Source: a virus
Taxonomy: Duplodnaviria; Heunggongvirae; Uroviricota; Caudoviricetes
DNA: 49,359 nt
IMG/VR virus record: IMGVR_UViG_2875722834_000005
Location: 1 to 49,359 of that record
Strand: one strand, 5' to 3'
Shown: piece after piece, positions 1-49,359 of the stretch
How positions within the stretch are numbered: the stretch's first letter is position 1
How the letters are laid out: each line of letters starts with the position of its first letter
The notes under the pieces: model-generated
Told to the model about the DNA's origin: nothing
Seen by the model: the letters and a program-made list of their open reading frames with translations, nothing else
Databases searched by the model: none
Made by a program: the position numbers and the translations under genes

Positions 1-549
1 TCAGCTAGCTGGAAACTTTTTATACAGAGTTGAGAGCCCTACTCCATACGTTTTTGATACGCTTTGTCGTGATTCACCGGTTGCCATCCGCTCCCCCATT
101 TCCCGCCATTGCTCATCCGTGAACTTAGGCCTGCGACCACCAACTCGCCCTTTTGCCCTGGCTACGGCCAGCCCTGCTAAGGTACGTTCGCTATTAAGAT
201 CAGATTCATATTGTGCTGCGGAAAGGATGTTACGAAAGTTATAGCGGCCGCTGGCTGTTTTGAGATCCACGCCATCGGTAATACTGCGGAAGTTGATACC
301 CTTTTCCTGTAACTGCTGGAACATCAACAGCGCATGCAGAACGTTGCGGCCTATCCTGTCCAGCTTCCAGACCACCAGTTCATCCCCCGGCTGCATAGTG
401 GCGATCAGCCGTTTTAGAACCGGCCGATTCGATTTCCTCCCGCTGGCATGCTCTTCAAAAATTTTCTCACAACCCGCTGACTTGAGCGCCGTTAGTTGCA
501 ATTCAGTGTCCTGGTGGTTTGTTGATACTCGGGCATAACCGTAAATCAT
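1..549 (-). CDS. Serine-type DNA invertase (Hin/Gin/Pin family site-specific recombinase)
   Basis: 182-aa ORF; N-terminal resolvase motif GYARVSTNHQ with catalytic Ser, C-terminal HTH-like tail; size typical of Pin/Hin invertases. Confidence 0.8.
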   Translation of the reverse strand: MIYGYARVSTNHQDTELQLTALKSAGCEKIFEEHASGRKSNRPVLKRLIATMQPGDELVVWKLDRIGRNVLHALLMFQQLQEKGINFRSITDGVDLKTASGRYNFRNILSAAQYESDLNSERTLAGLAVARAKGRVGGRRPKFTDEQWREMGERMATGESRQSVSKTYGVGLSTLYKKFPAS

Positions 550-555
550 GAGTGC

Positions 556-583
556 TTCTCCTGTTGTAAAAACAGGAGAAGAG
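556..583 (-). promoter_or_regulatory. Inverted repeat (about 11-bp arms) overlapping the invertase ribosome-binding site
   Basis: TTCTCCTGTT..AACAGGAGAAG palindrome seen directly; 3' arm contains the AGGAGAA Shine-Dalgarno 7 nt upstream of the invertase ATG. Confidence 0.4.
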
Positions 584-740
584 GCGAAATATCACCTGAT
601 TCAGAAAAATATTTGAAAGGTTGGTTTGGGAGAAGCGGCAAAACGGGATGTGGGAACAGGGGAAAATCAGATACCGGATATGGCTTTTTTTGCCAGTGGT
701 GATGGATGGATGAAATTACCCAACGGTAAAATCCTGCAAT

Positions 741-977
741 ATGGTCGAGGTGCGGTTACGCCGCCGAGGTATCGATACAATTGTGTTATGTGGGATCTCG
801 ACCAATATCGGTGTTGAATCCACCGCCCGCAATGCCTGGGAACTTGGCTTTAATCTGGTGATTGCCGAAGACGCCTGTAGTGCCGCCAGCGCCGAGCAAC
901 ACAATAACAGCATTAATCATATCTACCCGCGCATCGCCCGTGTGCGTAGCGTGGAAGAGATCCTTCACGCGTTATGA
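741..977 (+). pseudogene. 3' fragment of isochorismatase-family hydrolase (YecD/YcaC-like), N-terminus missing
   Basis: Translation [18 protein letters not shown]...AEDAC matches the conserved C-terminal half of isochorismatase-family proteins; no in-frame N-terminal half upstream. Confidence 0.55.
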
Positions 978-1066
978 TTTACATCGGTCTGCCGCAATGG
1001 TCGCATCCTAAATGGGTGCGGTTGGGGATCACCAGCCTTGAAGAGTATGCCCGCCACTTTAACTGA
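974..1066 (+). pseudogene. 5' fragment (30 codons) of a DUF72/YecE-like gene truncated by a stop at the prophage junction
   Basis: ATG overlaps the upstream stop (ATGA); [19 protein letters not shown] resembles DUF72/YecE N-termini; reading frame ends abruptly at 1064-1066. Confidence 0.5.
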
Positions 1067-1185
1067 GTGACGCGGTAATTTTTAAAATCACTAAAGAACG
1101 CCCAAGAGCATGTGTTTTCTTTAGGTTAATCAGTGCATTATAAGACGCCTCCATATGAAATTCGGTTAAGTTCATATGAGTTAAA

Positions 1186-1267
1186 ATGTCCCAACCATGC
1201 CCCAAAACTGGCATTTATGCCCCATACATGCCCCAAAAACCTTCCTTAAAAAGCTACGTGCCCAACC
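1186..1267 (+). repeat. Cluster of short direct repeats (ATGCCCCA x3; GYCCCAACC x2) next to the prophage junction
   Basis: Repeats read directly at 1198-1209, 1218-1228, 1229-1241 and 1187-1196, 1258-1267. Confidence 0.35.
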
Positions 1268-1268
1268 G

Positions 1269-1297
1269 TTGACGCTATATAAATAAACAGTATAAAT
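1269..1297 (+). promoter_or_regulatory. Putative sigma70 promoter with degenerate LexA-like box upstream of dinI-like gene
   Basis: TTGACG (-35), TATAAAT (-10); spacer CTATATAAATAAACAG resembles the E. coli dinI SOS box but has CTAT instead of CTGT. Confidence 0.4.
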
Positions 1298-1330
1298 TGC
1301 GTGCAAAATCATTGTTGCTTTGGAGGCGGT

Positions 1331-1570
1331 ATGTTCGTTGAGTTGGTGTACGACAAACGGAATGTTGAAGGATTAACAGGTGCCAGAGAAATAATTCTGA
1401 ATGAGTTAACAAAGCGAGTGCACCGGATCTTTCCGGATGCAGAAGTGAAGGTTAAGCCGATGCAGGCGAACGGCTTAAACAGCGATGCCAGCAAGAGTGA
1501 TCAGGAAAAACTGAATCGCATGTTGGAAGATATGTTTGAAGAGGCCGATATGAGGCTGGCTGCGGGTTAA
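1331..1570 (+). CDS. dinI: DinI-like DNA damage-inducible protein
   Basis: 80-aa product resembles DinI in length and sequence pattern; GGAGG RBS 4 nt upstream of ATG. Confidence 0.8.
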   Translation: MFVELVYDKRNVEGLTGAREIILNELTKRVHRIFPDAEVKVKPMQANGLNSDASKSDQEKLNRMLEDMFEEADMRLAAG

Positions 1571-2034
1571 ATCCTGAAAGCCCCAGAGAGTTATGTTGAA
1601 TGCTAGAGACCGCATCCTACCGGAAGTGGTTGCTGTAATTGTTCTCTTCTGTATAGGTCATATTGCGTTATCATATCAAGTGTAACGACTACGGGATCGT
1701 ACCTTCCATTAAGTATAAGTCGTACAACTACACATGTCGGCATGAATAAAAATAGTGGGGCTTAAATATTGGTGTTAGGCAAGATGATGAAGGCAAGTAT
1801 GTTACCAGTGACAGGCCTTTTACACAGTATGATCATAAATGGCAGGCAGACAATGCAGAGAGCTGGCAAAGTGCATGTGATGCCAGCAAATCAGTTAGTC
1901 AGCCGAGCCAGTCTTACCAGACGCCACAGTTTACAGCAGTTGTCGGTCAATCTGGGTTAAGCACTCTTTTTGGCTATGCCACGATAATATTAATATTCTG
2001 GGCTATTCTTAATTTTTTTATTCTCATACCCGGC

Positions 2035-2370
2035 ATGAGGGCAAGCTTATTATTACAAAGCGCGGGGGGCTTTTTTGCAATACCTGGGGCATGTATAGGG
2101 GTTATACTTAGACTTGTCCATTTAATACTTTTCGCCCCTTATGTTTTTATATACCCTTGGAGTGATGGTGACATTGCCAGACAATTTTGTTATCAGATGG
2201 GTGTGATTGCCGTAACTTCAATTCCAGCCCTAATTCTTTGGAAAAAAATAAAGAAATCCATACTTTATTTTACAGGAGCACTTGCGATATTATCCTATAT
2301 CTCCGTAGGTTTGTTGGCACTTAACAATGATTTATGGGCTTCTTTTAAAGTTTATCCATTTTTAAACTAG
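2035..2370 (+). CDS. Hypothetical small membrane protein in AT-rich segment
   Basis: ORF with hydrophobic segments in a markedly AT-rich stretch; start codon uncertain. Confidence 0.3.
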   Translation: MRASLLLQSAGGFFAIPGACIGVILRLVHLILFAPYVFIYPWSDGDIARQFCYQMGVIAVTSIPALILWKKIKKSILYFTGALAILSYISVGLLALNNDLWASFKVYPFLN

Positions 2371-2389
2371 CCCGGCAATTTCATGCCGT

Positions 2390-2718
2390 TCAGCTTACCC
2401 GATTCCCGCCCGTTGTGCGGGAATCTTTGTAGAAACCAGACCCGCCCACGATGTTACTGACGACAATATCACCGTCTTCGGGATGGAGGCTGAAATCAAT
2501 GAGAAGGTATGAACCATCGAGGATGCCGGCATTGATCATTGAATCTCTGGCGACGCGAAGTGTATATGTCGATGAGGGGTGGAGAATAAGATGCGACACA
2601 GATCGATGCCGCTCTCGATATAGTCAGCGGCAGGACTGGGAAAGCCTGCCGAAATGAGATCCCCATAAACAGGGATATATACCGGAACGTCCGGAAAAAT
2701 AAGGCGTTGTAGTTGCAT
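2390..2718 (-). pseudogene. umuD: umuD-like (LexA/S24 peptidase family) gene remnant, frameshifted and truncated; no umuC follows
   Basis: N-terminal frame (2718-2536) matches UmuD N-terminus (GFPSPAADY..IDL); second frame (2599-2390) matches the S24 core (RVARDSMI..DGDIVV); the two parts are in different frames. Confidence 0.7.
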
Positions 2719-2737
2719 AATTACCTCCTTTGTAACT

Positions 2738-2757
2738 TACTGTATATATATACAGTA
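2738..2757. promoter_or_regulatory. LexA operator (SOS box), perfect consensus palindrome
   Basis: TACTGTATATATATACAGTA read directly, 20 nt upstream of the umuD-like start and its AAGGAGG RBS. Confidence 0.8.
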
Positions 2758-2825
2758 GTTTTAATTTGAAGGCAGATCAATACTGGTTAAAACTATCAAT
2801 CACCAGAACAGGGATTATTCGCGCA

Positions 2826-4094
2826 TCAGCTCGGGCTACTGTCAGCACCACCACCTTGTTGTGCGGCTTTCAGTTTCTGGTTGAACACCGAACTTTCTGG
2901 CATTTCGAGACGCAGGTCTATCCATCGCCCGGCGGGAATATCCATCGGCTCACCTGCGACGATCATAGCGGTTTCACTGTCAAAGCGACGTTTAAAAACC
3001 GACACGATAATGGTTCCGCCCTGAGTGGATTGCGTCTCCACAAAACACAGGCGGTTGCCATTTGAATCCTGTGGGATTTCAATAGTCCAGCCGTCAGCGT
3101 GTAGCCCGACAGCGCCACGTATTTCATATACGCCAGTAGCAATTTTTTCCGCTGTAACGCCTTCCGCCTCCATATTGGTCGCGGCACAGCCAGAAAGTGA
3201 AAAATCTTCGAGAAAACCAGCAGGCATGCCTCTGTGATCATTGGTAAGTCGCACAACAGGTGAGGCTTTTTTTATAAACCCGTTTGCATCAACAGTGGTT
3301 GTCAGATTGTCCAGCAACAGACGGGTTGTTGTAACCCCCGCAGTGCCGTATCCGGACATTACACGGATGCCCCTGGTAAAATAATGCACGCTCATGAGAA
3401 ACCACGTATCGTTTGCTCCCACCCATAATGTGGGCGCACTTTGTGGAATTTCATAGAATTCACCCGTCATTGGCAATATGTTCTGTAGGGTTGCAAGACT
3501 GAATCCCCTCATTTTTGCCACGACGTTATCAATCACAGATTCACTGGTCGAATTATATTCGGATACAGGAAATCCTTTTTTCAAACCAAGCCCTTCACGT
3601 GCGCTGGCCTGGGTAGTACCGCCAGTACCGCCCTGCTTTACAGACAATGCTGTGGTCAGCCCTTCCAGACTGGTGATGTCTTTATTTACCCCTTTTTTTG
3701 CCATGCTGCCAATGGAGGGGATGCTCATGCTTACACCGTTGATGGTGACCGTGATCATCTGGTTGGCTGTAGTGCTGGCGAACGCCTCCCACGCGCCAAT
3801 ATTCTCGTCGTACTCTTTGATGAGCTGTGACATGGCCTGCGCCAGGCCGTCGACTGAGATATTGTCCGACACAAGGATTCCATACTTCTGGCCGCTCAGC
3901 GCCGGGGAAACTGCTGGCGTAACCGTCATTGACGTGGCGCTGTTCACGGATGAAATCTGAAACAGCTGCACCGGGTTAGACATCACGATAATCGTCTGGC
4001 CAGCGCGGACCTGGCTGGCGGGAGCTGTCCAGTTTGTGCCCGTCCCGGTGGCGGTATTTCCATTAATGGCGATGGTGCCGGTGTTATAAAGCAT
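2826..4094 (-). CDS. Tail fibre / receptor-binding protein
   Basis: 422 aa; N-terminal region with the QGGTGGTTQASAREGLGL motif common to tail fibre and tailspike anchors; sits at the distal end of the tail module; start taken at the second ATG, which has a GGAG RBS. Confidence 0.7.
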   Translation of the reverse strand: MLYNTGTIAINGNTATGTGTNWTAPASQVRAGQTIIVMSNPVQLFQISSVNSATSMTVTPAVSPALSGQKYGILVSDNISVDGLAQAMSQLIKEYDENIGAWEAFASTTANQMITVTINGVSMSIPSIGSMAKKGVNKDITSLEGLTTALSVKQGGTGGTTQASAREGLGLKKGFPVSEYNSTSESVIDNVVAKMRGFSLATLQNILPMTGEFYEIPQSAPTLWVGANDTWFLMSVHYFTRGIRVMSGYGTAGVTTTRLLLDNLTTTVDANGFIKKASPVVRLTNDHRGMPAGFLEDFSLSGCAATNMEAEGVTAEKIATGVYEIRGAVGLHADGWTIEIPQDSNGNRLCFVETQSTQGGTIIVSVFKRRFDSETAMIVAGEPMDIPAGRWIDLRLEMPESSVFNQKLKAAQQGGGADSSPS

Positions 4095-4111
4095 ATTTTC
4101 TCCAGGCAATA

Positions 4112-4135
4112 AAAAAACCCCGCCGGAGCGAGGTT
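4112..4135 (-). terminator. Rho-independent terminator-like hairpin with U-run between lipoprotein gene and tail fibre gene
   Basis: Minus-strand CCTCGC-TCCG-GCGGGG stem-loop followed by TTTTTTTATT. Confidence 0.5.
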
Positions 4136-4154
4136 TATGTTTAAGCGTAGTGGG

Positions 4155-4388
4155 TTATTTGCAGGTTGTTTCGGTAAATGTATTCGCACTTACCCAGCGC
4201 CAGCTGAAAGGATATCCAGCCCGGTACTGCGTCTGGTTGTTTTGTTTACGCACACCGTAAATCTGAACCGTAGTTTCCTGACCGCCAACGATTGCAGTGC
4301 CGCTGCAAACTGGTTCCTGTTTCTCAATTACGCCAGCGCATCCTGTAAGCATGACAGCGCCTGCCATGCAGATAATCAGTTTTCTCAT
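4155..4388 (-). CDS. Small lipoprotein, possibly Cor-type superinfection-exclusion protein
   Basis: 77 aa with signal peptide and lipobox LTGC; located between the tip-fibre J gene and the tail fibre gene, as cor is in phi80/N15-type phages. Confidence 0.55.
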   Translation of the reverse strand: MRKLIICMAGAVMLTGCAGVIEKQEPVCSGTAIVGGQETTVQIYGVRKQNNQTQYRAGYPFSWRWVSANTFTETTCK

Positions 4389-4499
4389 TTTGATAGTATC
4401 CAGAGGAATTCAGTATCTTAGACGATACCAATACAATTCTGGTGGGTATAATTGATTGGATAGATCAATATTATGTTATTGATCGCTAAAAACGATCAA

Positions 4500-5174
4500 T
4501 CAATCATAGGCCGCTGTATTTATGGCGGTTAATGAAATGCCAGTATTCGTTCCCCCTCCAGGTGAACCTGCCCCAGTGGAGGTCCCCCCTGCGTTTATCC
4601 TCGTATTGGCCCCGTCAAACCTGCATGAAGAATAAGCATTTATCGTGTAGATAGTCGGAGGCTGGGTTGAATTATTCACAATGATGGTCTGACCCAACTG
4701 AGCAGGTGCAACGGCCCATGACCCGCTCAGCGTCTGGTCAATATTTATCCCGCCGTTTGCACCAGGCGTGCCAACCGTCTGCAGGTCTGATAGCACACGG
4801 GACTCATTAGTTAACACAAGCTTTCCGCTCGCATCCCATATTGCCAAACCCCATTTCGGTAATATCTGCGGGAATATGGCAAAAACGTACGCCGTTAAAG
4901 TGAAACTTTGGTTGTAGGGATTAACACCAGCAACATACACATTACCGCCGTTCCTGTAAGACATAACCGGAGTGGGCTGTGCTGTATTGGTGGTTTTGAT
5001 AAAAACCATCACTGGGTAATCAGCGTTTAAAGCGATATTTTGAGCAACCTGCTGAGAACTGCCATTCGCGGATGAATTGAAGGTATACTTCCCGTAAAGA
5101 CAGAAAGGCGTTGATTGTGGCGTTACAAAGGGATTCCCGTTATCCATTAATATCATCGCGCCAAATTCGGCCAT
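4500..5174 (-). CDS. Hypothetical tail-region protein (224 aa)
   Basis: ORF immediately downstream of J-like gene; Gly/Asn/Thr-rich; no recognised family. Confidence 0.5.
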   Translation of the reverse strand: MAEFGAMILMDNGNPFVTPQSTPFCLYGKYTFNSSANGSSQQVAQNIALNADYPVMVFIKTTNTAQPTPVMSYRNGGNVYVAGVNPYNQSFTLTAYVFAIFPQILPKWGLAIWDASGKLVLTNESRVLSDLQTVGTPGANGGINIDQTLSGSWAVAPAQLGQTIIVNNSTQPPTIYTINAYSSCRFDGANTRINAGGTSTGAGSPGGGTNTGISLTAINTAAYD

Positions 5175-5476
5175 TATGCTTTCTCCATGAAAACGACCAC
5201 CTCACATTTAGAGGCCGGGTAATTACCCAGGCCCACAGAAGAGGCTGCGGTTACGGTTATTGTGTTCCCTGACGCGACAATGCTCCTCCCTACGCTGTTA
5301 CCTCCTTCATCAAGTGAGAGCGCAAAACCGACCTTCATTCCTGAGGGTACAGTGAAAGACCAGCTGCCGGAGTTTTGTCCGGCGGCAAGTTGTATACGTC
5401 CAACAACGGAAACGGGCTTGATTCCGTAGTTGTTGGGGTTTCCCGAAGCATCCCAGGTCTGTATTCCATAAGCCAT
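5174..5476 (-). CDS. Hypothetical tail-region protein (100 aa)
   Basis: ORF directly after J; stop/start overlap with the next gene; N-terminus resembles that of the 224-aa neighbour. Confidence 0.5.
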   Translation of the reverse strand: MAYGIQTWDASGNPNNYGIKPVSVVGRIQLAAGQNSGSWSFTVPSGMKVGFALSLDEGGNSVGRSIVASGNTITVTAASSVGLGNYPASKCEVVVFMEKA

Positions 5477-5477
5477 A

Positions 5478-8400
5478 TCAGAACACCCCCGTTAATCGGC
5501 CAACCTGCACTCTCAGAACGTTGTTGCCATCCTTGACGCTGATTGTCTGGTTGGTCTGCTTCATGGCTCCCTCCCCAGCTGTCGAACCGTAGTTCTCAAA
5601 CGTCCCGGACTTATCCAGTTTCCAGCCAACAGAGCCGGCAACATAATTGTTCGACTGGATGTAATTGCCAATTTTTGCATTGCTTATGGTCCCGTCGCCA
5701 ATGACTGTATCCCTGATAATGGCCTGGCCATTCTGGATAACGAACGGCAGTGTTACAGTCCCGCCGACCATAGTAGTCACGGCGAAACGGTCTGCCAGGA
5801 AGATTACCTGTGACTGCATGCCGGAGGGTGTATTTTGAACCCCAATACCCATCCCGGCAGCGTAATACTGCCCGTTACTGGACACCCCCACCTTGATGTT
5901 ATACATCGCGCTGAGGTTACCGTTTACATCTGCTATAGCCTGTGCGTTGACGTTTATCGCTGCACTGTTTTCGCCTGATTTAACAGTCAGAGTGTTGATT
6001 TTTGTTGCCGAAGCCTGGGTGAAATCAGCAAGAGTTTCTGTCAGGTCCGTTGAGTTAGAGATATTGCCACCAGCTTCTGCATCCAGTGTGACCAGCGCGC
6101 GTGCGACCGCCTGGCTGGTATCGGCAATCGTAGTATCCACTCTGTCTATACTGGCACTGTTCCCGGCGTTCGTGGCGGTCTGCGAGCGACGGCTTACCAC
6201 CTGCGCCAGCCCATTCTGAATAATCGCGATTGCCGAGTTCTTCACTCCTCCCGTCATGCCGTCCATCGACACAGAAATCTCGTCGATCTTCACTTCGGCC
6301 TGAGCCAGCCCGTCAGCGTTCTCCAGGATGTCTTTCGCCTGCTGCTCGAGTTCGTCGGCATGGTTTTTAATTTCGTCAGCCATGCCAGCAATTTTTTCAT
6401 TGCTGTCCACCGCGTTCTCGATCAGGTCTTTGAACGTATCGGAGTCTTTAATTTCCTCCAGAATCACATCTGTGATATCGGAAACATCGATGCTGGCCTG
6501 TCCTCGCACCCATTCTGTGTACCCTGATTCGTTGCCGCTGCGGTCCACCAGCTGCGCGCGGTACCAGAAAATCTGCCCAGCCTTAAGGCCCATCTGCTGA
6601 TATTTGCGCTGCGGGTAAGGCACATCGGCCAGCAGCATGGCATCGTCTTCAGTACCGGTCAGGCTGTACTGAATTTCCGTCTTCAGCGTGTCGTCGGTAT
6701 TCGCCTGGAATCCCCAGTTCAGCTCGATACCGAACACCACGTTTTCAGAGGCGATAAAGCCAACCGGCTTCGGTGGATTGCCCACTTTACCCGTCAGCGT
6801 TTTCTCTTCTGAATAGCCCCATCCGGATGAAATTTCTGCGGCATTGATTGCGCGCACCCGCACCAGGTAGCGCCCGGCATAAATCCCCGGGACGTCGAAT
6901 GACGTGGTGGAGGTGCGCGGCACGTTAACCCAGTTCCCGTCATTGCGACGCCACTGTGCCTCATACGCGATAGCATTTTTCGCCTGGTCCCAGCTGACGC
7001 GCATGGTCTCAACGCTGATATTCTGCTGAACGACAGAAAACGAACTGATCGCGATATTAGCTGGCGGGGACTGATTACCGGGCGGAATTACACTTATTGG
7101 CCGCTGGTCGATAATGGCACCGGTATCGATACGCGCATATTTATCCGGATCGTGCAAAGCGCCAGCAATCGAATACGTTCCGTCATTATTATCCGTAACG
7201 CTGATAACGCGATATTGCTGCGCGTAAAGCTCTTCAGACTCGACAATCCACACCGATTCCACTGCAGGTGTTTCGCTGTATGCCGTTGTCACAGTGACGG
7301 CCCGCCCGTTTACGCTCTGTATCGTCCTGCTCTGCGATGCGCCGGACGGAAGGTTAACCATCAGACGGCTTCCGGGAGCGGCTGCCGAATCACGATCAAG
7401 CGTGATAACGCGACCGTTAACCGCGCTGATGCGCCCTCCCATCACTTTTCCGGAAAGCAGCTCATCGGCAACCGCGATGATATAACCAGGCTGTGGGATC
7501 TTACCGTCAAGACCAACATCGAACGACACGATGCGATCCTTGTTATTGGTCAGGATACCCCAACGTCCTTTGCGGTTTGCCTCTGACTGCCGGGTACAAC
7601 CAATGGCTGTCATTTCGAGCTGATTTGTGCCAAAGCGAGCAACGAGATCCTGCTCAAATACAGGCTCCATCGCATCCGCGTAGGCATTACCCGGATCGGA
7701 CCAGGAAACCAGTGCCGTGGTATAGCGGGTTTTGGTGGTGCTGCCCGAATAGGTAAAGCGCCCATTAACCACGTTTGCACGCGTGTAGCTGTAATCCACA
7801 TCGCGGGGCATATCCGCCAGCGCAACGATTTGATCGCCACCCCAGTACGTCATGCCCCGGAATATCGCCGCAAAATCACGTAACACGGTATAGGCGTCAT
7901 TCCTCTCCTGCACGTACACGTTACAGGTATAGCGAGGCTCAGTGCCGCTACCGCCTTTACCATCAGGAACCGGCTGATCGCAATATTGCGCGACCTGATA
8001 AAGCGTCCATTTATCAATATTGGCCGCCGTCAGGCGATTGCCCAGCCCAAAGCGGTCGCTCACCACCAGATCGTAAAAAATCCAGGCTGGATTATCCGTC
8101 CACGCCCACTTAAACGCCCCTGTCCATGTGCCGCTGTAGGTGCGGGTCTCCGGGTCATACGTATCCGGCACGCGGATAACGCGCCCGCGCGGTTCACAGG
8201 AAATTTGCGGGATGGAGCCGTTAAACTGGCTTGAGTCGAATTCGATGTACAGCAGCGCGGTATTTGGATAACGCAGTTTGGCGTCAATAACCTCTGTGTA
8301 GCTCTGCAGCGTCATCGTGTCGCCAATTTTCGCGCTGTTGGCATCCGCCGTAAGCTTACGCAGGCGCACCGTCCATGTACTGCCTGCCTGCGGTAAGTCG

Positions 8401-8933
8401 ATACGGTGGCTGCGTTCGTAGCCTGACGTGGTTTTCCCGGTGACGCTGGTATTAAGCACGGTCTGCCAGGTACCGCCATCTGTCTGCAGATCGATAGCGT
8501 AATTAATCGAATAGCCGACCAGATCGCCGTCGTCCTCCTGTTTAAACAGTGATGGCCATTTGAGGCGCAGACGAATGGCTGACAGCTGGGTGTTGGTAAA
8601 GGTATGCGTCCAGGCCGTAGCGCTTGACACTTCGGTGCCCACGCTGATTTCATTTTCTGTGCCGGGGATACCCTGAATATATTTTTGTGCCTGAGTCCCC
8701 GGACGAAATTCCCACGCCACGCCACTGAAGTTTTGCGATCCGTCTGCATTCTCCAGTGGCGTGCCATCGAGATAGATATCCTTCGCCGTCAACTGCCCTG
8801 CAAATTCGCCCTCTCCCAGTGCAACAAGAATTTTGGCTTTCGCTACGGACTGGAGATCGTCTGGTTGTTCAGTCGGGGTGCGTGAACTGGAGCTGCCGCC
8901 CTTGCGGCCTCTAATCGGAGTAGATGTAGCCAT
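5478..8933 (-). CDS. J: Tail tip attachment / host specificity protein J
   Basis: 1151 aa; N-terminal region matches lambda J; correct position after I. Confidence 0.9.
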   Translation of the reverse strand: MATSTPIRGRKGGSSSSRTPTEQPDDLQSVAKAKILVALGEGEFAGQLTAKDIYLDGTPLENADGSQNFSGVAWEFRPGTQAQKYIQGIPGTENEISVGTEVSSATAWTHTFTNTQLSAIRLRLKWPSLFKQEDDGDLVGYSINYAIDLQTDGGTWQTVLNTSVTGKTTSGYERSHRIDLPQAGSTWTVRLRKLTADANSAKIGDTMTLQSYTEVIDAKLRYPNTALLYIEFDSSQFNGSIPQISCEPRGRVIRVPDTYDPETRTYSGTWTGAFKWAWTDNPAWIFYDLVVSDRFGLGNRLTAANIDKWTLYQVAQYCDQPVPDGKGGSGTEPRYTCNVYVQERNDAYTVLRDFAAIFRGMTYWGGDQIVALADMPRDVDYSYTRANVVNGRFTYSGSTTKTRYTTALVSWSDPGNAYADAMEPVFEQDLVARFGTNQLEMTAIGCTRQSEANRKGRWGILTNNKDRIVSFDVGLDGKIPQPGYIIAVADELLSGKVMGGRISAVNGRVITLDRDSAAAPGSRLMVNLPSGASQSRTIQSVNGRAVTVTTAYSETPAVESVWIVESEELYAQQYRVISVTDNNDGTYSIAGALHDPDKYARIDTGAIIDQRPISVIPPGNQSPPANIAISSFSVVQQNISVETMRVSWDQAKNAIAYEAQWRRNDGNWVNVPRTSTTSFDVPGIYAGRYLVRVRAINAAEISSGWGYSEEKTLTGKVGNPPKPVGFIASENVVFGIELNWGFQANTDDTLKTEIQYSLTGTEDDAMLLADVPYPQRKYQQMGLKAGQIFWYRAQLVDRSGNESGYTEWVRGQASIDVSDITDVILEEIKDSDTFKDLIENAVDSNEKIAGMADEIKNHADELEQQAKDILENADGLAQAEVKIDEISVSMDGMTGGVKNSAIAIIQNGLAQVVSRRSQTATNAGNSASIDRVDTTIADTSQAVARALVTLDAEAGGNISNSTDLTETLADFTQASATKINTLTVKSGENSAAINVNAQAIADVNGNLSAMYNIKVGVSSNGQYYAAGMGIGVQNTPSGMQSQVIFLADRFAVTTMVGGTVTLPFVIQNGQAIIRDTVIGDGTISNAKIGNYIQSNNYVAGSVGWKLDKSGTFENYGSTAGEGAMKQTNQTISVKDGNNVLRVQVGRLTGVF

Positions 8934-8951
8934 ATTGCGCCCATAAAAAAG

Positions 8952-8967
8952 GCCACCCGAAGGTGGC
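8952..8967 (-). terminator. Hairpin GCCACC-TTCG-GGTGGC followed by U-run, located between I and J
   Basis: Seen directly; an identical element recurs at 28458-28475. Confidence 0.4.
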
Positions 8968-8986
8968 TTGTAAAAAGGTTTGTTAA

Positions 8987-9574
8987 CTACTGCTGATCTT
9001 CGACATAAATTCCGGCAGAAATAATTGCCCCGCCGATTCTCCGGCGGCCGTACAGGAGCGGAACCGGGTAACCCTGTGCGGCGGTATTTGTGACTCCGCC
9101 GAACGCGTATGAGGCGCGGTTATCTGAGCTCTGTTTGCTGGCCAGCCCTGTAGCCTGAGGGGATATCATCTGAACTACCCCCCCCAGCGTTATGGACGCA
9201 CCAGCAGCAAACATCATATTGCTGGCAGCTATACTCAGACCTGGCATCCAGATCGATGCAATCACTAATACTGCGCCCAGGATAGTTTGAATCAAACCGG
9301 CTTTTTTACTCCCGATGATTACCGGGACAATGCGGATAACATCGCCGGTAACCGGGAAACCGAGGTCATCCACACCGATGTTTTTTTTACCCTTAAATAC
9401 GGAGTATGTGAGCCCACGGCGCTGGCTGGAAATCATAAACTGCTCAAAGCCCGGAATAGTCTTTGCTAGCGCCACTCCCGCCTCGCTTACACGGGAAATC
9501 AGGCGGTGGTGAATTTTACCGAATGTTTTCCCGAGCACGCCGCCAAGCTCAATCCGGGTCATTACTTCCTGCAT
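8987..9574 (-). CDS. I: Tail assembly protein I
   Basis: 195 aa, position and hydrophobic C-terminal region as lambda gpI. Confidence 0.8.
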   Translation of the reverse strand: MQEVMTRIELGGVLGKTFGKIHHRLISRVSEAGVALAKTIPGFEQFMISSQRRGLTYSVFKGKKNIGVDDLGFPVTGDVIRIVPVIIGSKKAGLIQTILGAVLVIASIWMPGLSIAASNMMFAAGASITLGGVVQMISPQATGLASKQSSDNRASYAFGGVTNTAAQGYPVPLLYGRRRIGGAIISAGIYVEDQQ

Positions 9575-10293
9575 GTTTCACCTGCCATTACATCTTTATA
9601 ACGAACGATTTTCATCGTGCGCTCCTGCCAGTATCCGCCATAAGGAACACGTTGACTCAGATGCCCATAAAGATGGTGCAGCAGCATGTTACCCTCCAGT
9701 AAAATCCCGGCATGATTCCACTTATCGGCCTGCACCTGCATGATGACGAGGTCTCCTTCCTGAGGCGGGCCATCAAACTCCCTGAATCCGCACTCGTACC
9801 AGCACTCCTGATAGAAATTGTCCGGGTAGTCGTTTTCCCACCAGGGATAATCTACCCGGTAATCGTGGAGCTCGATACCGTGGGTCTGCCGGAAATAGCT
9901 CATTACCAGACCCCAGCAATCGAAGTGGCCAAGCACGAACGGGCGCTCCAGCAGCGGCAGTTCCCCGCGCGGCTGAATAGTGCGTAAATCCCCCTCCGGC
10001 CAGCTCACAATATGCCAGGGCAGCAGCGTTGCATCACACTGCGCCTTATCCAGCTCGCTGGCCTGCGTCGTCGCATCAGGATGGCTGTGAACAATGGCCA
10101 CCACCGTCCCCCAGTCTTCTGCCGCTGCGTAATCTTCGGGGGACAGGTGAAAATGTTCAGTCGGCTCTGCTGCGAGATTACGACAGGGAAAATAGCGCTC
10201 AACCCGGCTTTTCTGTGCCACCACGCCGCAGCACTCTCGCGGATATTCCGCTGCAGCGTGTGCCATGATGGCATCAATGGTTTTCTGACGCAT
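9562..10293 (-). CDS. K: Tail assembly protein K (JAB/MPN plus NlpC/P60-like)
   Basis: Strong match to lambda K (AIMAHA..ECCG..VAQKSRV..YFPCRN); HSHPD metal motif; start set at MRQKTIDAIM. Confidence 0.85.
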   Translation of the reverse strand: MRQKTIDAIMAHAAAEYPRECCGVVAQKSRVERYFPCRNLAAEPTEHFHLSPEDYAAAEDWGTVVAIVHSHPDATTQASELDKAQCDATLLPWHIVSWPEGDLRTIQPRGELPLLERPFVLGHFDCWGLVMSYFRQTHGIELHDYRVDYPWWENDYPDNFYQECWYECGFREFDGPPQEGDLVIMQVQADKWNHAGILLEGNMLLHHLYGHLSQRVPYGGYWQERTMKIVRYKDVMAGETCRK

Positions 10294-10294
10294 A

Positions 10295-11050
10295 TCAGCT
10301 CCTGATAAGAGATGTACCGGGGAAACCGCCAAACGGCAGCTCGTTGCTGTCTCCGTGCCGGAGCTTGCAGGCCGTCAGCGTGCCGTTGCAGACATCCAGC
10401 GATGGATCGTCAACCGGATTATTGTTTTTGTCGAAATAGCGCGTTCCGGCATAGTCGCAGCCGTCGCCGGTCCGGTACTTGTTCCGGATGCACCAGCTGC
10501 ATAACGAATGCAGCTGCCGCGTGGGTATCATCTGGCCCTGTAAATCCATCGGACTGGAAAGCGTAAATTCAACAGATTCATCCGTCTCGGTGCTTCTGGC
10601 ATCGATATAAAAGACCTTCAGCTTTTCCTGTGACGGGTCTGCAGTGGGATTGCCCTGCGGAAAATTTCTGGCGTCCAGATACTGTGCCAGCGTGTCGTGG
10701 ATACTCACTTTCGCCTGCAGCAGATCGTCATACGCCAGACAGAGCGCTGAGATCGAGCTGTCCAGGTTCGCCACACTCAGTTTTGGCTGTGGACTGGTAC
10801 CGTCCGTAGTCGCTTCAATACCCTCAACCTGACACGGCCAGGCTTTATACTCCTCCCCCTGCCACCAGATGGACTTCGCCGGAAGTTTATTCTCATCCCC
10901 GCCTGCAGCCTCAATCTCTTCCGGGGTATGCGCGATATTATGTGCGTGGAAGCGGAGTACATCTGACATACCGAACGCTGTGCCATCGACAGAAAAAAGC
11001 CGGACTTCATTGCCCGGCTCGAGTTTTTGATAATCAGCATTAAGACTCAT
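10295..11050 (-). CDS. L: Minor tail protein L
   Basis: Lambda L-like order and conserved C-terminal Cys-rich region. Confidence 0.85.
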   Translation of the reverse strand: MSLNADYQKLEPGNEVRLFSVDGTAFGMSDVLRFHAHNIAHTPEEIEAAGGDENKLPAKSIWWQGEEYKAWPCQVEGIEATTDGTSPQPKLSVANLDSSISALCLAYDDLLQAKVSIHDTLAQYLDARNFPQGNPTADPSQEKLKVFYIDARSTETDESVEFTLSSPMDLQGQMIPTRQLHSLCSWCIRNKYRTGDGCDYAGTRYFDKNNNPVDDPSLDVCNGTLTACKLRHGDSNELPFGGFPGTSLIRS

Positions 11051-11394
11051 GGTGCAAATGCCTGTTCAAACGTTGCGGTTACGGTTATCACTTTTACGTT
11101 TTTAACCACCTTTTTGAGCGTGTCAGCCTCGACACGCCACAGCGCGGTATCGCCGAAAGGCGGTGTGAAAATAAACGACTTCACTTTATGCCGCCGAAGG
11201 AAAGCGTGAATTTCATTCGCTGTAGTCGGATCCCCTGAAAAGGAATATTCATAGGTACGAATCTCATCATTCAGGCCGGAGCCGCTCACCTGTGCGTACC
11301 CGTCGCCGAACTGGACCTTCCTGACGGTGTCTTTGCTTCCCTCGGTGGGCTGGCTGGAAACCTTAATGCCCCAGGGGAATGTTTCTATCGTCAT
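11047..11394 (-). CDS. M: Minor tail protein M
   Basis: 115 aa; matches lambda M pattern (VRKVQFGDGY). Confidence 0.9.
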   Translation of the reverse strand: MTIETFPWGIKVSSQPTEGSKDTVRKVQFGDGYAQVSGSGLNDEIRTYEYSFSGDPTTANEIHAFLRRHKVKSFIFTPPFGDTALWRVEADTLKKVVKNVKVITVTATFEQAFAP

Positions 11395-11399
11395 AACTG

Positions 11400-13916
11400 T
11401 TACCTGCGATTGGTCGCATTCCAGATAAGCCCACCGGGCTGGATTGCCCTGGCGATACCATCGTTGACAGATTTGTTAATCACCTGCTGATACGCCTTAC
11501 CCAGCCTGTCTCCGTCGTTTTGCTGCTGTGCGTTACCGGAAGCATTCTCGACCGTCACCGGGGCATATACACTGACACCGAAAGGTGCTGCAGCCGGGCC
11601 TGTACCACCGCCCCCGACATACCCACCTGTGGCATACCCTTTCATCATCCGGTAAAGATTGCCGACGCCGATCCGGCTGGTAGCCTCTTTGGTGAAAACA
11701 AATTCACCACGGTGAACGACACCTGCAGGTTCATATTTCCCGCCTGAACCGGTATAACCGCCACCTGCAAATCCCAGCGCGGTTGTCGCTGAATCCACCA
11801 GGCCTACCATCGCCTGTTTCAGCAGGATCTGTGTCAGCATGGAGAGCGTGGAGCGGGTGAAGTCAGCCCAGTCAGCCTTTCCGCGCGTCAGCATGTCAGC
11901 CATATTTTGCCCGATGCCATCAAACGCACTGGTGGCAGCCGACTTCATCTGGCCATAAGCATCTGAAGCAGAATCAACATAATCTGCCCATGCGGATTTG
12001 GCTCCGGACTGCCAGTCGTCCCGCAGCTTATCCTGCTCGGCGTAATACGCCTGCAGCGCCTGCAGCTCATTCTGATAACCAGCATCGTTCTCCGAACCAC
12101 CACCATTTTTCCAGCCCTGAAGAAGCTGGGCCTCTTCATTGCGACGTTGTGCTGCACGACTGCTCATACCAGCACTTTCCGCAAGGGCTCGGGTTTTCTC
12201 GCCGATCTGCGTGACGTATTTTTGGGACGTATCCTGCAGGCGATTAAGCCGCTCCTGCGCCACTATCTGATCGCCGAGCTTCGCATTCAGCTCCGCACGG
12301 GAAAGCACCTCACTTTTACTGGCCAGCAGGGATTTTTCCTCAGCAGAAAGCGTTCGGGTCTTCGCGGCCTCTTCCAGAACCGTAAAGCGGGACTGCTGAC
12401 GCCACAGCTCCTGACGCTGCTGGCTGATGGTGTCATTGATGCTCTTATGCTCCTGCAGGGTGCGCAGCTGTGTCTGTAGCTCCAGCGTCTGGGCACTGGC
12501 CGTATCGGTGGCACGGGCACCTGCGGGGGTTCTGATTGCCGGGGTCTTCTTCGGCTTTTTAAGGGTGTCTTCGTACTCTTTTTTCGCGGCAGCCAGGTTG
12601 ATGTTGTAGTCAGCCTGGAGGATCCGCCCCTCTTTCAGCGCCTTGTTGAGCTCGCTCTGCCTGGCCGTGTATTTCTCAAGGGCAGTTTGGGTTTTGGCAT
12701 AGTTGGCCTGAGCCTGCGCGGCATATTTCTGACGATCGGACTCTGCGACCGCTTCACGGGAAGCATTCTCTTCGTTCGCTTTGGCAATACCAGCCTGCTG
12801 CTGCGCCATATCCAGTGCCAGTCTGGCCGTTTCACGATCATTCCAGAACCGGGCGCGGGCCTCATCATTCACATAATGATCGCCTTTACGCAGATTCCAG
12901 ATTTCATCAGCCTTTTTAAACGCGGCCTGGGCTTTTGCCACCATCTCCTGGGCGGTGTCAGGTCTGCCAATATCAAGTGCAGCATCCCACATCGACTTGA
13001 AGGCACGCTTCAGGGAATCCGCTGAAGACTCAATCGTCCCCATATTGTCGCGGATGGCCTTGGTCTGATCGTTGAATCCGGCAGTAGCAGCCTGATTAGC
13101 CGCCTGCAGTGCGCCAGCCTCATCACCGGCACGCTGCAGCTGTGCCACATGGACAATCTGTTCGGCCGTAACGTTGTGGAACTGCTGAGCCATCGCGATC
13201 AGGCCTGATGTAGGGTCAGTAGTGAGCTTGCCGTATGCGGCTGCGACTTTTTCCACCGGCACGCCGGAGGCATCAGTAAATCGCGCCACCGCCTGGCTCA
13301 TTTCATCAAAGCGCGAACTCGCGCCCACCCCCGCGTTGATAAGCTCGCTCAGGGCTTCGCTGGTCTGATTGAACGTCAGCCCCGCTGCCTGGCCGTTTCG
13401 TGCCAGCGCCAACATACGATCGGCAGTCAATCCGGCCGTGTTCCCCGACAGTACCAGCGTTTTGTTGAAGTCAGATAGTGTGGATGAGCCCTGGTACCAG
13501 GCATAGAACAGCGCACCCGTTGCGGCGGACAGCGCACCGATGCCGACCATCAACGGTGAGATCGTACCCAGTAAGGCCCGGAATGTTGGTATTATCCCGC
13601 CAAAGGAGTCCTTAACCTGACCGCCCTGCTGAAGCAGAATCAGCCATGGGTTCTGCCCGCCCGCTAGCTGCGTAGCTATATCGGTAAACTGCGCCGGAAG
13701 CATACGCATTGCTGCGTTATACTGGCCTATTGAAATACCCGCCTTGCGCGCGGCGTTCTCCTGGCGGCTAAAGGACTGCTGGATCCGTAGCGCTTCGTCG
13801 TTCGCCGCGCTGCCAGTCTGCTTTAATTCTTTTTTGACGTAGTTAAGCTGCTCGTTAAATTTCGTCGAGTTAACGTCAAGGTTAACGACCAGATCACCCA
13901 CTGCCGTCTGGGCCAT
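11400..13916 (-). CDS. H: Tail tape measure protein H
   Basis: 838 aa, Ala/Gln-rich coiled-coil, position between G-T and M. Confidence 0.9.
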   Translation of the reverse strand: MAQTAVGDLVVNLDVNSTKFNEQLNYVKKELKQTGSAANDEALRIQQSFSRQENAARKAGISIGQYNAAMRMLPAQFTDIATQLAGGQNPWLILLQQGGQVKDSFGGIIPTFRALLGTISPLMVGIGALSAATGALFYAWYQGSSTLSDFNKTLVLSGNTAGLTADRMLALARNGQAAGLTFNQTSEALSELINAGVGASSRFDEMSQAVARFTDASGVPVEKVAAAYGKLTTDPTSGLIAMAQQFHNVTAEQIVHVAQLQRAGDEAGALQAANQAATAGFNDQTKAIRDNMGTIESSADSLKRAFKSMWDAALDIGRPDTAQEMVAKAQAAFKKADEIWNLRKGDHYVNDEARARFWNDRETARLALDMAQQQAGIAKANEENASREAVAESDRQKYAAQAQANYAKTQTALEKYTARQSELNKALKEGRILQADYNINLAAAKKEYEDTLKKPKKTPAIRTPAGARATDTASAQTLELQTQLRTLQEHKSINDTISQQRQELWRQQSRFTVLEEAAKTRTLSAEEKSLLASKSEVLSRAELNAKLGDQIVAQERLNRLQDTSQKYVTQIGEKTRALAESAGMSSRAAQRRNEEAQLLQGWKNGGGSENDAGYQNELQALQAYYAEQDKLRDDWQSGAKSAWADYVDSASDAYGQMKSAATSAFDGIGQNMADMLTRGKADWADFTRSTLSMLTQILLKQAMVGLVDSATTALGFAGGGYTGSGGKYEPAGVVHRGEFVFTKEATSRIGVGNLYRMMKGYATGGYVGGGGTGPAAAPFGVSVYAPVTVENASGNAQQQNDGDRLGKAYQQVINKSVNDGIARAIQPGGLIWNATNRR

Positions 13917-14214
13917 AGCGCACGCCTCCTGAAATACCTGCAGCCTTCGCCATCAGCGTATCGTCATCCGGCTCATCAACGTCGATGCTTTCCGATACAG
14001 GGGAAAGGATGCTGAAACTGTCCGGTGTTAATTCCGGATCAGCAAAAAACAGGGTTGAGATGGTGTAGAGCAAACCGGAGAAATGAGCATCCAGCTGCGC
14101 ATCATGAAAGTAATTGTCCTGGTAGAAGATTTTCCAGTCGCCGTATTCCGTTGAGGACATGCCAGCAAGCATGGCACGCCAGTCCGGGCGACCGAACTCA
14201 CGCGCCAGTTTCAT
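13894..14214 (-). CDS. T: Tail assembly chaperone T segment (expressed as G-T fusion by -1 frameshift)
   Basis: Frame is -1 relative to G and open from 14259; lambda T-like position. Confidence 0.8.
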   Translation of the reverse strand: MKLAREFGRPDWRAMLAGMSSTEYGDWKIFYQDNYFHDAQLDAHFSGLLYTISTLFFADPELTPDSFSILSPVSESIDVDEPDDDTLMAKAAGISGGVRYGPDGSG

Positions 14215-14222
14215 GGCAAACT

Positions 14223-14645
14223 TCAGCTCACTGGCGAGGGCTTTTCCGCAGTAACAGGTTCAGCGGGTTCATTACGTTCTTCACCGGGCTCAGCCTGGTC
14301 ATCAGTGACCGGCGCAATCATCCCGGACAGGAGTTTCACCTTATATTCGGCTTCGGCAACAAGTTCGGTCGGCCATGTCTGCATGACCTCATCCTGAATC
14401 TGCTCCACTTCCGCCGCCGCGTTTTCTCCCTGCGATCCTTTAAGCGCGTGGCCATGCCAGAGTGACATTGCCACCAGATATGCTCCACTCTTCACGGTAA
14501 GGGTAATGGCAGCCTGAAAATCACCAGCTTCAACCGCCTCAAGTTGTTTCAGGTATTCGAGGTATTCAATACGCTGCAGCGCCGACAGCTGGAACAATGT
14601 GACGCTGCTGCCGTTACTTTCAAGCAGCTCGCTCTTTAGAAACAT
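14223..14645 (-). CDS. G: Tail assembly chaperone G
   Basis: Close match to lambda G (MFLK..VTL..LSALQRIE..AMSLWH). Confidence 0.9.
   Translation of the reverse strand: MFLKSELLESNGSSVTLFQLSALQRIEYLEYLKQLEAVEAGDFQAAITLTVKSGAYLVAMSLWHGHALKGSQGENAAAEVEQIQDEVMQTWPTELVAEAEYKVKLLSGMIAPVTDDQAEPGEERNEPAEPVTAEKPSPVS
14241..14249 (-). other. Candidate -1 programmed frameshift slippery site (G GAA AAG) for the G-T fusion
   Basis: mRNA reads GCG GAA AAG in G frame and CGG AAA AGC in T frame; T frame opens only about 12 codons upstream of the G stop. Confidence 0.6.
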
Positions 14646-14681
14646 AATTACTCCGGGGGAACGGGGCTTTCGCCCCGGTTA

Positions 14682-15419
14682 TCAGGAAACAGTGACTTTG
14701 CAGATCGCCACAAAGTTACCGTCATTGCTCATTACGATGATCTCGACGGTGCCTGCCGCCACGCCGGTAACAGTCAGGGTATTGCCGCTGACGGTGACCG
14801 TTGCTTTTGACGGATCAGAACTGGCTACGCGGAAAGACTTATCTGAAGCACTTGCTGGCAGGACAGAAACAACCAGTTGCGTCGTGGCCGCGACAGCCAC
14901 AGCCGCCGTGGATTTATCCAGGCTGATCCCCGTAACGGCAATCGGCGCGGTACCACTGTCTTCGGCCAGCGATGGTTTGCCATTGTTGGTGATTTTTGCC
15001 GTGCGGGTCATGACCTCTTTAGACGAGATGGTCTTGCCGAGACTGCTCACCCAGCCCTTAAAGACATCGACAACACCATTCGGATATTTGATTTTATACC
15101 CCTTCACGGTGCCTTCATCGAACCAGTTCACCAGGTCCTGCTGACCGGAATCCTCCGGCATCCATGCGAGCGTCAGGTTTGTTTCACCGGCTGATTTCTG
15201 CCCCTGCATCGTTGATGTCCAGTCGGCATTCTCATCATCGATGTAGGTGTCATCTTCCGATTCAGCTGTCAGTTCTCCGGGCTGCAGGTCTTTAATCTTT
15301 GCCAGGCGCAGCCAGTCAACGTCTGAAAGCGGATTGGCGTATGGATCACCAGTTCCGGTGTAAACCCAGAGGGTGGTACCAGCACCTTTTGTTGGTGCCA
15401 GCGGGTTTGGTGTGGCCAT
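14682..15419 (-). CDS. V: Major tail protein V with C-terminal Ig-like domain
   Basis: 245 aa, lambda V-like N-terminus and Ig-like C-terminal repeat region. Confidence 0.9.
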
Positions 15420-15426
15420 AGGGTCC

Positions 15427-15825
15427 TCACATGTCGTAAGTAATGGAATATTTCAGGTCGGCAGAACTCCACAGCGCCATATCGTCATCGCGCTGGTAGT
15501 CATAGCCCTGCTGAACCATTGTGGTGATAAGAGATTCAAGCCCCGGAACCTCTGCGAGAACCGGATACACTCTCGTCTCCATCCAGTCATCCAGATCAGA
15601 ATCAGGTACCTGAGCCTCAAGAAAGACTTCGATATGCAGAATGGCCTGCCAGCTATCGGCGTCCAGTTCTTCCCCTGTGTATTCCGCATCTGTCAGGTAG
15701 ACGGCAACAGCGGGAAAATCACCCTCTTCGAGCACTGCAGGTCTGCCGTCAAAATAAATGACATCAGTACCAATCGCGCTTTCCAGCGCGTCAATAATCA
15801 CCTTGCGAATATCGCTGTGTTTCAT
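15427..15825 (-). CDS. U: Tail terminator protein U
   Basis: Near-identical blocks to lambda U ([26 protein letters not shown]). Confidence 0.9.
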
Positions 15826-16376
15826 CGTGTCAGAATTAACCTGAGTTGGTTGGTAAGGGATGCCCGGAGCTCTTTGGGCATATCTGACTCCATGAGCTTC
15901 GGCAGTTCTTCTTTAAATGCCGTAGTTAATGGAGCTGCCAGCGGGATGCTGACCACTTCAATGGGGTAACGAGGTTTTGAAGTCCGCCTCATGACATGCC
16001 AGCGACCATTTTTAAGTTGCTGGATAAAGCCGCCCGGAAAACGAAATGGCCCTATGCGCAGAACGCTGTTGGCCCCTTTCTTGTCCCGTTTTCTGCGGGA
16101 AAGTCGCACGCTTGCGGTACCGAGTTTAATGGCCGGTAAATTTCCCCGGTTTACCCGGATAAGTGCACGAGGTCTATTGACCGTCGCACGCTTCACCCTG
16201 GCGCGTTGCTTTACCAGTTTTCGCGGTACGCGCGTATCTTTTGATACGACTGCCACGCTGCGGCTGACGGCCCGGTTTGCCACGCGGTTAACGGCCTGCG
16301 CCGATGCCCGCGGAACAGCCGTTTTGCTGATGCTGTTAAGGTTTTCTATGGCCTGTTCAAGGCCTTTTATGGACAT
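15822..16376 (-). CDS. Z: Tail completion protein Z
   Basis: 184 aa, basic, lambda Z position. Confidence 0.85.
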   Translation of the reverse strand: MSIKGLEQAIENLNSISKTAVPRASAQAVNRVANRAVSRSVAVVSKDTRVPRKLVKQRARVKRATVNRPRALIRVNRGNLPAIKLGTASVRLSRRKRDKKGANSVLRIGPFRFPGGFIQQLKNGRWHVMRRTSKPRYPIEVVSIPLAAPLTTAFKEELPKLMESDMPKELRASLTNQLRLILTR

Positions 16377-16385
16377 ATGCGCTCC

Positions 16386-16739
16386 TTAACGGCGACGCGA
16401 AGATGCAGGTGGAGAGCCGTTACCCAGACAGATATGACAGGAGCCACAGTCATCCGGACCAATACGTTCAACCCAGAATTGCCGACCGTTAATCGTCAGC
16501 GTGTCCATACGCTGCAGCTGCCTGACAGTGGCGGTTTCCACAAACAGGGTCGGGCTGGTTCCTTCAACACGAATCCCGGCACCGGCATATCCGATATTTT
16601 CTGGATCATCGAATACACCGACCAGGGTGGCACCTGACAAAGCGCCTGACATCACCTTTGCCTCTGTGCCCATCACACCACGGATAGCGCTATCAGCTCG
16701 CGACATGGCCTCGTCAAAGAGATTATCGAAATCAGCCAT
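16386..16739 (-). CDS. FII: Head-tail connector protein FII
   Basis: Near-identical to lambda FII (MADFDNLFD...VFDDPENI.YAG). Confidence 0.9.
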   Translation of the reverse strand: MADFDNLFDEAMSRADSAIRGVMGTEAKVMSGALSGATLVGVFDDPENIGYAGAGIRVEGTSPTLFVETATVRQLQRMDTLTINGRQFWVERIGPDDCGSCHICLGNGSPPASSRRR

Positions 16740-16749
16740 GTGGCCCCCT

Positions 16750-17175
16750 TCAGACTTCGAAAGCCAGCCCCTTTGCGATCAAGTCGTCGGCATCCTGTTC
16801 AGATACGCGGATAATCACACCAGGCTCTACGATAGATACCGGCTCGTTACGCGTGGCATGCAGAGCGTCAATATGCAGGGTGGCCAGCGTTTCTACTGAT
16901 ACCAGGTCACCCGTTGTGGCCGATTCCGTTTTTACTTTTGCCACGTTAGCAACATTGTTGTCGGTGCTGTCGGTGCTGTCGGTGCTGTCGGTGCTGTCGG
17001 AAGCATTCTGCACGCCGTTTTCACCGTCAACTGACCCGGCATTGCCATCCAGTTCCTCTTCAAGCTCAGCAATACGCATCGTCAGTTCCTGAATGGTGCC
17101 GCTGGTACTGACCTCGCGGTTAAGCTGGGTCCCAAGTTCATTCAGGCGGGCGACCAGCTTTTCTTTTTCTGTCAT
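16750..17175 (-). CDS. FI: DNA packaging protein FI
   Basis: Matches lambda FI at both ends (LGEQLNR..; ..LHTDALHATRDEP); start set at MTEKEK. Confidence 0.8.
   Translation of the reverse strand: MTEKEKLVARLNELGTQLNREVSTSGTIQELTMRIAELEEELDGNAGSVDGENGVQNASDSTDSTDSTDSTDNNVANVAKVKTESATTGDLVSVETLATLHIDALHATRNEPVSIVEPGVIIRVSEQDADDLIAKGLAFEV
16959..17000. repeat. 9-bp tandem repeat (TGTCGGTGC, about 4.5 copies) inside FI, encoding (Ser-Thr-Asp)n linker
   Basis: Seen directly; in-frame. Confidence 0.8.
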
Positions 17176-17189
17176 GGGAAATACTCCAG

Positions 17190-17207
17190 AAAGGTGGCCC
17201 GACAGGG
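17190..17207 (-). other. Perfect 7-bp stem hairpin (GTGGCCC-TGTC-GGGCCAC) in the E-FI intergenic region
   Basis: Seen directly between E stop and FI start. Confidence 0.4.
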
Positions 17208-17220
17208 CCACTGGGGGAAG

Positions 17221-18246
17221 TTATGCCAGTTTGACGGAGACGAATGCGTCAGGGTCTGGCAGCAGCATCAGCGGAGCTGACTGAATCATGGTGAATTCGC
17301 GCGCCGGATCCCCCGACTGCACCCAGTTTTTCGGGTAGCGTGTCGAGGCATTGATACCTTCGCGCTGGGCATCAGCATCAAGAATGCAGCCATAGGTACG
17401 CAGGCCACGAGCCTGGGTATTCCCCAGCACCATTGTCAGGTCCGGCAGATAATTCTTTTTGACGTCGTTTTCGACGTACTGGCCGGAGTACACCACGATG
17501 GCCACATCGCCAAACATCCCCTTGTATGAAACAGCCATACCCAGGTCTTTCACGGCAGTTTCCAGCTCAGAGTTAGAACCACGACGCGTATCCAGCTTCT
17601 TCTCAACAGCCTTGAAGGAACGGAACAGCGCCCAGCCTTTCGGATCGAACACAATGATGTTGACCACACCGCTGGCGTTGAGCGCGTAGGCTTCAATGTC
17701 ATCGGTCGGGTCATACGTTTCTTTGTCGCGGGTTGACCATGCAGCCGCACCGGCCTGGACAATGTTGTTACCAGCGCTGCGGCCCATATCGACTTCAACA
17801 GGCTCGAACGCTTCCCCGGTCATGGTGTATTTACCGCTGAGCACCGCCGAAACAGCCTGTTTCTCTTCGACCTGAGCAATCGCCAGCTCTTCATCCTTCA
17901 TGTTCTGAAGGATAATGCGGCGACGGCGATAGACCGGGTCAGCGAGATTCTGCGGATCCTCATCCGGCAGGCGGCGGAGAGTCATCAGTGGGTTAACTTC
18001 GTGTTTCGGCTTCACATAACCCGGCGTGAATTCAGACGTGCTGCCGCCACGGGAGCGGATCACTTTGCCGGAGACAATCGGCGAGACGTAAAGCGCCATA
18101 TTGACCAGGCCAGGAATTTGCGACAGGTAAACCTTCTCTGTACTGAAGGGATAGGTTTCGCGGAAAAAGATACGCAGGAAAAGCGGATCGAATTTGAATT
18201 TCTTCTCATTGACCGCCAGCAGTTGGGCAGTGGTGTAAACGGACAT
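17221..18246 (-). CDS. E: Major capsid protein E
   Basis: 341 aa, roughly 90 percent identical to lambda E by eye along the whole length. Confidence 0.95.
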   Translation of the reverse strand: MSVYTTAQLLAVNEKKFKFDPLFLRIFFRETYPFSTEKVYLSQIPGLVNMALYVSPIVSGKVIRSRGGSTSEFTPGYVKPKHEVNPLMTLRRLPDEDPQNLADPVYRRRRIILQNMKDEELAIAQVEEKQAVSAVLSGKYTMTGEAFEPVEVDMGRSAGNNIVQAGAAAWSTRDKETYDPTDDIEAYALNASGVVNIIVFDPKGWALFRSFKAVEKKLDTRRGSNSELETAVKDLGMAVSYKGMFGDVAIVVYSGQYVENDVKKNYLPDLTMVLGNTQARGLRTYGCILDADAQREGINASTRYPKNWVQSGDPAREFTMIQSAPLMLLPDPDAFVSVKLA

Positions 18247-18266
18247 AGATTTTTCCCGTAAAAAAA

Positions 18267-18281
18267 GCCGCGCAAGCGGCT
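18267..18281 (-). terminator. Hairpin GCCGC-TTGC-GCGGC flanked by A- and T-runs between D and E
   Basis: Seen directly; U-run follows on the minus strand, E start about 20 nt downstream. Confidence 0.4.
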
Positions 18282-18313
18282 TTTATGAATGATGATGGTT
18301 GTAGAAATGCGGA

Positions 18314-18646
18314 TTAAACGATGCTGATTGCAGTACCGGCGAACGCGTTACGTTTAATGTTGTCGTCGGTGACGGCAGATGGCCAGAGGACATCTTCAAT
18401 ACGGAAAGAGCCAGATTTGTAATATGCCAGTTCCGCGCTGTTCTGGTCTGCGGTTACAGCCAGGATGCCCATTGCCGCGCCAGCATGAGCACCATCCCAG
18501 ACGGTCAGCTTGCCAGAAGTGGCATCCAGCATGAGCGGCGTCATGGCTGGAGTGGAAGCCGTCAGTTCGCCAGGACCATACGCAGTGTGCGCCGGGTCGC
18601 TGTTACCGAGCGGCTGGTTATGTGTGAAAACTTCAGTAATTGCCAT
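18314..18646 (-). CDS. D: Head decoration protein D
   Basis: 110 aa, strong match to lambda D ([30 protein letters not shown]). Confidence 0.9.
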
Positions 18647-18655
18647 GATAGCCTC

Positions 18656-19999
18656 TTAAACGGGGGTGTTTAACAAATCGTCAGCGGCATCAGAAGATGC
18701 GCTACCTGCTGGGAGTGCACCGGGTGCTGTTTCCATCAAACGATCCAGCGCCGTATCGGTACGCGCCTGGGCACTTTGCGGTGCAGCAGCCAGAATGCGC
18801 TGTGCGCTCTCTACCGTCATACCCGGCGTTTCGGCCAGTGCTCGCGCCTGTGACTCACGCCCTTTAGCCTCATCGCAGTTCAGGATGCCCATGATGCGGC
18901 TATTCTCTGCAGCTACTGCTGCAGTAACCTGCGCACTGACATCTACAGGGGCCGCTACGGAAGCAATGGTCGTATCAACGGTAGTGACCTGTTCAGCTGA
19001 GGCAGTTGTCTGAGTTGCTGCCTGGTCAACTGGCTTAGTGGTCACAGCTGAAGCAGAAGGTGATGGCATAGTTCCTCCAAGGGTTGTTTTTTTGCGTCTG
19101 TCGAGTGCTTCGCGCATCACGCCGAGCGCATCGGTATTGTTAACAAGTTCATCCGCCAGTCCGTTATCCAAAGACTCCTGGCCGGAGAATACTGCCGCTT
19201 CGGTGTCCAGCACGTCCTGAACAGACATGCCGGTATAAGCGGAAACCTTTTCGGCAAACATCTGACGAGTGGCATCGATACGCGTCTGGAAATCAGCACG
19301 CACATCTTTCGGAAGCTTTTCGTAAGGGTTGCCGTCGACCTTGCGATCGCCGCTGTAAATCAGCGTGACCTCAACGCCGTTAGTTTTGAGCGCAGCGCCA
19401 TAGTTGCTGTGCGCCATCATGACCCCAATGGAGCCGGTTCTGGCCGTTTGTGTGACCAGCCGTCGCGATGCCGAACTGGCTATAAGCTGCCCTGCACTGC
19501 AGTTCATGTCATTGGCCAGCGCCCAGATGGGTTTGATATCGCGCATACGGGCTATAATGTCGGCGCAGTCAAACGCCCCGGACACCATTCCACCCGGCGT
19601 ATCCATATCCAGAAGAATGCCGTCAACGCCGGGGTCACTGATTGCCTGCTGCAGGCGAGCAATGATCCCGTTGTAACCCGTCATGCCGGAATAAGGCTGA
19701 AGCGCACGGGTTTTACTGACCAGCGTGCCGGAAACCGGCAAGACCGCGATACCATTTGCCACCTGATAGCTGCGTGATGGACGGGGATCCATGTCATCAT
19801 CCTCACCAAACAGCGCCAGCGGTTCGGCTATTTGTCCGGCATCAAGCGTGATGCCAGAGACGGTATCTGTCAGCCGGGTGATGCCCAACTGGCCAGCCAG
19901 CGCGCAAAAGAAAACCCGCGCATAGGCGGGTTCAAGCATCAGCGGCTCATTAAAGGCCATACTGGCAATATGCGGAAGATTACGCAGCTCGTGCGCCAT
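18656..19999 (-). CDS. C: Capsid assembly protease C (with nested scaffold Nu3)
   Basis: High identity to lambda C over the full length. Confidence 0.9.
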   Translation of the reverse strand: MAHELRNLPHIASMAFNEPLMLEPAYARVFFCALAGQLGITRLTDTVSGITLDAGQIAEPLALFGEDDDMDPRPSRSYQVANGIAVLPVSGTLVSKTRALQPYSGMTGYNGIIARLQQAISDPGVDGILLDMDTPGGMVSGAFDCADIIARMRDIKPIWALANDMNCSAGQLIASSASRRLVTQTARTGSIGVMMAHSNYGAALKTNGVEVTLIYSGDRKVDGNPYEKLPKDVRADFQTRIDATRQMFAEKVSAYTGMSVQDVLDTEAAVFSGQESLDNGLADELVNNTDALGVMREALDRRKKTTLGGTMPSPSASAVTTKPVDQAATQTTASAEQVTTVDTTIASVAAPVDVSAQVTAAVAAENSRIMGILNCDEAKGRESQARALAETPGMTVESAQRILAAAPQSAQARTDTALDRLMETAPGALPAGSASSDAADDLLNTPV

Positions 20000-21572
20000 C
20001 TTGCTCCTCCTCGTTTGATTTTTTCACTCCGGCCTCAAAAGCTGCAGCGGCCCATGCCGGTGGTTTCAGACCCGCAGCACGACGCTCCATGGTTTCCCGG
20101 ACCTGCTGGGCAAAAATCTCCTGATAATCATCACCGCGTTTGGCGCACTCTTTTTCATACGTGCTGAGACCTGCCTCAATGAGCATGACGGCCTCCTGTA
20201 CCTCTTTCAGCCCGTCAATTGCCATTCGACCAGAGCCAATCCAGTTGGCATTCCCCCAGGCTGTTCTCGCCTCCTGGAAACTGAACCGGGCTTTCGAAGG
20301 AAGCGTGACCACGCGGCGGACAATCGCCTCTTCAAGCCAGCAAAGAAACATCTGACAGGCCTGTCGGGATGCCACAAACTTGCGACGCCCCATAAAGTAC
20401 GCCCAGGACTCGTTAGCACTTGCGCGTGCGGTCGAGTAGCTCATCTGCGAATAGTTTCGCGAAAGCTGCTCATACGACACACCAAGCCCAGCGGCAATAT
20501 AACGCAGCAGGGACTGTTCAAAAGTCGAGTAGCCGTTATCGGTATCCTGCGCCGACTGAAGGTTGAGAGAATCACCCGGCAACAGGTGTGGAACCCTTGC
20601 CCCACCCAGGCGAACAGGCGCAGCTGAGTAATAGGACGCCATTTCACCGAGCCAGCCCGTAAGTTTGCTCTGCTGCTCTTTATTATCCGCGCCGAGAATA
20701 AAGTCCATCGCCGATTGGGTATCCAGTTCACTCTCGATGGTAGCGGCATACATAGCCTTCACTATCGCGCTCTGGAGCTGGGTATTTTGCAGGGTATCGA
20801 GCATTTTCATCTGCTCCATCACGCTGTAAAACGCATTGGCCCCACGGGTCTGTCCATCCTCCATCGGTTCGAATACATGGATAAATGAAGGTCGACCGCC
20901 GGGTAGTTCGCGAGGAATGTAGGTCCAGTTCTGCGCCATCCAGCCGGGATAACCATCGTCGCTGACGTAATATCCCAGCGCAGCACCGCTATCATTTATT
21001 TTCACACCGGCGCGACAGTTCCGGGTATCACCGATATTATTCGGATTGCTGACGCGCTTCGGACTGACCATTTTGAACTGAGTACGGAAAAGACGCGTTG
21101 AATCGCTGTCCCAGGTCGCCTGCGTGCATAATTCACCGTTAAACGCGTGCATGGCCACACCTTCTCGGATCATCATCGTAAACGTTCGCTTACGCTCGGC
21201 ATCAATCCCGCAAAAGTCGTCCTCGGCATACTCATTCCATGCAGCTTCCACATCCCGCGAGAATGCCCGTGAATCCTCCTCATTTATTCCCAGATAACGC
21301 CAGCTTGGTCGATAACTGAGTCTGAAAAATGACCCGACGATGTGGTCCTGGTGGAGCTGCACGGCGTTTGCCGCGTAGCCATTATTTCGCACCAGATCGT
21401 CAGCGCGGGCATTTCCGCGAGAATAGTTGGGTAGGAGTGCGGCATCTGCACTTTCACTCGGCGGATTCCAGCCTCGCAGCTGCCCACCAAACCCGCCTCC
21501 ACCGCCATGATATCCTGCGTATTCCCGAAGGGATGTTTTCCCGTCAGGTCCCACCAAAGATGGTATTTTCAT
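19980..21572 (-). CDS. B: Portal protein B
   Basis: 530 aa, lambda B-like, overlaps C start as in lambda. Confidence 0.9.
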
Positions 21573-21775
21573 ACGTAAAACCCTGCTGGCCCCCGGCGTC
21601 GTGATGTGGTGCCAACCTGAGATTCAAGGTCAGCAATATATTTTTTGAGATCGCTGACTGAAGTGGCTGTAAATTCCACTCTTCGACCGTCTTTCTGTAC
21701 CGTCGCCACGCGCTTTCCCATCATCAGGTCATGTAACGCAGCGCGCGCGGCATCCAGTTCAGTCTGTGTTGCCAT
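21569..21775 (-). CDS. W: Head-tail joining protein W
   Basis: 68 aa, near-identical to lambda W. Confidence 0.9.
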
Positions 21776-23697
21776 TATTCATCTCCAGATAATGCCCGCG
21801 CGTAATCCGCCAGGGTCTTGTTATTGTTACGGCTGCCTTCTTCCTCCAGCAGGCTGGCCAGAAGTGAATCAAGATTTAGCTGCCAGCGGGATATGCTTAT
21901 ACGCAGCGCCGCCAGTGCATAAACAAAGCAATCGAGCGCCTCATTTCGTCGTTTTTTGCTGTCCCATACGATCTTTTTCTTTCCGTCTACCCATTTTTCC
22001 ACCTGCTCTTCAGCTGTTAGTTGTTGGGCCTCTGTTAGATCGTAGATTTCTGGGTTATTCGGGAAATGAACCGCTCCCGCCAGCGGCTCGTCTCTTTGCG
22101 CCACCAGCGTGAAACGGTTATAAATCTGCTCTTTTGCGGTGTCTGTTCCTACCTCTGTGAGGTAAACACCATTCTTGTTACGCTTGCGTGGCATGTTCGC
22201 CACTGGCTTTCCATAAACCGACGCCCCCTTTATAGGGATCACACGAAACAGACCGTGTTTTTTTGAGCGGTTGTAGACGATGGTGGGATCAATGCCGCCA
22301 ATATCCCAGCAAGTGCGGGATATAACCATTTCGAGACCGTTCTGGCGCTTATACGTCCTGTTGATCGCTTCATCAACTCGAGCGAGAGTCGACTCATCAT
22401 CATGACGACCCATAATGATAATTTTGTCGATAAGCCAGCTTTCCTCTCCCGGCCCCCATCCCCAAACACGCATTTCGTAACGGTCAAGCTGGGAGTCAAT
22501 ACCCGCTGTCAGATATGCCACTCGCTCCGGCACAGACGCTTCAAAGTGCTCTTTTCGTTCCGCTAAAACTTCAGCATCGGGTCGTTCACCTATTTTCGGT
22601 TCCCACGTTTCGCCCAGGGTCGTGTTAACGAAAGTTTTTCGCTTACCCGTATCACCTTTTGTTTTTATCCAGTCCTTGACGATCTGCACCCAGGTTGTGA
22701 ACGGGCTATATGCGGTCCAGATGTGGAATGTAACGCTGTCAGGAGGTTCAATTTCGGTACCGGATGAAGAAAACCAGTTAAGGCCGTCTCGTGTCCAGAT
22801 ACCTGTTTCATCACAAATATACCTGGCCTCCAGAAATTCCAGCTCCTGTTGTTTAATCACACAGGCATTGTGTTCACAGAGGTAGTAAACGCTGGCAGGT
22901 TCTCCCGGAGACCATTTGAAGCCAAATGGTGTCTCTTTATCACCGAATTTCAGATACTGCTCTTCCCCACAGTGTGGGCATGGAACATGGAACCGAAGAA
23001 AATGTTCAGACTCCTTAGCAGCTCTTTCTATCTGGCACGTACCTTTGACTTTCGGTGTAGATCCGCGAATGGATTTCGGCCATACAGAACCCTCAATACG
23101 CTTATCACCCAGAAAGGTGGGAGAACCTTCTTTCTCGATGTCATCATCGAAAGCGGCGAGCTCGTCGTAGCCAGCCACATCAACTGATTTTTCACGGTAG
23201 TTTTTTGCAGCCTTACCGCCCAGGCACCAGAAACCACGACCATTCGAGAAACGCTTCATGCTCAGCGTATTGTCCCGGTGTTTTTTACCGTACCAGGGAG
23301 CAAGCGCCAGCAACGTCGGAATATCACGAATGGTCGGTTCTACATGAGACTTCATGAAGTTTTCAGCATCACCGTCGGTTGGTAACCATATTAGGGAGTT
23401 ACGCTGTTTATGTTGGATGAAATATGCGTAAACGCCGAGCAACATTTTTGAGTAGCCGACACGAGCCGATTTAACGACATTCACCTCGCGAATATAGTCA
23501 TTACCCATCGCATTCATAATTGCACGCTGAAATGGCAGTGTTTCCCAGCGCCCTTCCTGGTAGGCAGACTCTTTCGGGAGATAATAATTCTCATCTGCCC
23601 ATTCAACTGCTGTTTGCGGTTGCGGCCGGTACAGCGAACGTAACCCCGCCCGCGCAGAGTGCTGCAGCCCCTTAACCTGACTGTTCGATATATTCAC
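21775..23697 (-). CDS. A: Terminase large subunit A
   Basis: 640 aa, near-identical to lambda A N-terminal region. Confidence 0.95.
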
Positions 23698-24217
23698 TCA
23701 GCAACCCCGGTATCATTTCATCCAGCGCAGCTGCCTTGTTCATGGCCTTAATGATGTCCTTCTTGAGGAAATCAATATGTCGGTTCTCCAGCTCCGGGAA
23801 GCGCCGCTGAACCGACAGAGGTATTCCATCGAGAATGCTGGCGATTTCTCCGGCTACCCGCGACAGCACGAACGTGCAGAATGCGGTCTCCACCACTTCA
23901 GCGGACTCTTTTGCATTTTTTAATTCCTGAGCGTCAGCCTGAGCTCGCGTAAGTCGGTGTCGCTCATATTCAATCGTGCCAGGTTGAAGATCGGACTCAG
24001 AAGCGATACGGAGATCTTCAACTTCCTTCCGCAACTTTTCATTTTCTATAGCTGCATCGCGCGCACTGTACCATTCGATTGCAGCAGCAGATTCAAAGAG
24101 AACCTCATTACCTTTGCCACCACCGCGGACAACCGGCATACCTTGCTCCTGCCAGTTCTGAATCGTTCGGACGCTTACCCCGAAAATTTCGGATAAGCGT
24201 TTTTTATTAACCTCCAT
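23672..24217 (-). CDS. nu1: Terminase small subunit Nu1
   Basis: 181 aa, near-identical to lambda Nu1. Confidence 0.95.
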   Translation of the reverse strand: MEVNKKRLSEIFGVSVRTIQNWQEQGMPVVRGGGKGNEVLFESAAAIEWYSARDAAIENEKLRKEVEDLRIASESDLQPGTIEYERHRLTRAQADAQELKNAKESAEVVETAFCTFVLSRVAGEIASILDGIPLSVQRRFPELENRHIDFLKKDIIKAMNKAAALDEMIPGLLSEYIEQSG

Positions 24218-24392
24218 GGCTTACTCCTGGCAAAAAACAGAGAAAGGAAACAATCAACGGTAAACTTCCGTTTTCCTTGCTCAGCATTTCCTTTCTGGAG
24301 AGAGGACGTTTTTAACAAAAACAATGAGTAAACAAGAAGAAGAACGGAAATGGCATAAACCAGAAAATTTTCATAAATAGCGAGAATCTGCG

Positions 24393-24404
24393 CGGACGCC
24401 GCCC
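24393..24404 (-). other. cosN cohesive-end site (GGGCGGCGTCCG) with lambda-like cosB context
   Basis: Minus-strand GGGGCGGCGTCCGCGCAGATTCTCGCTATTTATGAAAATTTTCTGG parallels the lambda left end GGGCGGCGACCTCGCGGGTTTTCGCTATTTATGAAAATTTTCCGG. Confidence 0.65.
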
Positions 24405-24462
24405 CGTAACAAGGCGGATCGCCGGAAAGGACCCGCAAACGATAATAATTATCAATTGCACA

Positions 24463-25191
24463 CTATCGACGGCACTGCTGCCAGATAACACCACCGGGGA
24501 AACATTCCATCATGATGGCCGTGCGGACATAGGAAGCCAGTTCATCCATCGCTTTCTTGTCTGCTGCCATTTGCTTTGTGACATCCAGCGCCGCACATTC
24601 AGCAGCGTTTTTCAGCGCGTTTTCGATCAACGTTTCAATGTTGGTATCAACACCAGGTTTAACTTTGAACTTATCGGCACTGACGGTTACCTTGTTCTGC
24701 GCTGGCTCATCACGCTGGATACCAAGGCTGATGTTGTAGATATTGGTCACCGGCTGAGGTGTTTCGATTGCCGCTGCGTGGATAGCACCATTTGCGATAG
24801 CGGCGTCCTTGATGAATGACACTCCATTGCGAATAAGTTCGAAGGAGACGGTGTCACGAATGCGCTGGTCCAGCTCGTCGATTGCCTTTTGTGCAGCAGA
24901 GGTATCAATCTCAACGCCAAGCGTCATCGAAGCGCAATATTGCTGCTCACCAAAACGCGTATTGACCAGGTGTTCAACGGCAAATTTCTGCCCTTCTGAT
25001 GTCAGAAAGGTAAAGTGATTTTCTTTCTGGTATTCAGTTGCTGTGTGTCTGGTTTCAGCAAAACCAAGCTCGCGCAATTCGGCTGTGCCAGATTTAGAAG
25101 GCAGATCACCAGACAGCAACGCGCCACGGAAAAACAGCGCATAAAGCACTTCATTAGCAGCGCCAGATAGCGTAATGATTTTGTTACTCAT
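24463..25191 (-). CDS. Hypothetical protein (243 aa) immediately upstream of cos
   Basis: ORF with AAGGAAA RBS at the internal ATG; no recognised family. Confidence 0.5.
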   Translation of the reverse strand: MSNKIITLSGAANEVLYALFFRGALLSGDLPSKSGTAELRELGFAETRHTATEYQKENHFTFLTSEGQKFAVEHLVNTRFGEQQYCASMTLGVEIDTSAAQKAIDELDQRIRDTVSFELIRNGVSFIKDAAIANGAIHAAAIETPQPVTNIYNISLGIQRDEPAQNKVTVSADKFKVKPGVDTNIETLIENALKNAAECAALDVTKQMAADKKAMDELASYVRTAIMMECFPGGVIWQQCRR

Positions 25192-25365
25192 GGAATATTT
25201 CCTTTTAGGCGTGAGCCTGTCGCACGGCAATGCCGCCCGAGAGGTAAACGCAACCTAACGGCATCACCCAGGCTCACTACTGAAAGACTCTCTTTGATGT
25301 GCGCGTGCGATGCGCGTAGAAGACTGATTTATCAACCTGTCTTTATATCAGGATTCATTACCTGA

Positions 25366-25596
25366 CTATTTGTGGGTAAAGTTCGTAGTGCGCTGATCGT
25401 GCAAAATGATTTTAGTTGGGAACAGTTCGCAACTCTGTCCCATAAAAATCAGCATATTCCCATCTATCCCATATCCAGCGCATTGACCATCGGGATACTG
25501 AAGGGAGATTCCATCATCTCTTAGAAAGATCACCATCTCTTTTGTTTCAATTTGCATATAGCTACCTGGAGGATTTATGAATGCAAGGATTTTCAT
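25366..25596 (-). CDS. Hypothetical small protein (weak call)
   Basis: ORF only; its 5' end overlaps the start of the divergent plus-strand gene. Confidence 0.2.
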   Translation of the reverse strand: MKILAFINPPGSYMQIETKEMVIFLRDDGISLQYPDGQCAGYGIDGNMLIFMGQSCELFPTKIILHDQRTTNFTHK

Positions 25597-26191
25597 GGAC
25601 TATTACCATGAGATTGATTTTCCATCTTTATTCGCGAGAGCAGTGGAAAGCGATGACGATGTGGGTACTACATTGCGCATTCACCTACTTTGTGAGCGCA
25701 TGGTCGAAGCATGGATATGCGCATGCTGTGACTGCCAAGATCTCTTTGGAAGAGATAAAAACAAACTTTTAATCGAATGTAATACTAAAATATCCATGGC
25801 GGGAAACCTGGGAATCCCCCCGGAACTTATGAAATCACTTAAAACCATCAACTCAATGCGTAATGACCTTGCACACAATCCATCAATACAAAGCATTGCT
25901 GATTCAAGGATCCAGAGCCTGAAGGATACTCTGACTGAATACTTTAAACAGCATCCAACGGAACCCAGCATGGAAGAATCAAAACTGGGTATTTTTAACG
26001 CCGAGAATCAATTAACCGAAGAAGTTTCCTTAGATAGTGACAGTTCAAAAAACAGACTTAAGTTAATCTTGCTGTTCAGCAAGTTAATGCAGGCGTTAAT
26101 GCAATTAGTTGCAGCTAATCATAATGGGCGCTGGGATAACCAATTTAGCCAATTCGTTTACCATGTGACCATGAACGCAACAAAGAGATAA
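25577..26191 (+). CDS. Hypothetical protein with HEPN-like Rx4H motif; accessory gene in AT-rich segment
   Basis: 204-aa ORF with GGAGGA RBS; motif SMRNDLAHN fits the HEPN R-x4-6-H signature; opposite strand to the late operon. Confidence 0.5.
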   Translation: MNARIFMDYYHEIDFPSLFARAVESDDDVGTTLRIHLLCERMVEAWICACCDCQDLFGRDKNKLLIECNTKISMAGNLGIPPELMKSLKTINSMRNDLAHNPSIQSIADSRIQSLKDTLTEYFKQHPTEPSMEESKLGIFNAENQLTEEVSLDSDSSKNRLKLILLFSKLMQALMQLVAANHNGRWDNQFSQFVYHVTMNATKR

Positions 26192-26337
26192 ATCCAAGCC
26201 CGTTTTGTACGGGCTGTTGCATTATCACAGGCACTCAGTGAATGCTTTCTGTAATGCAGTTAGTCGAGTAGCAATACAGCATGCCTCTCAACCACGGGAT
26301 TGGATATAACCCAGTGAATGTATTATCGATGAAAAAA

Positions 26338-26353
26338 GGCCGCCTAAGCGACC
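26338..26353 (-). terminator. Terminator-like hairpin with U-run after the 83-aa gene
   Basis: Minus strand GGTCGC-TTAG-GCGGCC followed by TTTTTTC. Confidence 0.4.
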
Positions 26354-26361
26354 TTTTGCTT

Positions 26362-26613
26362 TTATCTTGACCTGATGATTTTTTCTATAGCTAAATGGAC
26401 ACGTTGATAATCATCAGTCCCAACGGGATATGAAGGGCTTCTTCTTCCGGCCACTTCGCCGTTGTAAACCATCTGAACTTTGATTACCTCAACATTTTCA
26501 CCATCCCAGATTTCAGTTCCACGAGAAACTTTGTAATGCGTGTTACTTGGGTGTGGTTTAGATGCTGTCACTAACTCTACAGAGTCTTCGATGGGGAAAT
26601 ATGTTTTTGCCAT
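26362..26613 (-). CDS. Hypothetical protein (83 aa) downstream of lysis cassette
   Basis: ORF followed by terminator-like hairpin; no recognised family. Confidence 0.45.
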   Translation of the reverse strand: MAKTYFPIEDSVELVTASKPHPSNTHYKVSRGTEIWDGENVEVIKVQMVYNGEVAGRRSPSYPVGTDDYQRVHLAIEKIIRSR

Positions 26614-26675
26614 AATGTTACCTTTGGTTTCCTATGGTATTCCTTTGGAATCCTATAGAAAGGATAACGGGTACT

Positions 26676-26927
26676 TCATGGCTTGTCCACAAATTTTAGA
26701 GTGCTCGTCTTTACCTTTTTGGGATTACAGTTCACCTTCCATGCTTTGTTATGCACTAGGATGTCGCGCTTCGTCTGCTTATCCATAACGGCAATATCGT
26801 GGTCAGTAAGATAGATGGGCTTTACCCAATCACAGGCGGTATCAACGACTACCGGGGCGGGTCCAGTTGTTGCGCAGCTCACGATCAACATCGTCGCCAA
26901 GCATATGGTTAACACTCTGCTGTACAT
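26676..26927 (-). CDS. Outer-membrane lipoprotein, candidate o-spanin
   Basis: Signal peptide plus lipobox IVSC; overlaps the 3' end of the preceding TM/coiled-coil gene in another frame. Confidence 0.55.
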   Translation of the reverse strand: MYSRVLTICLATMLIVSCATTGPAPVVVDTACDWVKPIYLTDHDIAVMDKQTKRDILVHNKAWKVNCNPKKVKTSTLKFVDKP

Positions 26928-27117
26928 TGCTGGCCTCTTTCGTTGTTTCTACCCGGCGTTCAGCAACAGCTTCAGTAGCTGTTGCACGTTCTTCAGTGCG
27001 TTGCTGGTCCGCTTTTGTCTCAGCGATGTTAGTACCGCGCGATTTACCCAGACCAAAAGCACCTGCAATTGCAGCCAGCACAGCAACAGCCAGGCCGATA
27101 ATCATTTCAAGTCCCAT
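26842..27117 (-). CDS. Candidate i-spanin (N-terminal TM helix plus charged periplasmic domain)
   Basis: Start set at MGLEMII, 8 nt after endolysin stop with GAGG RBS. Confidence 0.5.
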   Translation of the reverse strand: MGLEMIIGLAVAVLAAIAGAFGLGKSRGTNIAETKADQQRTEERATATEAVAERRVETTKEASNVQQSVNHMLGDDVDRELRNNWTRPGSR

Positions 27118-27124
27118 AGCGACC

Positions 27125-27742
27125 TCATACCAGTGCGGCTTTTGCTTTGGCGTAGCGTGCACGACGGTCGTTAATGCCGTTCTGTCCACCATTGATGATC
27201 TGGGTGATGCGAACCAGATCGCCGGAATAGCTCAGGCATCCGCTGGTGGCGTAGAACCATGCAGCTGAACGTGCCGCGTTGATATCCTTTTCCAGCAACT
27301 CAGGATTACTGACTAAATCCAGTTTTAATCCCGTTCCGCAGCGGCGGTAATTATCAAGACCGGTAATCTGAATCAGCCCACGGCCACGATATTTCCACCC
27401 ATCGCCTGATGCTTTGTTACCGAGGCGATTGCTGTACACCAGATTTGCAATGGCTGGCTGATTGGCTACGTGCCCTTTTTCTTTGTCACGCCCAAGCATA
27501 TATGCCTGATAGTTCGTAATGCGGCGTCCAAATGTGGTCAGCAGAGCGGCTGGGGTGTAGTTGAAGCTCTCCACCAGCGCAGAGAATCCCGCTGATTCAT
27601 GTCCTGACTGAGCAATAAACATTGCCTGGTCTTCAGGCTTAACAATGCCGAACTCTTTCATTGCCGCGTCAATGTGCGGAAACCAGCGCGTAGCTAACCC
27701 GGCGCTTACACCAGCCGCCTGTTGAAATTGTGATTGGTTCAT
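27125..27742 (-). CDS. Endolysin, glycoside hydrolase family 19 (chitinase-like lysozyme)
   Basis: Motifs AQSGHESAGF and YRGRGLIQITG resemble GH19 catalytic signatures. Confidence 0.75.
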   Translation of the reverse strand: MNQSQFQQAAGVSAGLATRWFPHIDAAMKEFGIVKPEDQAMFIAQSGHESAGFSALVESFNYTPAALLTTFGRRITNYQAYMLGRDKEKGHVANQPAIANLVYSNRLGNKASGDGWKYRGRGLIQITGLDNYRRCGTGLKLDLVSNPELLEKDINAARSAAWFYATSGCLSYSGDLVRITQIINGGQNGINDRRARYAKAKAALV

Positions 27743-28041
27743 TAATGCCTCAGCGTATCAACGAGACGCGCCACATTCCCACGAGCCCATAACACGGCAG
27801 CGCAAATAAGAAGGTTTACGATGACCACCATCCAGTGTGACTCCTGGTAGAGGCCGAACAGATATCGGAATGGAACGCTGGCATAAACCAGCACAACGAA
27901 GTACGCCAGCAATGATATAGCGGGGCGATGTCTTGCCCCTTCACGCTGGTAGAACATCAGGACAAGGACGATGACCGCACAAATACCTGCATTCACCATC
28001 GCTGACGGATCACTTGTTACCATTGCTGGCCCCTCCTCCAC
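27742..28041 (-). CDS. Holin-like small membrane protein
   Basis: About 99 aa with two to three predicted TM helices, directly upstream of endolysin. Confidence 0.55.
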   Translation of the reverse strand: MEEGPAMVTSDPSAMVNAGICAVIVLVLMFYQREGARHRPAISLLAYFVVLVYASVPFRYLFGLYQESHWMVVIVNLLICAAVLWARGNVARLVDTLRH

Positions 28042-28405
28042 GGAATCGCGAAAGAATACTGAACAGGCTTCCCAAATCCTGACTGTTGAAAAATGTGAGC
28101 ACTTTGATTGTCATCGCCGCCACTACAACAGCACCAAGTGCGTCTAATGGTCTGTCACTATACCCGGTAGCCTGTGACAGCTTTGAACCCACCAGTCCAG
28201 CGGCAAGAACGCCAACAATGAATGACGTCATGAAGTAAGCAATCAATCGTACTCGTGTGATATTTGCCGCTGTCGCTACATAAAATACTGCACCAGCGAA
28301 TGCGCCAAATACCACGCCATAATCAATACCGGTTGCAAGACCAAATACGCTGGCTCCCATCAGGCCACCAGCCGCGACCGTAGTGCCAGAAACAGGATCG
28401 GACAT
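28010..28405 (-). CDS. Holin-like membrane protein
   Basis: 131 aa, multiple TM helices, first gene of the lysis cassette. Confidence 0.55.
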   Translation of the reverse strand: MSDPVSGTTVAAGGLMGASVFGLATGIDYGVVFGAFAGAVFYVATAANITRVRLIAYFMTSFIVGVLAAGLVGSKLSQATGYSDRPLDALGAVVVAAMTIKVLTFFNSQDLGSLFSILSRFRGGGASNGNK

Positions 28406-28457
28406 TAAGCCCCCTCTTATTGCTGTGAGTCCTCTCAGGAATGAGGGGAATAAAAAA

Positions 28458-28475
28458 GGCCACCCGAAGGTGGCC
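28458..28475 (-). terminator. Rho-independent terminator GGCCACC-TTCG-GGTGGCC plus U-run after the protease gene
   Basis: Seen directly; same element as at 8952-8967. Confidence 0.6.
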
Positions 28476-28499
28476 TTATGTGATTCGAGGATATATCGT

Positions 28500-29399
28500 T
28501 TAGCGAATATTCCACATCATCGTGCTGCCATTATGATTTTCAATAATTTTCGCAGCAGGACTCGTACCAAATGAATGCATGTAGCAATGATGTATAGTCA
28601 GCACAAGATCCTGCAGAGTTTGGTCGCTCTCCAGCTCCATAATGTTCAAACCAATGCTTTGCGCTTTATCCAGATGAATATGTCTAGCATGCGCATAGGT
28701 TGTATGATGATTGTTTAGCTCATCACAAATTCGCTTAGCCTTATCTTGAGCGTTAGCATGACCTGCAAACATACCAGTACACAGCCATTTTTGTACTATT
28801 TCATTAGCCCAAACAATAGCCTTTTCACATTCACCAATGAGAGTCGGGTTTAGCTTTTGAAGAGTAAATTGCCACCATTGGATCGCTGCAGCATTTTCAG
28901 AAATCTCTTTCTTAGCTCGCTCATACTCTTCTATGATCGCATGAGATGATAAACCACCAAGCTGCGGATCAATTGGCCCCAAATTTGACTGTTTGCCCAA
29001 TACAATCTGTTCGGCACAGCAAGCCAACATGGTCCCACAACTCATTGAGATCATAGGAACAATTGCCCGGATATTGGTCCCAAATTTTGAACGAAGATAA
29101 TGACCAATAGATTCCAATGCTGCAATATCTCCCCCTGGGGTATGAAGCAAGATATCCAGCCCTAATGACGTGTCTAAGCCGTTAATGGCTGACATAAGAC
29201 CATTTTTATCGTCATCTGACATTTGTATTAAATGCTGCAACCCAGGCCCCCCCTTCTGGAGGAAGCCTGAGTAATATGAAATTACGTTTCGGCCTGTATG
29301 CTTCGACAACTCTCGTAAGTACTTGTGGCGAACCTCATCCGCTGGTGTACGTTGAGCAATAGTACCCATCTCGCCCAACACGTCTATCCAATTTGGCAT
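28500..29399 (-). CDS. ClpP/crotonase-fold serine peptidase (S49/SDH-like), moron between Q and lysis genes
   Basis: 299 aa; HTPGGDIAA and MISMSCGTMLA motifs resemble ClpP/SppA-type peptidases; AT-richer than flanking phage DNA. Confidence 0.7.
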   Translation of the reverse strand: MPNWIDVLGEMGTIAQRTPADEVRHKYLRELSKHTGRNVISYYSGFLQKGGPGLQHLIQMSDDDKNGLMSAINGLDTSLGLDILLHTPGGDIAALESIGHYLRSKFGTNIRAIVPMISMSCGTMLACCAEQIVLGKQSNLGPIDPQLGGLSSHAIIEEYERAKKEISENAAAIQWWQFTLQKLNPTLIGECEKAIVWANEIVQKWLCTGMFAGHANAQDKAKRICDELNNHHTTYAHARHIHLDKAQSIGLNIMELESDQTLQDLVLTIHHCYMHSFGTSPAAKIIENHNGSTMMWNIR

Positions 29400-29411
29400 G
29401 TTCTTCTTTTA

Positions 29412-29612
29412 TCAATATGAGTACAGTTGATGAGATTGTTGCTCTACAGCTTCAACTGAACTTACAGTGCTGTAGGAGTATAGAACACCACTACGTATAG
29501 CCTGGTCGTCTTGCTGAGCAAGAACGCGCATAGCATAGTGTTGTACAGATTCACCTTTATGGAGTTCCTCTGATTTAATACCTACTTTTTCGTAAAATTC
29601 TGCAGCGCCCAT
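29412..29612 (-). CDS. Hypothetical small protein (66 aa) upstream of the protease gene
   Basis: ORF with GAGGG RBS; stop 13 nt before protease start. Confidence 0.35.
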   Translation of the reverse strand: MGAAEFYEKVGIKSEELHKGESVQHYAMRVLAQQDDQAIRSGVLYSYSTVSSVEAVEQQSHQLYSY

Positions 29613-29886
29613 GATTTTGTCCCTCGTTATAGCTACATCTAGCTCAAAAACAAAACAACAAACACAAGATGTAGTGATTTACGGTCTTTAAATACACGAA
29701 AAGCCTCAAAACGAGGCTTTAAAAGAGTCTTTTTGATAAAGAACTAAACAGACTATAGCGAGTCAATTACAGATTTGACAAGTAAAAAAGGGATTAAAAG
29801 CTCATAAAAACGGCTTTTTTGGATTATTCATCATCTTTTTTGATGCACGTAACAATCCAAATATAAAAACAAAGTTTTGACAAAAA

Positions 29887-29904
29887 ACCCGCTCGATGGC
29901 GGGT
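29887..29904 (-). terminator. Hairpin ACCCGC-N6-GCGGGT with flanking A/T runs about 65 nt downstream of the Q-position gene (late-region regulatory element)
   Basis: Seen directly; on the minus strand followed by TTTTTTG. Confidence 0.45.
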
Positions 29905-29970
29905 TCTTAATTCTTTGTCGACCTACGAAGCTATGGCGACGATATCAGATTTACATGAAATATATGCGTT

Positions 29971-30660
29971 TCAATCCAGTTTTGCAAGACTTGAGTCTAA
30001 ATTTGTCGCCTTTTGTTGTGAACGTGATCGCGTAACCTGCAATAAAGCCCCGCTATCCAGTCGCAGGAAGATGCTGCGCATCTCAACCCAGCGGTCAGTA
30101 AAGGTCTCTGACCAGTTTTTTGGCGTTACGCCAACCAGCGACGCCAGCGCCTGATATTCGTACGTCTCACGCCCTGCCAGCTCTGCTTTCACGTCCTGAG
30201 CCGCGAGCCAGACAAGCTTCTTCAGGCGCTCCATCGTTTTGCCGGCCACCTTCTTCGCGCCGAGCTGCTCCCGGAACTCTGCCCACGCCCATTGAGTGAT
30301 TTCCACCTGATAGCACCAGCGCACGTTCTCGCTATAGTTCCATAGCAGCCACGCTTTCTGATGGTCTTCAAGCGACAGAACAGCGCGGCGCCACGATGCG
30401 GTCCCGTACTCTACCGGGCCCACCAGCGCGATAGACGAGCCCTTAGCGCGGGACTGGTTGCCGCTCATCGGCTGGCCGTCAGGATTGACCATGCGCTGCT
30501 TATCCTTGTCGAATACCTTTTTCCGGCCCCGACTCCGCGCCGTTGCGGTGAATTGCGCGTTCTCGGCGAAAGCTACCAGCTGCCCTTTCGTCGCCCCGCT
30601 GAGGTCTGCGGTCGCCACAATGAGCTGCTGACGTACGTATTCCAGTTGCTGACTGTTCAT
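29971..30660 (-). CDS. Putative late-gene antiterminator Q (assigned by position; family unconfirmed)
   Basis: 229-aa ORF between ninG and the late/lysis region; no similarity to lambda Q seen by eye. Confidence 0.45.
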   Translation of the reverse strand: MNSQQLEYVRQQLIVATADLSGATKGQLVAFAENAQFTATARSRGRKKVFDKDKQRMVNPDGQPMSGNQSRAKGSSIALVGPVEYGTASWRRAVLSLEDHQKAWLLWNYSENVRWCYQVEITQWAWAEFREQLGAKKVAGKTMERLKKLVWLAAQDVKAELAGRETYEYQALASLVGVTPKNWSETFTDRWVEMRSIFLRLDSGALLQVTRSRSQQKATNLDSSLAKLD

Positions 30661-30769
30661 GCGGCTTCCTTCTGTGGCTGGTTGGTTTTGGTCTGGCTGT
30701 GCTTTGCTACTGGTGGCATGCAGGCGCGCTTAACGCTTTCTGCCTGGTACCGCAGGAAGTCGGCGTGGT

Positions 30770-31420
30770 TCATGCTGCCTCCTGTCGGCGGGCGCGGCGT
30801 TTTTCCAGCGCGCGGGCTTTGCGTGTGAAAATGGATTTGATGCGCTGAAGGTATGGGATATCGAAGCGGCGCGGATCGTTATCAGATTCAAGGCGCTCGA
30901 CACGTTCCTGTCCGATACGCTCAATCAGACGGATCCGGTACTCGACAGCATTGCCGCTCAACTGCCGGTTGCAGCGGGTGCAAGCGGAGTGGACGTTAAA
31001 CACGTTGAATTTGAGATGCGATGCAGCGCCGCGCGAACGGTAATGGCTGGCGTCAATGGCGCTGCCTGTCAGGTAATTGCTCTTGCCGATGAGTGGATTG
31101 CCGCAGCTGACGCATTCTTTTCCCTCGTCCCGGATCCGTATGTAGCGGTTGAAGGCCGATTGGGCCTCCTTATCCCACTGGGATTTAGACTTTAGTGACT
31201 CGCGCTTTTCTTGTCGGCGTTTGCGCCCTTCCTTCTCTGCCTCTTTCTGCTCCTTGATCCGTTTAGCCACGGCTTTCACCTTCTCCTTTTCGCGCTCTTC
31301 CATCGCGAGGATTGCGCCGTGCTCCGGGCAGCACCAGCGGATCCGGATGTCGTAGAATTTCGGCACGAAGTATTCCCCGCATACTTTGCACTTACGGCGG
31401 GATGGTTTACGCATGTTCAC
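30770..31420 (-). CDS. ninG: NinG (Rap) recombination protein
   Basis: Matches lambda NinG Cys-rich motifs (CxxC..WCC/SPEC; CxSCG; HYR; CxxCN) and RIGQE block. Confidence 0.85.
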
Positions 31421-32075
31421 CGCCTTGCACCTTTACCAGCGTGAGGTTTCCGCAGAACACGGCGCCGGTGTCGATGTACATCTGGTTGGCATACTTCAGG
31501 GGCTGGCGAGCTGGAGTGTGCCCGAAGATAAACAGATCAGCACCGGCTATCGGCGATACAATGCCGTCCAGAGCGTCGCTAACCCGCTCGCGGTTCCAGA
31601 TCACCATTTCTTCTGGTACTGGCTTATCGAATGCGTATTCGTTGTGCGGATAGTCAGCGTGGCATATGACGATTTTACGCTCAGCGGTAACCAGCTCGAT
31701 GACGAGTGGCAGCTCAGCTGCTTTGTGAACCAGAGCCTTAGCCAGCACTTCTTTGTCATAGTCGAGATTGAAGAACCAGCCGCCACCATTTGCCAACCAG
31801 TGATTGACGTTCCCATACTCCGATAGCCCATCAATCATCATCTGCTCATGGTTTCCTCGCACAGCCCGGAACCAAGGCATAGTAATCAGCTCCAGGCACT
31901 CGACGTTTTCCGCGCCGCGGTCAACAAGGTCTCCAACCGAAATCAGCAAATCACACGCAGGGTCGAACGAAACTTTTCCGAGCTCATTCATCAGCAGCGT
32001 GTAGCACCCATGCAGATCGCCGACGACGAAAATATTGCGCCAGTCAGCGCCATTAATGCGTTGATACATGCTCAT
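31407..32075 (-). CDS. ninI: Ser/Thr protein phosphatase (lambda PPase, NinI)
   Basis: Near-identical blocks to lambda phosphatase (VVGDLHGCY; [17 protein letters not shown]; [13 protein letters not shown]). Confidence 0.9.
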
Positions 32076-32234
32076 GCAGATTTTCTCCTCGCCGCGAGTC
32101 GCAGCCATTTCTGATCCACCAGGCGGGCGGTGTAGCCCTTCAGGGTCGGGATGTCGGACGGCTTAACCGCTGGCTTACGCTGGCGGCGCGCCGGAACGCG
32201 GAAGATTTCATTGGTGATGACGCGTGCGAGAGGA

Positions 32235-32684
32235 CTACCCACGGGAAGCCCTCCACTCTTGCGCCCAGGCGATGCGCTTACTGGATGCTTCGGAGAACTT
32301 CACGCCGCGGTCGGTGCCGAACCAGTAAATCGCCTCGATGACGTCGACCATGTAGCGCTTGCTGGATTTGGATGTGCGGACGCCGAAATAAACGCGACCG
32401 CCGTTGATGCCCGGCGCGGATTTCTGCTCCTGGTCCTGAGTCTGATTCACCAGAACGGTGATGAGGTCCTTCCATTCTTCGCGGGTCAGCTTTTCGCCGT
32501 GCCAGACTACCTGGTCAGACAGGTCTTTCAGCAGCGGCCACATCAAACGATTTTGCTTGTCGGTGCGGGTCTCTTCCCGAGCCTCGACCACCATTGGCGC
32601 ACGAGGGTTTACCGGTAGGGTGCGAATGTACGCGATGAGGTTGTCTTTAACGGTGTCGTTAACGATGCAGTAGTGCTGCTTCAT
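32235..32684 (-). CDS. ninB: NinB (Orf) recombination mediator
   Basis: DQNRLMW..VVWHG..W block matches lambda NinB. Confidence 0.8.
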   Translation of the reverse strand: MKQHYCIVNDTVKDNLIAYIRTLPVNPRAPMVVEAREETRTDKQNRLMWPLLKDLSDQVVWHGEKLTREEWKDLITVLVNQTQDQEQKSAPGINGGRVYFGVRTSKSSKRYMVDVIEAIYWFGTDRGVKFSEASSKRIAWAQEWRASRG

Positions 32685-32930
32685 ACGCCACCTCCGAGAG
32701 GTAACGCAGAATGCAAAAAATCGCAGGTGCATTTCTGCATCTGTGACAAAGTGAGGAGTTCAGATTGTGGTCGCATTTAAGTCCCCTTAAATGCGCAGAA
32801 GTCACCGGAGTTGTTCAGGCTCCGATGACATGATTATGGACGGTTGATTCAACAAAATCAACGCGAGAAAAAGGCCTCCGGAGAGGCCCTGGCTGTCGAT
32901 ATGGGGATTCCCATATCGCTTGTATGGCAG

Positions 32931-33098
32931 TTACACCAAATCGGGCAAAATCACGAAACCCCACCCCATAAACAGGTTGGCACTACACCAGTCAGCCTTT
33001 AGGGGCACATCTGGCATCTTGCCTGGAAAGACTGGGTAATGCTCAGCCAGCCACTCCATTGCGTCGCAGCGATTGAGAGTATATTTGTCGTACATCAT
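32931..33098 (-). CDS. Hypothetical small protein
   Basis: ORF with start overlapping the upstream gene stop. Confidence 0.3.
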   Translation of the reverse strand: MMYDKYTLNRCDAMEWLAEHYPVFPGKMPDVPLKADWCSANLFMGWGFVILPDLV

Positions 33099-33694
33099 GC
33101 CTCCTGCTGTGGTGCTGCTGGCAGAGGCATCCAGTGGGTAGGCTCGCAATAACAGTCGAATCCGTGATAATACTCACGCCCTCCCTTGTAGGTTGCTGTT
33201 TTTACTGGCGGGTCATTTGACTCACTGGCACGAGGCCGGAAAACTATGACCTTGCTTCCTTCCTCAGGCATCCGCTCACTGCAAGCCACCCAACCATCCG
33301 GAATCACCGGAGAGTTGCCATCGACACCCTGAAGCATGGCGGCGCGGCAGGCGTTAAATCCATAGATATACGCCCCCTCTTTCGTCAGTGCTTTGACGTA
33401 CGCAGGTGCTTCTTTGCATTCCTCCGGCACCACCGGCGCTCTCGGTCTACCCTGCCTATCTGATGGCGCTAACGGAGCGTTTCTCAGTACAGTGGCCAGC
33501 ATTTCAATATCTACTGGTGCAGGCTCAGCACCAAATGCCGCAATAGCCCCATCAATCACCTTCACAGCATCAGCCATTGCGTAGCCGAGATTACCGCCGT
33601 CGCTTTGTTCCGCTGCTTTGCTGAGTATTTCGCGTATCTGGTGCAGGCGATCGGGTGATACAGGACCGTGCGCCGGGTGGTTGTTGGTTGTCAT
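33095..33694 (-). CDS. DUF551-like phage protein
   Basis: C-terminal YHGFDCYCEPTHWMPLP resembles the DUF551 signature. Confidence 0.55.
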   Translation of the reverse strand: MTTNNHPAHGPVSPDRLHQIREILSKAAEQSDGGNLGYAMADAVKVIDGAIAAFGAEPAPVDIEMLATVLRNAPLAPSDRQGRPRAPVVPEECKEAPAYVKALTKEGAYIYGFNACRAAMLQGVDGNSPVIPDGWVACSERMPEEGSKVIVFRPRASESNDPPVKTATYKGGREYYHGFDCYCEPTHWMPLPAAPQQEA

Positions 33695-34056
33695 GATGAT
33701 GCTCCTTCTTGATATTTTTCGAACCAGAACACCACTGGGTCAGATTTCATTTCAACCAATCCCATGCGAACCAGTGCTTTTCCTTTCCCGGACACAAGGA
33801 ATTCACGACGACCATCACCGATAATTCGCCGGTAATCTTCCAGGCTACTGCAATGCTTGTGCAGATTGCATGGGTGGCATGCTGGAACCATGTTTGATAT
33901 ATCGTCACGTTCCTGGTGAAGCATATTCCCATCAAAACGAATGACAGGCTTAACGTGGTCGGCATGCCACTTATCACCAAGCTCGCACCCGCAATAAGCA
34001 CAGCGACCGCCAAACTTCATGCGTAGCTCTGCGCGTTGTTTTTTCGTCAGCGCCAT
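33691..34056 (-). CDS. HNH endonuclease
   Basis: CAYCGC..HADH..N..CHPCN motif set. Confidence 0.75.
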   Translation of the reverse strand: MALTKKQRAELRMKFGGRCAYCGCELGDKWHADHVKPVIRFDGNMLHQERDDISNMVPACHPCNLHKHCSSLEDYRRIIGDGRREFLVSGKGKALVRMGLVEMKSDPVVFWFEKYQEGASS

Positions 34057-34057
34057 C

Positions 34058-34513
34058 TCACTCCCCCTTCACGCCAATGCCAGCGTCGCGGTCTAAACGC
34101 TCAATTTCCGCCAAAATAAGTGCCCCTGCTTTTACCAGGTTGCGACGACGGGTTTTAGGTTTCCACCAGGACGCATCCCACGGCCATCCCCACGGCTTGC
34201 CACCATTGCGGTTTACTGTTCCGGTTTCGTTGATGTAGCAAACCGCCGCCATTGCTAGTTCGCCGTTGCAGTGCTCGTCGTCATGCTCTGGCGTCCATCC
34301 CTCAATGGTTTTCTGCCGCTGGCGTTCGGCTACCACATCAAGAATTGCGGGATTGAATGCGCCCCCCTCAAGTTCTGCTATGCGCTTCTCTGCGGCTTCC
34401 AGCTCATCCAGCAGCGCCAGTAAATCGCGAGTTGGTACCATGAAGTTCGGCATGAAGTTATCTTTTGCCTTTTCTGCTGTTAGGCGCAGCGCCTGTTTGT
34501 CGATGTTGCTCAT
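34058..34513 (-). CDS. Hypothetical nin-region protein (151 aa)
   Basis: ORF in operon context; acidic EHDDEH cluster; family unassigned. Confidence 0.5.
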   Translation of the reverse strand: MSNIDKQALRLTAEKAKDNFMPNFMVPTRDLLALLDELEAAEKRIAELEGGAFNPAILDVVAERQRQKTIEGWTPEHDDEHCNGELAMAAVCYINETGTVNRNGGKPWGWPWDASWWKPKTRRRNLVKAGALILAEIERLDRDAGIGVKGE

Positions 34514-35016
34514 TGCGCGTCCCCCTTGCGAATCTGGGCGGCGATGTCTTCGAGTACACCATCAGCGAACGAGCGATCGAAATCGCCTTCCGGCGCATCA
34601 TCCATAAACTCTGTGGAGGTCAGTATCATTCGTGCGATGTCCGCAGCGTTCTTCGCTGTGTCTTCGATAAACCCAGCCTCCCATGCAGCCAGCATTCGGT
34701 TGGCAACAAAGTGAGCGCCTTCCTTGTGGGCTTGCGCCCGCACTTCAGCCAGGAAAGCCTGGTACGCAGGAATCTGCAGCACAGCCAGAGCTCCGATAAT
34801 CTTCTGTACTTCTGGATGGCATTGATCGTAATGAGCATCGGTGATGAACACCGCGTCATTGTGAATTGCTTCAATTGCACTCAACTCCGCAGCCAGCGCC
34901 GCGCACTTGGCTTCAACCACGTTAAGGAGAGTCGTAACTTCTGCCGGTGACATGTGCTCACCACAATCGGCATTCATCCTGGCGCTTTTAATCAGATCTT
35001 CGTATTTATTGCTCAT
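34510..35016 (-). CDS. Hypothetical nin-region protein (168 aa)
   Basis: Start set at MSNKYEDL with GGGAGGG RBS; upstream in-frame extension overlaps the neighbouring gene. Confidence 0.5.
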   Translation of the reverse strand: MSNKYEDLIKSARMNADCGEHMSPAEVTTLLNVVEAKCAALAAELSAIEAIHNDAVFITDAHYDQCHPEVQKIIGALAVLQIPAYQAFLAEVRAQAHKEGAHFVANRMLAAWEAGFIEDTAKNAADIARMILTSTEFMDDAPEGDFDRSFADGVLEDIAAQIRKGDAQ

Positions 35017-35312
35017 ACCCCTGCCCTCCCCCAAACCATCAATACCCTTCTCATCGCCGGACTGTTGCGGCACTCCTGAAATATTCCGTTGGTGCAGCTG
35101 CGCGCGGTACCAGCCTGCTCTTCCGGCGTAGCCAGGCGATAAGTCACCGTTCGCCAGACCTTGCTCACCCGGATAATTTTTCGAGACTTTTCCAGATCGA
35201 TAGCGTTCTTCGTGATGCAGTTGATGGTCATGCCGCACTCTGTGGCCACATCCTTCGCTGTGAAGGTCCGGTGCGTTTCGAGATAACGCAGAATTGCCTG
35301 TTTGCCTTTCAT
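35013..35312 (-). CDS. Small helix-turn-helix protein (ren position)
   Basis: Start overlaps P stop and stop overlaps next start; HTH-like AKDVATECGMTINCITKNA. Confidence 0.45.
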   Translation of the reverse strand: MKGKQAILRYLETHRTFTAKDVATECGMTINCITKNAIDLEKSRKIIRVSKVWRTVTYRLATPEEQAGTARSCTNGIFQECRNSPAMRRVLMVWGRAGV

Positions 35313-36085
35313 CGAATAAGACCCCGTTCAACGCCCCTGCGGTACTCTTCACATAACCATTGCGCCGGTGTTAGCGCGCCCAGTGATGCGGCATTTGGCA
35401 TGCAGCCAAAGCTTTTCCCTTCAGGGTGATAGCCAGTTCTGCGGCTCTCGTGAGTCGTGGGGATCACCTCTTCGTGATACTCAAGCGCGACTACCGGGGC
35501 AGGAATTTGCTCACCTGATGCCACCTTCAAAGCCCATTCTTCAAGCTTTTTGGCTGCGTACTTTTCGGTCTCGACTTCGCTGAGCTGGCGCTGGTACATT
35601 GCCCGGCGGGTGTCGGTCACCACCCAATACATGACCGGGTGCGTCCATGGGAAGTTTTCAGCGCCACCAACATGAACGCCCTTCTCGCGGCTGTAGCGGT
35701 GAAACTCGTTCATCACATCCACGATACCCACGCCCAGCACTGAGTTGCTGTCTTTGCACCACTTTATGAATTGCCCCGGCGACGGCCAGAACGGGGATGC
35801 GCTTGCCCTGGCATGGCGGACACCTGCCGATAACTGCTCTCTGGTTCGAATTCCGTTCTCAGAGAACGCCGCGATCCACTGGCGCTTTGCCGTCTTCTCG
35901 TCAGCGTCGGTTTTGAGGTTGGTCTGTGATGCCGCCGGGAATATCTGTTTCAGCTGGCGAAAGAGCGAGTCGACCAGGTTCTCGGCCTCGATGTTGATAA
36001 CGTTTTTCGGATCGTAGCTGCCGGACATCCGGGCCAGCGCATCACCGTCACGGTTCTGAATTGCTGCCATCAGTTGCATTGTCAC
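35309..36085 (-). CDS. P: Replication protein P (helicase loader)
   Basis: Matches lambda P blocks (RQW..AF.ENGI; PF.PSPGQF..WC). Confidence 0.8.
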   Translation of the reverse strand: MTMQLMAAIQNRDGDALARMSGSYDPKNVINIEAENLVDSLFRQLKQIFPAASQTNLKTDADEKTAKRQWIAAFSENGIRTREQLSAGVRHARASASPFWPSPGQFIKWCKDSNSVLGVGIVDVMNEFHRYSREKGVHVGGAENFPWTHPVMYWVVTDTRRAMYQRQLSEVETEKYAAKKLEEWALKVASGEQIPAPVVALEYHEEVIPTTHESRRTGYHPEGKSFGCMPNAASLGALTPAQWLCEEYRRGVERGLIR

Positions 36086-36834
36086 AGGAAGTCCTCCCAG
36101 CCTTCACGGCTATTCCAGTGCGGGGTTTCTGGCTCACTGCGGCTGCGCTTTGATGCCAGGGGGTTAACGCGGGCGTTTCGGATCCAGACGCGGAATGCTG
36201 AATTCCAGTCAATCAGGGTTGTGCCTCGCGCTGTGTGGTAGTCACGGAAGTTGAGCAGCTCGGTTTCTATGCTGACCCCTTTCTCGGCAGCCATGGCGAT
36301 ATGCTCTGCAGAGGGTTTGAATTGAGCGGGAAAAGGAATTCCACTGCCAGTCGGCAGGCCCATTCTTGTCTTCGCTGCTTCGCTCATAAATCCTTCGCGC
36401 CCAGAGAGAGAGTTAGGTTCATTGACTGGTTCAAAAGAGTGACTGATTCTGGGTGCAGCTCCTGCACTACCCCCTAGTGAATCTCCTGCACTAGGTAGTG
36501 AATCTCCTGCACTAGGTAGTGAATCTCCTGCACTAGGTAGTGAATCTCCTGCACTAGGTAGTGAATCTCCTGCACTAGGCAAGGTGAGGATGTAGATGTT
36601 TGTAGAATTGCCTTTCGGCCCCTTCCTGAAGACTTTTTTCAGCAATCCTGACTGGCAAAGATCATCAATGTGGCTCATGACTGAACGCTTGCTGATTTCG
36701 CACTGGTCAGCGATGTATTGATAGCTAGGCCAGCACTCACCCTGATCGCTGGCATTGTCAGCAAGCTTCAGGAGAACGAGCTTACGTAATGGGTTGCCGA
36801 CCTTAATTTGCATGGCTTTCACCATTAACATCAT
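36082..36834 (-). CDS. O: Replication initiator O-like protein (HTH N-domain, iteron-encoded linker)
   Basis: Position between cII and P; HTH N-terminus; contains 21-bp iterons; start approximate. Confidence 0.7.
36459..36580. repeat. Origin-type iterons: 21-bp direct repeat CTCCTGCACTAGGTAGTGAAT, 4 perfect plus 2 imperfect copies, inside the O-like gene
   Basis: Seen directly; encodes (LPSAGDS)5; analogous to ori-lambda iterons within O. Confidence 0.7.
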
Positions 36835-37012
36835 GCTCACTATGAGTTCTCCTGTTCTGCTTGAAGATGATTTCCACACACACATACACGCACTCATCAC
36901 AGATACATGCGCCATCTCCTGTGATGATCGTTGCAACGTCGTTATTGGTTTTCCCGCAAAACGAGCATTTGTGAGTGGGATGTGGGTTTGCTTTTCCTGA
37001 CTGGTTTGGCAT
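36803..37012 (-). CDS. Small protein with ClpX-type C4 zinc-binding domain
   Basis: [29 protein letters not shown] aligns with the ClpX N-terminal zinc-binding domain (CSFCGK..ICDECV); lies between cII and O. Confidence 0.55.
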
Positions 37013-37033
37013 AATTAACCCCGCAAATAGTTG

Positions 37034-37333
37034 TTAAAAATCCATCGTTATTTGGTCTGATCGCTCGGTTGCCGCCGGGCGATTTTTCTTTGTGAGCACC
37101 GCAGCTACTTCTCTTGCCAGCCGCGCCATATCGTCATCAACGACACCCCATTCCAGAACTGCCAGTAGCATCGACAGTTTAGGCAGCATGCTTTCCTTCC
37201 AGCGGGTAATACCCGACTTATCCATCCCCAATGCCTTTGCAACGTTAGAGGCACCGCGAATAGCAATCTGATTCAGGATCCAGGACTCAATTTTTCGAGC
37301 CTGGGCTTTGTTTCGGGTAGTTGTGTTTTCCAT
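37034..37333 (-). CDS. cII: Transcriptional activator CII
   Basis: Near-identical core to lambda CII (SMLLAVLEWGVVDDDMARLAR). Confidence 0.9.
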   Translation of the reverse strand: MENTTTRNKAQARKIESWILNQIAIRGASNVAKALGMDKSGITRWKESMLPKLSMLLAVLEWGVVDDDMARLAREVAAVLTKKNRPAATERSDQITMDF

Positions 37334-37362
37334 TAGTTAAAATCCTTAATAAGTTGTTGAGT

Positions 37363-37412
37363 CGGCTGACGAATCAGCCGAGTAAATTTGGGTTCCATGT
37401 TGTTAAAGAGCG
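37363..37412 (-). promoter_or_regulatory. nutR-like element: boxA CGCTCTTTAACAA plus downstream 7-bp stem hairpin
   Basis: boxA consensus read on the minus strand at 37400-37412, 8 nt after cro stop; hairpin CGGCTGA-TTCG-TCAGCCG at 37363-37380. Confidence 0.45.
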
Positions 37413-37419
37413 GTAGTAC

Positions 37420-37608
37420 TTACGGGGTTTTGCTGTGCGGGAAAGGCTTGATTTCTTCAGCCTTGATTTTCCCGTCGGGCAGTCGGTTGATAAAAATCTG
37501 ACGCCCAACCCTAATTGCCTTGCTGATTGCCGTCTGGTGTACACCGATAGCGTCAGCTGCTTTGGCCTGACCTACCTCGCCAACAAACTCAGCTAAAGAA
37601 ATCTTCAT
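37420..37608 (-). CDS. cro: Cro repressor
   Basis: 62 aa; GQAKAADAIGVHQTAISKAI matches the lambda Cro HTH; KPFP tail. Confidence 0.85.
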   Translation of the reverse strand: MKISLAEFVGEVGQAKAADAIGVHQTAISKAIRVGRQIFINRLPDGKIKAEEIKPFPHSKTP

Positions 37609-37638
37609 GTGGTTGCTCCTTTGAGTGCATAACCAAAC

Positions 37639-37677
37639 AATACCAGAAGTATTACATAAAGCAATACCTGCGGTATT
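37639..37677. promoter_or_regulatory. OR operators (two clear AATAC-N5-GTATT sites) within the PR/PRM region
   Basis: AATACCAGAAGTATT (37639-37653) and AATACCTGCGGTATT (37663-37677) between cro and cI starts. Confidence 0.6.
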
Positions 37678-37711
37678 TTTAAAATATGAGCTTTGGTATT
37701 AATATCTGATA

Positions 37712-38422
37712 ATGGAAAAGAAAAAGATTCTCACCCCCGCTCAAGTGGCTGATTCACAGCGTTTAAAAGCCCTTTACGAAGCGAAGAAAAAAGAACTGGG
37801 TATTACTCAGCAATCCATTGCGGACGCGCTGGACATTTCTCAGGGTGCCGTCGGCCATTACCTCAATGGAAGGAATGCCTTAAATACAGCGGTAGCATCG
37901 GTCTTTGCCAGGCTTCTTGGGGTTAGTGTCTCTGATTTCAGCCCGTCACTTGCGAAGGATATCTCTGATATGAGCTCGGTGGCGTCGGAAAATACTTCTT
38001 TCGCAGGGCATTATTCACCTGGCTCAAAATATCCGGTGATTAGCAAAGTTCAGGCGGGCGCCTGGTGTGAAGCTGTTGAGCCGTACACCCTTAAAGATAT
38101 CGACCTTTGGCTTGAATCAGATGCTCACATTCAGGGGGAGGCGTTCTGGCTGCAGGTTGATGGTGACTCAATGACGGCGCCAGCTGGCTTGAGCATTCCT
38201 GAAGGAACCTTTGTCCTCTTCGATACTGGTCGGGAGGCGATCAACGGAAGCTTGGTAATAGCAAAGCTATCCGATTCTAACGAGGCGACTTTTAAGAAGC
38301 TGGTGATCGATGGTGGGCAGAAGTACCTGAAGGGCCTTAACCCGCAATGGCCACTCGTGCCGATTAATGGTAACTGCCGTATCATTGGTGTAGCTGTAGA
38401 GACGAAGCTGCGGCTGGTCTGA
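37712..38422 (+). CDS. cI: CI repressor (HTH N-domain, S24 self-cleaving C-domain)
   Basis: Lambda CI-like blocks (KKELGITQQSIAD; FSPS; VQAG; GDSM; TFKKL); no leader before ATG, as for PRM transcripts. Confidence 0.9.
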   Translation: MEKKKILTPAQVADSQRLKALYEAKKKELGITQQSIADALDISQGAVGHYLNGRNALNTAVASVFARLLGVSVSDFSPSLAKDISDMSSVASENTSFAGHYSPGSKYPVISKVQAGAWCEAVEPYTLKDIDLWLESDAHIQGEAFWLQVDGDSMTAPAGLSIPEGTFVLFDTGREAINGSLVIAKLSDSNEATFKKLVIDGGQKYLKGLNPQWPLVPINGNCRIIGVAVETKLRLV

Positions 38423-38571
38423 TCGGCAAGGTGCTCTGGTCGGCGCATAGCTGGTGAAAAAATTATTTAATGCAGTGTATTAGCTGATTGTAACCCCATG
38501 TAACATCTTGCCGTCACCATTTCGGTGGTTAGATTTTTAATAAAAAAAACAAATGTATAGCAAGGTTTTTT

Positions 38572-39051
38572 ATGGATAAAATTAATTACCCACCCCTGTT
38601 TGAGCCACGGTTCCATGACATGGATGAAGCTGGATTAAAATCGTATTGTGTCGATTGCTTTCCTTCATCATCCAGGCGAGGCATGCTATACTGTAATTTT
38701 ATACAGCTACTCGAATCTATTCGAGAATTATCTGCTCAATATGGCTGTTTTACAGAAATATGGGTTGATGGTTCATACACCACGTCTAAACCAGAGCCTG
38801 ATGATATTGATATTTTGTTGGTATGTGACTATAGCAAGATAAACTCAATACCTGTCATGCTTCGGGGCCGCGTCGATAATTTGCTTGACCGAAACTACAT
38901 CAAACAAAACTACAAAATTGATGTCCTACTACTCATGAAGAATTTAGATGACCCTAACTATGATTATGAGTACTGGCGTAGCTACTGGCGCGGTTGGTTT
39001 GGTTTTGATCGCAGTGAAAACCCGAAAGGGTTAGTGAGGATTTTTTTATGA
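38572..39051 (+). CDS. Minimal nucleotidyltransferase-fold protein (159 aa), first gene of operon in rexAB-equivalent position
   Basis: GS-x8-DDIDILLV with downstream KIDV fits the Pol-beta NTase hG[GS]..DxD..D signature; AT-rich; downstream of cI. Confidence 0.55.
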   Translation: MDKINYPPLFEPRFHDMDEAGLKSYCVDCFPSSSRRGMLYCNFIQLLESIRELSAQYGCFTEIWVDGSYTTSKPEPDDIDILLVCDYSKINSIPVMLRGRVDNLLDRNYIKQNYKIDVLLLMKNLDDPNYDYEYWRSYWRGWFGFDRSENPKGLVRIFL

Positions 39052-39980
39052 ATGATAAATCAATGTTTAAAAATTGCGATAAACGCATTGATTTCATTCA
39101 AAAAGAAGTCGATGCAATGAAGCAAAACAAAACCAGGTCCTTTGCTGACATGCTTCTTTATCGCTCCATGGATTCTCATCTGAGCGATTTGAAGGCCGAA
39201 AAATTAAAGCAAGATAGTCGGCACCCACTTATCGATTTTTTTGAGCTGCGGCTGAAAGGCTCTGAGGTTGACTTTGGCTCTATTCCTTTAGAGCTGCTTG
39301 GGGCTATTTCAACAAATCTTGCAGCGCTAATACAAAGAGCAACACACAAAATTGCCTCAGGCAAGGACTCAAAAAAAGTTCCCTACGACGTGAAAAGCTC
39401 CTTAAACCTCAGGCTGGCTGATTTATCCCCTGGGTCTACAAAATTGGGCGTCACCTTCTCTACAGGAATAGCAGAATTAGTAGAAACAGTACCCAGCAAG
39501 GCTGTAAAAGGCATATTCGATTTGTTGTTAAGCGATGACGACAACAACTTCATGAATCACGTCGCTGAAATTGGATACAATTCCACTGTAAGCCTTAAGA
39601 GAATCGTAGAGGAATGTGATAAACACAACTTAACATTTGATGCAAGTTGGACCGGTCCATTTAGTAATGGCACCAAGGTGGCAACTATTGACTCCAATAA
39701 AATTAAGTACTTGGTGAGTAGACTTACATCAACCATTTCATCCCCTCCCATTACTGAAACGGTTACAGGCGAACTGGTCGTTCTATCCAAATATGGGAAG
39801 CTGGAGCTTGATGTTGGTGGTGAACATTTAAAGGCTTCCTATCCGATTGAAATGCTAGATTTAATACAAAAAAAACACAAGGTCGGACAGATTGTTTCTC
39901 TTTTAGTGGAGACTACTGAGATTCACAATGATCGCATAGGTCTGTACCGTAAAAACCATCTTGTTAAATCGGTTCTTTAA
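39048..39980 (+). CDS. Hypothetical 310-aa partner protein, translationally coupled to the NTase-fold gene
   Basis: Start ATG overlaps upstream TGA (ATGA); no recognisable motifs; followed by a strong terminator. Confidence 0.55.
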   Translation: MNDKSMFKNCDKRIDFIQKEVDAMKQNKTRSFADMLLYRSMDSHLSDLKAEKLKQDSRHPLIDFFELRLKGSEVDFGSIPLELLGAISTNLAALIQRATHKIASGKDSKKVPYDVKSSLNLRLADLSPGSTKLGVTFSTGIAELVETVPSKAVKGIFDLLLSDDDNNFMNHVAEIGYNSTVSLKRIVEECDKHNLTFDASWTGPFSNGTKVATIDSNKIKYLVSRLTSTISSPPITETVTGELVVLSKYGKLELDVGGEHLKASYPIEMLDLIQKKHKVGQIVSLLVETTEIHNDRIGLYRKNHLVKSVL

Positions 39981-39987
39981 TATCTCA

Positions 39988-40014
39988 CCCGGCCACCGCG
40001 CCGGGTTTTTATTT
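39988..40014 (+). terminator. Rho-independent terminator after the two-gene operon
   Basis: CCCGGC-CACCGC-GCCGGG followed by TTTTTATTT. Confidence 0.65.
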
Positions 40015-40212
40015 ACCCTTCCGCACCATCTCAGCCGCATGCCTGTTAGCTCCCTTCCCTATCACGTTTCCTGTTTCCTTCCGGTACTGCTCCAGCTTGT
40101 CGATGATGTTTTGCTGGGTCATAGGTAAATCTGCCAGTGACAACTCCATGACCGCCCGCCCCATCGCCTGAATTTTCATGCTTATACGCTCTTCATCCAG
40201 AACCATGCACAT
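40009..40212 (-). CDS. Hypothetical small protein (67 aa) antisense to the PL direction (weak call)
   Basis: ORF only; between the operon terminator and OL. Confidence 0.25.
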   Translation of the reverse strand: MCMVLDEERISMKIQAMGRAVMELSLADLPMTQQNIIDKLEQYRKETGNVIGKGANRHAAEMVRKGK

Positions 40213-40274
40213 CCCTCCTGCTGTTTTTTTAAGCGTAGCACTGGTATTTACAAAAATAAAATCACATCAAATTC

Positions 40275-40343
40275 ATACTCTTAGTATTAATCAAAGATTT
40301 ATTAATACTGGCGGTATTGCTATATATTAATACCGCTAGTATT
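40275..40343. promoter_or_regulatory. OL operators (three ATAC-N5-GTAT type sites) / PL region
   Basis: ATACTCTTAGTAT (40275-40287), AATACTGGCGGTATT (40304-40318), AATACCGCTAGTATT (40329-40343); same consensus as the OR sites. Confidence 0.55.
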
Positions 40344-40475
40344 GTTACCCCATCGAAACGAAACATCGACAGCTGAGCGAAGTTAGCCAGCGGAGAAGTT
40401 GAGATTCGGTCAGTCGAACGGCGCGACAGTAAACCATGCGTCGGACCATAGGCGGGCTCAGGAAGAGCGGCAATT

Positions 40476-40760
40476 ATGGCTAAACGATTTACCAGCAGCT
40501 CTTTGCGAGGGGCTGACGGTAAACAAACAGAGGGGTGGAAATCATGCTTGGGTGTGAAAAGTGCGACCACGGATTCGTGTTCACCAGATGCTGTTCTGGT
40601 CTTGCTGAAATGTGTGGATGCGGCGGAATGCCGGTTCAGGCCACTAATTGCAAGAACTGCAATCCAGAGAATAAAGAGCCGGATGACGCGGAGACAGAAT
40701 CGCTTCTCCAGTATGTCGAATGGGTCGATTGATCAGCATTTCTCCCGCATCAGCGGGTAA
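40476..40760 (+). CDS. Hypothetical first gene of the PL operon (N-antiterminator position; identity unconfirmed)
   Basis: ORF only; an overlapping alternative Cys-rich frame (40535-40732) cannot be excluded. Confidence 0.25.
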   Translation: MAKRFTSSSLRGADGKQTEGWKSCLGVKSATTDSCSPDAVLVLLKCVDAAECRFRPLIARTAIQRIKSRMTRRQNRFSSMSNGSIDQHFSRISG

Positions 40761-40777
40761 CTACAGAGGGTAAGGGT

Positions 40778-41107
40778 ATGAAAATTGGGGTGCATGATGG
40801 CATTCACTTCGATCCTGATGACGAGTTCAAAACAGAGATAAACCCCAAGGCTTTAGCGGCTCTGATAAAGCAATACAAGCACTGCTGTCGAATGACTAAG
40901 CATTGCAGCTCAGTGGCAGCATACCGCCTCTGCCCTCACGAATTGGCAAGAGCAAAGCAATACCAGACTCGTCGCGATCACCTTGAAATATTCCTTCGGC
41001 TACTCCACACCGAAAGCAAGGAATATGACATTGAGGAAATTGACGATCACTTCGGTGGTGAAGTTGACGACTGGTCGCTAATCCTAAAAGACAAGGTCCC
41101 AGACTAA
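40778..41107 (+). CDS. Hypothetical protein (109 aa)
   Basis: ORF with RBS, followed by a terminator. Confidence 0.5.
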   Translation: MKIGVHDGIHFDPDDEFKTEINPKALAALIKQYKHCCRMTKHCSSVAAYRLCPHELARAKQYQTRRDHLEIFLRLLHTESKEYDIEEIDDHFGGEVDDWSLILKDKVPD

Positions 41108-41129
41108 CCCGCTCCGGCGGGTTTTTTTA
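41106..41129 (+). terminator. Rho-independent terminator (tL1-like position)
   Basis: CCCGC-TCCG-GCGGG followed by TTTTTTT. Confidence 0.6.
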
Positions 41130-41272
41130 TCGGCCATACCTCAGCTCATTCCAACGAGTGAGCGTGAGTTATGTCAACCGGCGGACATCCATCGCCCATT
41201 GAAACACTGAATAAATGCGTTGAAGTCTTGTATTAACCGTTCCGTTCGCCGCGATAAGGCCAAGAGGAAATC

Positions 41273-41401
41273 ATGGTAAACCAGCAGCAGATCAGAGAGG
41301 CGCAGCGGCTCGCGTCGTTCGCGGTACTCCATCGCAATGCTCCGGCGTGGGAAGAAGCAAAGCGACTTTACGCCGGAGCCATCGGGAGGACTCTTCACTG
41401 A
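41273..41401 (+). CDS. Hypothetical small protein (42 aa)
   Basis: AGAGGAAA RBS; stop overlaps next start. Confidence 0.3.
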   Translation: MVNQQQIREAQRLASFAVLHRNAPAWEEAKRLYAGAIGRTLH

Positions 41402-41598
41402 TGGAAACTTTATTCGCACTCGTCCTGACCGTGGCAATGACCAACGGTGATTATCAGGACGTCATTCTCGGCGCATACGACAGCCAACAGGAATGCAGCC
41501 AGGCAGCTACGGAGCAGAAAGTGTCAGCTGAGTGCTGGCCGGTAGAAAGCATCCTCCGCAACGGCGAGTTCCCGGCGAAATCCATCGCGCAGCAGTAA
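41401..41598 (+). CDS. Hypothetical small protein with N-terminal hydrophobic segment (65 aa)
   Basis: ORF starting METLFALVLTVAM; coupled to the upstream small ORF. Confidence 0.4.
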   Translation: METLFALVLTVAMTNGDYQDVILGAYDSQQECSQAATEQKVSAECWPVESILRNGEFPAKSIAQQ

Positions 41599-41667
41599 CC
41601 ACCCTATTCAAACGATCGGCCTGGCTTCTGCGGGCGGGATCTGCACATCCAAATTTCAGGAGAAACC

Positions 41668-42639
41668 ATGAGCGAAGTAACGGACTTAACTGTTATCGAA
41701 ATCAAGCCGGAGCAGGCGCCAGTGCTTTACGTAGCTGGCGGCCTTGACGCTTATCTCGAGCAAATTCGTCAGGCAGTAAACGAAGTGCCGGACCTGTCCA
41801 CGAAGAAAGGCCGTGACCGTGTCGCCTCTCTGGCGGCGCAGGTGTCCCGCAGTAAGACGGCAATCGAAAAGCCTGGCCGTGAGTACCTGAAGCGACTGAA
41901 AGAGGCTGTGCGTCCGGCTGAGGCTGAAATTAAGCGATTCGTTGATGCCTGCGACGAGTTGCGCGATGCGACCCGCCGCCCATTAACCGAATGGGAAGCC
42001 GAGCAGGAACGCATTAAGGCTGAAGAAGCCATGAACGCGCTGCACGCCGAAGCGCTGGAAATGAACATCAAGTTCGATCAGGAGCTGGCGGCCAAGTTCG
42101 AAGCGGACCACGAAATGGCTCTGTTGATGAACAAGGATTACGACCGCGACCGCGAAGAGCAGCGCCTTCTGGCGGAACAGGCTCAACGGGAACGTGACGA
42201 GCGGCTGAAGCGGGAAGCGGCAGAACAAGCCCGCCGCGATGCCGAAGCGAAACACAAAGCTGAGATTGAGGCCGCAGCGCGCCGTGAAGCTGAAGAGAAA
42301 GCGCGTGCAGAAGCTGCGGAACGCCAACGCATTGAAACGGAGCAGCGTGCGGCGCGTGAGAAGCAGGAAGCGGAAGCCCGGGCGGAACGCGAAAAAGCCG
42401 CGGCGGTTGAAGCCGAGCGCCTGAAGGCAAAACAGGCCGAAGATGCTCGCCTGGCCGAAGAGAAGCGCCTCGCCGATGAACAGGCAAAGCGCGAAGCTGA
42501 CGTGAAGCACCGCAAGACGGTCGGCACCAACATCGTTAACGCGCTCACCAGCCACACCAGCTTAACCCGCGAGCAGGCTATCGAAGTGCTCACCGCCCTG
42601 AAAGATGATCTGATCCCCTGCGCGAAAATTCATTACTGA
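41668..42639 (+). CDS. Hypothetical coiled-coil protein with Ala/Glu/Lys/Arg-rich repeats (323 aa)
   Basis: Long ORF just upstream of gam; strongly charged low-complexity central region. Confidence 0.55.
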   Translation: MSEVTDLTVIEIKPEQAPVLYVAGGLDAYLEQIRQAVNEVPDLSTKKGRDRVASLAAQVSRSKTAIEKPGREYLKRLKEAVRPAEAEIKRFVDACDELRDATRRPLTEWEAEQERIKAEEAMNALHAEALEMNIKFDQELAAKFEADHEMALLMNKDYDRDREEQRLLAEQAQRERDERLKREAAEQARRDAEAKHKAEIEAAARREAEEKARAEAAERQRIETEQRAAREKQEAEARAEREKAAAVEAERLKAKQAEDARLAEEKRLADEQAKREADVKHRKTVGTNIVNALTSHTSLTREQAIEVLTALKDDLIPCAKIHY

Positions 42640-42646
42640 GGCAACC

Positions 42647-42931
42647 ATGAACGCATTCCTCACTTACGACCGTATCGAAGACCGGCGCTGGGTCGAGCAG
42701 CAGCTCGACGACGAGAAAGAGAAGTGGATCGACGACCGGGCGCAGCAAATCATCGACATGATGCCAAAAGAGCCGTCCGGCCTCTTCCACTTCACGATCC
42801 CGATTGACTCCAGCCCATACGAAGGACTTCGCAGCGATAAAGCTGGCGAGGCCTACAACGATTTCATTTCGGCAGTTGCTTACGCCCAGGCGGAATACGA
42901 CTGGGATCACCGAACCGGCTGCCCGTTTTAA
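42647..42931 (+). CDS. gam: Gam-like host nuclease (RecBCD) inhibitor
   Basis: N-terminus MNAFLTYDRIEDRRW parallels lambda GamS MNAYYIQDRLEAQSW; directly upstream of bet. Confidence 0.6.
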   Translation: MNAFLTYDRIEDRRWVEQQLDDEKEKWIDDRAQQIIDMMPKEPSGLFHFTIPIDSSPYEGLRSDKAGEAYNDFISAVAYAQAEYDWDHRTGCPF

Positions 42932-42949
42932 TTTTTGAGGGGATTAACG

Positions 42950-43795
42950 ATGGCAAACGAATTAACAATCACAGCGACGTCGCTTCAGGAGATAGGCGTC
43001 GACGTCTCTACCTGGAGCGCACTGAAGAACAGCATCTACCCTGGCGCCAAAGACGAATCGGTAATGATGGCGCTTGACTACTGCCGAGCCCGCCAGCTGG
43101 ATCCGTTGCTCAAACCTGTCCACCTCGTTCCGATGTACGTCAAAGACTCGAAAACAGGTAAAGGCGACTGGCGCGACGTGGTCATGCCGGGAATCGGGCT
43201 TTACCGCATTCAGGCAGACCGCTCCGGCGATTATGCCGGGGCTCGGGAGCCGGAGTTCGGTCCAGACGTAACTCAGACGCTTACTGGCGTCGAGGTGACC
43301 TTCCCTCAGTGGTGCAAATACACCGTCTACAAGCGCATGCCCAGCGGGGAGATCGTCGAGTTCAGCGCCAAAGAATATTGGATTGAAAACTACGCCACCG
43401 GCGGCCGCGAAACAACGGCGCCGAATGCGATGTGGAAAAAGCGCCCATACGGACAGCTGGCGAAATGCGCGGAAGCTCAGGCGTTGCGTAAGGCATGGCC
43501 TGAGATTGGACAGCAGCCTACCGCCGAAGAAATGGAAGGCAAATCACTGGACGTTGATATCCGTGACGTCACGCCGCGCAGCACCACAGAAGCACTTCCA
43601 CCAGCAGCAAGCGAAGAAACGCTTCAGGCGATCACCGATCTCTTAACATCGCTGAATAAAGACTGGGAGGAAGACTTCCTCCCAGTGTGCAGCGACATCT
43701 TCAAACGGCCAATTCTTGAGGCGTCCGACCTCACTGAAGAAGAGGCACAGAAAGGGTTCAACTTCCTTCAGAAAAAAGCTAAGGCGGCAGCATGA
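42950..43795 (+). CDS. bet: Single-strand annealing recombinase (Red-beta / Bet family)
   Basis: C-terminal DFLPVCSDIFKRPI..LTEEEAQKGFNFLQKKA matches lambda Bet DLLPLCSQIFRRDI..LTQAEAVKALGFLKQKA; start set at MANELT. Confidence 0.8.
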   Translation: MANELTITATSLQEIGVDVSTWSALKNSIYPGAKDESVMMALDYCRARQLDPLLKPVHLVPMYVKDSKTGKGDWRDVVMPGIGLYRIQADRSGDYAGAREPEFGPDVTQTLTGVEVTFPQWCKYTVYKRMPSGEIVEFSAKEYWIENYATGGRETTAPNAMWKKRPYGQLAKCAEAQALRKAWPEIGQQPTAEEMEGKSLDVDIRDVTPRSTTEALPPAASEETLQAITDLLTSLNKDWEEDFLPVCSDIFKRPILEASDLTEEEAQKGFNFLQKKAKAAA

Positions 43796-43845
43796 CACCC
43801 TCCCTGCTTTCACTGTTGTGAAGCGGGAAGCACAGCATTCGCGAC

Positions 43846-43998
43846 ATGGCAAAGATTTTAGGCATTTCAAGGTCTCGCGTTTCATGGTTCATCGCCGAGC
43901 TTGAGCGGCGTAAATGGATAGAAGTCACCAGGTGCGCAATATGGTTTCACGATGGCACCCGTTCAAATAAGCAGAACGTATACAGGGTAAAACTATGA
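43846..43998 (+). CDS. Hypothetical small HTH-like protein (50 aa) between bet and exo
   Basis: ORF whose stop overlaps the exo start; [15 protein letters not shown] is HTH-like. Confidence 0.3.
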
Positions 43999-44675
43999 CA
44001 CCGAAAATTATCCTAGCTCGGACCGGCATTGACGTAACCACTATCCAACAGGGCGATGAGGCGTGGCACCGGCTGCGCCTCGGTGTCATTACTGCCTCAG
44101 AAGTACACAACGTCATATCCAAGCCAAGATCGGGGAAGAAGTGGACAGATATGAAAATGTCCTACTTCCACACGCTGCTCGCCGAGGTATGCACAGGCGT
44201 AGCGCCAGAGGTTAACGCTAAGGCGCTGGCCTGGGGTAAGCAGTACGAGGAAGACGCTCGTACCCTCTTCGAGTTCACCACCGACGTGAAAGTCACGGAG
44301 TCGCCGATCCTGTTCCGTGACGAGAGCATGCGCACCGCGTGCTCCCCTGACGGCCTGTGCAGTAACGGGTTCGGCCTTGAGCTTAAATGCCCTTTCACCT
44401 CTCGCGACTTCATGAAGTTCCGCCTTGGCGGTTTCGAAGCCATCAAGTCTGCGTACATGGCCCAGGTGCAGTACAGCATGTGGGTTACCGGAAAAGACGC
44501 CTGGTTCTTTGCCAACTACGACCCGCGCATGAAGCGCGAAGGTATTCACCACGTCGTCGTTGAGCGGGATCCACAGTACATGACCGATTTCAACGAAATG
44601 GTGCCGGAGTTCATCGAGAAGATGGACGAGGCGCTGGCGGAGATCGGCTTCACGTTCGGGGAGCAGTGGAAATGA
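43995..44675 (+). CDS. exo: Lambda-type exonuclease (Red-alpha, Exo)
   Basis: Roughly 85-90 percent identical by eye to lambda Exo along the full length. Confidence 0.95.
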
Positions 44676-45100
44676 AACGCACACCCTTCTACCGCAGGCC
44701 CGGGCGCACCGGGCAATTCTCCGGTCTCCGTGAACGCGTTATCTGGATGATTCAGACGCGCGGACGCCCTGTAACCGGTTCTGAGATAGCCGCCTCTTTT
44801 GGCGTAACGCTCATCGAGTTTAACCGCTCCGCAAAGAACCTTACACGTGGAACCGGCAAAGTTGCCCGTCTTGAGGCTTCTCCTACCTGGGTTACTGAAC
44901 CAGGAATTGTCGATCGGCAATTCAACTTAGTAACCCCGGCCAAAGTAGTTGTCCCACAAGGAAAGACACGTCTTTGCACTCGCGGCGCCGTTCTCCATGC
45001 ATCTAAAAAGGTTCATCAGGAATGCCTGGATAAAGCTGCACGCCACAGCAGGTTGATAAAGGCCAATCTATACATTGACGAATTCGAGGCGGTGCTATGA
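44672..45100 (+). CDS. Hypothetical protein (142 aa)
   Basis: ORF, start overlaps exo stop. Confidence 0.45.
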
Positions 45101-45264
45101 CCAACTTGAAAACAGAAGAGCTCGCCCTGCTCTGGCGCCACACCAACGAGCAGGTATCAGAGCTAACCGGGCGCAGCGTCGAGGAAGTTGGCGATATGCG
45201 TTTGAAAGCGAATATCGAGCGCAATGGCTGGGACGTTAACGACCCTGAGCGGGAGGAAGCTTGA
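45097..45264 (+). CDS. Hypothetical small protein (55 aa)
   Basis: ORF, overlapping stop/start with neighbours. Confidence 0.3.
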   Translation: MTNLKTEELALLWRHTNEQVSELTGRSVEEVGDMRLKANIERNGWDVNDPEREEA

Positions 45265-46013
45265 TACATTTCCATGGTGGACCCATCACACCGGACACTT
45301 GCGCCCTGAAAGCATGGAAAGGCAGGCACGCCTTTATCTCCTTCGCTAATCCAGGCCAATTAGCCCTTGCCAGCGAAGTCACCCAGTCTTTCGCGCTGGA
45401 TAACGGTGCATTCAGCTTCTGGACGAAAAAGCGCGTTGTTAACTGGAATGACTACTACGCGTTTGTAGGTCGCTGGATGAATCACCCACGATTTGCTTTT
45501 GCTGTCATTCCCGACGTGATTGGCGGGACCAGTGAAGAGAACGACGCGTTAATCGCCGAGTGGCCGCACGGCAAAGTAGTCGGCGCGCCGGTGTGGCACA
45601 TGAACGAGCCCGATGAACGTTTCTTCCGCCTGTGTCGAGAATTTCCGCGTGTATGTATCGGCAGCATGGGTGAATACGACGCGAAGCGCCCGCGCTCATG
45701 TCGGGCAAAGTTACGCGATCTCATCCGTCATGTTGTCGACATAAACGGTTATCCGATAACAAAGCTTCACGGCCTGCGCATGCTGAACGCCGATATCTTC
45801 CGCCACATCCCGCTGTCGTCAGCCGACAGTACAAATGTGGCCCGCAACATCGGAATCGACAAGGCGTGGGATAAATCAGCCTACGCGCCGGCAAGCAAAG
45901 AAACACGCGCTGCGGTGCTGGTCGAACGCATTGAATCCTTCAACTCTGCAAGTTCGCTGAATTACGACGCAGAACGTGATCGGTTCACACCACAACTGGC
46001 ATTCGAGGTTTGA
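45261..46013 (+). CDS. Hypothetical protein (250 aa), apparent TTG start
   Basis: Long ORF with GGGAGG RBS 5 nt before TTG; immediately upstream of the Dam-like gene. Confidence 0.45.
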   Translation: MIHFHGGPITPDTCALKAWKGRHAFISFANPGQLALASEVTQSFALDNGAFSFWTKKRVVNWNDYYAFVGRWMNHPRFAFAVIPDVIGGTSEENDALIAEWPHGKVVGAPVWHMNEPDERFFRLCREFPRVCIGSMGEYDAKRPRSCRAKLRDLIRHVVDINGYPITKLHGLRMLNADIFRHIPLSSADSTNVARNIGIDKAWDKSAYAPASKETRAAVLVERIESFNSASSLNYDAERDRFTPQLAFEV

Positions 46014-46014
46014 T

Positions 46015-46566
46015 ATGACCGATTACACCGGCAGCAACACGCCAGCGGATCAGCGCGACCTCTGGCGCACTCCGCCATCCCTCTTCGCTTCACTTGATGC
46101 TGAGTTCTTCTTCCAACTGGATGCCGCCGCAGCGCCGCATAATGCACTTTGCAGGAAGTTCATCACCGCCGAGCAGAACACGCTGGAAACGCCGTTGGTT
46201 GATTACCTGAGTGTGCCGGGTTACGTCTGGCTGAATCCACCCTATAGCGACATCACTCCATTCGTTAAAAAGTCCGCAACCGAAAGCGCCAATCAGATCG
46301 GCACAGTAATGCTGGTACCGGCAGACACATCGGTAGGCTGGTTCAAGGAGGCAATCCAGACCGCCAGCGAGGTTCGCTTCATCACCGCCGGGCGGCTGGC
46401 ATTTATCAACCCGGTCACCGGTAAGCCAGTCAGCGGGAACAACAAAGGGTCGATGCTCATCATCTGGAGGCCGTACCTGCGTACACACTGCCTGTTCACA
46501 ACGGTTGAGCGTGACCACTTAATGGCCTTCGGCAACAAACTACTGGCTCGACGGGAGGCCGCATGA
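46015..46566 (+). CDS. Phage-type DNA N6-adenine methyltransferase (Dam family)
   Basis: NPPY catalytic motif (VWLNPPYSD); size and layout typical of the phage Dam family. Confidence 0.75.
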   Translation: MTDYTGSNTPADQRDLWRTPPSLFASLDAEFFFQLDAAAAPHNALCRKFITAEQNTLETPLVDYLSVPGYVWLNPPYSDITPFVKKSATESANQIGTVMLVPADTSVGWFKEAIQTASEVRFITAGRLAFINPVTGKPVSGNNKGSMLIIWRPYLRTHCLFTTVERDHLMAFGNKLLARREAA

Positions 46567-46787
46567 TGCCAAAAACTCAGGAACAGCGTAACGCCCTTAT
46601 CTCTACCGCCCGGCGCTGTAACGAAGAACTCAAAGCCGCAATGAACCAGAAGCCAAAGCCGAAATTCGACGCGGTAAGTCGCCCACTGCTCAAGAAGCAT
46701 TTCGAGAAGCTCAAAGCTCTTGGCATTCCATTCACTCTCTTCACATGGACTATCGGTGTGATGAACAAGCAATTCAGGGAGTACTGA
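46563..46787 (+). CDS. Hypothetical protein (74 aa)
   Basis: ORF in operon context. Confidence 0.4.
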   Translation: MMPKTQEQRNALISTARRCNEELKAAMNQKPKPKFDAVSRPLLKKHFEKLKALGIPFTLFTWTIGVMNKQFREY

Positions 46788-46788
46788 T

Positions 46789-47007
46789 ATGGCGGACATT
46801 ATTGATTCAGCAGCAGAAATTGAAGAGTTACAACGTAACTTCGCACTCAGTAAGCATCGCCGTACCGGTAATCTCGTGTCTGCTGGGTTCTGCGAAGCGT
46901 GCGGAGAAGACATCCCTGAGCTGCGTCGCGCTGCCGTTCCTGGCTGCCAGACATGCGCCAGTTGCCAGGAAGAAATCGAACTGAGGAATAAGCAGAGGGG
47001 GTGGTGA
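46789..47007 (+). CDS. TraR/DksA-family C4 zinc-finger protein
   Basis: CEACGEDIPELRRAAVPGCQTCASCQ fits the TraR/DksA C4 zinc-finger pattern. Confidence 0.7.
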   Translation: MADIIDSAAEIEELQRNFALSKHRRTGNLVSAGFCEACGEDIPELRRAAVPGCQTCASCQEEIELRNKQRGW

Positions 47008-47384
47008 TGTGTGATATGCCAGTAGTCTTTGGACAGGAACAGCGAAAGGCCCGCAAAGAGCATAAGTGCTGCGAGTGTGGAGTCATAGTTAAGCCAGGCG
47101 AATTTTACGCATATTCTCACGGTGTCTGGGATGGAAGCGGGCAAAGCTTCAAGCAATGTCTCGACTGTGCAGAGGTATCGAGCGCCACAGCCGCATCTGT
47201 CGATGATCCGGAAGATGGCCCTGCATTTACCGGTTTGCGTGAGTGGTTCATGGGCTATTCATGTCGCGAATTTAACGGTGATGAACTGGTTCAAAGTTTC
47301 GCCACCGACCTGAATGTAGACGAAAACAAAATCCGCAAAGTTTTGCGAATGGGGCCAGCCAATGTTCAGGATAATCCAGCCTAA
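47007..47384 (+). CDS. Hypothetical Cys-rich protein (125 aa)
   Basis: ORF; start overlaps upstream stop. Confidence 0.4.
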   Translation: MCDMPVVFGQEQRKARKEHKCCECGVIVKPGEFYAYSHGVWDGSGQSFKQCLDCAEVSSATAASVDDPEDGPAFTGLREWFMGYSCREFNGDELVQSFATDLNVDENKIRKVLRMGPANVQDNPA

Positions 47385-47649
47385 TACCTGGTACGCCGAT
47401 CCCCACGGTGCGCCCTGCAAAATCCTCCGAGCTACCCACGAAGTCATCCACTACATCCGCAACGGCCGCACCTGCATCGCCAGTATGTGCCACTTTCAGC
47501 ATGAATTCGAGCCGCTGACAAAAGCACAGGCCGAACGGATCGCTGAAGCCGAGCGCATGCTTGCATCTTCAAAGCGTCACTTAGGCGATGAACTGCACGA
47601 TCAATTCAGCATCACCCTGGCGGATATGAAACCGGAATACGTGGCCTGA
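47362..47649 (+). CDS. Hypothetical protein (95 aa)
   Basis: ORF in operon context. Confidence 0.4.
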   Translation: MFRIIQPNTWYADPHGAPCKILRATHEVIHYIRNGRTCIASMCHFQHEFEPLTKAQAERIAEAERMLASSKRHLGDELHDQFSITLADMKPEYVA

Positions 47650-47687
47650 CGAGACCGGGAGGGGTAACCCTCCCTCAAGGAGATTAT

Positions 47688-47930
47688 ATGCGACTGATCA
47701 ATCGAGGAAGTAAGCAATCACCTTTAGCTCGCCAAGCATGCGACATCGCGCTGGCAGCTCACTTGCAAACATATGGCGACTATGGGCGAAGCAAGATGAA
47801 AGAGACTTATACGGTGAAGGTTGAAGGCGTGAAAGTCTGGGTGGAGGTGGTGAACCGAAAGGCGAGCTACGTGGCCACAGCGATGACCGGCATGCGCCGT
47901 CTCCGCTCCCTGCCCGGGCAGGTTGGTTGA
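47688..47930 (+). CDS. Hypothetical protein (80 aa)
   Basis: ORF in operon context. Confidence 0.4.
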   Translation: MRLINRGSKQSPLARQACDIALAAHLQTYGDYGRSKMKETYTVKVEGVKVWVEVVNRKASYVATAMTGMRRLRSLPGQVG

Positions 47931-48169
47931 AAAAGATTTTGAATGGCCCGAACGGGCAACTGGAGAGAGCTATGGATGATATTTTGGTAACGTCAGACCT
48001 GACCAGTCGCTACAAAATTTCACGCAAAACCCTTTGGTCATGGCAAAGTGCAGACACAATGCCTCGGGGCTTCGTATGCCCGTTCCCACCCCCTGACTGG
48101 CCCGGCAACCCTAACCGCTGGCGCTCTGAGTCAATCAAAGAGTGGGAGGATAAAAAGAAGATAAATTAA
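47927..48169 (+). CDS. xis: AlpA-family excisionase / DNA-binding regulator
   Basis: [24 protein letters not shown]...G..RW motif pattern of AlpA/Xis proteins; converges on the integrase gene. Confidence 0.7.
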
Positions 48170-49359
48170 CTGAAGGGCTCTCCGATGATCTCTTCAAGAT
48201 GGCTCTGCCAAACGCGGAGCCAGTGTTTCTGATCATCGATATAGTCATGAAGGTTGTAATGCGCCATAACCCCCACCATCTGATGCCCGAGCAGCTTTTC
48301 AATTACGTGCGGCGGGCAACCTAACTCAGAGAGATTTGTGGCTATCGTCCGCCTCATATCATGAAGCGACCACTCTGCCATACCTGTTCCATTCCAAATA
48401 GAACGGGCGTAATTGGATGCCACAGGTGAATGAACGGGCGAATCTTTGATCCCGCCATCAATTTTACGTTGTGAAGTCACCAGGTGATTGGTGTTTATTT
48501 TCTTGAGGTGATTTCTGACCAAGTTAACGGCGGCGTCTGAGAGCCCCCTTCTAATATGTACCCGAGTTTTATAACTGCCCGCAGGCACGACCCACTCATT
48601 ATCATCCAATCGAAACCATGATCTCTCACTAAGTCGAATCTCAGCCGTACGGCATCCGGTAAGCATAATAAATTTCACCAGGAAAACGGACTCTATCGAC
48701 ATATGGCTTTTCAACCACTGATAGATTTTGCGCAGATCGTCATCGTCCATCCTGCGAGTTCTCTTTTTAGGCTTTTGCCCGACATCAGATGGCAGTAATC
48801 CCTCGAGTGGGTTTGAGGCGATCACACTTCTGTTAACGCAGAACCTAAACGCCCGTTTGCACAGCGAAAGCATGTAATGAGCCATCACCCTGCTTTCTAT
48901 AGAATCGAAGACGTTGATCCAGTGCATTTTCGCTGTGTTATCGACTTTGACATTCTTCATCGGTTCGGCGATATGTTTCTCAAACACCTGGCGATAGTAA
49001 TCGACTTTAACTAGCCCGTTAGCGATACAGTGCCTTTCAATCCAGTAATTGAACGCTTCGGCAACGGACATCGCTTCCTGTCGGGTCTGCTTATCCAGCT
49101 TCACCTGCTCTCGCGGATCCAGTCCCTCAGTTAACCAGTTTCTGAATTGTTGGCGACGCTCTCTTGCCTGGGTGATACTCATTGCAGGATAATCACCAAC
49201 ATTGAGTTTTACCGCTTTACCGGCCCAGCGATACCGATAGAAAAATGATATTTTTCCGGCCTGGCTGATTCTGGCGTTGAGCCCGTGCGAATCAGAAATA
49301 ATCTCGATATCATCTCTTTTCTTGCCGAGCGCCTTCCTGAGCTTTGTGTCGGTGATCAT
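48166..49359 (-). CDS. int: Tyrosine integrase (phage integrase family); ATG coincides with the window edge
   Basis: 397 aa; C-terminal catalytic region with R..HDMRRT..LGH..Y pattern. Confidence 0.9.

Follow-up and report, generated by a model that had tools for sequence, protein, structure and literature searches.

The segment from position 757 to about position 1268 of the window, as we call the whole 49,359-nucleotide stretch of viral DNA analysed here, is very likely a fossil attR of a yecE-integrating lambdoid phage, carried as cargo in a prophage of the phi80 family. Elements of this kind are already known, as yecE-derived att sequences have been described inside prophages (Nakamura et al. 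2021, PLoS Pathog, PMC8112680), and the window provides a new instance. The host DNA in this segment is bordered on its right by an integrase-made core junction and on its left by a microhomology joint with a tail-fibre gene of the Pin-segment type. Given that a phi80-type prophage here holds yecD–yecE DNA together with the att arm of a different phage of the Stx-phage type, the yecE edge is best read as the leftover of an older insertion. The features of the region and the integrase of the carrier prophage are listed in Table 1.

Table 1. Features of the captured attachment site and its surroundings in the window (strand as given; a dot marks features without strand)
Feature	Position	Strand	Basis
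pin-like serine DNA invertase (phi80 pinL homologue)	1..549	-	Pfam Resolvase (E=3.6e-39) and HTH_7
Putative invertase crossover site, gix/pix-like, ATATTTGAAAGG-TT-GGTTTGGGAGAA	609..634	.	Our own reading of the sequence
Tail-fibre (tail-collar) gene interior, about 48 codons, invertible-segment type, cut at 764	621..764	+	Homology to pro483
Novel joint between tail-fibre gene and yecD, 8-bp microhomology TTACGCCG	757..764	.	Three-way alignment
Host yecD (isochorismatase family), last 221 nt including stop codon	757..977	+	96–97% identity to K-12 yecD
Host yecE (DUF72), first 96 nt	974..1069	+	K-12 yecE alignment; phi80 PHI80_28 annotation
Crossover core of yecE-integrating phages	1059..1069	.	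TTAACTGAGTG here, 10/11 match to TTAACTGCGTG
Tail-side attachment arm (P-arm equivalent) of a yecE-integrating phage	1070..1268	.	About 98% identity to the LR536431 arm
Putative arm-type integrase-binding sites TGYCCCA, n=4 (1187, 1198, 1218, 1229)	1187..1235	+	Motif search, cross-phage comparison
SOS-type promoter with LexA box (1275-1290), then dinI-family gene (1331-1570)	1269..1570	+	Pfam DinI; promoter-like site at 1269-1298
Tyrosine integrase, phi80-type	48166..49359	-	99.0% nt identity to phi80 int region; Pfam Arm-DNA-bind_3 and Phage_integrase

Alignment against an uninterrupted yecD–yecE locus, a check proposed in the initial annotation, was run with the locus of E. coli K-12; it gave 96.3% identity over the 323 bp of window 747–1069 and placed the core at 1059–1069. 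The 3′ fragment of yecD announced in that annotation is real, with its true start at 757 rather than 741, the ATG at 741 that opened the earlier reader's open reading frame belonging to the tail-fibre gene fragment. In total, the host DNA in the window spans 313 bp (757–1069), comprises the yecD 3′ end and the first 96 nt of yecE, and is about 97% identical to K-12. The translation of 765–977 corresponds to the C-terminal part of the Pfam Isochorismatase family (positions 111–175 of 175, E=9e-20). The fragment of the yecE start was likewise recovered, with a small correction to its end at 1064–1066: homology to K-12 continues to 1069, where it runs out after ...AACTG(C>A)GTG, and the stop codon at 1064–1066 that closes the yecE frame arises from the C>A change at 1066. 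Among nine relic copies compared, this change was found in the window copy only, the position being C in phi80/XL10-gold, SZQ1, 22F46, HH107 and four IMG/VR contigs.

The right border of the host DNA has the form of a genuine integration junction. The 11-bp sequence TTAACTGCGTG is the core in attB, attL and attR of every functional yecE site examined; the phiP27 record annotates this 11-mer as both attL and attR, and it falls inside a 21-bp imperfect duplication annotated in Stx1_14040. The window holds one copy of the yecE core, and its junction lies at the position seen in the yecE prophages of LR536431, KL53, Stx1_14040 and phiP27; apart from one base it is indistinguishable from real yecE junctions. 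The true yecE prophage in LR536431 carries an arm that matches window 1050–1370 (core and arm) at about 98% identity, and a comparison of six arm variants revealed conserved columns, with a conserved block at about 1085–1110. The dinI-family gene that follows is cargo travelling with the arm. That yecE serves as an insertion site for Stx and other lambdoid phages, as stated in the initial annotation, is documented (PMC8112680; also the phiP27 record), and the true yecE attR of phiP27, the O145:H28 Stx1/Stx2 phages, LR536431 and KL53 share with the window the same yecE break, core and arm with TGYCCCA pairs. Unlike in the window, yecD in strains with true yecE prophages is intact and continuous with aspS, and the far end of the prophage holds an Arm-DNA-bind_2 integrase together with the yecE 3′ part.

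The prophage that encloses the entire window belongs to the phi80 family, both window ends being 97.6–99% identical to phage phi80. Window 1–1559 aligns to phi80 24499–22941, where pinL is annotated, at 97.6% identity, and window 47694–49359 aligns to phi80 26485–24823, which holds int and xis, at 99.0%. The right end thus carries a phi80-type integrase/excisionase module, the integrase start codon coinciding with the right window end and the invertase stop codon with the left. About 55% of the window finds no alignment to phi80, and the window is therefore a mosaic relative of that phage. Its integrase has no meaningful similarity to the yecE-type integrases and a different arm-binding domain (PF13356 versus PF12167), and a tblastn search found no yecE-type integrase gene anywhere in the window. 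Since no cognate integrase is present, the relic is inert as far as integration and excision of the prophage itself are concerned; the core of the window's copy moreover carries a point mutation.

Given that the window lies wholly inside a phi80-family prophage, the yecE junction is not the boundary of that prophage. The host/prophage junction proposed in the initial annotation accordingly stands as an integrase-type yecE junction and falls as the end of this element. Were the prophage instead integrated in yecE, position 1059–1069 would be its live attR-type boundary, and a matching junction together with the yecE 3′ part would lie beyond the integrase. The one-base difference from real yecE junctions speaks for such a reading, as does the fact that the window's own flanks are out of view. 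We nevertheless consider it highly improbable. To the left of the yecD fragment lies phage DNA (the tail-fibre fragment and pin) rather than aspS and the 5′ part of yecD, the window lacks a yecE-type integrase, and the relic block belongs to the genome records of phi80 and mEp237. Furthermore, the yecE 3′ part and matching core that the initial annotation proposed to look for beyond the integrase are replaced in relatives by kch and the 17-bp att80 core: the phi80-type integrase adjoins kch in SZQ1, AR_0119 and 22F46, and the att80 core, ATTTAAGAAAGTGTTCT, is found at the yciI 3′ end and before kch in near-identical lysogens. We observed this core at the left junction of SZQ1, the right junction of AR_0119, phi80 attP and K-12 attB. 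All four relic-bearing relatives examined are flanked by yciI or kch, neighbours in K-12, and not by aspS or yecN; for SZQ1 and 22F46 this holds on either side, for XL10-gold and HH107 on the left, the one side seen. The window itself contains no yciI or kch DNA, no yecE 3′ part and no second yecE core. From relatives that are 97.6–100% identical at both ends, we infer that the prophage of the window sits at yciI. A boundary drawn at the yecE break would accordingly be off by one att site, the true prophage ends very probably being the att80 sites in yciI.

A large chromosomal inversion between a yciI prophage and a yecE prophage, or a mis-assembly, could also join phi80-type DNA to a yecE junction, in which case the block would not be cargo of a mobile phage genome. 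Some 640 kb separate the yciI and yecE loci, with the terminus between them, inversions between prophages are common in the terminus region (PMC8112680, discussion), and the yecE prophage of KL53 is split into two halves separated by 685 kb. What speaks against an inversion, which was rejected for this reason, is that the element lies between yciI and kch in both SZQ1 and 22F46. In addition, the block with an identical joint recurs in two phage records, four IMG/VR viral contigs and nine independent complete genomes, and these nine carriers hold additional yecD matches elsewhere. The chance that either event produced the arrangement is therefore, in our view, extremely small.

At the left border, the yecD fragment is cut next to an invertase gene, as had been noted initially, and the second rearrangement suspected on this side is the joint between the tail-fibre gene and yecD. 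Window 621–763 is 94% identical in nucleotide sequence to the tail-fibre gene of phage pro483, and alignment of the window with pro483 and K-12 yecD revealed that tail-fibre identity reaches 764 and yecD identity starts from 757; a table of single-nucleotide differences gives the same switch point. To judge from these alignments, the host DNA would have been captured by illegitimate recombination at the TTACGCCG joint. The homology to the intact pro483 gene starts at 621, which is the central TT of the crossover-like site. A Pin/Gin/Hin-type switch is present only in incomplete form, as an invertase, one crossover-like site and a tail-fibre fragment of about 48 codons; no second crossover site was found in the window in a search allowing up to 3 mismatches, and the invertible switch would therefore be defunct. 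A Pin-catalysed origin of the left joint was rejected: the joint lies about 135 bp inside the tail-fibre gene, off the crossover site.

The two borders enable us to propose a putative route of capture. The stretch of 313 bp from the core (ending at 1069) back to the TTACGCCG joint bears the signature of specialised transduction. An ancestor phage would have lysogenised yecE, and illegitimate recombination would then have fixed its attR together with 313 bp of chromosome inside a phage genome. This could have happened either through aberrant excision of the lambda gal/bio type or through a tandem duplication mediated by microhomology, after which the outer attR served for excision; the lineage that bears the relic would since have come to carry the phi80 int-att module. 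The model is reminiscent, by analogy, of the lambda gal/bio transducing phages, in which att-adjacent host DNA is captured via an illegitimate joint. Unlike in those phages, the captured att is here no longer a working att. The prophage in LR536431, which among the true yecE prophages has the most similar arm, shows the same gene order next to dinI as the window; it was rejected as the direct ancestor, its pin being just 51% identical and its tail-fibre end unrelated.

Within the arm, the initial annotation had pointed to direct repeats with the spacing of arm-type integrase sites. The threefold repeat holds, with ATGCCCCA at 1197, 1217 and 1228 and the variant ATGTCCCA at 1186; the proposed pair of GYCCCAACC copies is weaker, as it consists of GTCCCAACC at 1188 versus T-GCCCAACC at 1258–1266, so that CCCAACC alone is common to both. 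The repeats are better described as two tandem pairs, TGYCCCA-N4-TGYCCCA, with 11-bp spacing (1187–1204 and 1218–1235) and pair starts 31 bp apart. Comparison of divergent yecE phages revealed the same tandem pairs in both of their arms, which bears out the arm-type likeness. On the tail side, a tandem pair lies 114–118 bp after the core in five arm variants, and TGYCCCA copies overall lie 114–177 bp after it. On the integrase side, a pair lies about 65–82 bp before the core, within the int 3′ end, in LR536431, Stx1_14040 and phiP27. The copies share one orientation in both arms. Furthermore, the yecE integrase of LR536431 has an N-terminal Arm-DNA-bind_2 domain (PF12167, E=1.5e-24). In view of this recurrence in the two arms of several divergent yecE phages, the TGYCCCA repeats very probably are, on comparative grounds, the arm-type sites of the yecE-class integrase with its Arm-DNA-bind_2 N-domain. 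In lambda attP and attR, the core is flanked by arms with the arm-type Int sites P1, P2 and P'1-3. The layout proposed for the yecE class would resemble that of lambda, with int-proximal arm-type sites about 60–85 bp from the core and distal sites more than 110 bp away, but with another family of integrase N-domain (PF12167) and another putative site sequence.

Alternatively, the repeats might be bound by a different protein, for instance an excisionase, a host factor or a factor controlling the dinI promoter, or be a chance repeat. In the window only about 35 bp separate them from the -35 hexamer of dinI downstream, and the count of the single motif is ordinary (4 seen versus 2.07 expected). 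Yet the repeats are kept in KL53 and phiP27, in which a gene other than dinI follows. Sites for an excisionase as a rule occupy a single att arm, whereas the repeats occur also in the int-side arm of three phages as 11-bp tandem pairs of the same orientation. In the first pair the motif columns show no variation although the surrounding arm has diverged (65% mean column identity across six arm variants), and the repeats are decayed in the older PPompW relic. The tandem-pair pattern is seen twice in the window against a chance expectation of 0.00 (100 shuffles), and ATGYCCCAW has four matches on both strands of the 49-kb window, all inside 1186–1236, counts that are partly circular because the pattern was derived from this same cluster. 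The cognate yecE-class integrases, besides, possess an arm-binding N-domain. Taken with the recurrence in both arms, these observations make a different role, or none, improbable, and the assignment to arm-type sites is retained.

The same block is present in classic phi80. In phi80 (Lula; JX871397, about 23200–23950), dinL, PHI80_28, PHI80_29 and pinL follow in the same order. Both phi80 and mEp237 are 98.3–98.6% identical to window 550–1559 and share the joint, the core position, the arm repeats and dinI; phi80 also shares the int-att80 module found at the opposite window end. The window differs from phi80 by the C>A in the core, which makes a TGA, and by a G>A in the LexA box of dinI. PHI80_28 is annotated as an 'N-terminal fragment DUF72 pseudogene' and PHI80_29 as an 'internal fragment, phage tail collar domain protein (pseudogene)'; the record carries no annotation of the yecD fragment, the core of a yecE phage or the arm repeats. 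A full-text literature search for phi80 with yecE or DUF72, a scope outside which the phi80 genome paper fell, returned nothing relevant. In the classic phi80/Lula and mEp237 lineage, an attR has accordingly been kept complete and with hardly any decay, along with 313 bp of chromosome, and the integrase class of this attR is the one used by many Stx phages.

The closest described counterpart is attB-in-PP_1 of PPompW and related prophages (PMC8112680), which resembles the relic in being a yecE-derived att with yecE homology inside a prophage integrated elsewhere. Window 1051–1071, CCGCCACTTTAACTGAGTGAC, has 2 mismatches to the published 21-mer, and the phi80 copy has 1. The PPompW copy, too, runs into a decayed tail-side arm, 71.8% identical to window 1040–1239. 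However, PPompW retains about 100 bp of yecE at 87% identity, as against 313 bp of yecD and yecE at 97% identity to K-12 in the window, where the arm repeats are intact and the capture joint is readable. The carriers given in that study do not include those at yciI or phi80, and it left the mechanism of att capture open. With both capture borders readable, the relic offers a clear worked example of how a chromosomal att enters phage genomes, a step beyond the reach of that prophage-in-prophage study. It also supports a comparative definition of the probable arm-type sites of the yecE class, namely TGYCCCA in 11-bp-spaced pairs in both arms.

The yecD′–yecE′ relic is rare among complete E. coli genomes. 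The joint between tail-fibre gene and yecD occurs in 9 of 5426 complete E. coli genomes and is 99.3–100% identical over 141 bp in all nine; each of these records has at least one further yecD match elsewhere, so the relic fragment is an extra copy of yecD. Carriers whose span could be measured extend over 13–42.5 kb, the size of a single prophage or a remnant. No fewer than three distinct arm and tail-fibre modules are now joined to the single, monophyletic capture joint. Each module has its own, different counterpart among the true yecE prophages, and the switch between them falls within -68 to +11 of the core.

This pattern would be explained if the relic were a portable secondary att site and exchange point for yecE-class phages in phi80-type lysogens, a possibility that we put forward tentatively and regard as rather less likely than not to hold. 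A phage of the yecE class, which includes Stx1 and Stx2 phages, would enter the core of the relic to give a prophage inside a prophage, and homologous resolution within the tail genes common to both would exchange the arm, dinI and the tail-fibre module. The PPompW site has been shown to receive Stx2 phages (PMC8112680). In contrast, no phage integrated in the phi80-type relic was found in the 5426 complete E. coli genomes with one type of int-side arm as query (a synthetic attP-like sequence of the LR536431 int-side arm, the core and the window arm; best coverage at most 53%), a weak negative because carriers are so few. Nor were intermediates, such as a duplicated arm-dinI-pin unit, found in IMG/VR (4 matches, all known variants) or in species-representative genomes (0 matches). 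If the secondary-site reading were true, it would give a concrete answer to how att sites enter phage genomes; and if the relic were proficient in recombination, phi80-type lysogens would offer a second landing site for Stx phages and a route for the exchange of tail-fibre modules.

Sequence analysis of the arm and its cargo revealed two further details. The tail-side arm contains a palindrome with 11-nt arms at 1152–1178, the arms of which co-vary in phiP27 and PPompW (CATACG...CGTATG versus CATATG...CATATG). At the dinI promoter position, where the phi80 record annotates a LexA site, the left half-site reads CTAT instead of CTGT in both the window and SZQ1.

Alignment of the window to the uninterrupted yecD–yecE locus of E. 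coli K-12 gave 96.3% identity over positions 747–1069 and no other match in the window, bearing out the initial annotation of yecD and yecE fragments with an abrupt break. The homology to yecE ends after ...TTAACTG(C>A)GTG at 1069, and the TGA at 1064–1066 that closes the reading frame stems from the C>A change at 1066, which was seen in no other copy examined of this relic (757 to about 1268; host DNA, core and tail-side arm). The break point in yecE is identical in the prophages truly seated in this gene (LR536431, KL53, Stx1_14040 and phiP27). In LR536431, aspS–yecD is intact, yecE ends at the same base as in the window, and the arm is about 98% identical to that of the window up to dinI; the other end of this prophage carries xis, a 437-aa integrase, the rest of yecE and then yecN. 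KL53, the Stx1a phage Stx1_14040 and phiP27 share the same core, with different arms. The 11-mer TTAACTGCGTG is annotated as both attL and attR in the phiP27 record, lies within the 21-bp imperfect duplication annotated in the Stx1_14040 record, and is also present in the K-12 attB. The break at 1069 is, by these alignments, a genuine yecE–phage junction. In KL53 (NZ_CP030919.1), the tail-side and int-side junctions of the yecE prophage lie at ~1,110,559 and ~1,795,153, 685 kb apart, suggesting a large inversion with one end within the prophage.

Features at the left end of the window and the right-end integrase
Feature	Position (nt)	Strand	Remarks
Serine DNA invertase gene	1–549	minus	Resolvase + HTH_7
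Single invertase crossover-like site	609–634		read from sequence
Tail-fibre (tail-collar) gene, ~48 codons	621–764		invertible-segment kind; 94% to phage pro483 tail-fibre gene
yecD, last 221 nt	757–977
yecE, first 96 nt	974–1069
Non-coding phage DNA, ~200 bp	directly after yecE fragment		contains the repeats
Palindrome	1152–1178		CATATGAAATT/AAGTTCATATG, in fossil arm
TGYCCCA tandem pairs	1187–1204, 1218–1235
SOS-type promoter, then dinI-family gene	1331–1570 (gene)
Tail-fibre and tail genes	beyond dinI	minus
Integrase gene	48166–49359	minus	Arm-DNA-bind_3 N-domain

The prophage carrying this junction evidently uses another site. Its integrase differs in the N-domain from the yecE integrases, which possess Arm-DNA-bind_2, and shows no meaningful similarity to them. 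This integrase type is present in 176 complete E. coli genomes; kch adjoins it in all three genomes examined at this end (SZQ1, AR_0119 and 22F46), and yciI adjoins the left-end invertase in SZQ1, XL10-gold, 22F46 and HH107. In K-12, yciI and kch are neighbours. Both real junctions are marked by the 17-bp direct repeat ATTTAAGAAAGTGTTCT, the same sequence as the annotated attP core of phage φ80. Furthermore, positions 1–1559 and 47694–49359 of the window are 97.6% and 99.0% identical to φ80 24499–22941 and 26485–24823, respectively. The φ80 alignment covers only 22.3 kb of the 49.4-kb window (~45%), making the window a mosaic relative of φ80 rather than φ80 itself. Similarity to φ80 is high in the head genes and at both ends; the differences fall in much of the early region and in the tail tip/host-range region.

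The yecD'–yecE' block lies within the φ80 and mEp237 phage genome records at 98.3%–98.6% identity; in the φ80 annotation, two pseudogenes, one a DUF72 N-terminal fragment (PHI80_28) and the other a tail-collar fragment (PHI80_29), lie between dinL and pinL, so that the block is partly annotated there. The window runs from the invertase stop codon to the integrase start codon, indicating that it lies wholly inside the prophage, and no yecE 3' part, second core, yciI/kch DNA or yecE-type integrase is found within it. Given the φ80-type integrase, the yciI/kch flanks of relatives and the block in the φ80 record, the proposal that the window's own prophage meets its host in yecE had to be abandoned; in relatives, kch rather than the rest of yecE lies beyond the integrase. 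The junction at 1069 is thus not that of the prophage carrying it. Overall, the initial observation is confirmed and its interpretation is partly supported. Some carriers, such as 22F46 (its locus L018, 832–14170), are ~13–15 kb remnants with pin, the relic and a φ80-type int, the interval being filled by unrelated genes (TolB-family, acyltransferase and baseplate genes).

The left edge of the host DNA agrees with this. When the window, an intact tail-fibre gene and K-12 yecD were aligned together, identity to the tail-fibre gene ran as far as 764 and identity to yecD began at 757, the overlap being the 8-bp microhomology TTACGCCG, in agreement with the SNP table. This edge is typical of illegitimate, microhomology-mediated joining. 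The joint occurs in only 9 of 5426 complete E. coli genomes, among them those of the laboratory strains XL10-gold and JCL301, with 99.3%–100% identity over the 141-bp query, and every carrier genome contains one or more additional yecD matches elsewhere, indicating that the yecD fragment is an extra copy of single origin, now carried by the phage. In XL10-gold, the element lies between yciI and tail genes and is 98.3% identical to φ80 over window 550–1559. The Pin-type invertase of the window is intact (182 aa); as one crossover-like site remains in the window, it is apparently an orphan with nothing left to invert.

In LR536431 and similar true yecE prophages, dinI, the pin gene and the invertible tail-fibre segment lie directly beside the arm, which argues that all components of the block were once tail-end neighbours. 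We propose that an ancestral lambdoid phage lysogenised yecE, and that recombination at the 8-bp yecD/tail-fibre microhomology would have brought attR, together with 313 bp of chromosomal DNA, into the phage genome. The present order (pin, crossover site and tail-fibre fragment, joined to yecD', yecE', core, arm and dinI) could have arisen by aberrant excision of the lambda gal/bio type, or by tandem duplication between two TTACGCCG copies, with normal excision at the outer attR as a second step. No intermediate form of the capture was found in IMG/VR and species-representative genomes, and identity between the pin genes of LR536431 and the window is only 51%, so the path of capture is an inference.

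Arm-type sites and the capture of host DNA beside att are textbook lambda biology. The four repeat copies form two tandem pairs, TGYCCCA-N4-TGYCCCA, a pattern with zero chance expectation in the window. Comparison across arms is more telling than these counts. Five tail-side arms (the window/LR536431 type, KL53, phiP27, Stx1_14040 and 22F46) carry an 11-bp-spaced pair 114–118 bp beyond the core, and a second pair is present in the window/LR536431 type, KL53 and phiP27, shifted by 10 bp in the last. Column identity averages 65% over the arms, but the motif columns do not vary. In the int-side arm of LR536431, Stx1_14040 and phiP27, a pair in the same orientation lies ~65–82 bp before the core, inside the 3' end of int. 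The repeat copies of the older relic in prophage PPompW have decayed to CGTCCCA, TGCCCTA and CGTTCCA. Because the repeats occur in both arms and are conserved across divergent phages sharing an integrase class with an arm-binding N-domain, they are very probably arm-type integrase sites; this suggestion of the initial annotation stands as the best reading, except that the cognate integrase is absent from the window. Half-sites of the palindrome co-vary (CATATG...CATATG versus CATACG...CGTATG in phiP27 and PPompW), suggesting that it may bind a dimeric or accessory protein. In relatives, outside the window, two copies of GGTACACA and one of GTACACA lie immediately upstream of the φ80-type int (locus L006, 5766–5805), with one GTACACA in the opposite arm next to pin (locus L002, ~5413); these appear to be the φ80 integrase's own candidate arm-type repeats, unrelated to TGYCCCA.

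The relic should be inert for integration and excision of its carrier prophage. Objects of this class, in which a prophage contains a yecE att sequence, have been published: in PPompW and other prophages, a 21-bp att derived from yecE and accompanied by ~79 bp of additional yecE homology ('attB-in-PP_1') is a target for Stx2 phage integration, and how such sequences enter phage genomes was left open (Nakamura et al. 2021, PMC8112680). Alignment of the PPompW copy with the window extends from the yecE fragment across the arm at 71.8%, so the two are objects of one kind, that in PPompW being more decayed; the relic of the φ80 type is better preserved, with the capture joint still readable. The φ80 genome paper aside, we found in the accessible literature no prior account of the φ80 pseudogene cluster as a complete attR of the yecE/Stx-phage integrase class with a yecD fragment, of the microhomology joint, or of a comparative definition of the TGYCCCA sites. 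With one int-arm type as query, no phage integrated in the relic was found among 5426 complete E. coli genomes, and carriers with measurable span range from 13 to 42.5 kb, the size of one prophage or of a remnant.

Among φ80-site prophages, the monophyletic left part of the block is combined with no fewer than three distinct arms: the LR536431 arm in the window, SZQ1 and φ80, the KL53 arm in HH107 and QL57EC, and a Stx1_14040-like arm in 22F46. φ80-type SNPs persist in the host segment of HH107 and 22F46 as far as −68 from the core, and the switch of arm is seen at +11, so exchange at or near the core has happened at least twice. This pattern is compatible with site-specific recombination at the relic and subsequent homologous resolution, and also with ordinary homologous recombination falling by chance in the last 79 bp; the latter would place both crossovers there with a probability of roughly 6% (estimated for uniform crossover positions), a figure suggestive rather than decisive. 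The window relic has a mismatch inside its 11-bp core, which would be expected to impair its use as an integration or exchange site. The arms of φ80-site HH107 (locus L019, 1718–3841) and of the true yecE prophage KL53 (locus L001, 2804–4927) are identical over the 250 bp compared, and the same three proteins (WP_081178096, WP_081178098 and WP_167737001) follow the yecE core in both; this likeness indicates that phages at the two chromosomal sites have swapped a tail-fibre module.

Beside the relic, the LexA box of the dinI promoter (1275–1290) reads CTATATAAATAAACAG in the window and SZQ1, and CTGTATAAATAAACAG in φ80/XL10-gold and LR536431; this G>A change in a consensus half-site may de-repress dinI. 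Farther along (2390–2760), a perfect LexA box, CTGTATATATATACAG, at 2740–2755 precedes an umuD-like S24 peptidase gene on the minus strand, which is split into two overlapping ORFs (2536–2718 and 2390–2599) and is therefore probably frameshifted. At this locus in SZQ1, only a short 'S24 family peptidase' is annotated.

Follow-up and report, generated by a model that had tools for sequence, protein, structure and literature searches.

The segment that carries dinI and a remnant of umuD in this Escherichia coli prophage is best read as decaying cargo: with high probability, a dinI gene behind a point-mutated operator and the broken stub of a umuDC operon reflect the ordinary decay of genes that the prophage carried, in the slot where a temperate siphovirus of the phi80/mEp237/N15 type carries accessory genes ('morons'), flanked by the side tail-fibre gene on one side and the att-proximal end on the other. 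The window referred to below is the whole stretch of DNA analysed, the 49,359 nucleotides of IMG/VR record IMGVR_UViG_2875722834_000005, and the features discussed are collected in Table 1.

Table 1. Features of the dinI/umuD-stub segment, in window coordinates
Feature	Position	Strand	Description
dinI promoter (predicted)	1269..1296	+	-35 TTGACG 1269-1274, 16-nt spacer, -10 TATAAA 1291-1296
dinI LexA-type box CGCTATATAAATAAACAGTA	1273-1292	+	Fills the promoter spacer; CTAT-N8-ACAG
dinI homologue	1331..1570	+	79 aa, intact; Pfam, PHROG, PDB, RefSeq
ORF200, orphan predicted membrane-protein gene	1768..2370	+	200 aa; forms the AT-rich segment
Hairpin GATTCCCGC-N7-GCGGGAATC, then TTTGT	2401..2425	+	Terminator-like end of ORF200; fold and terminator scan
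umuD stub	2718-2390	-	5' part, ~92 codons, of a gene for a UmuD-type S24 peptidase
umuD-stub second-frame ORF	2390..2599	-	69 aa, GTG start
End of umuD homology (junction)	2438..2446	-	Codons ~91-94; DNA alignments with ENT39118 and Enterobacter umuD
umuD-stub first-frame ORF	2536..2718	-	60 aa; start ATG 2718, stop at 2536
1-nt deletion	2599..2600	-	Third base of codon 40, CTT to CT; shifts the frame
Shine-Dalgarno AGGAGG	2724..2729	-	5 nt ahead of the ATG; conserved in intact relatives
Consensus LexA operator TACTGTATATATATACAGTA	2738..2757	.	0 mismatches, 20/20; single occurrence in the window
Likely -10 TACTGT	2757-2752	-	First six bases of the LexA operator in gene orientation
Likely -35 TTGATC	2775..2780	-	17 nt upstream of TACTGT

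Judged by its nucleotide matches, the prophage is phi80/mEp237-like and belongs to E. coli. Positions 1-24217 of the window are matched by phage mEp237 at 98.2% identity over 88% of their length; N15 and phi80 are also related, the structural genes of N15 being about 90% identical to those of the window prophage. The gene order in mEp237 is J-cor-tail fibre-dinI-invertase-attP-int, and on the conventional phage map the dinI/umuD-stub segment falls at the tail-fibre (attR-proximal) end. The earlier note had called this the left end of the prophage; the segment does not abut the att site, from which it is separated by an invertase gene and yecD'/yecE' fragments. Searches for known RNA elements and tRNAs over positions 1000-2900 found none, and a literature search found no specific description of the umuD stub or of phi80 dinI.

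The frame-repaired translation of the stub aligns residue for residue with E. coli UmuD 13-92 (8GMT, 6.9e-21), with which it shares residue numbering. It also matches PHROG 811, 'UmuD-like', at positions 10-89 of 140, and Peptidase_S24 (PF00717) at 7.6e-13, reaching only profile positions 1-75 of 116. No single open frame holds a complete S24 domain, the stub being split over two. Residues 1-40 of the first-frame product are the UmuD N-terminal arm, including the Ala24-Gly25 cleavage site, and its remaining 20 residues are out of frame; in the second-frame ORF the Ser60 motif is altered from GDSM to RDSM and a foreign tail of 16 residues follows. The Ala24-Gly25 and Ser60 codons are present, Ser60 out of frame, and Lys97 is deleted, lost by truncation alone irrespective of the frameshift. 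Beyond the junction Lys97, the C-terminal strands and umuC are all gone, replaced by the terminator region of ORF200; what lies downstream of the stub is this convergent gene, with no umuC partner. On the evidence of these lesions the stub is unable to make a UmuD, because it lacks Lys97, the C-terminal strands and a partner UmuC and because GDSM has become RDSM. The earlier note had described a umuD-like gene that was frameshifted, truncated and without umuC, with the frameshift at about 2560-2600; the description is borne out throughout, the deletion between 2600 and 2599 lying inside that estimate and homology ending at ~2438-2446. Programmed frameshifting or transcriptional slippage was rejected, as no slippery heptamer or homopolymer occurs at GAT CT/G TGT, and frame rescue would be irrelevant anyway because the C-terminus is missing.

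Intact counterparts of the operon are found in related phages. Cronobacter phage ENT39118 has the order tail fibre-umuD (145 aa)-umuC-int, with 70.7% protein identity to the stub over residues 1-92, and a prophage of Enterobacter sp. kpr-6 has tail fibre-umuD (145 aa, 88% identity)-umuC (422 aa). These operons share with the window the slot, the -35/17 nt/TACTGT arrangement, the LexA box that overlaps it and a ribosome-binding site of AGGAGG type, but they encode a UmuD of 145 residues with both Ser60 and Lys97 followed by a UmuC of 421-422 residues, whereas in the window the frame breaks at codon 40, the gene is cut off at codon ~92 and umuC is missing. In the mechanism proposed here, illegitimate recombination would have swapped the prophage umuDC beyond codon ~92 for the terminator region of ORF200; the 1-nt deletion shifts the frame at codon 40. 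By comparison with the chromosomal umuDC and dinI of E. coli, the window copies are phage-borne and diverged, one of them dead and the other with a mutated operator.

Comparison across assemblies indicates that the lesions of the stub are genuine and not recent. An exact copy of the 69-aa ORF occurs on 13 contigs, in prophages integrated at yecE as well as at yciI, and the same deletion and junction recur in lineages L009 (97% identical), L016-18 (95%) and L029. Lineages L030/L031 carry an independent truncation at codon ~57, with the box and the ribosome-binding site kept. The contrary reading, that the frameshift arose in sequencing or assembly and that the gene encodes a working lone UmuD-type protein like P1 HumD or N15 gp26, is almost certainly wrong, despite having precedents. 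N15 gene 26 and P1 humD are lone, LexA-regulated UmuD'-like genes, annotated as complementing E. coli UmuD'; like the window stub they have a LexA box directly upstream and no linked umuC, and the N15 gene occupies the identical slot after the tail-fibre gene. RefSeq, too, names the 69-aa ORF 'S24 family peptidase', with no pseudogene label. However, independent assemblies and lineages with a divergence of 3-5% show the identical 1-nt deletion, which disposes of the sequencing error that the earlier note had named as a possible refutation; there is no homopolymer at GATCT/GTG; and the repaired frame still ends at residue ~92 plus the foreign tail, covering only 75 of the 116 S24 profile positions, with about 50 C-terminal residues missing. 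N15 gp26 and P1 HumD, moreover, start at the equivalent of Gly25 and have a complete C-terminal domain, whereas the window gene still has the N-terminal arm but not the C-terminal third. Assignment to this lone UmuD' type was rejected, the window gene being frameshifted, possessing the arm and having nothing beyond residue ~92.

The earlier note had also reported that this gene keeps a perfect consensus SOS box and a strong ribosome-binding site, and both are in place (20/20 at 2738-2757; AGGAGG at 2729-2724). An exact TACTGTATATATATACAGTA is not expected by chance in the window (0 in 100 shuffles), and the looser CTGT-N8-ACAG core is observed twice against 0.47 expected. The operator matches TACTG(TA)5CAGTA and lies over the promoter, the position that it has in the intact homologues; its counterparts are the boxes before intact umuD in ENT39118 and Enterobacter sp. 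kpr-6, and the one before N15 gene 26, where a tail-fibre gene is followed in the same slot by the same -35/17 nt/TACTGT/LexA-box layout. A -35 element with the same spacing reads TTGATT in ENT39118, TTGAAT in Enterobacter and TTGCAT in N15. The stub's TACTGT agrees with the -10 consensus at three of six positions, and a generic promoter scan did not report the promoter since it scores just 7/12. SOS-driven transcription from this predicted promoter is nonetheless plausible, because the layout of -35, -10 and operator is that of intact relatives and no terminator faces that way: read on the minus strand, the hairpin at 2401..2425 lacks a U-tract and is no terminator for a stub transcript.

In SOS-induced cells the stub promoter would probably still fire, late, because its operator is of predicted maximal affinity. 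The transcript would be short and would encode a 60-aa junk peptide. Untranslated RNA past a premature stop is a typical target of Rho, which might stop the transcript; otherwise it would continue antisense into ORF200, whose start codon is already mutated in the window strain. As for LexA, E. coli has dozens of operators to which this one would be added. The earlier note's proposal that the stub operator titrates LexA does not hold quantitatively: because of that number, and because an uninduced cell contains about 1,300 LexA molecules according to a review (PMC6590174), the effect of one extra operator is negligible.

ORF200 constitutes the AT-rich segment, with GC of 0.35-0.40 over 2001-2400, which the earlier note had rightly placed downstream of the stub. 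Its start codon is ATT in the window strain and ATG in relatives (the difference is at 1770), and strain SZQ1, in which the gene has its ATG, has it annotated as a 200-aa hypothetical protein. It has no match in Pfam, PHROGs or PADLOC, and homologues form just two clusters among 5.8 billion proteins, both of the same length, at 91% and 46% identity; the latter has chromosomal, non-phage surroundings that contain no LexA box. The gene would have its own terminator and might be co-transcribed with dinI, no terminator having been found by the scan between the two.

The persistence of so good an operator on a dead gene could suggest co-option, with promoter, operator and ribosome-binding site kept by selection. 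The LexA-controlled stub promoter would then yield an SOS-inducible convergent or antisense RNA that lowers ORF200, or the 60-aa arm peptide, with its Ala-Gly cleavage site, would be a decoy that engages RecA*, Lon or ClpXP. In all lineages, even the independently truncated one, the promoter, the operator and AGGAGG remain intact; no terminator meets the stub transcript ahead of ORF200; dN/dS for the stub, compared between two lineages, is 0.21 overall and 0.12 over the still in-frame codons 1-40; and no gene of the module is better conserved than ORF200 (dS 0.03). We nevertheless consider co-option improbable. In gene orientation the box reads TACTGTATATATATACAGTA in the window, ...ATACACAGTA in L009, L029 and L030, and TACTGCATATATACACAGTA in L017, so that the operator drifts among lineages, with 0-2 mismatches in 20 and a CTGC in one half-site. 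Over codons 1-40 the window is nearer to the intact allele of L019 than to the stub of L017, and because of this the low dN/dS there points to a recombinant 5' segment, that is, to allele replacement. Outside those codons the five non-synonymous and four synonymous differences are too few to settle constraint. The whole module, furthermore, is decaying: ORF200 has lost its ATG here and is disrupted in L014, and dinI is frameshifted in L016-18. Most phi80/mEp237-type phages are entirely without the stub, which is present in just one of 5,426 complete E. coli genomes, and an untranslated RNA of this kind would be exposed to Rho. The narrower proposition, that an orphaned operator and promoter of maximal affinity is kept as a regulatory element, for late convergent firing into ORF200 in the SOS response or for the UmuD-arm peptide, appears quite improbable; if true, the retained operator would make a prophage accessory function responsive to DNA damage.

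Two simpler forms of the selection argument were likewise rejected. Purifying selection on the stub itself fails in that the low dN/dS is confined to codons 1-40, where allele replacement is indicated. Nor is the operator conserved more than the pseudogene, with 0-2 changes in 20 positions set against about 8.6% divergence of the stub between the window and L017. Survival of the box is best explained by its position beside the essential tail-fibre gene rather than by selection, because the box varies among lineages. Promoter, operator and ribosome-binding site occupy the roughly 110 bp that separate the stub from the tail-fibre gene, where the truncation did not extend, and in the decay account they would be unselected; the promoter would be active, LexA would bind and dinI would be partly derepressed, and the stub would have no biological consequence.

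The other gene of the segment is a member of the DinI family, its ORF matching PF06183 at 1.5e-20 and 73.7 bits, above the curated cut-off of 24.2, over profile positions 3-61 of 63, essentially at full length (~80 aa). It also matches PHROG 189 and the structure of E. coli DinI (1GHH, 1.5e-4, aligned to residues 15-75), and is labelled 'DinI family protein' in the RefSeq annotation of strain SZQ1. DinI is known to bind to filaments of RecA and to modulate coprotease activity (Yasuda 1998 and Lusetti 2004, as cited in PMC6590174). Homology suggests a like role at RecA filaments for the window protein.

The gene stands, as the earlier note had it, behind a promoter with a degenerate LexA-like box. 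The promoter is of near-consensus sigma-70 type; TTGACG at 1269 was reported by the promoter scan, and the same promoter is annotated in mEp237. The box CGCTATATAAATAAACAGTA is one base away from the CTGT-N8-ACAG core, owing to a G-to-A change at 1277 in the invariant CTG, so that the operator reads CTA-N10-CAG (1275-1290) in place of CTG-N10-CAG. The dinI box of E. coli itself is ACCTGTATAAATAACCAGTA, with nearly the same core. This change is lineage-specific: every relative examined (mEp237, XL10-Gold, MB06232 and 23AR0998) has CTGT, CTAT being confined to the main stub-bearing lineage. The phi80-like prophage in XL10-Gold has a dinI and a promoter about 97% identical to those of the window, and gp25 of mEp237, 'RecA filament binding protein DinI', has the same promoter and spacer box, but with CTGT where the window has CTAT. 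The alignments thus point to a canonical LexA operator altered by one lineage-specific substitution of A for G. By an additive matrix of our own, based on 27 E. coli boxes and giving approximate heterology index (HI) values not comparable with published ones, it ranks third among the LexA-like 20-mers of the whole window, with an HI of 8.6 against 2.75 for the mEp237 allele. Because the change falls in the invariant CTG, dinI is more likely to be partly derepressed here than normally SOS-controlled; LexA repression would probably be weakened and expression in part constitutive. As 8.6 is still within the range of weak functional E. coli boxes, the gene may remain partly under LexA control.

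A dinI gene of this kind might instead belong to a LexA-controlled induction module of the Gifsy type, in which a small antirepressor gene comes after dinI; the SOS elements would then control prophage induction and would not be passive cargo. The dinI homologues of Gifsy-1/2/3 are LexA-regulated and SOS-induced (PMC3121763; PMC8072944), and in the window the 197-bp stretch that follows dinI, which includes a 30-aa ORF, hardly varies between lineages. We regard such an arrangement as very unlikely. The spacer's divergence is no different from that of the adjacent ORF200, and it has no Rfam or protein-family match; the terminator of the tail-fibre gene comes straight after dinI in both mEp237 and the phi80-like prophage, leaving no further gene between them. 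In contrast to the Gifsy phages, the window has neither a recognisable antirepressor nor irsA downstream of dinI, and the prophage repressor is not of a non-cleavable kind: it is of the CI type, with HTH_3 and a complete Peptidase_S24 autocleavage domain, because of which no antirepressor would be needed.

Read as decayed cargo, the locus is of little importance beyond annotation. The 69-aa RefSeq and UniRef entries named 'S24 family peptidase' or 'LexA family protein' are pseudogene fragments, and predictors of SOS-controlled prophage genes that rely on LexA boxes would give the dead stub the top score of the whole prophage. With its single G-to-A change, the dinI operator is a natural variant usable for testing the half-site tolerance of LexA. 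Among related phages the slot turns over, being either empty or occupied by umuDC, by a lone umuD' or by an alternative S24 peptidase cassette, and the stub illustrates that cis-regulatory sites can outlive their own gene through position alone.

On the minus strand to the left of the LexA box, an AGGAGG ribosome-binding site is followed by an ATG at 2718, and the broken 5' part of a umuD gene, hereafter the stub, is read from there in two frames. The frame-joined product matches Pfam Peptidase_S24 (7.6e-13) over profile positions 1-75 of 116 only, PHROG 811 "UmuD-like protein" over positions 10-89 of 140, and residues 13-92 of E. coli UmuD (PDB 8GMT) in the same numbering. Ala24-Gly25 and the Ser60 codon are kept, with the motif GDSM changed to RDSM, while the Lys97 region and everything beyond it are missing. 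Alignment with intact genes identifies two lesions: a single base lost between 2600 and 2599 (codon 40, CTT to CT), and an end of homology at 2438-2446 (codons 91-94), past which umuD sequence gives way to the terminator region of ORF200, a convergent orphan gene for a predicted membrane protein. There is no umuC beside the stub. A functional S24 protein cannot be encoded by it, in agreement with an earlier note, made from the sequence alone, that described a frameshifted and truncated umuD-like gene without umuC behind a perfect SOS box and a strong ribosome-binding site. That box, TACTGTATATATATACAGTA, is the only copy of the consensus operator in the 49 kb window; 100 shuffles gave no match within three mismatches, and the core CTGT-N8-ACAG is found twice against 0.47 expected.

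Features of the prophage end and of the repressor region
Feature	Position	Strand	Remark
Hin/Pin-type invertase gene	1-549	-	
Tail-fibre gene fragment	~660-760		
yecD fragment	741-977		
yecE fragment	974-1066		
dinI operator 20-mer CGCTATATAAATAAACAGTA	1273-1292		
dinI	1331-1570	+	
Spacer after dinI	1571-1767		197 bp
Hydrophobic ORF MLNARDRILPEVVAVIVLFCIGHIALSYQV	1593-1685	+	30 aa
ORF200	1768-2370	+	603-nt frame
Hairpin	2401-2425		9-bp stem, then TTTGT
Stub ORF, second frame	2599-2390	-	69 aa
Stub ORF, first frame	2718-2536	-	60 aa
AGGAGG ribosome-binding site	2729-2724	-	
LexA box of the stub	2738-2757		
CI-type repressor gene	37712-38422		HTH_3 and full S24 domain
Candidate defence genes PDC-M63 A/B	38572-39980	+	
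LexA-like box TACTGTAATTTTATACAGCT	38689-38708		within gene A

Among 5,426 complete E. coli genomes, SZQ1 alone has the stub, 100% identical; E. coli CP025739.1 matches the window base for base across 1230-2860. In a larger collection, the exact 69-aa ORF occurs on 13 contigs in three contexts: prophages in yecE, with the order aspS-yecD-dinI-ORF200-stub-tail fibre; prophages at yciI; and one other setting. The deletion and the junction are common to lineages differing from the window over the dinI-ORF200-stub module by 3% (L009) and 5% (L016-18), and to L029, which has an extra deletion besides. An artefact, such as the sequencing error for which the earlier note had asked a check, is ruled out by this identity of deletion and junction across 13 contigs and diverged lineages; comparison of these sequences shows the frameshift to be genuine and old. 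Two further relatives, L030 and L031, carry a related umuD that has no frameshift and was truncated independently at codon ~57, with its LexA box and ribosome-binding site kept.

The best match to the stub among phage genomes by tblastn is Cronobacter phage ENT39118 (70.7% identity, residues 1-91), where the tail-fibre gene is followed by umuD (145 aa), umuC (421 aa) and the integrase gene. A large protein search returned intact homologues of 145 aa with identities of up to 88%. One such umuD, in Enterobacter sp. kpr-6, is flanked by a tail-fibre gene and a umuC of 422 aa with IMS domains, and in N15, a relative of this prophage, gene 26 (UmuD'-like, without umuC) fills the same slot behind its tail-fibre gene. 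All three and the window have one common control region, a -35 of type TTGAxx/TTGCAT, 17 nt, TACTGT (bases 1-6 of the LexA box) and then an AGGAGG-type ribosome-binding site. Elsewhere, the slot has other neighbors or contents. The yecE-integrated relative in E. coli NCTC 13148 (NZ_OZ510750.1, 4236-4850) carries a different cassette behind the LexA box TACTGTGTATGCATACAGTA, as read on the plus strand of that locus. Its products are a 79-aa PHROG 3893 protein and an S24/S26 peptidase of 137 aa, with reading frames that overlap at a run of seven C; a single 190-aa gene with a frameshift, or a mistake in the assembly, may lie behind this. In GCA_053425735.1 (1-700), an RVT_1 reverse-transcriptase gene, ending ~200 bp upstream of the 69-aa ORF, replaces the tail-fibre gene of all other stub-bearing assemblies.

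In gene orientation, the LexA box is TACTGTATATATATACAGTA in the window lineage, TACTGTATATATACACAGTA in L009, L029 and L030, TACTGCATATATACACAGTA in L017, and TACTGTATATAAACACAGTT and TACTGTATAAATACACAGTA in intact umuD genes. The perfect match in the window is therefore one drift step from the common form, another lineage having drifted the opposite way, and operator variation among the sequences compared does not look like that of a site under constraint. Neither truncation reached further than the 3' part of umuD and the sequence past it. Since the control region, ~110 bp, lies between its ATG and the stop codon (2826) of the essential tail-fibre gene, this position is the simplest reason for its survival through both.

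Between the window and L017 stubs, dN/dS is 0.21, odd for a pseudogene. When the gene is split, dS over codons 1-40 of the window is 0.25 against the intact Enterobacter allele and 0.33 against L017, so that the intact allele is the nearer one; this indicates allele replacement upstream of the frameshift, to which the low ratio is mostly due. Codons 41-92 show five non-synonymous and four synonymous differences, too few to tell from neutrality; their dS of 0.11 is still above that of adjacent ORF200 (0.03). Over whole segments, the stub (2441-2718) is 8.6% diverged from L017 (dS 0.20) and ORF200 ~1.3% (dS 0.03), with the same junction in both. Such figures imply patchy recombination within the stub, which would explain the divergence contrast only partly.

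The dinI gene is intact and encodes a DinI-family protein (Pfam 1.5e-20, PHROG 189, PDB 1GHH). Its promoter, TTGACG-16 nt-TATAAA, has its spacer filled by CGCTATATAAATAAACAGTA, which the earlier note had rightly called a degenerate LexA-like box. The corresponding box is TTGACACTGTATAAATAAACAGTA in phage mEp237 and the XL10-Gold prophage, TTGACGCTGT... in strain MB06232 and TTGATGCTGT... in strain 23AR0998, so that the window has a canonical operator altered by one G-to-A substitution, at 1277. The change falls in the CTG trinucleotide, which is known to be invariant in functional LexA half-sites and to be hit by operator-constitutive mutations; among the relatives compared, only the stub-bearing lineage has CTAT. 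By an approximate matrix of 27 E. coli LexA boxes, the Berg-von Hippel score goes from about 2.75 to about 8.6 with the mutation, the stub box scoring 0. In L009 and L017 the 5' half of dinI is a different one and comes with two canonical boxes, and dinI is frameshifted in L016-18. LexA-controlled dinI homologues are well documented in Gifsy prophages (PMC3121763; PMC8072944).

The AT-rich stretch between dinI and the stub (GC 0.35-0.40) is ORF200, annotated in SZQ1 as a 200-aa hypothetical protein; the N-terminus of the protein is conserved, and four hydrophobic segments are predicted in it. No match was found in Pfam, PHROGs or PADLOC, and a collection of 5.8 billion proteins holds only two clusters of homologues, both ~200 aa, at 91% and 46% identity, the latter encoded in chromosomal surroundings that have no LexA box. 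The start codon (1768-1770) is ATT here and ATG in SZQ1, L009 and the L016-18 lineage; ORF200 is probably silenced or poorly translated in this strain. In L008 the start is apparently also ATT, with no 200-aa gene called, and in L014 the gene is further disrupted. A terminator scan found no terminator-like site from dinI to ORF200, so the two may be co-transcribed. The spacer between them, which holds a short hydrophobic ORF and has no Rfam match, differs by a single substitution between lineages 5% apart overall, a divergence no different from that of adjacent ORF200.

Window positions 1-24217 are 98.2% identical to mEp237 over 88% of their length and are also related to HK225, N15 and phi80. 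Along the map of mEp237 come J, two small genes, cor, the tail-fibre gene, dinI on the opposite strand, a DNA invertase gene, a phi80-type attP and int; its invertase is the one found in the window. The dinI/stub segment lies ~1.3-2.8 kb inside the tail-fibre (attR-proximal) prophage end, in reverse orientation here. A phi80-like prophage next to yciI in the K-12 laboratory strain XL10-Gold is arranged as in mEp237 and contains, besides the invertase, a piece of a tail-fibre gene and pieces of the host genes yecD and yecE, so the fragments in the window (626-1066) belong to the phage genome; they are left over from an ancestor that was integrated in yecE. In yecE-integrated relatives, the module sits beside intact yecD. 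Far from this end, the two genes directly downstream of the CI-type repressor gene match the PADLOC candidate defence system PDC-M63 A/B (7e-40 and 7.5e-45), gene A being DUF6932; the box within gene A, the second-best LexA-like site in the window, may be a chance occurrence.

In uninduced cells, the perfect box would be occupied by LexA, and the dinI promoter, its operator damaged, would be leaky or constitutive. After DNA damage, the stub promoter would be released, late in the response given the maximal affinity of its operator, to yield an RNA encoding the 60-aa peptide. Because no U-tract follows the hairpin (2401-2425) when it is read in the direction of the stub transcript, this RNA would be stopped by Rho in its untranslated part or run antisense into ORF200. 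The earlier proposal that the box titrates LexA does not hold: one extra operator is not meaningful against the ~1,300 LexA molecules of an uninduced cell (review, PMC6590174).

The earlier reading of the locus is otherwise supported, and is refined here by the ancestry and exact lesions of the stub, by showing, on comparative grounds, that the frameshift is genuine and old, and by tracing the dinI box to a canonical operator from which one mutation separates it. A specialist would find no surprise in the locus: it belongs, in decayed form, to the known LexA-controlled umuD(C) cassettes that temperate phages carry as accessory genes, beside a known kind of dinI accessory gene.

Follow-up and report, generated by a model that had tools for sequence, protein, structure and literature searches.

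A candidate Dam/OxyR-type operator built on three GATC sites upstream of the phage exclusion gene cor

The cor gene and the GATC triad in its upstream gap

The window analyzed here, a whole stretch of 49,359 bp of phage DNA, carries on its minus strand a gene for a 77-aa lipoprotein with the lipobox LTGC (4155..4388). The gene was identified as cor by a curated model (profile NF047972, E = 9e-42, 140.9 bits against a cut-off of 31), by its lipobox and by its location between gp23 and the side tail fibre gene, a synteny shared with phi80, N15 and HK022; the product is 100% identical in amino acid sequence to phi80 Cor. Cor is a superinfection-exclusion lipoprotein that blocks FhuA and shields lysogens against phages requiring this receptor (T1 and phi80, among others); the cost is a loss of ferrichrome uptake. 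The gene upstream of cor (4500..5174, minus strand) encodes a gp23-like protein of 224 aa and has a stop codon that runs into the start of the module described below. An intrinsic terminator (4115..4136, minus strand), so annotated in the records of mEp213 and phi80, ends the cor unit. With a predicted promoter (4451..4422) and a terminator (4136..4115) of its own, cor qualifies as a moron, as it is called in both the phi80 and HK022 records.

The 111-bp gap between the two genes (4389-4499) holds three GATC sites within 35 bp. A preliminary description, made from the sequence alone, had noted this cluster, its intergenic position upstream of the lipoprotein gene and the overlapping palindromes around it, and these observations hold. 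We index the module along the minus (cor) strand, counting from the G of GATC1 at window position 4497 as 0; GATC1 (4494..4497) stands at index 0, GATC2 (4481..4484) at index 13 and GATC3 (4463..4466) at index 31, giving spacings of 13 and 18 bp, respectively. Three inverted-repeat pairs are present: ATTGATCG/CGATCAAT (4478-4500; 8-nt arms, 7-nt spacer), GATCAATA/TATTGATC (4463-4484) and ATTGAT/ATCAAT (4451-4469). Hexamers of the ATTGAT type occur four times in the region, in alternating orientation.

The density of the sites had also been used as an argument for a regulatory role, and taken alone it carries no significance. GATC occurs 173 times in the 49,359-bp window, against 207.5 ± 14.6 times in shuffled sequences, i.e., it is slightly under-represented. 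The cor-upstream triple is the tightest in the window (the next-tightest spans 90 bp), but with uniform placement of the 173 sites, 57% of simulated windows held at least one triple this tight (P ~ 0.57 per window). That chance alone should give three GATCs in 35 bp in about half of windows favors a cluster without regulatory function, arisen by chance or as a conserved junction marking the recombination boundary of the cor moron; the location of the module right at the 5′ end of a cassette that can be exchanged points the same way. The exact motif ATTGATCG-N7-CGATCAA argues against such an origin, as it is expected 4e-5 times per window and occurs once. The only GATC pair in the window with 13-bp spacing, and likewise the only one with 18-bp spacing, both lie in the cor module. 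The above-chance feature of the cluster is its structure, not its density.

OxyR-type half-sites and promoter geometry

Read on the cor strand, the region consists of ATTGATCG-N7-CGATCAAT, 16 bp, and then a second OxyR-type half-site, ATCTATCCAATCAAT. The distal half-site HS1 (with flanks ATTGATCGTTTTTAGCGATCAAT; 4478..4500, minus strand) holds GATC1 in its left arm and GATC2 in its right arm, and its core 15-mer ATCGTTTTTAGCGAT (= ATCGtTtttAgCGAT; 4496..4482) matches ATAGnTnnnAnCTAT at 8/10 positions. The proximal half-site HS2 (ATCTATCCAATCAAT = ATCTaTccaAtCAAT; 4451..4465, minus strand) matches at 7/10 positions and is of the single-GATC type, GATC3 lying at its left edge and overlapping its left arm. 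The module thus contains two ATAGnTnnnAnCTAT half-sites at a tetramer-compatible spacing of 16 bp (N16), and their combined score of 15/20 (8 + 7) is the best in the window. Under the same scoring the validated operators reach 14 (mom, N16), 16 (agn43, N17) and 18 each (gtr AB and BC, N17); by itself the consensus score is weak, since simulated windows give 0.43 matches of at least 15/20. For reduced OxyR, 17 bp is given as the canonical spacing at gtr and opvAB (PMC2909390, PMC4856963); that of cor is 1 bp shorter and equal to that of mom. A contiguous 37-nt OxyR consensus (four tetranucleotides at 11-bp steps) scored 16/20, the unique best in the window, and was dropped because its third tetranucleotide is unconserved in phi80, Fraca, LAU1 and other cargo classes. 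We therefore use a model of two half-sites at N16, to which all classes conform. OxyR, the protein partner required, had not been named in the preliminary description.

HS2 directly abuts a weak −35-like element (TTATAC/TATACC; 4445..4451, minus strand), which is followed by an extended −10, TGGTATCGT (4422..4430, minus strand; hexamer TATCGT at index 70-75), homologous to the −10 annotated in the phi80 record FN582354. Transcription of cor is predicted to start at 4414..4416 (minus strand; 5′ UTR of ~26 nt), a prediction that combines the phi80 record annotation, of unstated basis, with promoter inference from the −10 position. Given a start at ~4414, the half-sites would be centered near −75 and −44. 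Across 43 sequence clusters the −35-like hexamers peak at index 46-47 (consensus TtGAA at index 47-51), and 51-57% of clusters have TANNNT at index 69-71, compared with a background of ~2%. The distance from the operator to the −35/−10-like elements is fixed across the 43 clusters, the cor start itself being predicted only.

Two further promoter-like matches were rejected. The match TTGATC-18-CATAAT inside the module (4499..4470) is treated as a by-product of the half-site sequence, because its −10 is unconserved in relatives; in the P22 record, too, the annotated promoter is built on the TTGATC arm. A candidate further upstream, in the end of gp23 (4532..4503), falls in sequence before index −4, which is unrelated in the other cargo classes. 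An Rfam search of the region found no structured RNA apart from sub-threshold terminator matches.

At classical OxyR-activated promoters the OxyR half-sites abut the −35. The half-sites here agree with the OxyR consensus and likewise adjoin the −35, which would also suit an ordinary OxyR operator that renders cor peroxide-responsive, with the GATCs incidental and without a regulatory role. Against this, the arms read ATCG/CGAT, creating GATC, instead of the better-matching ATAG/CTAT, and in gtr, arms of identical sequence are sensitive to methylation in vitro (PMC2909390). The extended N16/17 spacing, moreover, has been reported for reduced OxyR in Dam-dependent systems (PMC2909390, PMC4856963). 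Considered together with the retention of the GATCs described below, a simple peroxide response of cor appears improbable.

Conservation of the module at cor and other loci

A search with the Cor protein yielded 80 cor loci; this protein-ascertained set is the only unbiased one in our analysis and covers close relatives (at least 77% amino acid identity). All three GATCs are kept at 68 of these loci (41 of the 48 distinct upstream sequences) while the N7 and N8 spacers vary, which argues against GATCs that are incidental to a peroxide-responsive operator. Lineages that have lost a GATC carry GATT, GATA (which gives a perfect ATAG) or TATC, with the OxyR match kept or improved. The virulent T1 and Stx2-86 cor genes have neither the module nor an upstream GATC. 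In N15, the classic cor phage, the module is present in degenerate form only, and Cor therefore does not need the switch.

A pattern scan of IMG/VR returned 129 instances, of which 110 have a third, unforced GATC at +31/32. The corresponding scan of GTDB genomes gave at least 120 matches; among the matches listed, ~100 are in Enterobacterales or Gilliamella, 11 are alphaproteobacterial with a different downstream sequence, and a few are probable contaminants. Both scans forced most GATC-bearing positions, so that GATC conservation in these two sets is partly by construction. The cassette signature reads GATCG-N7-CGATCAAT-N8-ATTGATC, with a −10 following 35-37 bp later. Its cargoes comprise cor, a 120-aa lipoprotein, a 40-aa membrane peptide, a 47-aa protein, a secreted TonB_C protein and short terminated transcripts, and it is found both in chromosomal islands and in phages with unrelated early regions. 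Upstream of index −4 the sequence is unrelated between cargo classes; at cor, the stop codon of the gp23-like gene can be taken to mark the 5′ boundary of the cassette. The cassette also stands ahead of an undescribed set of putative transcripts of ~65-77 nt adjoining tmRNA, RybB or SdsR genes; Serratia, Yersinia and Pectobacterium are among the genera with such predicted transcripts. One such case that was examined lies upstream of a P4-type integrase, and the small RNAs behind the cassette match no Rfam family.

In a cluster-weighted logo, eight of the nine unforced positions above 0.5 bit are OxyR-specified (hypergeometric ~3.5e-5), and seven of these eight carry the consensus base. The result holds in the 30 non-cor clusters, across which the unforced HS2 positions T6, A10, C12, A14 and T15 are conserved. 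Conservation that is position-specific and OxyR-like, together with a distance to the −10 fixed over 43 clusters, speaks against a cluster devoid of function. A recombination linker in particular is disfavored because it needs neither of these properties, and we consider absence of a regulatory function extremely improbable.

The likeness to OxyR sites might also be superficial, the module being the operator of another protein, LysR-type or phage-encoded, that binds ATTGAT/ATCAAT. T-N11-A is a generic LysR-type motif, and the four alternating hexamers would suit such a protein. The same palindrome pattern, moreover, occurs in some alphaproteobacterial genomes, including those of sphingomonads, and the alphaproteobacteria concerned are not known to have Dam. 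Against this explanation, the conserved unforced positions (T6, A10, C12, A14, T15) are OxyR-specific, and the presence of the cassette in phages with unrelated early regions as well as in chromosomal islands argues for a host factor. Nor does the region contain an IHF consensus or a Fur box (best match 11/19, whereas 93 sites in the window reach at least 12). An operator of another protein is in our view quite improbable.

The sequence architecture of the module, its conservation and its fixed position relative to the promoter elements are established. A wider reading, which we put forward tentatively, is that the cor GATC triad may be one copy of an Enterobacterales-wide portable switch cassette (half-site, N16, half-site, promoter) that makes accessory genes of temperate phages and islands phase-variable. 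If this is true, Dam-dependent phase variation would be a general hedge against the cost of prophage superinfection exclusion, in the case of Cor between FhuA-dependent iron uptake and phage resistance, and Dam/OxyR-switched loci, now a handful, would number in the hundreds. The cassette signature can be used to search Enterobacterales for candidate phase-variable loci, including small RNAs outside Rfam.

Proposed control of cor and comparison with known Dam/OxyR systems

We consider it fairly likely that host OxyR (LysR-type) has a binding site immediately upstream of the cor promoter and that the GATC triad forms the methylation-sensitive part of this site; cor would then be under Dam/OxyR control and possibly phase-variable. 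Judged by the sequence, expression of cor is probably methylation-dependent via the portable operator and probably switched epigenetically; phase variation of cor is possible by analogy. Dam-dependent epigenetic control of the exclusion lipoprotein had been proposed in the preliminary description. Comparative sequence evidence, namely the OxyR-type operator and the conserved cassette, strongly supports that proposal, while the density argument is insignificant and the phage-encoded Dam is not needed for it.

What we infer for cor from the analogy with agn43, gtr, opvAB and mom comprises binding by OxyR, its sensitivity to methylation, the heritability of the states and the direction of regulation. 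An OxyR tetramer would bind the unmethylated or hemimethylated cor site and shield its GATCs from Dam, and full methylation by host Dam would keep OxyR off the site. Because each state would tend to reproduce itself after replication, cor expression would be expected to differ between methylated and OxyR-bound lineages. Cor-high cells would have FhuA blocked and resist FhuA-dependent phages; Cor-low cells would have active FhuA and take up ferrichrome.

The prophage does encode a Dam-family enzyme, as described before, at 46015..46566 (plus strand) in the early/recombination region near int. The predicted N6-adenine methyltransferase (PF05869, E = 1.5e-56; TIGR01712) is 49% identical to Stx-phage dam and 42-47% identical to dam genes of virulent coliphages, and its specificity, judged by these relatives, is presumably for GATC. 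Because it is located among recombination genes near int, it is likely to be silent in the lysogen. The model does not require it, since host Dam suffices; on replicating phage DNA, the phage enzyme could likewise keep OxyR off the cor site.

The geometry favors OxyR as an activator of cor, because the site abuts the −35 like OBS_D of opvAB (−43) and lies 5 bp further upstream than site C of gtr, at which OxyR represses. Activation is also favored because intact cor genes follow GATC-poor, OxyR-intact variants (HK022 type, with GATT/TATC). Repression, as at mom and agn43, is possible as well. Lysogens of cor phages show robust exclusion; if this holds, any Cor OFF state would be a minority or leaky. 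Should the cor promoter be a Dam/OxyR switch, resistant and iron-competent subpopulations would coexist among lysogens, the bet-hedging logic of opvAB and gtr would extend to a receptor-blocking exclusion protein in E. coli, and phenotypic heterogeneity could be expected in phage-susceptibility assays and in phage therapy against such lysogens. Carriers of the phi80 cor region, e.g., the laboratory strains XL10-Gold (CP081008) and JCL301 (CP107281), offer a ready test bed; the exact region of the window is present in E. coli genomes such as ECONIH4 (CP026399), H5 and H6. A full-text literature search found nothing linking cor or phi80, N15 or HK022 with OxyR or Dam, the matches to motif letters being unrelated papers and taken as primers; the ST131 and O145 methylome papers report no site-level undermethylation at any cor locus.

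In pap-type Lrp/Dam switches two GATCs lie ~100 bp apart, each inside an Lrp site, an arrangement that the spacings of 13 and 18 bp at cor do not match. The Fur/Dam switch of the E. coli sci1 type VI cluster, in which a Fur box overlaps a GATC, likewise finds no counterpart at cor, where the best Fur match is 11/19.

The cor module shares its distal half-site with gtr of P22 and Salmonella. Both OxyR(A) ATTGATCGGTAACAACGATCAAT and OxyR(C) ATTGATCGCTTGTATCGATCAAA of P22 gtr contain the same ATTGATCG-N7-CGATCAAT motif as HS1, and the double-GATC half-sites of gtr, agn43 and mom have the 13-bp GATC spacing found in HS1. In EMSA, OxyR binds P22 gtr half-sites and Dam methylation abolishes the binding (Broadbent et al., 2010; PMC2909390). 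Like cor, gtr is a phage-borne lysogenic-conversion (moron) locus that changes the cell surface and phage susceptibility; both have an extended −10 and an operator upstream of the core promoter, and at both the TTGATC arm misleads a naive promoter scan. Transcription of gtr has been mapped to a start 33 bp downstream of GATC4 (PMC2909390), away from the promoter annotated in the P22 record. The gtr operator has three half-sites (A, B and C; N17) and four GATCs, with OxyR occupying AB (ON) or BC (OFF), whereas cor has two half-sites (N16), three GATCs and no alternative site. The proximal half-site of cor, moreover, stops 5 bp upstream of the point where the repressing site C ends in gtr, and it does not overlap the −35.

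The predicted cor geometry (near −75/−44) resembles that of Salmonella opvAB, whose half-sites are centered at −75 and −43; the latter directly precedes the −35 and is occupied while the switch is ON (Cota et al., 2016; PMC4856963). HS2 is of the same single-GATC type as OBS_B and OBS_D of opvAB (GATCG...), and the output of opvAB is phage resistance traded against another fitness trait (PMC4856963). In contrast to cor, opvAB is a chromosomal locus, not carried by a phage, with four half-sites and four GATCs; its sites A and C, which lack GATC, match the consensus perfectly, and switching occurs as OxyR moves between pairs that are not adjacent.

The agn43 (flu) gene of E. coli lies in a prophage remnant (CP4-44) and, like cor, has only one OxyR operator, which contains three GATCs and both of the half-site types seen at cor; by hand alignment ~31 of 38 nt align with the cor module with one gap. 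It differs in its spacer (17 instead of 16 bp), its GATC spacing (19/13) and its cargo, an autotransporter adhesin. The agn43 operator is located downstream of the transcription start. At this locus OxyR is a pure repressor (PMC2909390).

Phage Mu mom, like cor, is a phage gene with one operator, composed of a double-GATC and a single-GATC half-site at N16, with the same GATC spacings of 18 and 13 bp and located entirely upstream of the promoter. The orientation of the operator relative to the gene is inverted, and the mom site, as we read the sequence, is separated from its promoter by ~15 bp more. OxyR represses mom, which also needs the phage activator C. Control of cor could resemble that of mom in being Dam/OxyR-dependent without heritable bistability, methylation gating cor, e.g., at DNA entry, replication or hemimethylation, without stable ON/OFF lineages. 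The shared spacing and GATC register (N16; 18/13) would be consistent with this, as would the phage's own Dam, by which virion DNA would acquire its methylation state. It has yet to be established that mom phase-varies (PMC2909390), and cor has a single operator, without the alternative OxyR site that stabilizes two states in gtr and opvAB (PMC2909390, PMC4856963). We nevertheless regard gating of this kind as rather unlikely and prefer a Dam/OxyR switch at cor: agn43, with its single OxyR site and three GATCs, does phase-vary (PMC2909390).

The cor locus and its GATC sites

The window is a lambdoid prophage. Downstream of the tail-tip J-like gene (5478–8933, minus strand), the same strand carries two small genes (5174–5476 and the gp23-like 4500–5174), a 77-aa lipoprotein gene (4155–4388), an intrinsic terminator (4136..4115) and a side tail fibre gene (2826–4094). 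By its NCBIfam match (NF047972, E = 9e-42) the lipoprotein is identified as the superinfection-exclusion protein Cor, and it is 100% identical to phi80 Cor. The DNA around it (4100–4560) is identical in phages HK140, mEp237, mEp213 and mEp043, 94.6% identical in phi80 and ~79% in HK022, and is present in 45 of 5,426 complete E. coli genomes.

The 111-bp intergenic gap between the gp23-like gene and cor (4389–4499) is the seat of the finding. The preliminary description had placed three GATCs within 35 bp here, amid overlapping palindromes; both features are present, the GATCs lying at 4494 (GATC1), 4481 (GATC2) and 4463 (GATC3). Their density by itself is unremarkable: a triple this tight arose in 57% of trials in which the 173 GATCs of the window were placed at random. 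Their arrangement is remarkable, with the motif ATTGATCG-N7-CGATCAA, expected 4e-5 times per window, holding the window's only 13-bp GATC pair and its only 18-bp pair. Chance, with which the density alone would agree, or a recombination linker is a scarcely credible source of this arrangement.

In the orientation of cor, the region reads ATTGATCGTTTTTAGCGATCAAT-aacataat-ATTGATCTATCCAATCAAT-TATACC...TGGTATCGT, in which we recognize two OxyR-type half-sites, the distal HS1 (4496..4482) and the proximal HS2 (4465..4451). Scored against the half-site consensus ATAGnTnnnAnCTAT, they reach 8 + 7 = 15/20, the top two-half-site match in the window; the same scoring gives 14 for Mu mom, 16 for agn43 and 18 for each of two P22 gtr pairs. 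As a score of 15/20 has 0.43 chance occurrences per window and is thus reachable by chance, the case rests on exact motif identity, GATC register and comparative evidence.

A portable cassette and its cargoes

A BLAST search with the intergenic region only revealed the same 40–45 nt in other phages ahead of unrelated genes, such as that of a ~75-aa protein in Yersinia phage vB_YenM_29.18 and of a 120-aa lipoprotein in E. coli phage LLS. A scan of IMG/VR with the pattern GATCGTTTNNNGCGATCAAT gave, together with the reference loci, 129 instances, and in 110 of these an unforced third GATC at +31/32 is followed by an ORF. One genome per GTDB species was scanned with GATCG-N7-CGATCAAT-N8-ATTGATC, yielding at least 120 matches; ~100 of the 120 matches listed belong to Gilliamella or Enterobacterales (including Serratia, Yersinia, Xenorhabdus, Pectobacterium, Brenneria, Dickeya, Rahnella, Hafnia, Enterobacter, Citrobacter, Buttiauxella, Pantoea and others). 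On the 5' side of the ATT next to GATC1, the cargo classes (the genes or transcripts behind the element) have unrelated sequences, indicating that the cassette, HS1-N16-HS2 plus promoter, begins there.

Downstream sequences were grouped into 43 clusters of equal weight. Across these, the positions left free by the patterns are informative exactly at OxyR-specified bases (HS1 T6 and A10; HS2 4, 6, 10, 12, 14 and 15), with 8 of the 9 free positions above 0.5 bit being OxyR-specified (hypergeometric ~3.5e-5). The signal is sharper in 30 non-cor gammaproteobacterial clusters (HS2 A10 0.93, C12 0.90, T15 0.93). That the element is the operator of another regulator is highly improbable, as the conserved positions are the OxyR-specific ones and neither a Fur nor an IHF site is present in the scanned region of the window.

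In at least 20 of 119 unique chromosomal copies, a short transcript with an intrinsic terminator is predicted instead of an ORF. These transcripts would measure ~53–125 nt, mostly 65–77 nt, and share the motif ACC(A/G)GGG(A/G)A 12–22 nt past the predicted start. Examples among our comparison sequences (L-numbers, with local positions) are L137 6097–6260 (Serratia plymuthica), L149 2669–2830, L170 1921–2090 (Yersinia similis), L193 3064–3215 (Pectobacterium) and L198 379–530. Some adjoin tmRNA, RybB or SraC/SdsR genes, and one precedes an ORF for a P4-type integrase. An Rfam search with the short transcripts found no family match, and they may constitute an undescribed small-RNA family under Dam/OxyR control.

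Other cargoes are proteins. In Yersinia massiliensis (L141 5568–6020) the cassette precedes the gene for a secreted protein of 115 aa in which a TonB C-terminal domain is recognized (PF03544, E = 3e-15) and whose family is labeled 'Rz-like spanin' in PHROGs; it may be a TonB decoy against TonB-dependent phage entry, the same functional theme as Cor. Further cargoes are a 120-aa lipoprotein of unknown function (phrog_25729), a 40-aa membrane peptide (MTILLW...) and a 47–49-aa protein (MELNQEEAE...), the other-cargo loci being L014 1500–1968 (phage LLS), L025 and L037 (IMG/VR), L023, L165 and L210. In the Mangrovibacter yixingensis genome a tandem double cassette (...ATTGATCGATCACTTACGGCGATCAATTTTTCAATATTGATCG...; L185, L223, L249) occurs three times, upstream of a secreted protein of >440 aa. 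Phages without cor (IMG/VR L026, L028, L043, L097) carry, after a degenerate second copy, a half-cassette ATTGATCGTTTATAGCGATCAAT immediately 5' of the ribosome-binding site that serves the side tail fibre gene (MLYNTG...).

Among the matches listed, GATCG-N7-CGATCAAT-N8-ATTGATCGA.GGGATTTTT recurs several times per genome in sphingomonads and other alphaproteobacteria (L139, L158, L172, L202, L208, L217, L227, L244). The sequence downstream of these is conserved but unlike that of the cassette, and a 76-aa ORF behind one copy is taken, by its sequence, to be purS. These bacteria are not known to have Dam, so the palindrome pattern would not be confined to hosts that possess it.

Promoter geometry and GATC retention

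Promoter elements stand at a fixed distance from the cassette across clusters. Counting from the G of GATC1 as 0, a -35-like hexamer (consensus TtGAA) starts at 46–47, right after HS2, and TANNNT starts at 69–71 in 51–57% of clusters, versus ~2% at other positions. The -35-like TATACC (4450..4445, minus strand) and the extended -10 TGGTATCGT (4430..4422, minus strand) of the window match these positions, and its predicted -35, -10 and start coincide with those annotated in the phi80 record FN582354. What these comparisons show is an OxyR-type operator that carries three GATCs, is conserved and portable, and abuts the predicted cor promoter. A promoter-like match at 4499..4470 was rejected, for it takes the TTGATC arm of a half-site as a -35. 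The same trap is seen in the P22 record NC_002371 (21114–21141; L136 5115–5142), where the annotated gtrA promoter uses the OxyR(A) TTGATC arm in this way; the mapped gtr start is 33 bp downstream of GATC4 (PMC2909390).

As the scan patterns forced most GATCs, cor loci were also gathered with the Cor protein as the sole criterion, which gave 80 loci of ≥77% identity. Of these, 68 keep all three GATCs (41 of the 48 different sequences upstream of cor), despite variation in the N7 and N8 spacers. In the HK022 group GATC1 has become GATT and GATC3 TATC, with half-site scores still 8 and 7; one upstream sequence has GATA for GATC1, which gives a perfect ATAG arm (9/10), and another has GATA for GATC2 (variants: L004 291–340, HK022; L257, HK75; L259, E. 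coli YPE10; L269 and L267, IMG/VR). These lineages drop predicted methylation targets yet hold or improve their OxyR match, and such GATC-poor variants would be natural 'locked' versions of the cassette. They parallel the engineered CATC/GATG mutations of gtr, which remove GATC methylation and leave the OxyR consensus unaltered (PMC2909390). An ordinary redox-responsive OxyR site with incidental GATCs would account for the operator, but is quite improbable: the arms depart from the consensus precisely so as to make GATC, and the GATC-forming arms are retained.

Other cor loci differ. N15 (L262 2007–2056) has a degenerate module with one GATC and a spacer 4 bp shorter, and upstream of cor in virulent T1 and Stx2 phage 86 neither module nor GATC was found. 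Two distant cor genes have other GATC-rich palindromes in front of them. Aeromonas phage pAEv1818 (L006 293–340) has ATCGACTAGGCCAAT-N17-ATCGTTGCAAACGAT, with three GATCs arranged differently and a score of 14/20. In Erwinia phage Midgardsormr38 (L007 330–350) the palindrome is TTCGATCGGAACGATCGAA, and the 9-bp distance between its GATCs is at odds with the OxyR model.

A putative methylation switch and its known relatives

Most likely, OxyR would bind the non-methylated or hemimethylated cor site and thereby shield it from Dam, full methylation would keep OxyR off, and both states would propagate themselves with differing cor expression. The Dam-dependent epigenetic control suggested in the preliminary description draws support from the OxyR-type operator, the GATC register and the conserved cassette, and none from GATC density. 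We lean slightly towards OxyR as activator of cor, because the cor -35 is weak, because the site is placed like OBS_D of opvAB and like the recognition and activation sites used by activators of the LysR type, and because cor is intact in the GATC-poor HK022 lineage, as would be sensible if such variants are locked ON. Repression, as at mom and agn43, is only a little less likely, and would suit robust lysogen exclusion and a phage Dam supplying fully methylated DNA.

Host Dam is sufficient for the model. The prophage does encode the Dam-family methyltransferase reported earlier (46015–46566, plus strand; PF05869/TIGR01712); from its place among recombination genes, next to int, it is inferred to be an early lytic gene, silent in the lysogen. 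Identity is 49% to the dam genes of Stx phages and 42–47% to those of virulent coliphages, a family whose characterized members methylate GATC. Among the phage Dams listed, it shares 90.7% identity with that of Enterobacter phage ENT1 and only ~49% with any other; the cor region, in contrast, is identical to that of mEp213 and HK140, so that the prophage is a mosaic built from distant modules. A gene for a Hin/Pin-type DNA invertase (MIYGYARVSTNHQDTELQ...) adjoins the tail fibre genes (1–549, minus strand, and 549–2826), suggesting an invertible host-range segment as a second, different kind of switch.

The classical Dam/OxyR sites of P22 gtr, Mu mom and agn43 served for comparison. In gtr, OxyR(A), ATTGATCGGTAACAACGATCAAT, OxyR(C), ATTGATCGCTTGTATCGATCAAA, and OxyR(B), ATAGATAAAAACTAT, are spaced by 17 bp; these half-sites are bound by OxyR, Dam methylation abolishes binding, and the operon phase-varies (Broadbent et al., PMC2909390). 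HS1 has the motif of such a validated methylation-sensitive half-site. By our own count from the mapped positions (PMC2909390), the repressing gtr site C, which overlaps the -35, ends 5 bp nearer the -10 than HS2. Given the predicted start near 4414, HS1 and HS2 are centered at ~-75 and ~-44, closely resembling OBS_C and OBS_D of opvAB (-75 and -43), of which OBS_D, occupied in the ON state, adjoins the -35 on its upstream side (PMC4856963). OBS_D, GATCGATATAACCAGT (PMC7708049), is of the single-GATC type, as is HS2. On the appropriate strand, mom reads ATCTGTATTACCGAT-N16-ATCGTCGTTTTCTAT and agn43 ATCGATATAAACGAT-N17-ATCGTTTTATTCTAT; both half-site types recur in the cor operator, ATCGTTTTTAGCGAT-N16-ATCTATCCAATCAAT. 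With 16 bp between its half-sites and GATCs 13 and 18 bp apart, this operator agrees with mom and is one base off agn43. A non-heritable methylation gate like that of mom, really a sub-case of the main explanation, is unlikely.

A full-text literature search, with many subscription papers outside its reach and absence therefore unproven, returned no report tying cor, phi80, N15 or HK022 to OxyR or Dam. The heritable Dam/OxyR switch proposed for cor would be an addition to those known and the cassette at large, given its many cargoes, could if confirmed go beyond a new case of a known type. By the sequence of its half-sites, their spacing and the placement of its GATCs, the cor locus groups with agn43, gtr, opvAB and the mom operator, and it would work like these switches.

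Follow-up and report, generated by a model that had tools for sequence, protein, structure and literature searches.

A probable phi80-type TaiEcA/AtiEcA module in a lambdoid prophage and the relation of its HEPN-fold protein to HepS

We analyzed a stretch of DNA of 49,359 nucleotides carrying a lambdoid prophage (hereafter the window), focusing on a 204-aa gene encoded opposite to the late operon and on the small open reading frame that diverges from it. It is virtually certain that this locus is a Tai/Ati defence and counter-defence system. It very probably corresponds to the TaiEcA/AtiEcA module of phi80, carried here by an mEp237/phi80-like lambdoid prophage and comprising a TaiEcA protein of HEPN fold that is related to HepS, for which we infer a HepS-like action blocked by Ati. 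The locus itself is already known and needs no new explanation, having been characterized by He et al. 2024 (Nat Commun 15:7539; PMC11364771). What the present analysis adds is the connection of Tai with HepS and with HEPN proteins, which is unreported in the literature that we searched: no such link was found there, the term HEPN is absent from He et al. 2024 (PMC11364771) and the paper on HepS mentions neither Tai nor phi80.

The Tai/Ati locus of the window

The 204-aa gene (tai) occupies positions 25577-26191 on the plus strand, at about 1.2 kb from cos. The late operon runs on the minus strand and includes TerL (21775-23697), Nu1 (23672-24217) and the spanin, endolysin and holin genes (26676-28405), and the lambdoid prophage encodes Q at 29971-30660. 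The location of tai between the lysis genes and cos/Nu1 corresponds to a prophage accessory hot spot of Tai systems. The cohesive-end position of cos could be placed at about 24393-24404 by aligning the segment, at 97.4% nucleotide identity, with the annotated right end of phi80, and cosQ follows directly (approximately 24405-24459). A GGAGGA Shine-Dalgarno sequence can be read on the plus strand at 25568-25573, three nucleotides before the ATG of tai. With G+C contents of 0.405 (204-aa gene) and 0.403 (small frame), both lie below the 0.517 of the whole window. An earlier note, made from the sequence, had described an opposite-strand 204-aa gene lying in an AT-rich segment between the lysis genes and cos, preceded by a GGAGGA ribosome-binding site and containing the string SMRNDLAHN, and each of these features was confirmed.

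No sigma-70 promoter for tai could be detected upstream of the gene on the plus strand using a consensus scan. Six nucleotides past its stop codon, a G+C-rich 7-bp hairpin (AGCCCGU/ACGGGCU, 26197-26215) folds on both strands with energies of -15.5 and -15.9 kcal/mol (z about -2.4 to -2.5, RNA fold). This hairpin fails the criteria of a terminator scan and has no T-run on the plus strand; judged from its sequence it may correspond to the place where the tai transcript ends (3') and is not a canonical terminator. The divergent frame, when extended mechanically, spans 25366-25596 on the minus strand, encodes 76 aa and shares 20 nt with the start of the 204-aa gene. The start that is conserved among Ati homologues is Met14 of this frame, which gives a 63-aa product (25366-25557) and a gap of 19 nt to tai.

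The 204-aa protein is identical to phi80 gp63 (PHI80_63, TaiEcA) at 203 of 204 positions and the 76-aa protein to gp64 (PHI80_64, AtiEcA) at 75 of 76. Among 5426 complete E. coli genomes, 91 carry the same module, Nissle 1917 and the phi80dlacZ cloning strains being examples. In the published work, phi80 orf63 was named TaiEcA, for 'tail assembly inhibition', and orf64 AtiEcA (PMC11364771). A phi80 lysogen blocks the lambdoid siphoviruses HK106, HK544 and HK578, whether superinfecting or co-resident, in a tai-dependent manner; in the presence of TaiEcA, injection and replication of the invader's DNA are normal and only tailless capsids are released (PMC11364771). Tailless capsids were the sole product with TaiEcA, TaiEcB or TaiEcD, the transfer of a cos plasmid was unaffected, and the authors argued for a direct inhibition of assembly and not for abortive infection (PMC11364771). 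Mutations allowing escape from Tai alter the central tail fibre J towards its C-terminus, where the escape residue sits at an oligomerisation interface in AlphaFold models (PMC11364771). Cultures carrying Tai collapse at high MOI and are protected at low MOI, and none of the Tai versions tested restricted lambda (PMC11364771).

TaiEcA is constitutive in the phi80 lysogen (PMC11364771) and, the phi80 protein being 99.5% identical to that of the window, this agrees with the expression from the lysogen that the earlier note had suggested from the orientation of the gene. AtiEcA is co-transcribed with the Q-dependent late operon and neutralizes Tai, allowing the prophage to build its own tails; Q-driven late transcription, which is antisense through tai, additionally reduces the level of TaiEcA, an arrangement termed a 'noncontiguous operon' (PMC11364771). 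Deletion of orf64 cripples phi80 upon induction and selects for IS insertions in orf63, and a drop in titre was reported for this deletion only, orf62, orf65 and orf66 having also been deleted singly (PMC11364771). The locus is a textbook-quality case in which a prophage carries a defence gene together with the matching antidote, expressed late.

An Ati homologue of 63-69 aa, divergent and located 19-21 nt upstream of the tai homologue, was present in all four independent phage contexts that we looked up, in which the Tai homologues are 48-63% identical to TaiEcA. One pair lies between the lysis and terminase genes of a phage with a Mu-F-type head, another next to arc/ant, the third beside a minor tail gene and the last between tail-tip genes. 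These positions (before the terminase, between tail genes, by arc/ant) agree with Table S3 of PMC11364771; the published Tai hot spots are situated before packaging genes, between tail genes and in the arc-mnt region (PMC11364771). Identity to the Ati of the window ranges over 35-89% among the Ati homologues, which share a block FL(R/K/E)DxG that is invariant or nearly so, and an AF2 model of Ati displays a four-stranded beta meander (pLDDT 79). No model of Pfam or NCBIfam matched the 204-aa or the 76-aa protein, and PHROGs gives 'unknown function' for both. There is consequently an annotation gap, the Tai family being without a model in Pfam, NCBIfam and PADLOC v2 (2023) and Ati homologues being mislabelled as 'Fur-regulated protein'.

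Several neighbouring features were recorded in the course of this analysis. The best Fur-box-like site of the whole window (15/19, GATAATAATTATC palindrome) lies at 24435-24459, inside cosQ and by cos, and may explain why gp64 and gp66 homologues came to be labelled 'Fur-regulated protein'. An 83-aa frame at 26362-26613 (minus strand), between the spanin genes and tai, had no match in Pfam, NCBIfam, PADLOC or PHROGs. Between Q and the holin genes, at 28500-29399 on the minus strand, a gene in a segment of 41-44% GC encodes a ClpP-like serine protease of the SDH type (299 aa; PF01972, E = 2e-21); also annotated in a prophage of E. coli Nissle, it looks like an accessory gene within the late operon. 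Finally, an AT-rich operon of two genes (38-42% GC; 38572-39051 and 39048-39980, both on the plus strand) is found just downstream of the CI-type repressor gene (37712-38422) and matches the PADLOC candidate defence system PDC-M63 (M63A with E = 7e-40, also Pfam DUF6932; M63B with E = 7.5e-45). It is probably a second prophage defence moron.

The HEPN motif of TaiEcA and its relation to HepS

The string SMRNDLAHN corresponds to residues 93-101 of the 204-aa protein, R95 being encoded at 25859-25861 and H100 at 25874-25876. The codons of R95-N96-D97-L98-A99-H100 (25859-25876, plus strand) hence spell an R-x4-H motif that also has the stricter form R-N-x3-H. Taken by itself the motif is weak evidence, because R-x4-6-H is common in shuffled versions of the protein (59%, as compared to 2% for R-N-x3-H), and it gains weight only when its conservation and the predicted fold are taken into account; the 204-aa protein contains a second R-x4-6-H string at R4-H11.

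None of 19 close homologues (47-98% identity), all of which come from Enterobacteriaceae where the source organism is named, deviates at R95, N96 or H100. Searching 1.8 billion cluster representatives with a profile retrieved 210 relatives at E ≤ 1e-3, nearly all of them stand-alone proteins of 170-215 aa. When 137 distant relatives drawn from this set (16-50% identity) were aligned, the only positions conserved at 90% or more were H36, E40, K71, R95, N96 and H100. Individual members of the Tai family match the Pfam HEPN families RiboL-PSP (23 members), Cthe_2314, Abi_2, Apea and Csm6, and the 204-aa protein itself gave weak matches to CARF_HEPN of PADLOC (E = 0.004-0.012). Its predicted fold is the all-alpha helical bundle of HEPN proteins. 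We conclude that TaiEcA is a stand-alone HEPN-fold protein with a conserved catalytic motif, for which RNase activity is predicted. In the HEPN superfamily such activity is metal-independent and arises from a composite active site formed by a dimer. To our knowledge, the inactive HEPN proteins of the MtlR type are without this motif. The earlier note had interpreted the string as a HEPN R-x4-6-H motif and had proposed to look for a HEPN-like fold and for conservation in homologues; the fold was found, the motif proved invariant or near-invariant, and the profile match to HepS upholds the same interpretation.

The closest solved relative of TaiEcA, both by sequence profile and by structure, is HepS of the Salmonella prophage Gifsy-1. 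A search of the PDB with the single 204-aa sequence gave no match. With a profile of the 19 close sequences HepS was the best match in the PDB, though a weak one (E = 7e-4), and with the 137-sequence profile it was detected at E = 8.9e-19 over HepS residues 18-155, a strong match that depends on a profile into which a single round of distant matches had been taken, so that some drift is possible. [quoted passage not shown] This comparison covers the HepS residues displayed in the profile alignments; a 48-aa fragment of HepS found no match by tblastn in the phage collection, nor in an index of 5.8 billion proteins.

HepS (Sargen et al. 2026, Nature 652:201; PDB 9oij, 9oik) is a 212-aa 'HEPN solo' protein of Gifsy-1 (PMC13043305). 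It is a prophage-encoded HEPN anticodon nuclease, cutting tRNA, which is constitutive and forms an inactive tetramer at rest; bound to nascent J, it is opened allosterically by a 32-residue J peptide (lambda J 902-933, key residue F924) (PMC13043305). R100 and H105 are both needed for RNA cleavage and the H105A mutant loses all protection, and HepS blocks the assembly of particles with little effect on DNA replication (PMC13043305). Its binding is predicted to clash with the trimerisation of J, and Gifsy-1, -2 and -3 escape it by means of a J protein with Ile at the F924 position (PMC13043305). HepS is non-toxic when over-expressed (PMC13043305), and no self-toxicity of TaiEcA is reported in the Tai and HepS papers.

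Mode of action of TaiEcA and the tail fibre J

In the mechanism that we propose, TaiEcA would act like HepS and bind the newly made J of the invading phage. This binding would withhold J from tail-tip assembly and at the same time open the HEPN active site for the cleavage of RNA, probably tRNA. [quoted passage not shown] What was described as 'tail assembly inhibition' would then result, at least in part, from RNA cleavage that depends on the trigger, combined with sequestration of J. The proposal that TaiEcA is a J-activated RNase draws on the invariance of the catalytic triad across a very divergent family and on the near likeness of the Tai and HepS phenotypes; it is weakened by the preference of the Tai authors for assembly inhibition, by the lack of restriction of lambda and by an identity to HepS of about 15%. 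On balance we consider it plausible, with arguments of similar weight on either side. A requirement of the HEPN catalytic residues for defence, as predicted from the alignments, likewise has about an even chance of being real.

The tail fibre of the prophage itself was compared with those of its relatives. Over its last 300 residues, the window J (5481-8933, minus strand) shares 99.3% identity with mEp237 J, 93.3% with phi80 J and 85.7% with HK544 J. The window J and phi80 J show 20 differences in this region, and 11 of them fall within a patch of 32 residues, 1050-1081 (5691-5786, minus strand; hypergeometric P = 3e-7), which is equivalent to lambda J 902-933 in MAFFT alignments. The patch contains QAIIRDTVIGDG in the window J, and the C-terminal or central-straight-fibre domain of HK544 or phi80 J contains PFVIQNGQTFIRASFIQDG. 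The residue equivalent to F924 is Ile in the window J according to MAFFT, Phe in phi80 and HK544, and Phe in 110 of the 113 distinct J relatives sampled. The window prophage thus carries both an Ati and a 'silent' Ile in the style of Gifsy. Patch 1050-1081 is a candidate for the target or trigger of Tai, considering the escape mutations and the HepS peptide described above (PMC11364771, PMC13043305). Tai and HepS could represent one family that was published twice, under different mechanisms. On this view TaiEcA, acting as a HEPN (anticodon) nuclease with J as its trigger, would need R95/H100 for defence, AtiEcA would be the first inhibitor protein dedicated to a nuclease of the HepS type and the J patch an epitope selected by such defences; this composite reading of the alignments seems to us as open to confirmation as to rejection.

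TaiEcA might instead be purely a stoichiometric inhibitor of tail assembly, in line with the original proposal. By attaching to the C-terminal region of J it would hinder trimerisation and the assembly of the tail tip, the HEPN fold serving as a mere scaffold and the R-N-x3-H motif having no catalytic part in defence. Tailless capsids as the only product with TaiEcA, TaiEcB and TaiEcD, with DNA replication and cos-plasmid transfer unaffected, are what such an inhibitor would be expected to yield (PMC11364771), but the collapse of cultures at high MOI and their protection at low MOI fit an abortive-type mechanism equally well. The escape mutations in J, at an interface of oligomerisation modelled by AlphaFold (PMC11364771), and the predicted clash of HepS binding with J trimerisation (PMC13043305) also favour a direct obstruction, although in the homologue HepS the H105A substitution abolishes protection (PMC13043305). 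Moreover, the invariance of Arg, Asn and His among close homologues, and their conservation of at least 90% in the 137 distant relatives, are hard to explain for a pure scaffold. We therefore retain this inhibitor as a possible explanation, and a somewhat doubtful one.

A classical toxin-antitoxin or addiction module, where a HEPN RNase toxin would be continuously restrained by a small protein and would stabilize the prophage, appears very unlikely. A HEPN protein does adjoin a small conserved partner, the two proteins of the SalB pair bind each other in a two-hybrid assay, and deletion of ati selects IS insertions in tai (PMC11364771); this deletion, however, lowers the phage titre on induction and does not kill the lysogen, and Tai is constitutive in lysogens without harm whereas Ati is made only late, under the control of Q (PMC11364771). 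Furthermore, an Ati-like gene was found beside only 5 of 57 published Tai homologues (PMC11364771), and the two genes are divergent and form no operon. The pair misfits a classical toxin-antitoxin system because of this divergent organization, of the late-only neutralizer and of the absence of an MNT domain. The suggestion of the earlier note that the small divergent frame acts as an antitoxin partner holds in so far as the orf64 product neutralizes Tai (PMC11364771); it does so as a Q-dependent late counter-defence and not as a co-expressed antitoxin.

The notion that the small frame has no connection with the 204-aa gene and is regulated by iron or Fur, which stems from its label in phi80 ('putative Fur-regulated protein, ORF x171.8') and from the source names of homologues, is most improbable, as the best Fur-box-like site (15/19) is about 0.9 kb away, in cosQ beyond gp66, nothing above 12/19 occurs near ati/tai, and the anti-Tai role was demonstrated genetically (PMC11364771).

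One further gene of the region has a sequence connection to J. The gp66-like frame of 242 aa (24466-25191, minus strand) is the counterpart of PHI80_66, with an N-terminus resembling that of N15 gp59. A segment of about 60 aa (residues 83-142) shows homology with the central straight fibre of J, as seen with Pfam PF09327 (E = 5.6e-5, above the curated cutoff) and by BLASTP against the window J (33% identity, E = 6e-5), and a Phe is present on the strand equivalent to the trigger (NGVSFIKD, compared to GNQIFMND in lambda). The full-length form was found only in phi80 and in phage Fraca. The product of this gene was considered as a third component of the system and rejected: it is missing beside Tai homologues elsewhere, it is present in Fraca without tai/ati, and deletion of phi80 orf66 had no reported effect (PMC11364771).

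Comparison with known systems

HEPN-MNT toxin-antitoxin systems of types II and VII (PDB 7ae2, 5yep, 8xdj) are defined by an MNT nucleotidyltransferase that serves as antitoxin and is encoded adjacently within one operon, and no such gene is found at the tai locus. The partner of Tai is not a nucleotidyltransferase, the two genes are divergent, the neutralizer is made only in the lytic cycle and the HEPN protein of the Tai system is not intrinsically toxic. Two other prophage systems can be compared with Tai by description. Tab (tail assembly blocker) of Pseudomonas aeruginosa prophages, as cited in PMC11364771, similarly blocks the tail assembly of invaders and possesses a cognate counter-defence acting in the lytic cycle. 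Tha of Staphylococcus aureus prophages, as far as it is portrayed in the Tai and HepS papers, shares the adjacent counter-defence and the noncontiguous-operon arrangement (PMC13043305, PMC11364771) and differs in being described as an entirely different system, with a non-specific RNase and another tail protein as the trigger.

The TaiEcA/AtiEcA locus of phi80 is the closest counterpart of the one in the window. The two have the same order of genes (gp66-like gene, ati, opposite-strand tai), the same position upstream of cos and of the packaging genes and the same 'noncontiguous operon' layout. The prophage of the window is nevertheless a mosaic with respect to phi80: an 83-aa frame is found on the lysis side of tai where phi80 has rha, the lysis cassette differs, and J is 93% identical to that of phi80 with the changes concentrated in a single patch of 32 aa.

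TaiEcA and HepS are both stand-alone HEPN proteins of about 200 aa (<250 aa), encoded by lambdoid prophages, and their R-N-x3-H motifs align. Both are constitutive, point mutations near the C-terminus of the tail-tip protein J confer escape from either of them, and in both cases the production of infectious particles is blocked without arrest of DNA replication and protection is seen only at low MOI. They differ by their low identity (about 15%) and by the way in which the host prophage is spared, Gifsy-1 relying on a silent J variant (Ile for F924) and no partner, whereas TaiEcA has the protein inhibitor Ati. Members of the HepS family are 'solo' proteins with no partner or inhibitor gene, whereas an Ati homologue lies directly upstream of tai. 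HepS restricts lambda and the tested Tai versions did not, which indicates that the specificity of the trigger differs, and nuclease activity, tetramer and trigger binding have been demonstrated for HepS only. The comparison connects two recent papers that show no citation of one another in the literature searched, one describing Tai as a direct assembly blocker with no enzymatic activity considered and the other establishing HepS as a proven J-activated tRNA nuclease. If the HEPN motif were needed for Tai defence, the mechanism of Tai would have to be revised and Ati would become a tool against nucleases of the HepS type.

Follow-up and report, generated by a model that had tools for sequence, protein, structure and literature searches.

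Between the late antiterminator gene Q and the lysis genes of the phage genome analyzed here (a single stretch of 49,359 nucleotides, hereafter the window) lies a compact cassette whose anatomy is largely established: a promoter, a leader, a 66-aa partner protein (ORF66), a 299-aa protease, and a terminator, inserted 3′ of the late promoter PR' and its terminator tR' and 5′ of the holin genes (Table 1). By this anatomy, the cassette is an autonomous, horizontally mobile two-gene moron. We tentatively propose that it may provide prophage-encoded phage exclusion through an abortive-infection or toxin–antitoxin-like logic. This functional reading is in our view the most likely of those considered, if somewhat short of probable overall.

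Table 1 Features of the Q-to-lysis region and of the separate prohead protease gene, in window coordinates.
Feature	Coordinates	Strand	Evidence
Late antiterminator Q gene (upstream slot boundary)	29971..30660	-	PF06323 Phage_antiter_Q, E 5.2e-87; phrog_304, E 1.7e-98
Probable late promoter PR'	29959..29987	-	TTGCAA-17-TATATT; consensus scan 9/12; overlaps Q stop codon
isrJ-family short RNA with terminal hairpin (29886-29905 + U run)	29883..29955	-	Rfam RF01393
Predicted cassette sigma70-type promoter	29752..29781	-	TTGTCA-18-TATAGT; consensus scan 10/12
Leader intrinsic terminator/attenuator	29694..29720	-	AAAGCCTC-GTTTT-GAGGCTTT + T run; terminator scan
Second leader hairpin	29633..29674	-	CUACAUCU...AGAUGUAG; RNAalifold consensus; just 5′ of ORF66 ribosome-binding site
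ORF66, small partner protein, 66 aa	29412..29612	-	phrog_25714, E 6.7e-30
SDH-type ClpP-fold serine protease, 299 aa	28500..29399	-	PF01972 profile, AF2 fold, ClpP alignment
Cassette-closing strong intrinsic terminator	28456..28477	-	AAGGCCACC-TTCG-GGTGGCCTT + T6; 9 pairs, 6 GC
First holin, lysis cassette (downstream slot boundary)	28010..28405	-	PF16931 Phage_holin_8, E 2.2e-39
Prohead protease C	18656-19999	-	PF01343 Peptidase_S49, E 1.7e-37; amid lambda-like Nu1/A/portal/E head genes

The cassette region (28456-29781, minus strand) forms an AT-richer insert in the slot that separates the Q/PR'-tR' unit from the holins. Its GC content is 0.34-0.45 over 28450-29950, whereas the flanking DNA reaches 0.49-0.52 toward the lysis genes and 0.52-0.61 toward Q. 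The variable part of the slot spans about 28458-29970, as related phages align no further than 29882 toward Q, where the homology of phages ENT1/BHUENT to the window stops, and about 28476 toward the holins. The interval between Q and the lysis genes is a classic cargo site, e.g., for stx. Close relatives sharing the holins or the Q family lack the cassette and carry other cargo instead, and the same slot holds an opposite-strand 272-aa gene in mEp390 and a small ORF together with a tRNA-Arg in CobraSix. An initial annotation of the window, which had proposed that AT-richer cargo occupies this hotspot, is thus borne out for the slot itself, including by the comparison with related phages, but the same cassette is also found in other slots and in non-phage chromosomes.

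Since the insert lies directly 5′ of the holins, which start from 28405 and precede the genes for a GH19 endolysin and spanins, one alternative is that it encodes the phage's own accessory late or lysis protease, acting on holin, spanin, or virion proteins and expressed through Q antitermination only, a scenario close to the initial annotation. Cassettes directly 5′ of holins or lysis genes also occur in Buttiauxella (L090), at some Firmicutes loci (with holin_4_1/amidase_3 neighbors), and in Mu-like phages, and the flanking terminators would be passable only by a Q-modified polymerase. However, we regard this alternative as very unlikely: close relatives with the same holins or Q family do without the cassette, which also occurs past the lysis genes, at the ends of prophages, and in genomes where no phage genes adjoin it, while inspection of the protease and ORF66 sequences revealed no signal peptide and no obvious membrane segment. 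In addition, the phage has its own dedicated S49 protease for the head, encoded elsewhere in the window, in agreement with the earlier statement that head maturation does not need the slot-encoded peptidase.

On the Q side, we infer that the promoter overlapping the end of Q functions as PR'. Its −10 element ends 4 nt ahead of the first base of a full-length match to the Rfam isrJ model (58.7 bits for a gathering score of 37, E 9e-10), and this isrJ-family element is probably the terminated transcript initiated at PR', i.e., tR'. A similar layout is known from Gifsy-1, in which isrK, an RNA related to isrJ, lies directly 3′ of the Q-like gene antQ and gives rise to a short RNA that is terminated but partly read through (PMC4825925). 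In the window, transcription that is modified by Q and starts in the PR'/isrJ-like unit would have to cross the cassette before reaching the holins. The promoter and terminator at 29781-29700 were also considered as PR'/tR', and this assignment was rejected because the same leader is found in cassettes located away from Q and because the isrJ-family element directly follows Q.

The leader that includes this second promoter is ~130 nt long, and its promoter, terminator, and hairpin are common to enteric and Aeromonas cassettes in different slots. Across 22 diverged cassette leaders from various genomic slots, the TTG and TAnAnT promoter positions were kept in >90% of sequences. The leader terminator is located ~50 nt past the predicted transcription start near 29745, and its helix was 97% paired in the 22-leader alignment, with compensatory changes in 4 of the 6 pairs. 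The second hairpin (96% paired) combines an invariant A.AU.U core with covarying positions, for which the variable pairs were CG:16/UA:4 and AU:8/GC:5/CG:3/GU:2/UG:1 (3 unpaired). In the covariation analysis, 96.4% of cells were paired and 41 cells were compensatory compared to 16 in shuffles, and none of the 500 shuffles reached 41. The conserved leader is a candidate new cis-regulatory RNA. Two other interpretations of the second hairpin were considered: a pair of palindromic DNA operators formed by its arms, which is disfavored by the compensatory and G–U changes between these arms, and an internal promoter (TATAAC), which was rejected because the resulting mRNA would lose the conserved ribosome-binding site. 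The invariant A.AT.T core may nevertheless be recognized by a protein.

At the opposite end of the cassette, a hairpin equivalent to the closing terminator was found 3′ of the SDH gene in all enteric-type cassettes inspected. The initial annotation had taken the bracketing of the insert by terminators to mean that expression would depend on Q. The hairpins are indeed present (28456-28477, 29700-29720, and 29886-29905), but expression does not appear to be simply slaved to Q, since the cassette retains its own promoter, terminator, and hairpin when it follows the lysis genes or Mor or points toward tail genes in convergent orientation. With a terminator straight after the promoter, the cassette could be mostly silent unless upstream transcription reads through.

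The 299-aa protein matched the Pfam profile PF01972 (SDH_protease) over residues 22-253 (76.6 bits for a gathering cutoff of 31.3, E 2.2e-21) and phrog_11747 (E 9e-127), and identical E. coli copies are called "SDH family Clp fold serine proteinase" in RefSeq. The same profile search returned no match to PF01343 (S49) or PF00574 (ClpP, MEROPS S14), so that, among the ClpP, S49, and SDH families considered at the outset, profile comparison places the enzyme in the SDH family (PF01972) and neither in S49 nor in ClpP proper. Its score for the NCBIfam equivalog NF047768 (Clp_like_SDH) was 91.3 bits, below the cutoff of 250; it therefore represents a distinct subfamily of about 300 aa (phrog_11747) that is related to this equivalog without belonging to it. 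Members of the phrog_11747 subfamily include an additional, highly conserved His-rich C-terminal helical region. Weak matches were obtained to NfeD and to head-maturation protease profiles. The AF2 model of the protease (pLDDT 89.5) adopts a ClpP-like fold with ClpP and SppA as best solved-structure matches, the resemblance to ClpP being limited to a remote likeness in sequence and fold (E 7e-5; TM 0.40/0.63). A full-text literature search yielded nothing on the PF01972/SDH family in a phage context and no characterized member of phrog_11747.

The protease carries the motifs LLHTPGGD (residues 84-91) and ISMSCGT (117-123), and its Ser120, within a G-x-S-x-G-T context, aligns with the nucleophile Ser of ClpP. 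The earlier identification of a ClpP-fold serine peptidase with an intact nucleophile motif is hence supported. Across 24 protease sequences from several phyla, 71 columns were invariant, including S120, D144, K136, and H86/231/237/240/270/271. The remainder of the catalytic site departs from ClpP, as the ClpP catalytic His (IHQP) corresponds by motif position to the invariant Asp144 (IDPQ, GPIDPQ). This pattern would imply a permuted Ser/Asp/His arrangement, which we take the PF01972 family description to support as well, and the predicted active site likely consists of Ser120, Asp144, and a C-terminal His. Lys136 is likewise invariant in the alignment, and an enzyme of the S49 class would use a Ser–Lys catalytic dyad. 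The protease is likely an ATP-independent peptidase, because no ATPase gene accompanies it and because it occurs in archaeal genome bins, archaea not being known to have ClpX/ClpA.

The 66-aa ORF upstream of the protease gene (12-nt gap, same strand) had been listed as merely possible; it is indeed present and, judging from its conservation across genomes, is a genuine partner in a two-gene unit. A small ORF adjoins the protease gene in nearly all of ~170 loci. An iterative HMM built for the ORF66 family (family A) identified 90 loci beside an SDH gene, 82 upstream and 8 downstream, and had no matches among about 17,350 other small ORFs. Gene order is swapped in some Clostridia, where the partner lies downstream of the protease. 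The small ORF is uncalled in the RefSeq annotation of strain 2018-10-1CC, and for genome annotation in general this means that the small ORFs ahead of "SDH family Clp fold serine proteinase" genes are real and often uncalled. The partner diverges ~2-fold faster than the protease (41% vs 74% identity, and 25% vs 50%), and a large-database search for ORF66 recovered only 4 close relatives. The AF2 single-sequence model displays helices at residues 3-10 and 23-40 and a disordered tail (pLDDT <55), in which the motif GVLYSYST corresponds to a conserved segment, (V/I)xYSxx(S/T); Y45 is nearly invariant. Searches with ORF66 revealed no PDB homologue, no Pfam match, no recognizable DNA-binding antitoxin fold, and no known antitoxin family. 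From gene adjacency only, we infer a physical interaction between ORF66 and the protease.

Protease relatives ~50% identical to the window copy were detected in the majority of bacterial phyla as well as in three Methanosarcinales (Methanosarcinaceae) genome bins, from sources including soil, sediment, rumen, and archaeal genomes. The genomic setting of these cassettes was highly variable: after Q in the window, the prophage of E. coli Nissle 1917 (EcN), EC09, and Enterobacter, after lysis genes in E. coli KL53, after Mor or C in Mu-like phages, beside an integrase in Pseudomonas, convergent with tail fiber genes in Proteus, adjoining HicAB in Porphyromonas phages, and between tail genes and an integrase in Gordonia. 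Many copies reside in non-phage chromosomal settings, some of them in genomes without adjacent phage genes. Neighboring genes were heterogeneous and rich in integrases (10), restriction-modification or methylase genes, holins, and IS elements, with no conserved third gene found among them; restriction-modification genes were adjacent in only about 8% of loci, a modest defense-island association. Taken together, these comparisons suggest that the cassette is tied neither to the Q-lysis slot nor to phages.

This distribution bears on two further alternatives. The cassette might be lysogenic-conversion cargo, i.e., a factor for bacterial physiology or for fitness or virulence in an animal host, without any link to phage infection. 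The slot classically holds such genes, and a variant is found in the prophage of the probiotic E. coli Nissle 1917, yet this interpretation appears highly improbable given the lack of a secretion signal and the spread of the cassette over soil, sediment, rumen, and archaeal genomes, a breadth that favors a universal intracellular role over a host-specific one. The enzyme might otherwise be a counter-defense or host-takeover protease, produced by Q read-through during lytic growth and degrading host immune or regulatory proteins. As the first unit of the late transcript of the window, between tR' and the holins, the cassette would be suitably placed for such a role. In lambdoid and Mu-like phages, a position after the late activator is also frequent, and the extreme conservation of the protease suggests a conserved target. 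Nevertheless, counter-defense genes are usually early genes, and the cassette keeps its own promoter and terminator even when convergent with late genes (Proteus) or beside an integrase. Along with the many non-phage chromosomal copies, the archaeal bins, and the detection of the cassette in only 7 of 50,697 isolated phage genomes, all seven in contexts that look temperate, this makes the counter-defense scenario quite unlikely.

A purely selfish toxin–antitoxin or addiction cassette, with the protease as toxin and a labile partner, would persist by post-segregational killing or hitch-hiking without any anti-phage benefit. Several features are expected of such a system: a small, fast-evolving gene coupled to a conserved enzyme in a tight operon with swappable order, HicAB adjacency in Porphyromonas phages, and frameshifted-looking copies, as expected of a costly gene, in the EC09 lineage of E. 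coli (two parts, 51 + 244 aa) and on an Enterobacter plasmid (4 pieces). In addition, Pseudomonas-type cassettes have a terminator between the partner and protease genes, an arrangement that fits a higher output of partner than of protease. Addiction modules, however, thrive on plasmids, and the cassette is very rare there (4 of 72,556 plasmids), while the partner has no recognizable DNA-binding antitoxin fold or Pfam match. Overall, we consider pure addiction unlikely, although toxin–antitoxin and abortive-infection roles are compatible with each other.

Under the preferred phage-exclusion reading, the cassette would be weakly expressed in the lysogen, from its own promoter and subject to attenuation, and once Q is made, read-through transcription of the late operon would cover it as well. 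ORF66 would be made in excess and would gate the protease via its (V/I)xYSxx(S/T) segment, behaving like a pseudo-substrate or an inhibitor, or else like a sensor or an adaptor. Once this partner is lost, displaced, or triggered, the protease would be free to cut its target, either a protein of the phage or a cellular protein that is widely conserved. Several observations speak against this reading: neither protein had a match in PADLOC-DB v2, the link to defense islands is modest, and the scarcity on plasmids differs from what is seen for many toxin–antitoxin and defense systems. A more far-reaching reading, which we consider doubtful, is that of a mobile immune or toxin module that crosses domains and works by a mechanism not described before. 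Here a ClpP-fold protease, independent of ATP and with a permuted Ser/Asp/His arrangement, would be gated by a hypervariable pseudo-substrate partner and controlled by a dedicated leader (constitutive promoter, attenuator, and sequence-specific hairpin). Because its occurrence extends over most bacterial phyla to methanogenic archaea, such a module would have as its target either a cellular protein of universal conservation or a feature common among viruses. If the cassette is an exclusion or toxin module, few known two-gene systems would match it in breadth of transfer and in conservation, with ~50% identity from E. coli to Methanosarcinaceae. The compact pair (66 aa + 299 aa) may also provide a model for the switching of a ClpP-fold protease without an ATPase, and the variant in the E. 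coli Nissle 1917 prophage, an 80%-identical cassette, places it in a tractable and medically used strain.

Compared to known systems, the protease matches the PF01972 family over the full domain and with a ClpP-like fold, and the cassette is one member of this annotated, mechanistically uncharacterized family. The protease shares its alpha/beta fold with the self-compartmentalizing proteases ClpP (S14) and SppA, lambda protein C, and NfeD 1510-N (S49-like), but differs from ClpP/SppA-type enzymes in having an invariant Asp at the site of the ClpP His, no partner ATPase gene, and no membrane anchor. Two genes, a faster-evolving small gene, and a putatively attenuated protease gene would be compatible with a type II toxin–antitoxin system, in which a small antitoxin would bind and neutralize the adjacent toxin and autoregulate the operon, but neither a DNA-binding fold nor a known antitoxin family was detected. 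Classical morons such as lambda bor and lom are promoter–gene–terminator units, and stxAB is the known cargo of the Q-S slot. Like these, the cassette deviates from its surroundings in GC content, is equipped with a predicted promoter and a terminator of its own, is absent from related phages, and separates genes that are contiguous in relatives; unlike these, it comprises two genes and an elaborate conserved leader and is shared across phyla and non-phage islands. The closest parallel in gene order is the antQ-isrK-orf45-anrP-isrJ region of Gifsy-1, where a Q-family antiterminator is likewise followed by an isrJ/isrK-family RNA and then by a two-gene insert with the small ORF first. The Gifsy-1 cargo is an anti-repressor whereas that of the window is a protease, the cassette leader is unrelated to isrK, and the window has no second isrJ copy between the cassette and the holins. 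Finally, FS_HP_SDH_sah, reportedly described by Fillol-Salom et al. in Cell in 2022, is said to be a two-gene, PICI-encoded anti-phage system of Enterobacteria listed by DefenseFinder. In this name, "HP" presumably stands for hypothetical protein and "SDH_sah" for the former Pfam identifier of PF01972 ("serine dehydrogenase proteinase"), and we know of no description of the mechanism of this system. The window cassette may correspond to FS_HP_SDH_sah: as described, that system likewise pairs a hypothetical protein with a PF01972-domain protein in adjacent genes on a mobile element, the element being a PICI in one case and a lambdoid prophage in the other.

The initial annotation had placed an AT-richer cargo gene between the late antiterminator gene Q and the lysis genes, and its quoted motifs, ORFs and slot coordinates were confirmed (see table). 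GC content across the slot is 0.34-0.45, against 0.49-0.52 and 0.52-0.61 in the flanks, and the limits of phage alignments match a variable slot: homology to phages ENT1/BHUENT, which covers Q and the sequence just past it, stops at 29882, and for mEp390 and Klebsiella phages, whose holins are the same, alignment reaches no further than ~28463-28476. The separate head protease invoked there also exists, as an S49 protease C. Taken alone, cargo in the Q-S slot is an ordinary finding.

Features of the cassette, its slot and other loci in the window
Feature	Position	Strand	Basis
S49 protease C among lambda-type head genes	18656-19999	(-)	
255-aa ORF between terminase genes and lysis region	24463-25230	(-)	phrog_17079 (function unknown)
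204-aa AT-rich ORF between lysis and terminase genes	25577-26191	(+)	phrog_5483 (function unknown)
Two holins, then GH19 endolysin, Rz-like spanins; downstream of cassette	from 28405	(-)	domain matches
Strong terminator past protease gene	28456-28477	(-)	sequence scan
Protease ORF, 299 aa	28500-29399	(-)	motifs LLHTPGGD and ISMSCGT
ORF66, 66 aa, upstream of protease ORF	29412-29612	(-)	ORF call
Second leader hairpin, abutting ribosome-binding site	29633-29674	(-)	leader alignment
Intrinsic terminator, ~50 nt past predicted start	29700-29720	(-)	sequence scan
Predicted promoter TTGTCA-18-TATAGT	29752-29781	(-)	sequence scan
isrJ-like element, full-length match	29883-29955	(-)	Rfam RF01393, 58.7 bits (gathering score 37)
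Promoter-like site ahead of isrJ match	29959-29987	(-)	
Q, upstream of cassette	29971-30660	(-)	PF06323, E 5e-87

Two other ORFs lie near the lysis genes. The 204-aa ORF, probably an independent second moron, is on the opposite strand, carries an Rx4H (RNDLAH) HEPN-like motif, has only a weak PADLOC CARF_HEPN match (E 0.004) and is 100% identical to the gene that the E. coli Nissle 1917 prophage has in this slot. The 255-aa ORF has a marginal match to a tail-tip fibre domain (PF09327, E 7e-5), an odd place for a tail-related domain.

The 66-aa ORF, previously listed as possible, proved to be a real partner of the protease. ORF66 and the protease ORF are in the same frame, 12 nt apart, and in almost all of ~170 related loci, taken from viral contigs and from the genomes of isolates and bins, the protease gene has a small ORF (~45-100 aa) directly beside it. 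Since chance ORFs could give such adjacency, we built an iterative HMM from ORF66, which picked up the adjacent ORF at 82 loci and, at 8 loci without an upstream partner, mostly Clostridia (L110, L116, L128, L134, L136, L140, L162, L078), the ORF directly following the protease gene; it matched 0 of ~17,350 other small ORFs of the same DNA. That gene order is swapped yet adjacency kept is good evidence of a functional pair, and we conclude that the small partner is obligate. Further partner families exist beyond the reach of this HMM. Partner sequences diverge at about twice the rate of the protease, around a core of F..hG(I/L) ... P.Y ... (D/E)F(A/G)RR ... (V/I)xYSxx(S/T) in which one Tyr is nearly invariant, and a single-sequence model of ORF66 predicts two helices and then a disordered tail with the YS motif. 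No relative of ORF66 was found in Pfam, NCBIfam, PADLOC or PDB. Some RefSeq records call ORF66 and others leave it unannotated, e.g., E. coli 2018-10-1CC (locus L001), and cassette DNA in records of the latter type is 100% identical to that of the window, indicating that the pipeline misses the partner gene inconsistently.

The protease had been described as a ClpP/S49-like peptidase, which holds for the fold and the nucleophile and fails for the family. Its match to Pfam PF01972 (SDH_protease) exceeds the gathering score, and it also hits PHROG 11747 (function unknown; E 9e-127), while the domain search returned no PF00574 (ClpP) or PF01343 (S49) match, and its 91 bits against the NCBIfam SDH equivalog lie far below the cutoff of 250. 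An AlphaFold model built from 24 homologues (pLDDT 89.5, with loop 234-236 as the sole low-confidence part) has ClpP and SppA as its closest solved structures, at a remote predicted similarity (TM 0.40/0.63). In a profile search of PDB sequences, Ser120 aligns with the ClpP nucleophile, and 25 residues further on an invariant Asp (GPIDPQ) stands where ClpP has its catalytic His (IHQP). This Asp fits the permuted Ser/Asp/His arrangement given for PF01972 in its Pfam description. The family, the ClpP-like fold and the conserved Ser and Asp are thereby established. In the helical C-terminal half, five His residues (231, 237, 240, 270, 271) are invariant, an unusual set that may form a metal site or supply the catalytic His; invariant acidic residues E257, D264 and E287 occur in the same helical region.

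The isrJ match lies directly past the Q stop codon, 4 nt beyond the end of the -10 element of the promoter-like site, and ends in a terminator hairpin; the isrK model matches the same place more weakly. In Gifsy-1, isrK sits right after the Q-like antQ; this short RNA is terminated, though some transcription continues into a two-gene insert downstream (PMC4825925). The window element is a related RNA in the same place after a Q-family gene, and by analogy with the position and termination of isrK we read it as probably the phage PR'/tR' unit, in the role of lambda's 6S RNA.

The cassette begins downstream of this unit with its own predicted promoter, leader and terminators. The same leader layout recurs in a diverged cassette after the lysis genes of E. 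coli KL53, downstream of Mor in a Mu-like prophage of Aeromonas, and in a Proteus cassette convergent with tail fibre genes. Across 22 aligned leaders from diverged cassettes of the enteric and Aeromonas kinds, pairing reaches 96-97% in the two hairpins, with 41 compensatory cells versus 16 in shuffled controls (0/500 shuffles reached 41), and pairing fell to 31-58% when the 3' partners were slid by 1-3 columns. The leader is thus autonomous, and the earlier expectation that expression would follow Q stands only in part: Q-modified polymerase has to cross the cassette and its three terminators en route to the holins, but the cassette also has a putative attenuated transcription unit of its own, whose leader is kept in other contexts. 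The second hairpin has no Rfam family; its two arms, ~28-32 nt apart, each hold an invariant A.AT.T core and have positions that covary with one another, and it recurs at the same position in L002, L006, L011-L047, L087-L092 and L170-L174. A protein may recognise it as an RNA hairpin, or it may be an inverted repeat in the DNA. The promoter spacer is conserved (AAAyCTGTGGrTAA) in L036, L040, L044, L092 and L170, and more weakly in the window (29760-29775); in several loci it includes a perfect DnaA-box-like TGTGGATAA, and L036 has an inverted copy, TTATCCACAGATTT, ~55 nt upstream. The site may be an operator for some regulator. The layout differs from the enteric leader in Pseudomonas and other non-enteric cassettes (L003-L005, L052, L057, L066, L084): an intrinsic-terminator-like hairpin separates the partner ORF from the protease gene, and a short palindrome, of the CTCGTATGGATACGAG type, lies ahead of the ribosome-binding site of the partner. 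Judged from sequence, the theme common to the enteric and Pseudomonas layouts is that the protease would be made more sparingly than the partner.

At least 7,862 protease homologues were found at E <= 1e-5 in a large protein database (8,000 candidates scored), and when cluster representatives were searched exhaustively, 326 clusters reached E <= 1e-30, all of ~300 aa and single-domain, with no fusion to another domain. A scan of one genome per species yielded at least 573 loci. Relatives at ~50% identity occur in Proteobacteria, Firmicutes, Bacteroidota, Actinomycetota, Acidobacteria, Planctomycetota, Verrucomicrobia, Nitrospirae and others, as well as in three Methanosarcinales (archaeal) genome bins; because of this ecological breadth, a host-directed conversion factor is unlikely. 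The cassette is present in 80/5,426 complete E. coli genomes, chromosomal every time, and E. coli Nissle 1917 has an 80%-identical one, likewise after Q, followed by a methyltransferase and a different lysis cassette. Only 7/50,697 isolated phages carry it, all in temperate-looking contexts (a Mu-like phage, beside HicAB, and between tail genes and an integrase), and it is likewise rare on plasmids (4/72,556). In 80 genomes, the genes closest to the cassette vary and include no third conserved gene; integrases (10), restriction-modification/methylase genes, holins/amidases and IS elements recur. The cassette is mobile. Its frequent position just upstream of lysis genes might suggest a role in lysis or virion processing, but close relatives lack the cassette, it also occupies other slots, and membrane and secretion signals are absent, all of which contradict such a role. 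A counter-defence or takeover protease would agree with the late position in the window, but several features sit badly with it: the cassette has a promoter of its own, some copies adjoin integrases or run convergent with late genes, and others are non-phage or archaeal. Some copies look disrupted: the E. coli EC09 lineage (L087/L089) has the protease gene split into 51-aa and 244-aa ORFs (the related Enterobacter locus L172 has an intact 292-aa gene), and the copy on plasmid NZ_CP083847.1 (H88) aligns in 4 pieces.

We propose that the cassette would be expressed in lysogens, where the partner, in excess and fast-evolving, would gate the protease through its YS segment, and the prophage would benefit through exclusion of other phages or toxin-antitoxin-like action. 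The protease would be ATP-independent, since no ATPase gene accompanies it and copies occur in archaeal bins. This defence or toxin-antitoxin reading is tentative, its chances at best even, and the anatomical description of the cassette is much firmer. A purely selfish toxin-antitoxin cassette is a less probable rival: the architecture and the frameshifted-looking protease copies suit it, although the near absence from plasmids does not. The cassette proteins had no match in PADLOC.

RefSeq gives the SDH name to identical protease copies in E. coli genomes, so the window protease is not a new family but a further member of a known one. In the literature searched, we found no description of the universality of the small partner, the conserved leader or the cross-domain spread. 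Overall, the cassette draws attention to a protease module that is compact, very widespread and open to direct mechanistic tests. Among known systems, the cassette may correspond to FS_HP_SDH_sah (DefenseFinder), whose name joins 'hypothetical protein' to the former Pfam identifier of PF01972 and which is reportedly a validated two-gene anti-phage system, from the 2022 work of Fillol-Salom et al.

Follow-up and report, generated by a model that had tools for sequence, protein, structure and literature searches.

A small gene for a stand-alone ClpX-type zinc-binding domain (ZBD) is situated at the head of the replication operon of the prophage analysed here. By profile, metal ligands and fold, its 69-aa product has a bona fide domain of the ClpX ZBD type, with a resemblance that goes far beyond chance. 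It is proposed, with slightly less than even confidence, that the product is a competitor of the ClpX ZBDs that selectively damps ZBD-dependent degradation by ClpXP. The window (the whole stretch of viral DNA analysed, 49,359 nt) is a lambdoid prophage of mosaic make-up, with relationships to phi80, HK225 and mEpX1, and its closest protein relatives are from Citrobacter. The relevant features are as follows.

35309-36085, minus strand: lambda P-like helicase loader (Pfam Phage_lambda_P, E=9e-57)
36082-36840, minus strand: O-like replication initiator (HTH_36/DnaD_N/DnaT-like), with a GTG start at 36840 or an ATG start at 36834 (Pfam and PHROG 'replication initiation O-like')
36475-36579: five perfect 21-bp tandem repeats within the O-like gene (TRF: period 21, 5.0 copies, 100% matches)
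36803-37012, minus strand: stand-alone ClpX-ZBD-like gene (69-aa ORF; Pfam PF06689, E=1e-13; dN/dS approximately 0.1)
36857-36970, minus strand: core of the zinc-binding domain, residues 15-52 (C16, C19, C38 and C41; beta-hairpins and helix), from Pfam, AF2/Foldseek and alignment with E. coli ClpX
37013-37024, minus strand: translation start context of the ZBD gene, a GCGGGG Shine-Dalgarno-like sequence with a 6-nt spacer before the ATG, from sequence inspection
37034-37333, minus strand: cII (Pfam Phage_CII, E=8e-35)
37420-37608, minus strand: cro
37712-38422, plus strand: cI

It is apparent from both the coordinates and the Pfam assignments that the ORF lies, as originally predicted, between cII and an O-type replication gene. 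No strand had been given in that prediction; the ORF is on the minus strand, the pR operon being leftward throughout in the window. The ORF is downstream of cII, with 21 nt between the cII stop and its start. The overlap with the 5′ end of the O-like gene, which had also been noted, amounts to 32 nt if the initiator begins at the ATG (36834) and to 38 nt if it begins at the GTG (36840); a ZBD/initiator overlap of 32 nt is found in the PGAP annotation of the homologous E. coli EC09 locus. When codons 1-56 of the ZBD gene, which lie outside the overlap with O, were compared with those of homologous loci, dN/dS values of approximately 0.09-0.13 were obtained, with synonymous sites saturated. At the DNA level, the starts of lambda O and phi80 gene 15 are homologous to the Shine-Dalgarno sequence, ATG and initial codons of the ZBD gene. 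Because of the low dN/dS at saturated dS, together with a start context homologous to that of lambda O, the 69-aa ORF is considered, on sequence grounds, to be a real gene under purifying selection.

The motif KCSFCGK...ICDECV had been proposed to represent a C4 zinc-binding domain like that of ClpX, and a profile search against the ClpX zinc-finger family had been suggested as a check. That search yielded a significant match to Pfam zf-C4_ClpX (PF06689; E=1e-13, 51.4 bits versus a gathering score of 27), in which residues 15-49 span profile positions 2-37 of 39. The pattern C-x2-C-x18-C-x2-C is present, with C16, C19, C38 and C41 aligning with C14, C17, C36 and C39 of ClpX. The profile, the four cysteine ligands and the fold described below all agree with the proposed assignment. 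Against the full-length equivalog models for the ClpX unfoldase, which include the AAA+ module (NCBIfam TIGR00382/PRK05342), the protein scored 40 bits, far under the cut-offs of 359-371, and covered just the N-terminal 50-55 or so model positions. Since only the N-terminal part of these models is matched, the product corresponds to the ZBD alone and not to ClpX. An apparent full-length ClpX, with both ZBD and AAA+ module, was seen elsewhere, on an IMG/VR viral contig of 352,754 bp (L043, positions 4001-5170).

A phmmer search of PDB sequences returned ClpX ZBD entries (1OVX and 2DS5-8) and full-length ClpX at E values of approximately 1e-8 (approximately 2e-8 for 1OVX and 2DS5), and nothing besides ClpX ZBDs at significant E values. 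An AF2 model of the 69-aa protein was built with 65 homologues; block-mean pLDDT values were 88-94 for residues 11-50, and the tails were disordered. Foldseek aligned this model with 2DS5-2DS8 at an rmsd of 0.5-0.6 Å over 37-38 residues (identity 45-49%, target TM-score 0.83-0.91). Among these matches, 2DS8 is the complex of the E. coli ZBD with the SspB tail (XB). The predicted fold of the 69-aa protein is of the treble-clef type, with beta-hairpins and a C-terminal helix. The protein is 31% identical to E. coli ClpX when aligned in full and 45-50% identical over the 36-38-residue ZBD core. Recent capture of the 5′ end of a host clpX gene was considered and rejected, given this low identity and the family's own conserved motifs.

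Those motifs were defined by comparing 81 unique family sequences with 48 bona fide ClpX sequences. The positions common to both (ClpX numbering) are C14, S15, F16, C17, G18, V24, L/I27, I28, A29, G30, G32, V33, I35, C36, C39, V/I40, C43, I46 and I/V47, and they make up the zinc site and the hydrophobic core, including the F16/I46 pocket. In ClpX, this hydrophobic side pocket serves trigger factor, SspB and RssB and partly coincides with the lambda O site (PMC7804408, from which the residue-level statements on the pocket are drawn). The family has a fixed N-tail of 15 residues, constant in length, that ends in PTHK, where ClpX has LL(K/Y). Positions conserved in ClpX are altered (L11/L12 to T/H, Q21 to N, Y34 to S/C) and, in 93% of the family each, E/D41 is replaced by F/L/Y, N44 by V and position 48 by F. 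Positions 41, 44 and 48 share one helix face, beside V40 and I47, and positions 49-53, acidic in ClpX, are basic in the family. As judged from the alignment, the family is not a plain copy of the ZBD, and it has an extra conserved hydrophobic surface. This stripe and the PTHK motif suggest a partner or an oligomeric state absent from the ClpX ZBD, and, with ClpX-conserved positions changed, the binding specificity may differ from that of ClpX.

Each zinc ligand is kept in 94-100% of the 81 sequences. At each of three ligand positions, one ligand has been lost in approximately 2-6% of family sequences (ClpX numbering: C14 to R/Y, C17 to R/A, C39 to W/Y), and in one Salmonella subgroup the loop that joins the ligand pairs is shorter by 7 residues. 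The members with one or other of these changes include L022, L025, L034, P0183, P0199, P0205, P0207, P0224, P0228 and the L028 group. Members with a lost ligand or a deleted loop may be decaying copies or zinc-independent variants.

The initiator that follows the ZBD gene gave no match to Phage_rep_O; HTH_36, DnaD_N and DnaT were matched instead, and its N-terminus is unlike the MTNTAKILNF of lambda O. By these comparisons, it is O-like only in function, as labelled by PHROG, and is no homologue of lambda O, lacking the N-terminal ClpX degron of that protein. The original prediction placed the ZBD gene beside O, and this stands insofar as the gene is immediately upstream of, and overlaps, a replication initiator; it fails insofar as that initiator is no Phage_rep_O homologue. 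The ZBD of ClpX is required for the degradation of lambda O (PMC7804408). The argument that had been built on lambda O as a classic ClpXP substrate does not carry over to this locus, since, for a neighbour that has neither homology to lambda O nor its degron, substrate status does not transfer by homology.

The 21-bp repeats within the O-like gene encode a (PSAGDSL)n stretch and are probably origin iterons, because the iterons of lambda and phi80 sit inside O and gene 15. The ORFs directly downstream of P (35013-35312, minus strand, within 34510-35352, minus strand) gave no Pfam match. This phage lacks rexAB. In the lambda rexAB slot, downstream of cI, is a two-gene cassette (38572-39051 and 39048-39980, plus strand) with matches to PDC-M63A/B, a candidate defence system in PADLOC (E=7e-40 and 7.5e-45); a DUF6932 protein is encoded by gene A.

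Profile searches identified approximately 100 family clusters at 90% identity, with lengths of 55-72 aa (longer members are upstream start extensions), from Enterobacteriaceae prophages; the genera are Citrobacter, Salmonella, Klebsiella, Enterobacter, Escherichia, Raoultella, Leclercia, Pluralibacter and Serratia. In E. coli, the family is rare as judged from DNA, the gene being found by blastn in 1 of 5,426 complete genomes. A search of genome contigs with the family profile returned nearly exclusively bona fide clpX genes of unrelated phyla, plus one Kluyvera prophage. In IMG/VR, 40 prophage or phage loci with the ZBD gene were found, and in all 40 a long ORF directly follows it.

From these 40 loci, the window and three annotated records, 19 representative loci were annotated. 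The gene upstream of the ZBD gene is cII in nine of the 19 and a YdaT-type (phi80-cII-like) gene in eight. Downstream, a long ORF either overlaps the ZBD gene or begins no more than 17 nt away in every one of the 19; it is of the HTH_36/O-like type in six, DUF1376 in four and DnaD-like (phrog_1701) in nine, and the lambda O type (Phage_rep_O) occurs in none of the 19. At least three unrelated types of replication initiator are represented among these downstream ORFs, as judged from their Pfam or PHROG matches. An E. coli prophage and a Klebsiella phage have been annotated with this arrangement, and a second Klebsiella phage has a match in the same slot, where the ORF is unannotated. The O-like N-terminal domain also occurs without the ZBD gene, after an unrelated 74-aa ORF, in E. 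coli prophages. In one such case (L125, 2404-2628, minus strand), the 74-aa ORF has the same upstream slot and a 4-nt overlap with an initiator whose O-like N-domain is closely related; the slot upstream of the initiator may hold alternative small genes. In phi80 and lambda, which lack the ZBD gene, gene 15 and O begin exactly at the start site of the ZBD ORF, and the ZBD gene looks like an insertion behind the context from which O is started in lambda-type modules.

The occurrence of several unrelated initiators after the ZBD gene, and of the O-like N-domain without it, indicates that the gene is tied to the slot heading the replication operon and not to one initiator, and argues against an O-specific partnership. 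Two more specific arrangements were rejected: an obligate partnership with this type of O, given the O-like N-domain after the unrelated 74-aa ORF, and a programmed-frameshift ZBD-O fusion as a general mechanism, since other subfamilies have a gap of 15-17 nt and no overlap.

These locus data bear directly on an alternative that is considered unlikely, namely that the product is an accessory protein of the replication module unrelated to ClpX, its treble-clef zinc domain serving as a generic protein-protein module through the hydrophobic stripe. Binding of such a protein to the initiator, to the helicase loader or to host factors of the DnaB/DnaK type would assist or time origin firing. Consistent with this role, the ZBD gene is always the first replication cistron, translationally coupled or closely spaced to the initiator, and surface residues absent in ClpX (F41, V44, F48 and PTHK) are conserved in the family. 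ZBD-like domains are, moreover, present in thousands of proteins other than ClpX (7,212 clusters at 50% identity, E≤1e-3, many with 2-18 repeats), so the fold alone does not imply a ClpX-related role. The diversity of the downstream initiators (at least three unrelated families), together with the fact that the O-like N-domain works elsewhere without the ZBD gene, makes a specific physical partner within the module unlikely, however, and the ClpX pocket residues F16 and I46 have been kept. A position that is independent of the type of partner fits a host-directed function.

Competition with the ClpX ZBDs would be such a function. Under this proposal, the ORF product would be a small zinc-binding protein, probably dimeric, that copies the N-terminal docking domain of host ClpX and is made early, its gene being the leading cistron of the replication module under pR. 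It would contend with the ZBDs of hexameric ClpX for hydrophobic peptide motifs of ZBD-dependent substrates and adaptors, with lambda-O-type and MuA-type substrates, SspB, RssB and UmuD as putative targets; in a less likely variant, it would form mixed dimers with ClpX N-domains. In both variants, ZBD-dependent ClpXP degradation would be damped and ssrA-type degradation would be left intact, and short-lived phage or host proteins would be stabilised during lytic development. We infer zinc binding, dimerisation, contact with ClpX, adaptors or substrates, and the existence of a benefiting protein; selective competition for ZBD-dependent clients is what would be expected of an early pR product that has this fold and pocket. 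The affinities of the ZBD for peptides are micromolar, so a decoy would need to be highly expressed. Precedent for the mechanism comes from free ZBD supplied in trans, which inhibits RssB-dependent degradation of sigmaS by ClpXP in a dose-dependent manner (PMC7226468, Fig. 1d), and from ClpX lacking the ZBD, which still degrades ssrA substrates (PMC7804408, PMC7226468).

The same decoy or poison biochemistry might instead benefit the phage through anti-defence or host takeover, although this is judged rather improbable. The protein would then interfere with triggers of abortive infection that depend on ClpXP (degradation of antitoxins) or stabilise regulators of the host, sigmaS among them. 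Lon is inhibited by T7 Gp4.5 and by T4 PinA, and ClpP-dependent degradation by lambda RexB. The present phage has no rexAB, a PDC-M63 pair occupying that slot, as would be compatible with such a benefit; CmdTAC defence is inactive in a deltaclpX strain (bioRxiv 10.1101/2024.02.24.581848), and degradation of sigmaS is blocked by free ZBD in vitro (PMC7226468). The antitoxin degradation by ClpXP in CmdTAC uses C-terminal Ala-Ala degrons, however (bioRxiv 10.1101/2024.02.24.581848), and, since ssrA-type degradation has no need of the ZBD (PMC7226468), a ZBD decoy would not be expected to block it. The ZBD-like protein had no PADLOC match at E≤0.01 and no anti-defence annotation.

The N-terminus of the product merits separate consideration. 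Residues 1 to approximately 10 of the family (window 36983-37012, minus strand), with the pattern M-x-x-T/Q-x-x-K/E-[VA]-N-[ILA], align without gaps with MTNTAKILNF of lambda O and MSNTAEIINF of phi80 gp15. In lambda O, the N-terminal segment serves for recognition by ClpX and is transferable (PMC7804408). The DNA that encodes these residues also overlaps a putative antisense transcription unit, of which the following parts were located.

37023-37093, plus strand: oop-like antisense RNA, inferred from a terminator scan and homology to lambda and phi80
37059-37084, plus strand: oop-like terminator hairpin and T-run, from the terminator scan

An almost identical sequence is present in lambda at the 3′ end of cII, the point of oop termination. 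By alignment, the -10 element (CATAAT, 37010-37015) includes the complement of the ZBD start codon, and the -35 element (TTGCTT, 36988-36993) lies within ZBD codons 7-9, a layout homologous to those of lambda pO/O and phi80 M3 RNA/gene 15. Rfam gave no family in 34000-40000, and a scan with the sigma-70 consensus gave no promoter in 36000-38000. The DNA alignment reveals that the N-terminal positions in common with lambda O coincide with the -10 and -35 elements of this antisense oop-type promoter. The likeness may, therefore, be a by-product of constraint at the DNA level from an embedded promoter on the opposite strand, or it may represent a retained degron.

A retained signal of this kind is the basis of a further alternative, of low probability, in which the product is a substrate or adaptor of ClpXP and not an inhibitor. 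Its lambda-O-like N-terminus would engage ClpX and its ZBD-like domain would pair with the ClpX N-domain or with a target, so that the protein would either deliver another for degradation or act as a short-lived timer. The gap-free alignment with lambda O and phi80 gp15, and the transferable nature of the lambda O signal (PMC7804408), speak for this possibility; the coincidence of the residues in common with the antisense -10 and -35 elements speaks against it, as does the fact that cargo specificity would be left to short, poorly conserved tails predicted with low confidence. It is most improbable that the ORF is a decaying or neutral passenger without current function, as the loss of a zinc ligand or part of the loop in a minority of homologues and the rarity in E. 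coli (1/5,426 complete genomes at the DNA level) might suggest, in view of a dN/dS of approximately 0.1 across saturated synonymous divergence and of approximately 100 clusters from many genera in which the ligands are each kept in 94-100% of 81 sequences and the length of the N-tail is constant.

In its fullest form, the competitor hypothesis is put forward only tentatively: a diverged copy of the ClpX docking domain, encoded by the first gene of the replication module, would be a mimic that reprogrammes ClpXP during lytic growth, turning off the ZBD-dependent branch and sparing ssrA-type degradation, and ClpX may, in addition, be gripped directly through the hydrophobic stripe and the lambda-O-like N-terminus. 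ClpXP controls lambda O turnover, Mu transposition, the SOS response (LexA fragments, UmuD'), sigmaS and several toxin-antitoxin or defence triggers. If the hypothesis is correct, the protein would be, to our knowledge, the first viral mimic of a recognition domain of an AAA+ protease, would show how temperate phages, by a natural and genetically compact inhibitor, adjust proteolysis in the host when lysis or lysogeny and replication are decided, and would make domain mimicry a further means, beside those already known, by which phages deal with host proteases. A tool for separating adaptor-dependent from adaptor-independent functions of ClpXP would be gained as well. Should the protein act with replication proteins instead, it would be a new accessory factor common to several unrelated initiator families.

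Most family members are already called 'ClpX C4-type zinc finger protein' by NCBI (PGAP), and PHROGs contains several stand-alone ZBD families, labelled 'unknown function' or 'protease'; the family had thus been correctly recognised, and the domain call is already in public annotation. Full-text literature searches yielded no functional study of a stand-alone ZBD protein from a phage or prophage, and the lone mention was of a metagenomic contig discarded for carrying the domain.

The closest known counterpart is the ZBD of E. coli ClpX itself, with which the phage protein shares the C-x2-C-x18-C-x2-C pattern, the CSFCGK and ICxxC motifs, the fold, the hydrophobic core and the F16/I46 pocket. 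The phage protein differs in standing alone, without the linker and AAA+ module; in the invariant 15-residue PTHK N-tail of its family, with T/H for L11/L12 and S/C for Y34; and in having the stripe (F/Y41, V44, F48) and basic residues in place of the acidic helix face of ClpX, on a helix predicted to be longer. The mechanism proposed for it is that of the isolated ClpX ZBD in trans, a free dimer in competition with ClpX for adaptors and substrates (PMC7226468); the isolated domain was also used by Wojtyra et al. (2003), as cited in PMC7804408. That domain is a laboratory construct of host sequence, whereas the phage protein is natural and diverged, as judged from its sequence, and its binding is proposed.

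The anti-adaptors IraD, IraM and IraP would, like the phage protein, block delivery of ZBD-dependent clients to ClpXP, with stabilisation of sigmaS, and a common docking site on RssB has been proposed for the ZBD and IraD (PMC7226468). Unlike the phage protein, the anti-adaptors have unrelated folds, are encoded by the host and are induced by stress.

Modulators of AAA+ proteases form a known class of phage proteins. Lambda RexB affects the ClpP-dependent degradation of lambda O and antitoxins, lambda CIII acts on FtsH, and T4 PinA and T7 Gp4.5 act on Lon. SPO1 Gp53 acts on the host AAA+ protease ClpC (PMC6873191). These are small early proteins that alter the specificity or activity of a host protease in favour of phage development, a likeness that is proposed for the phage ZBD; they differ from it in using adaptor-like, competitive-substrate or direct-inhibitor mechanisms. 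We know of no named phage modulator that copies the protease's own substrate- or adaptor-docking domain, and domain mimicry of ClpX would be new within this class.
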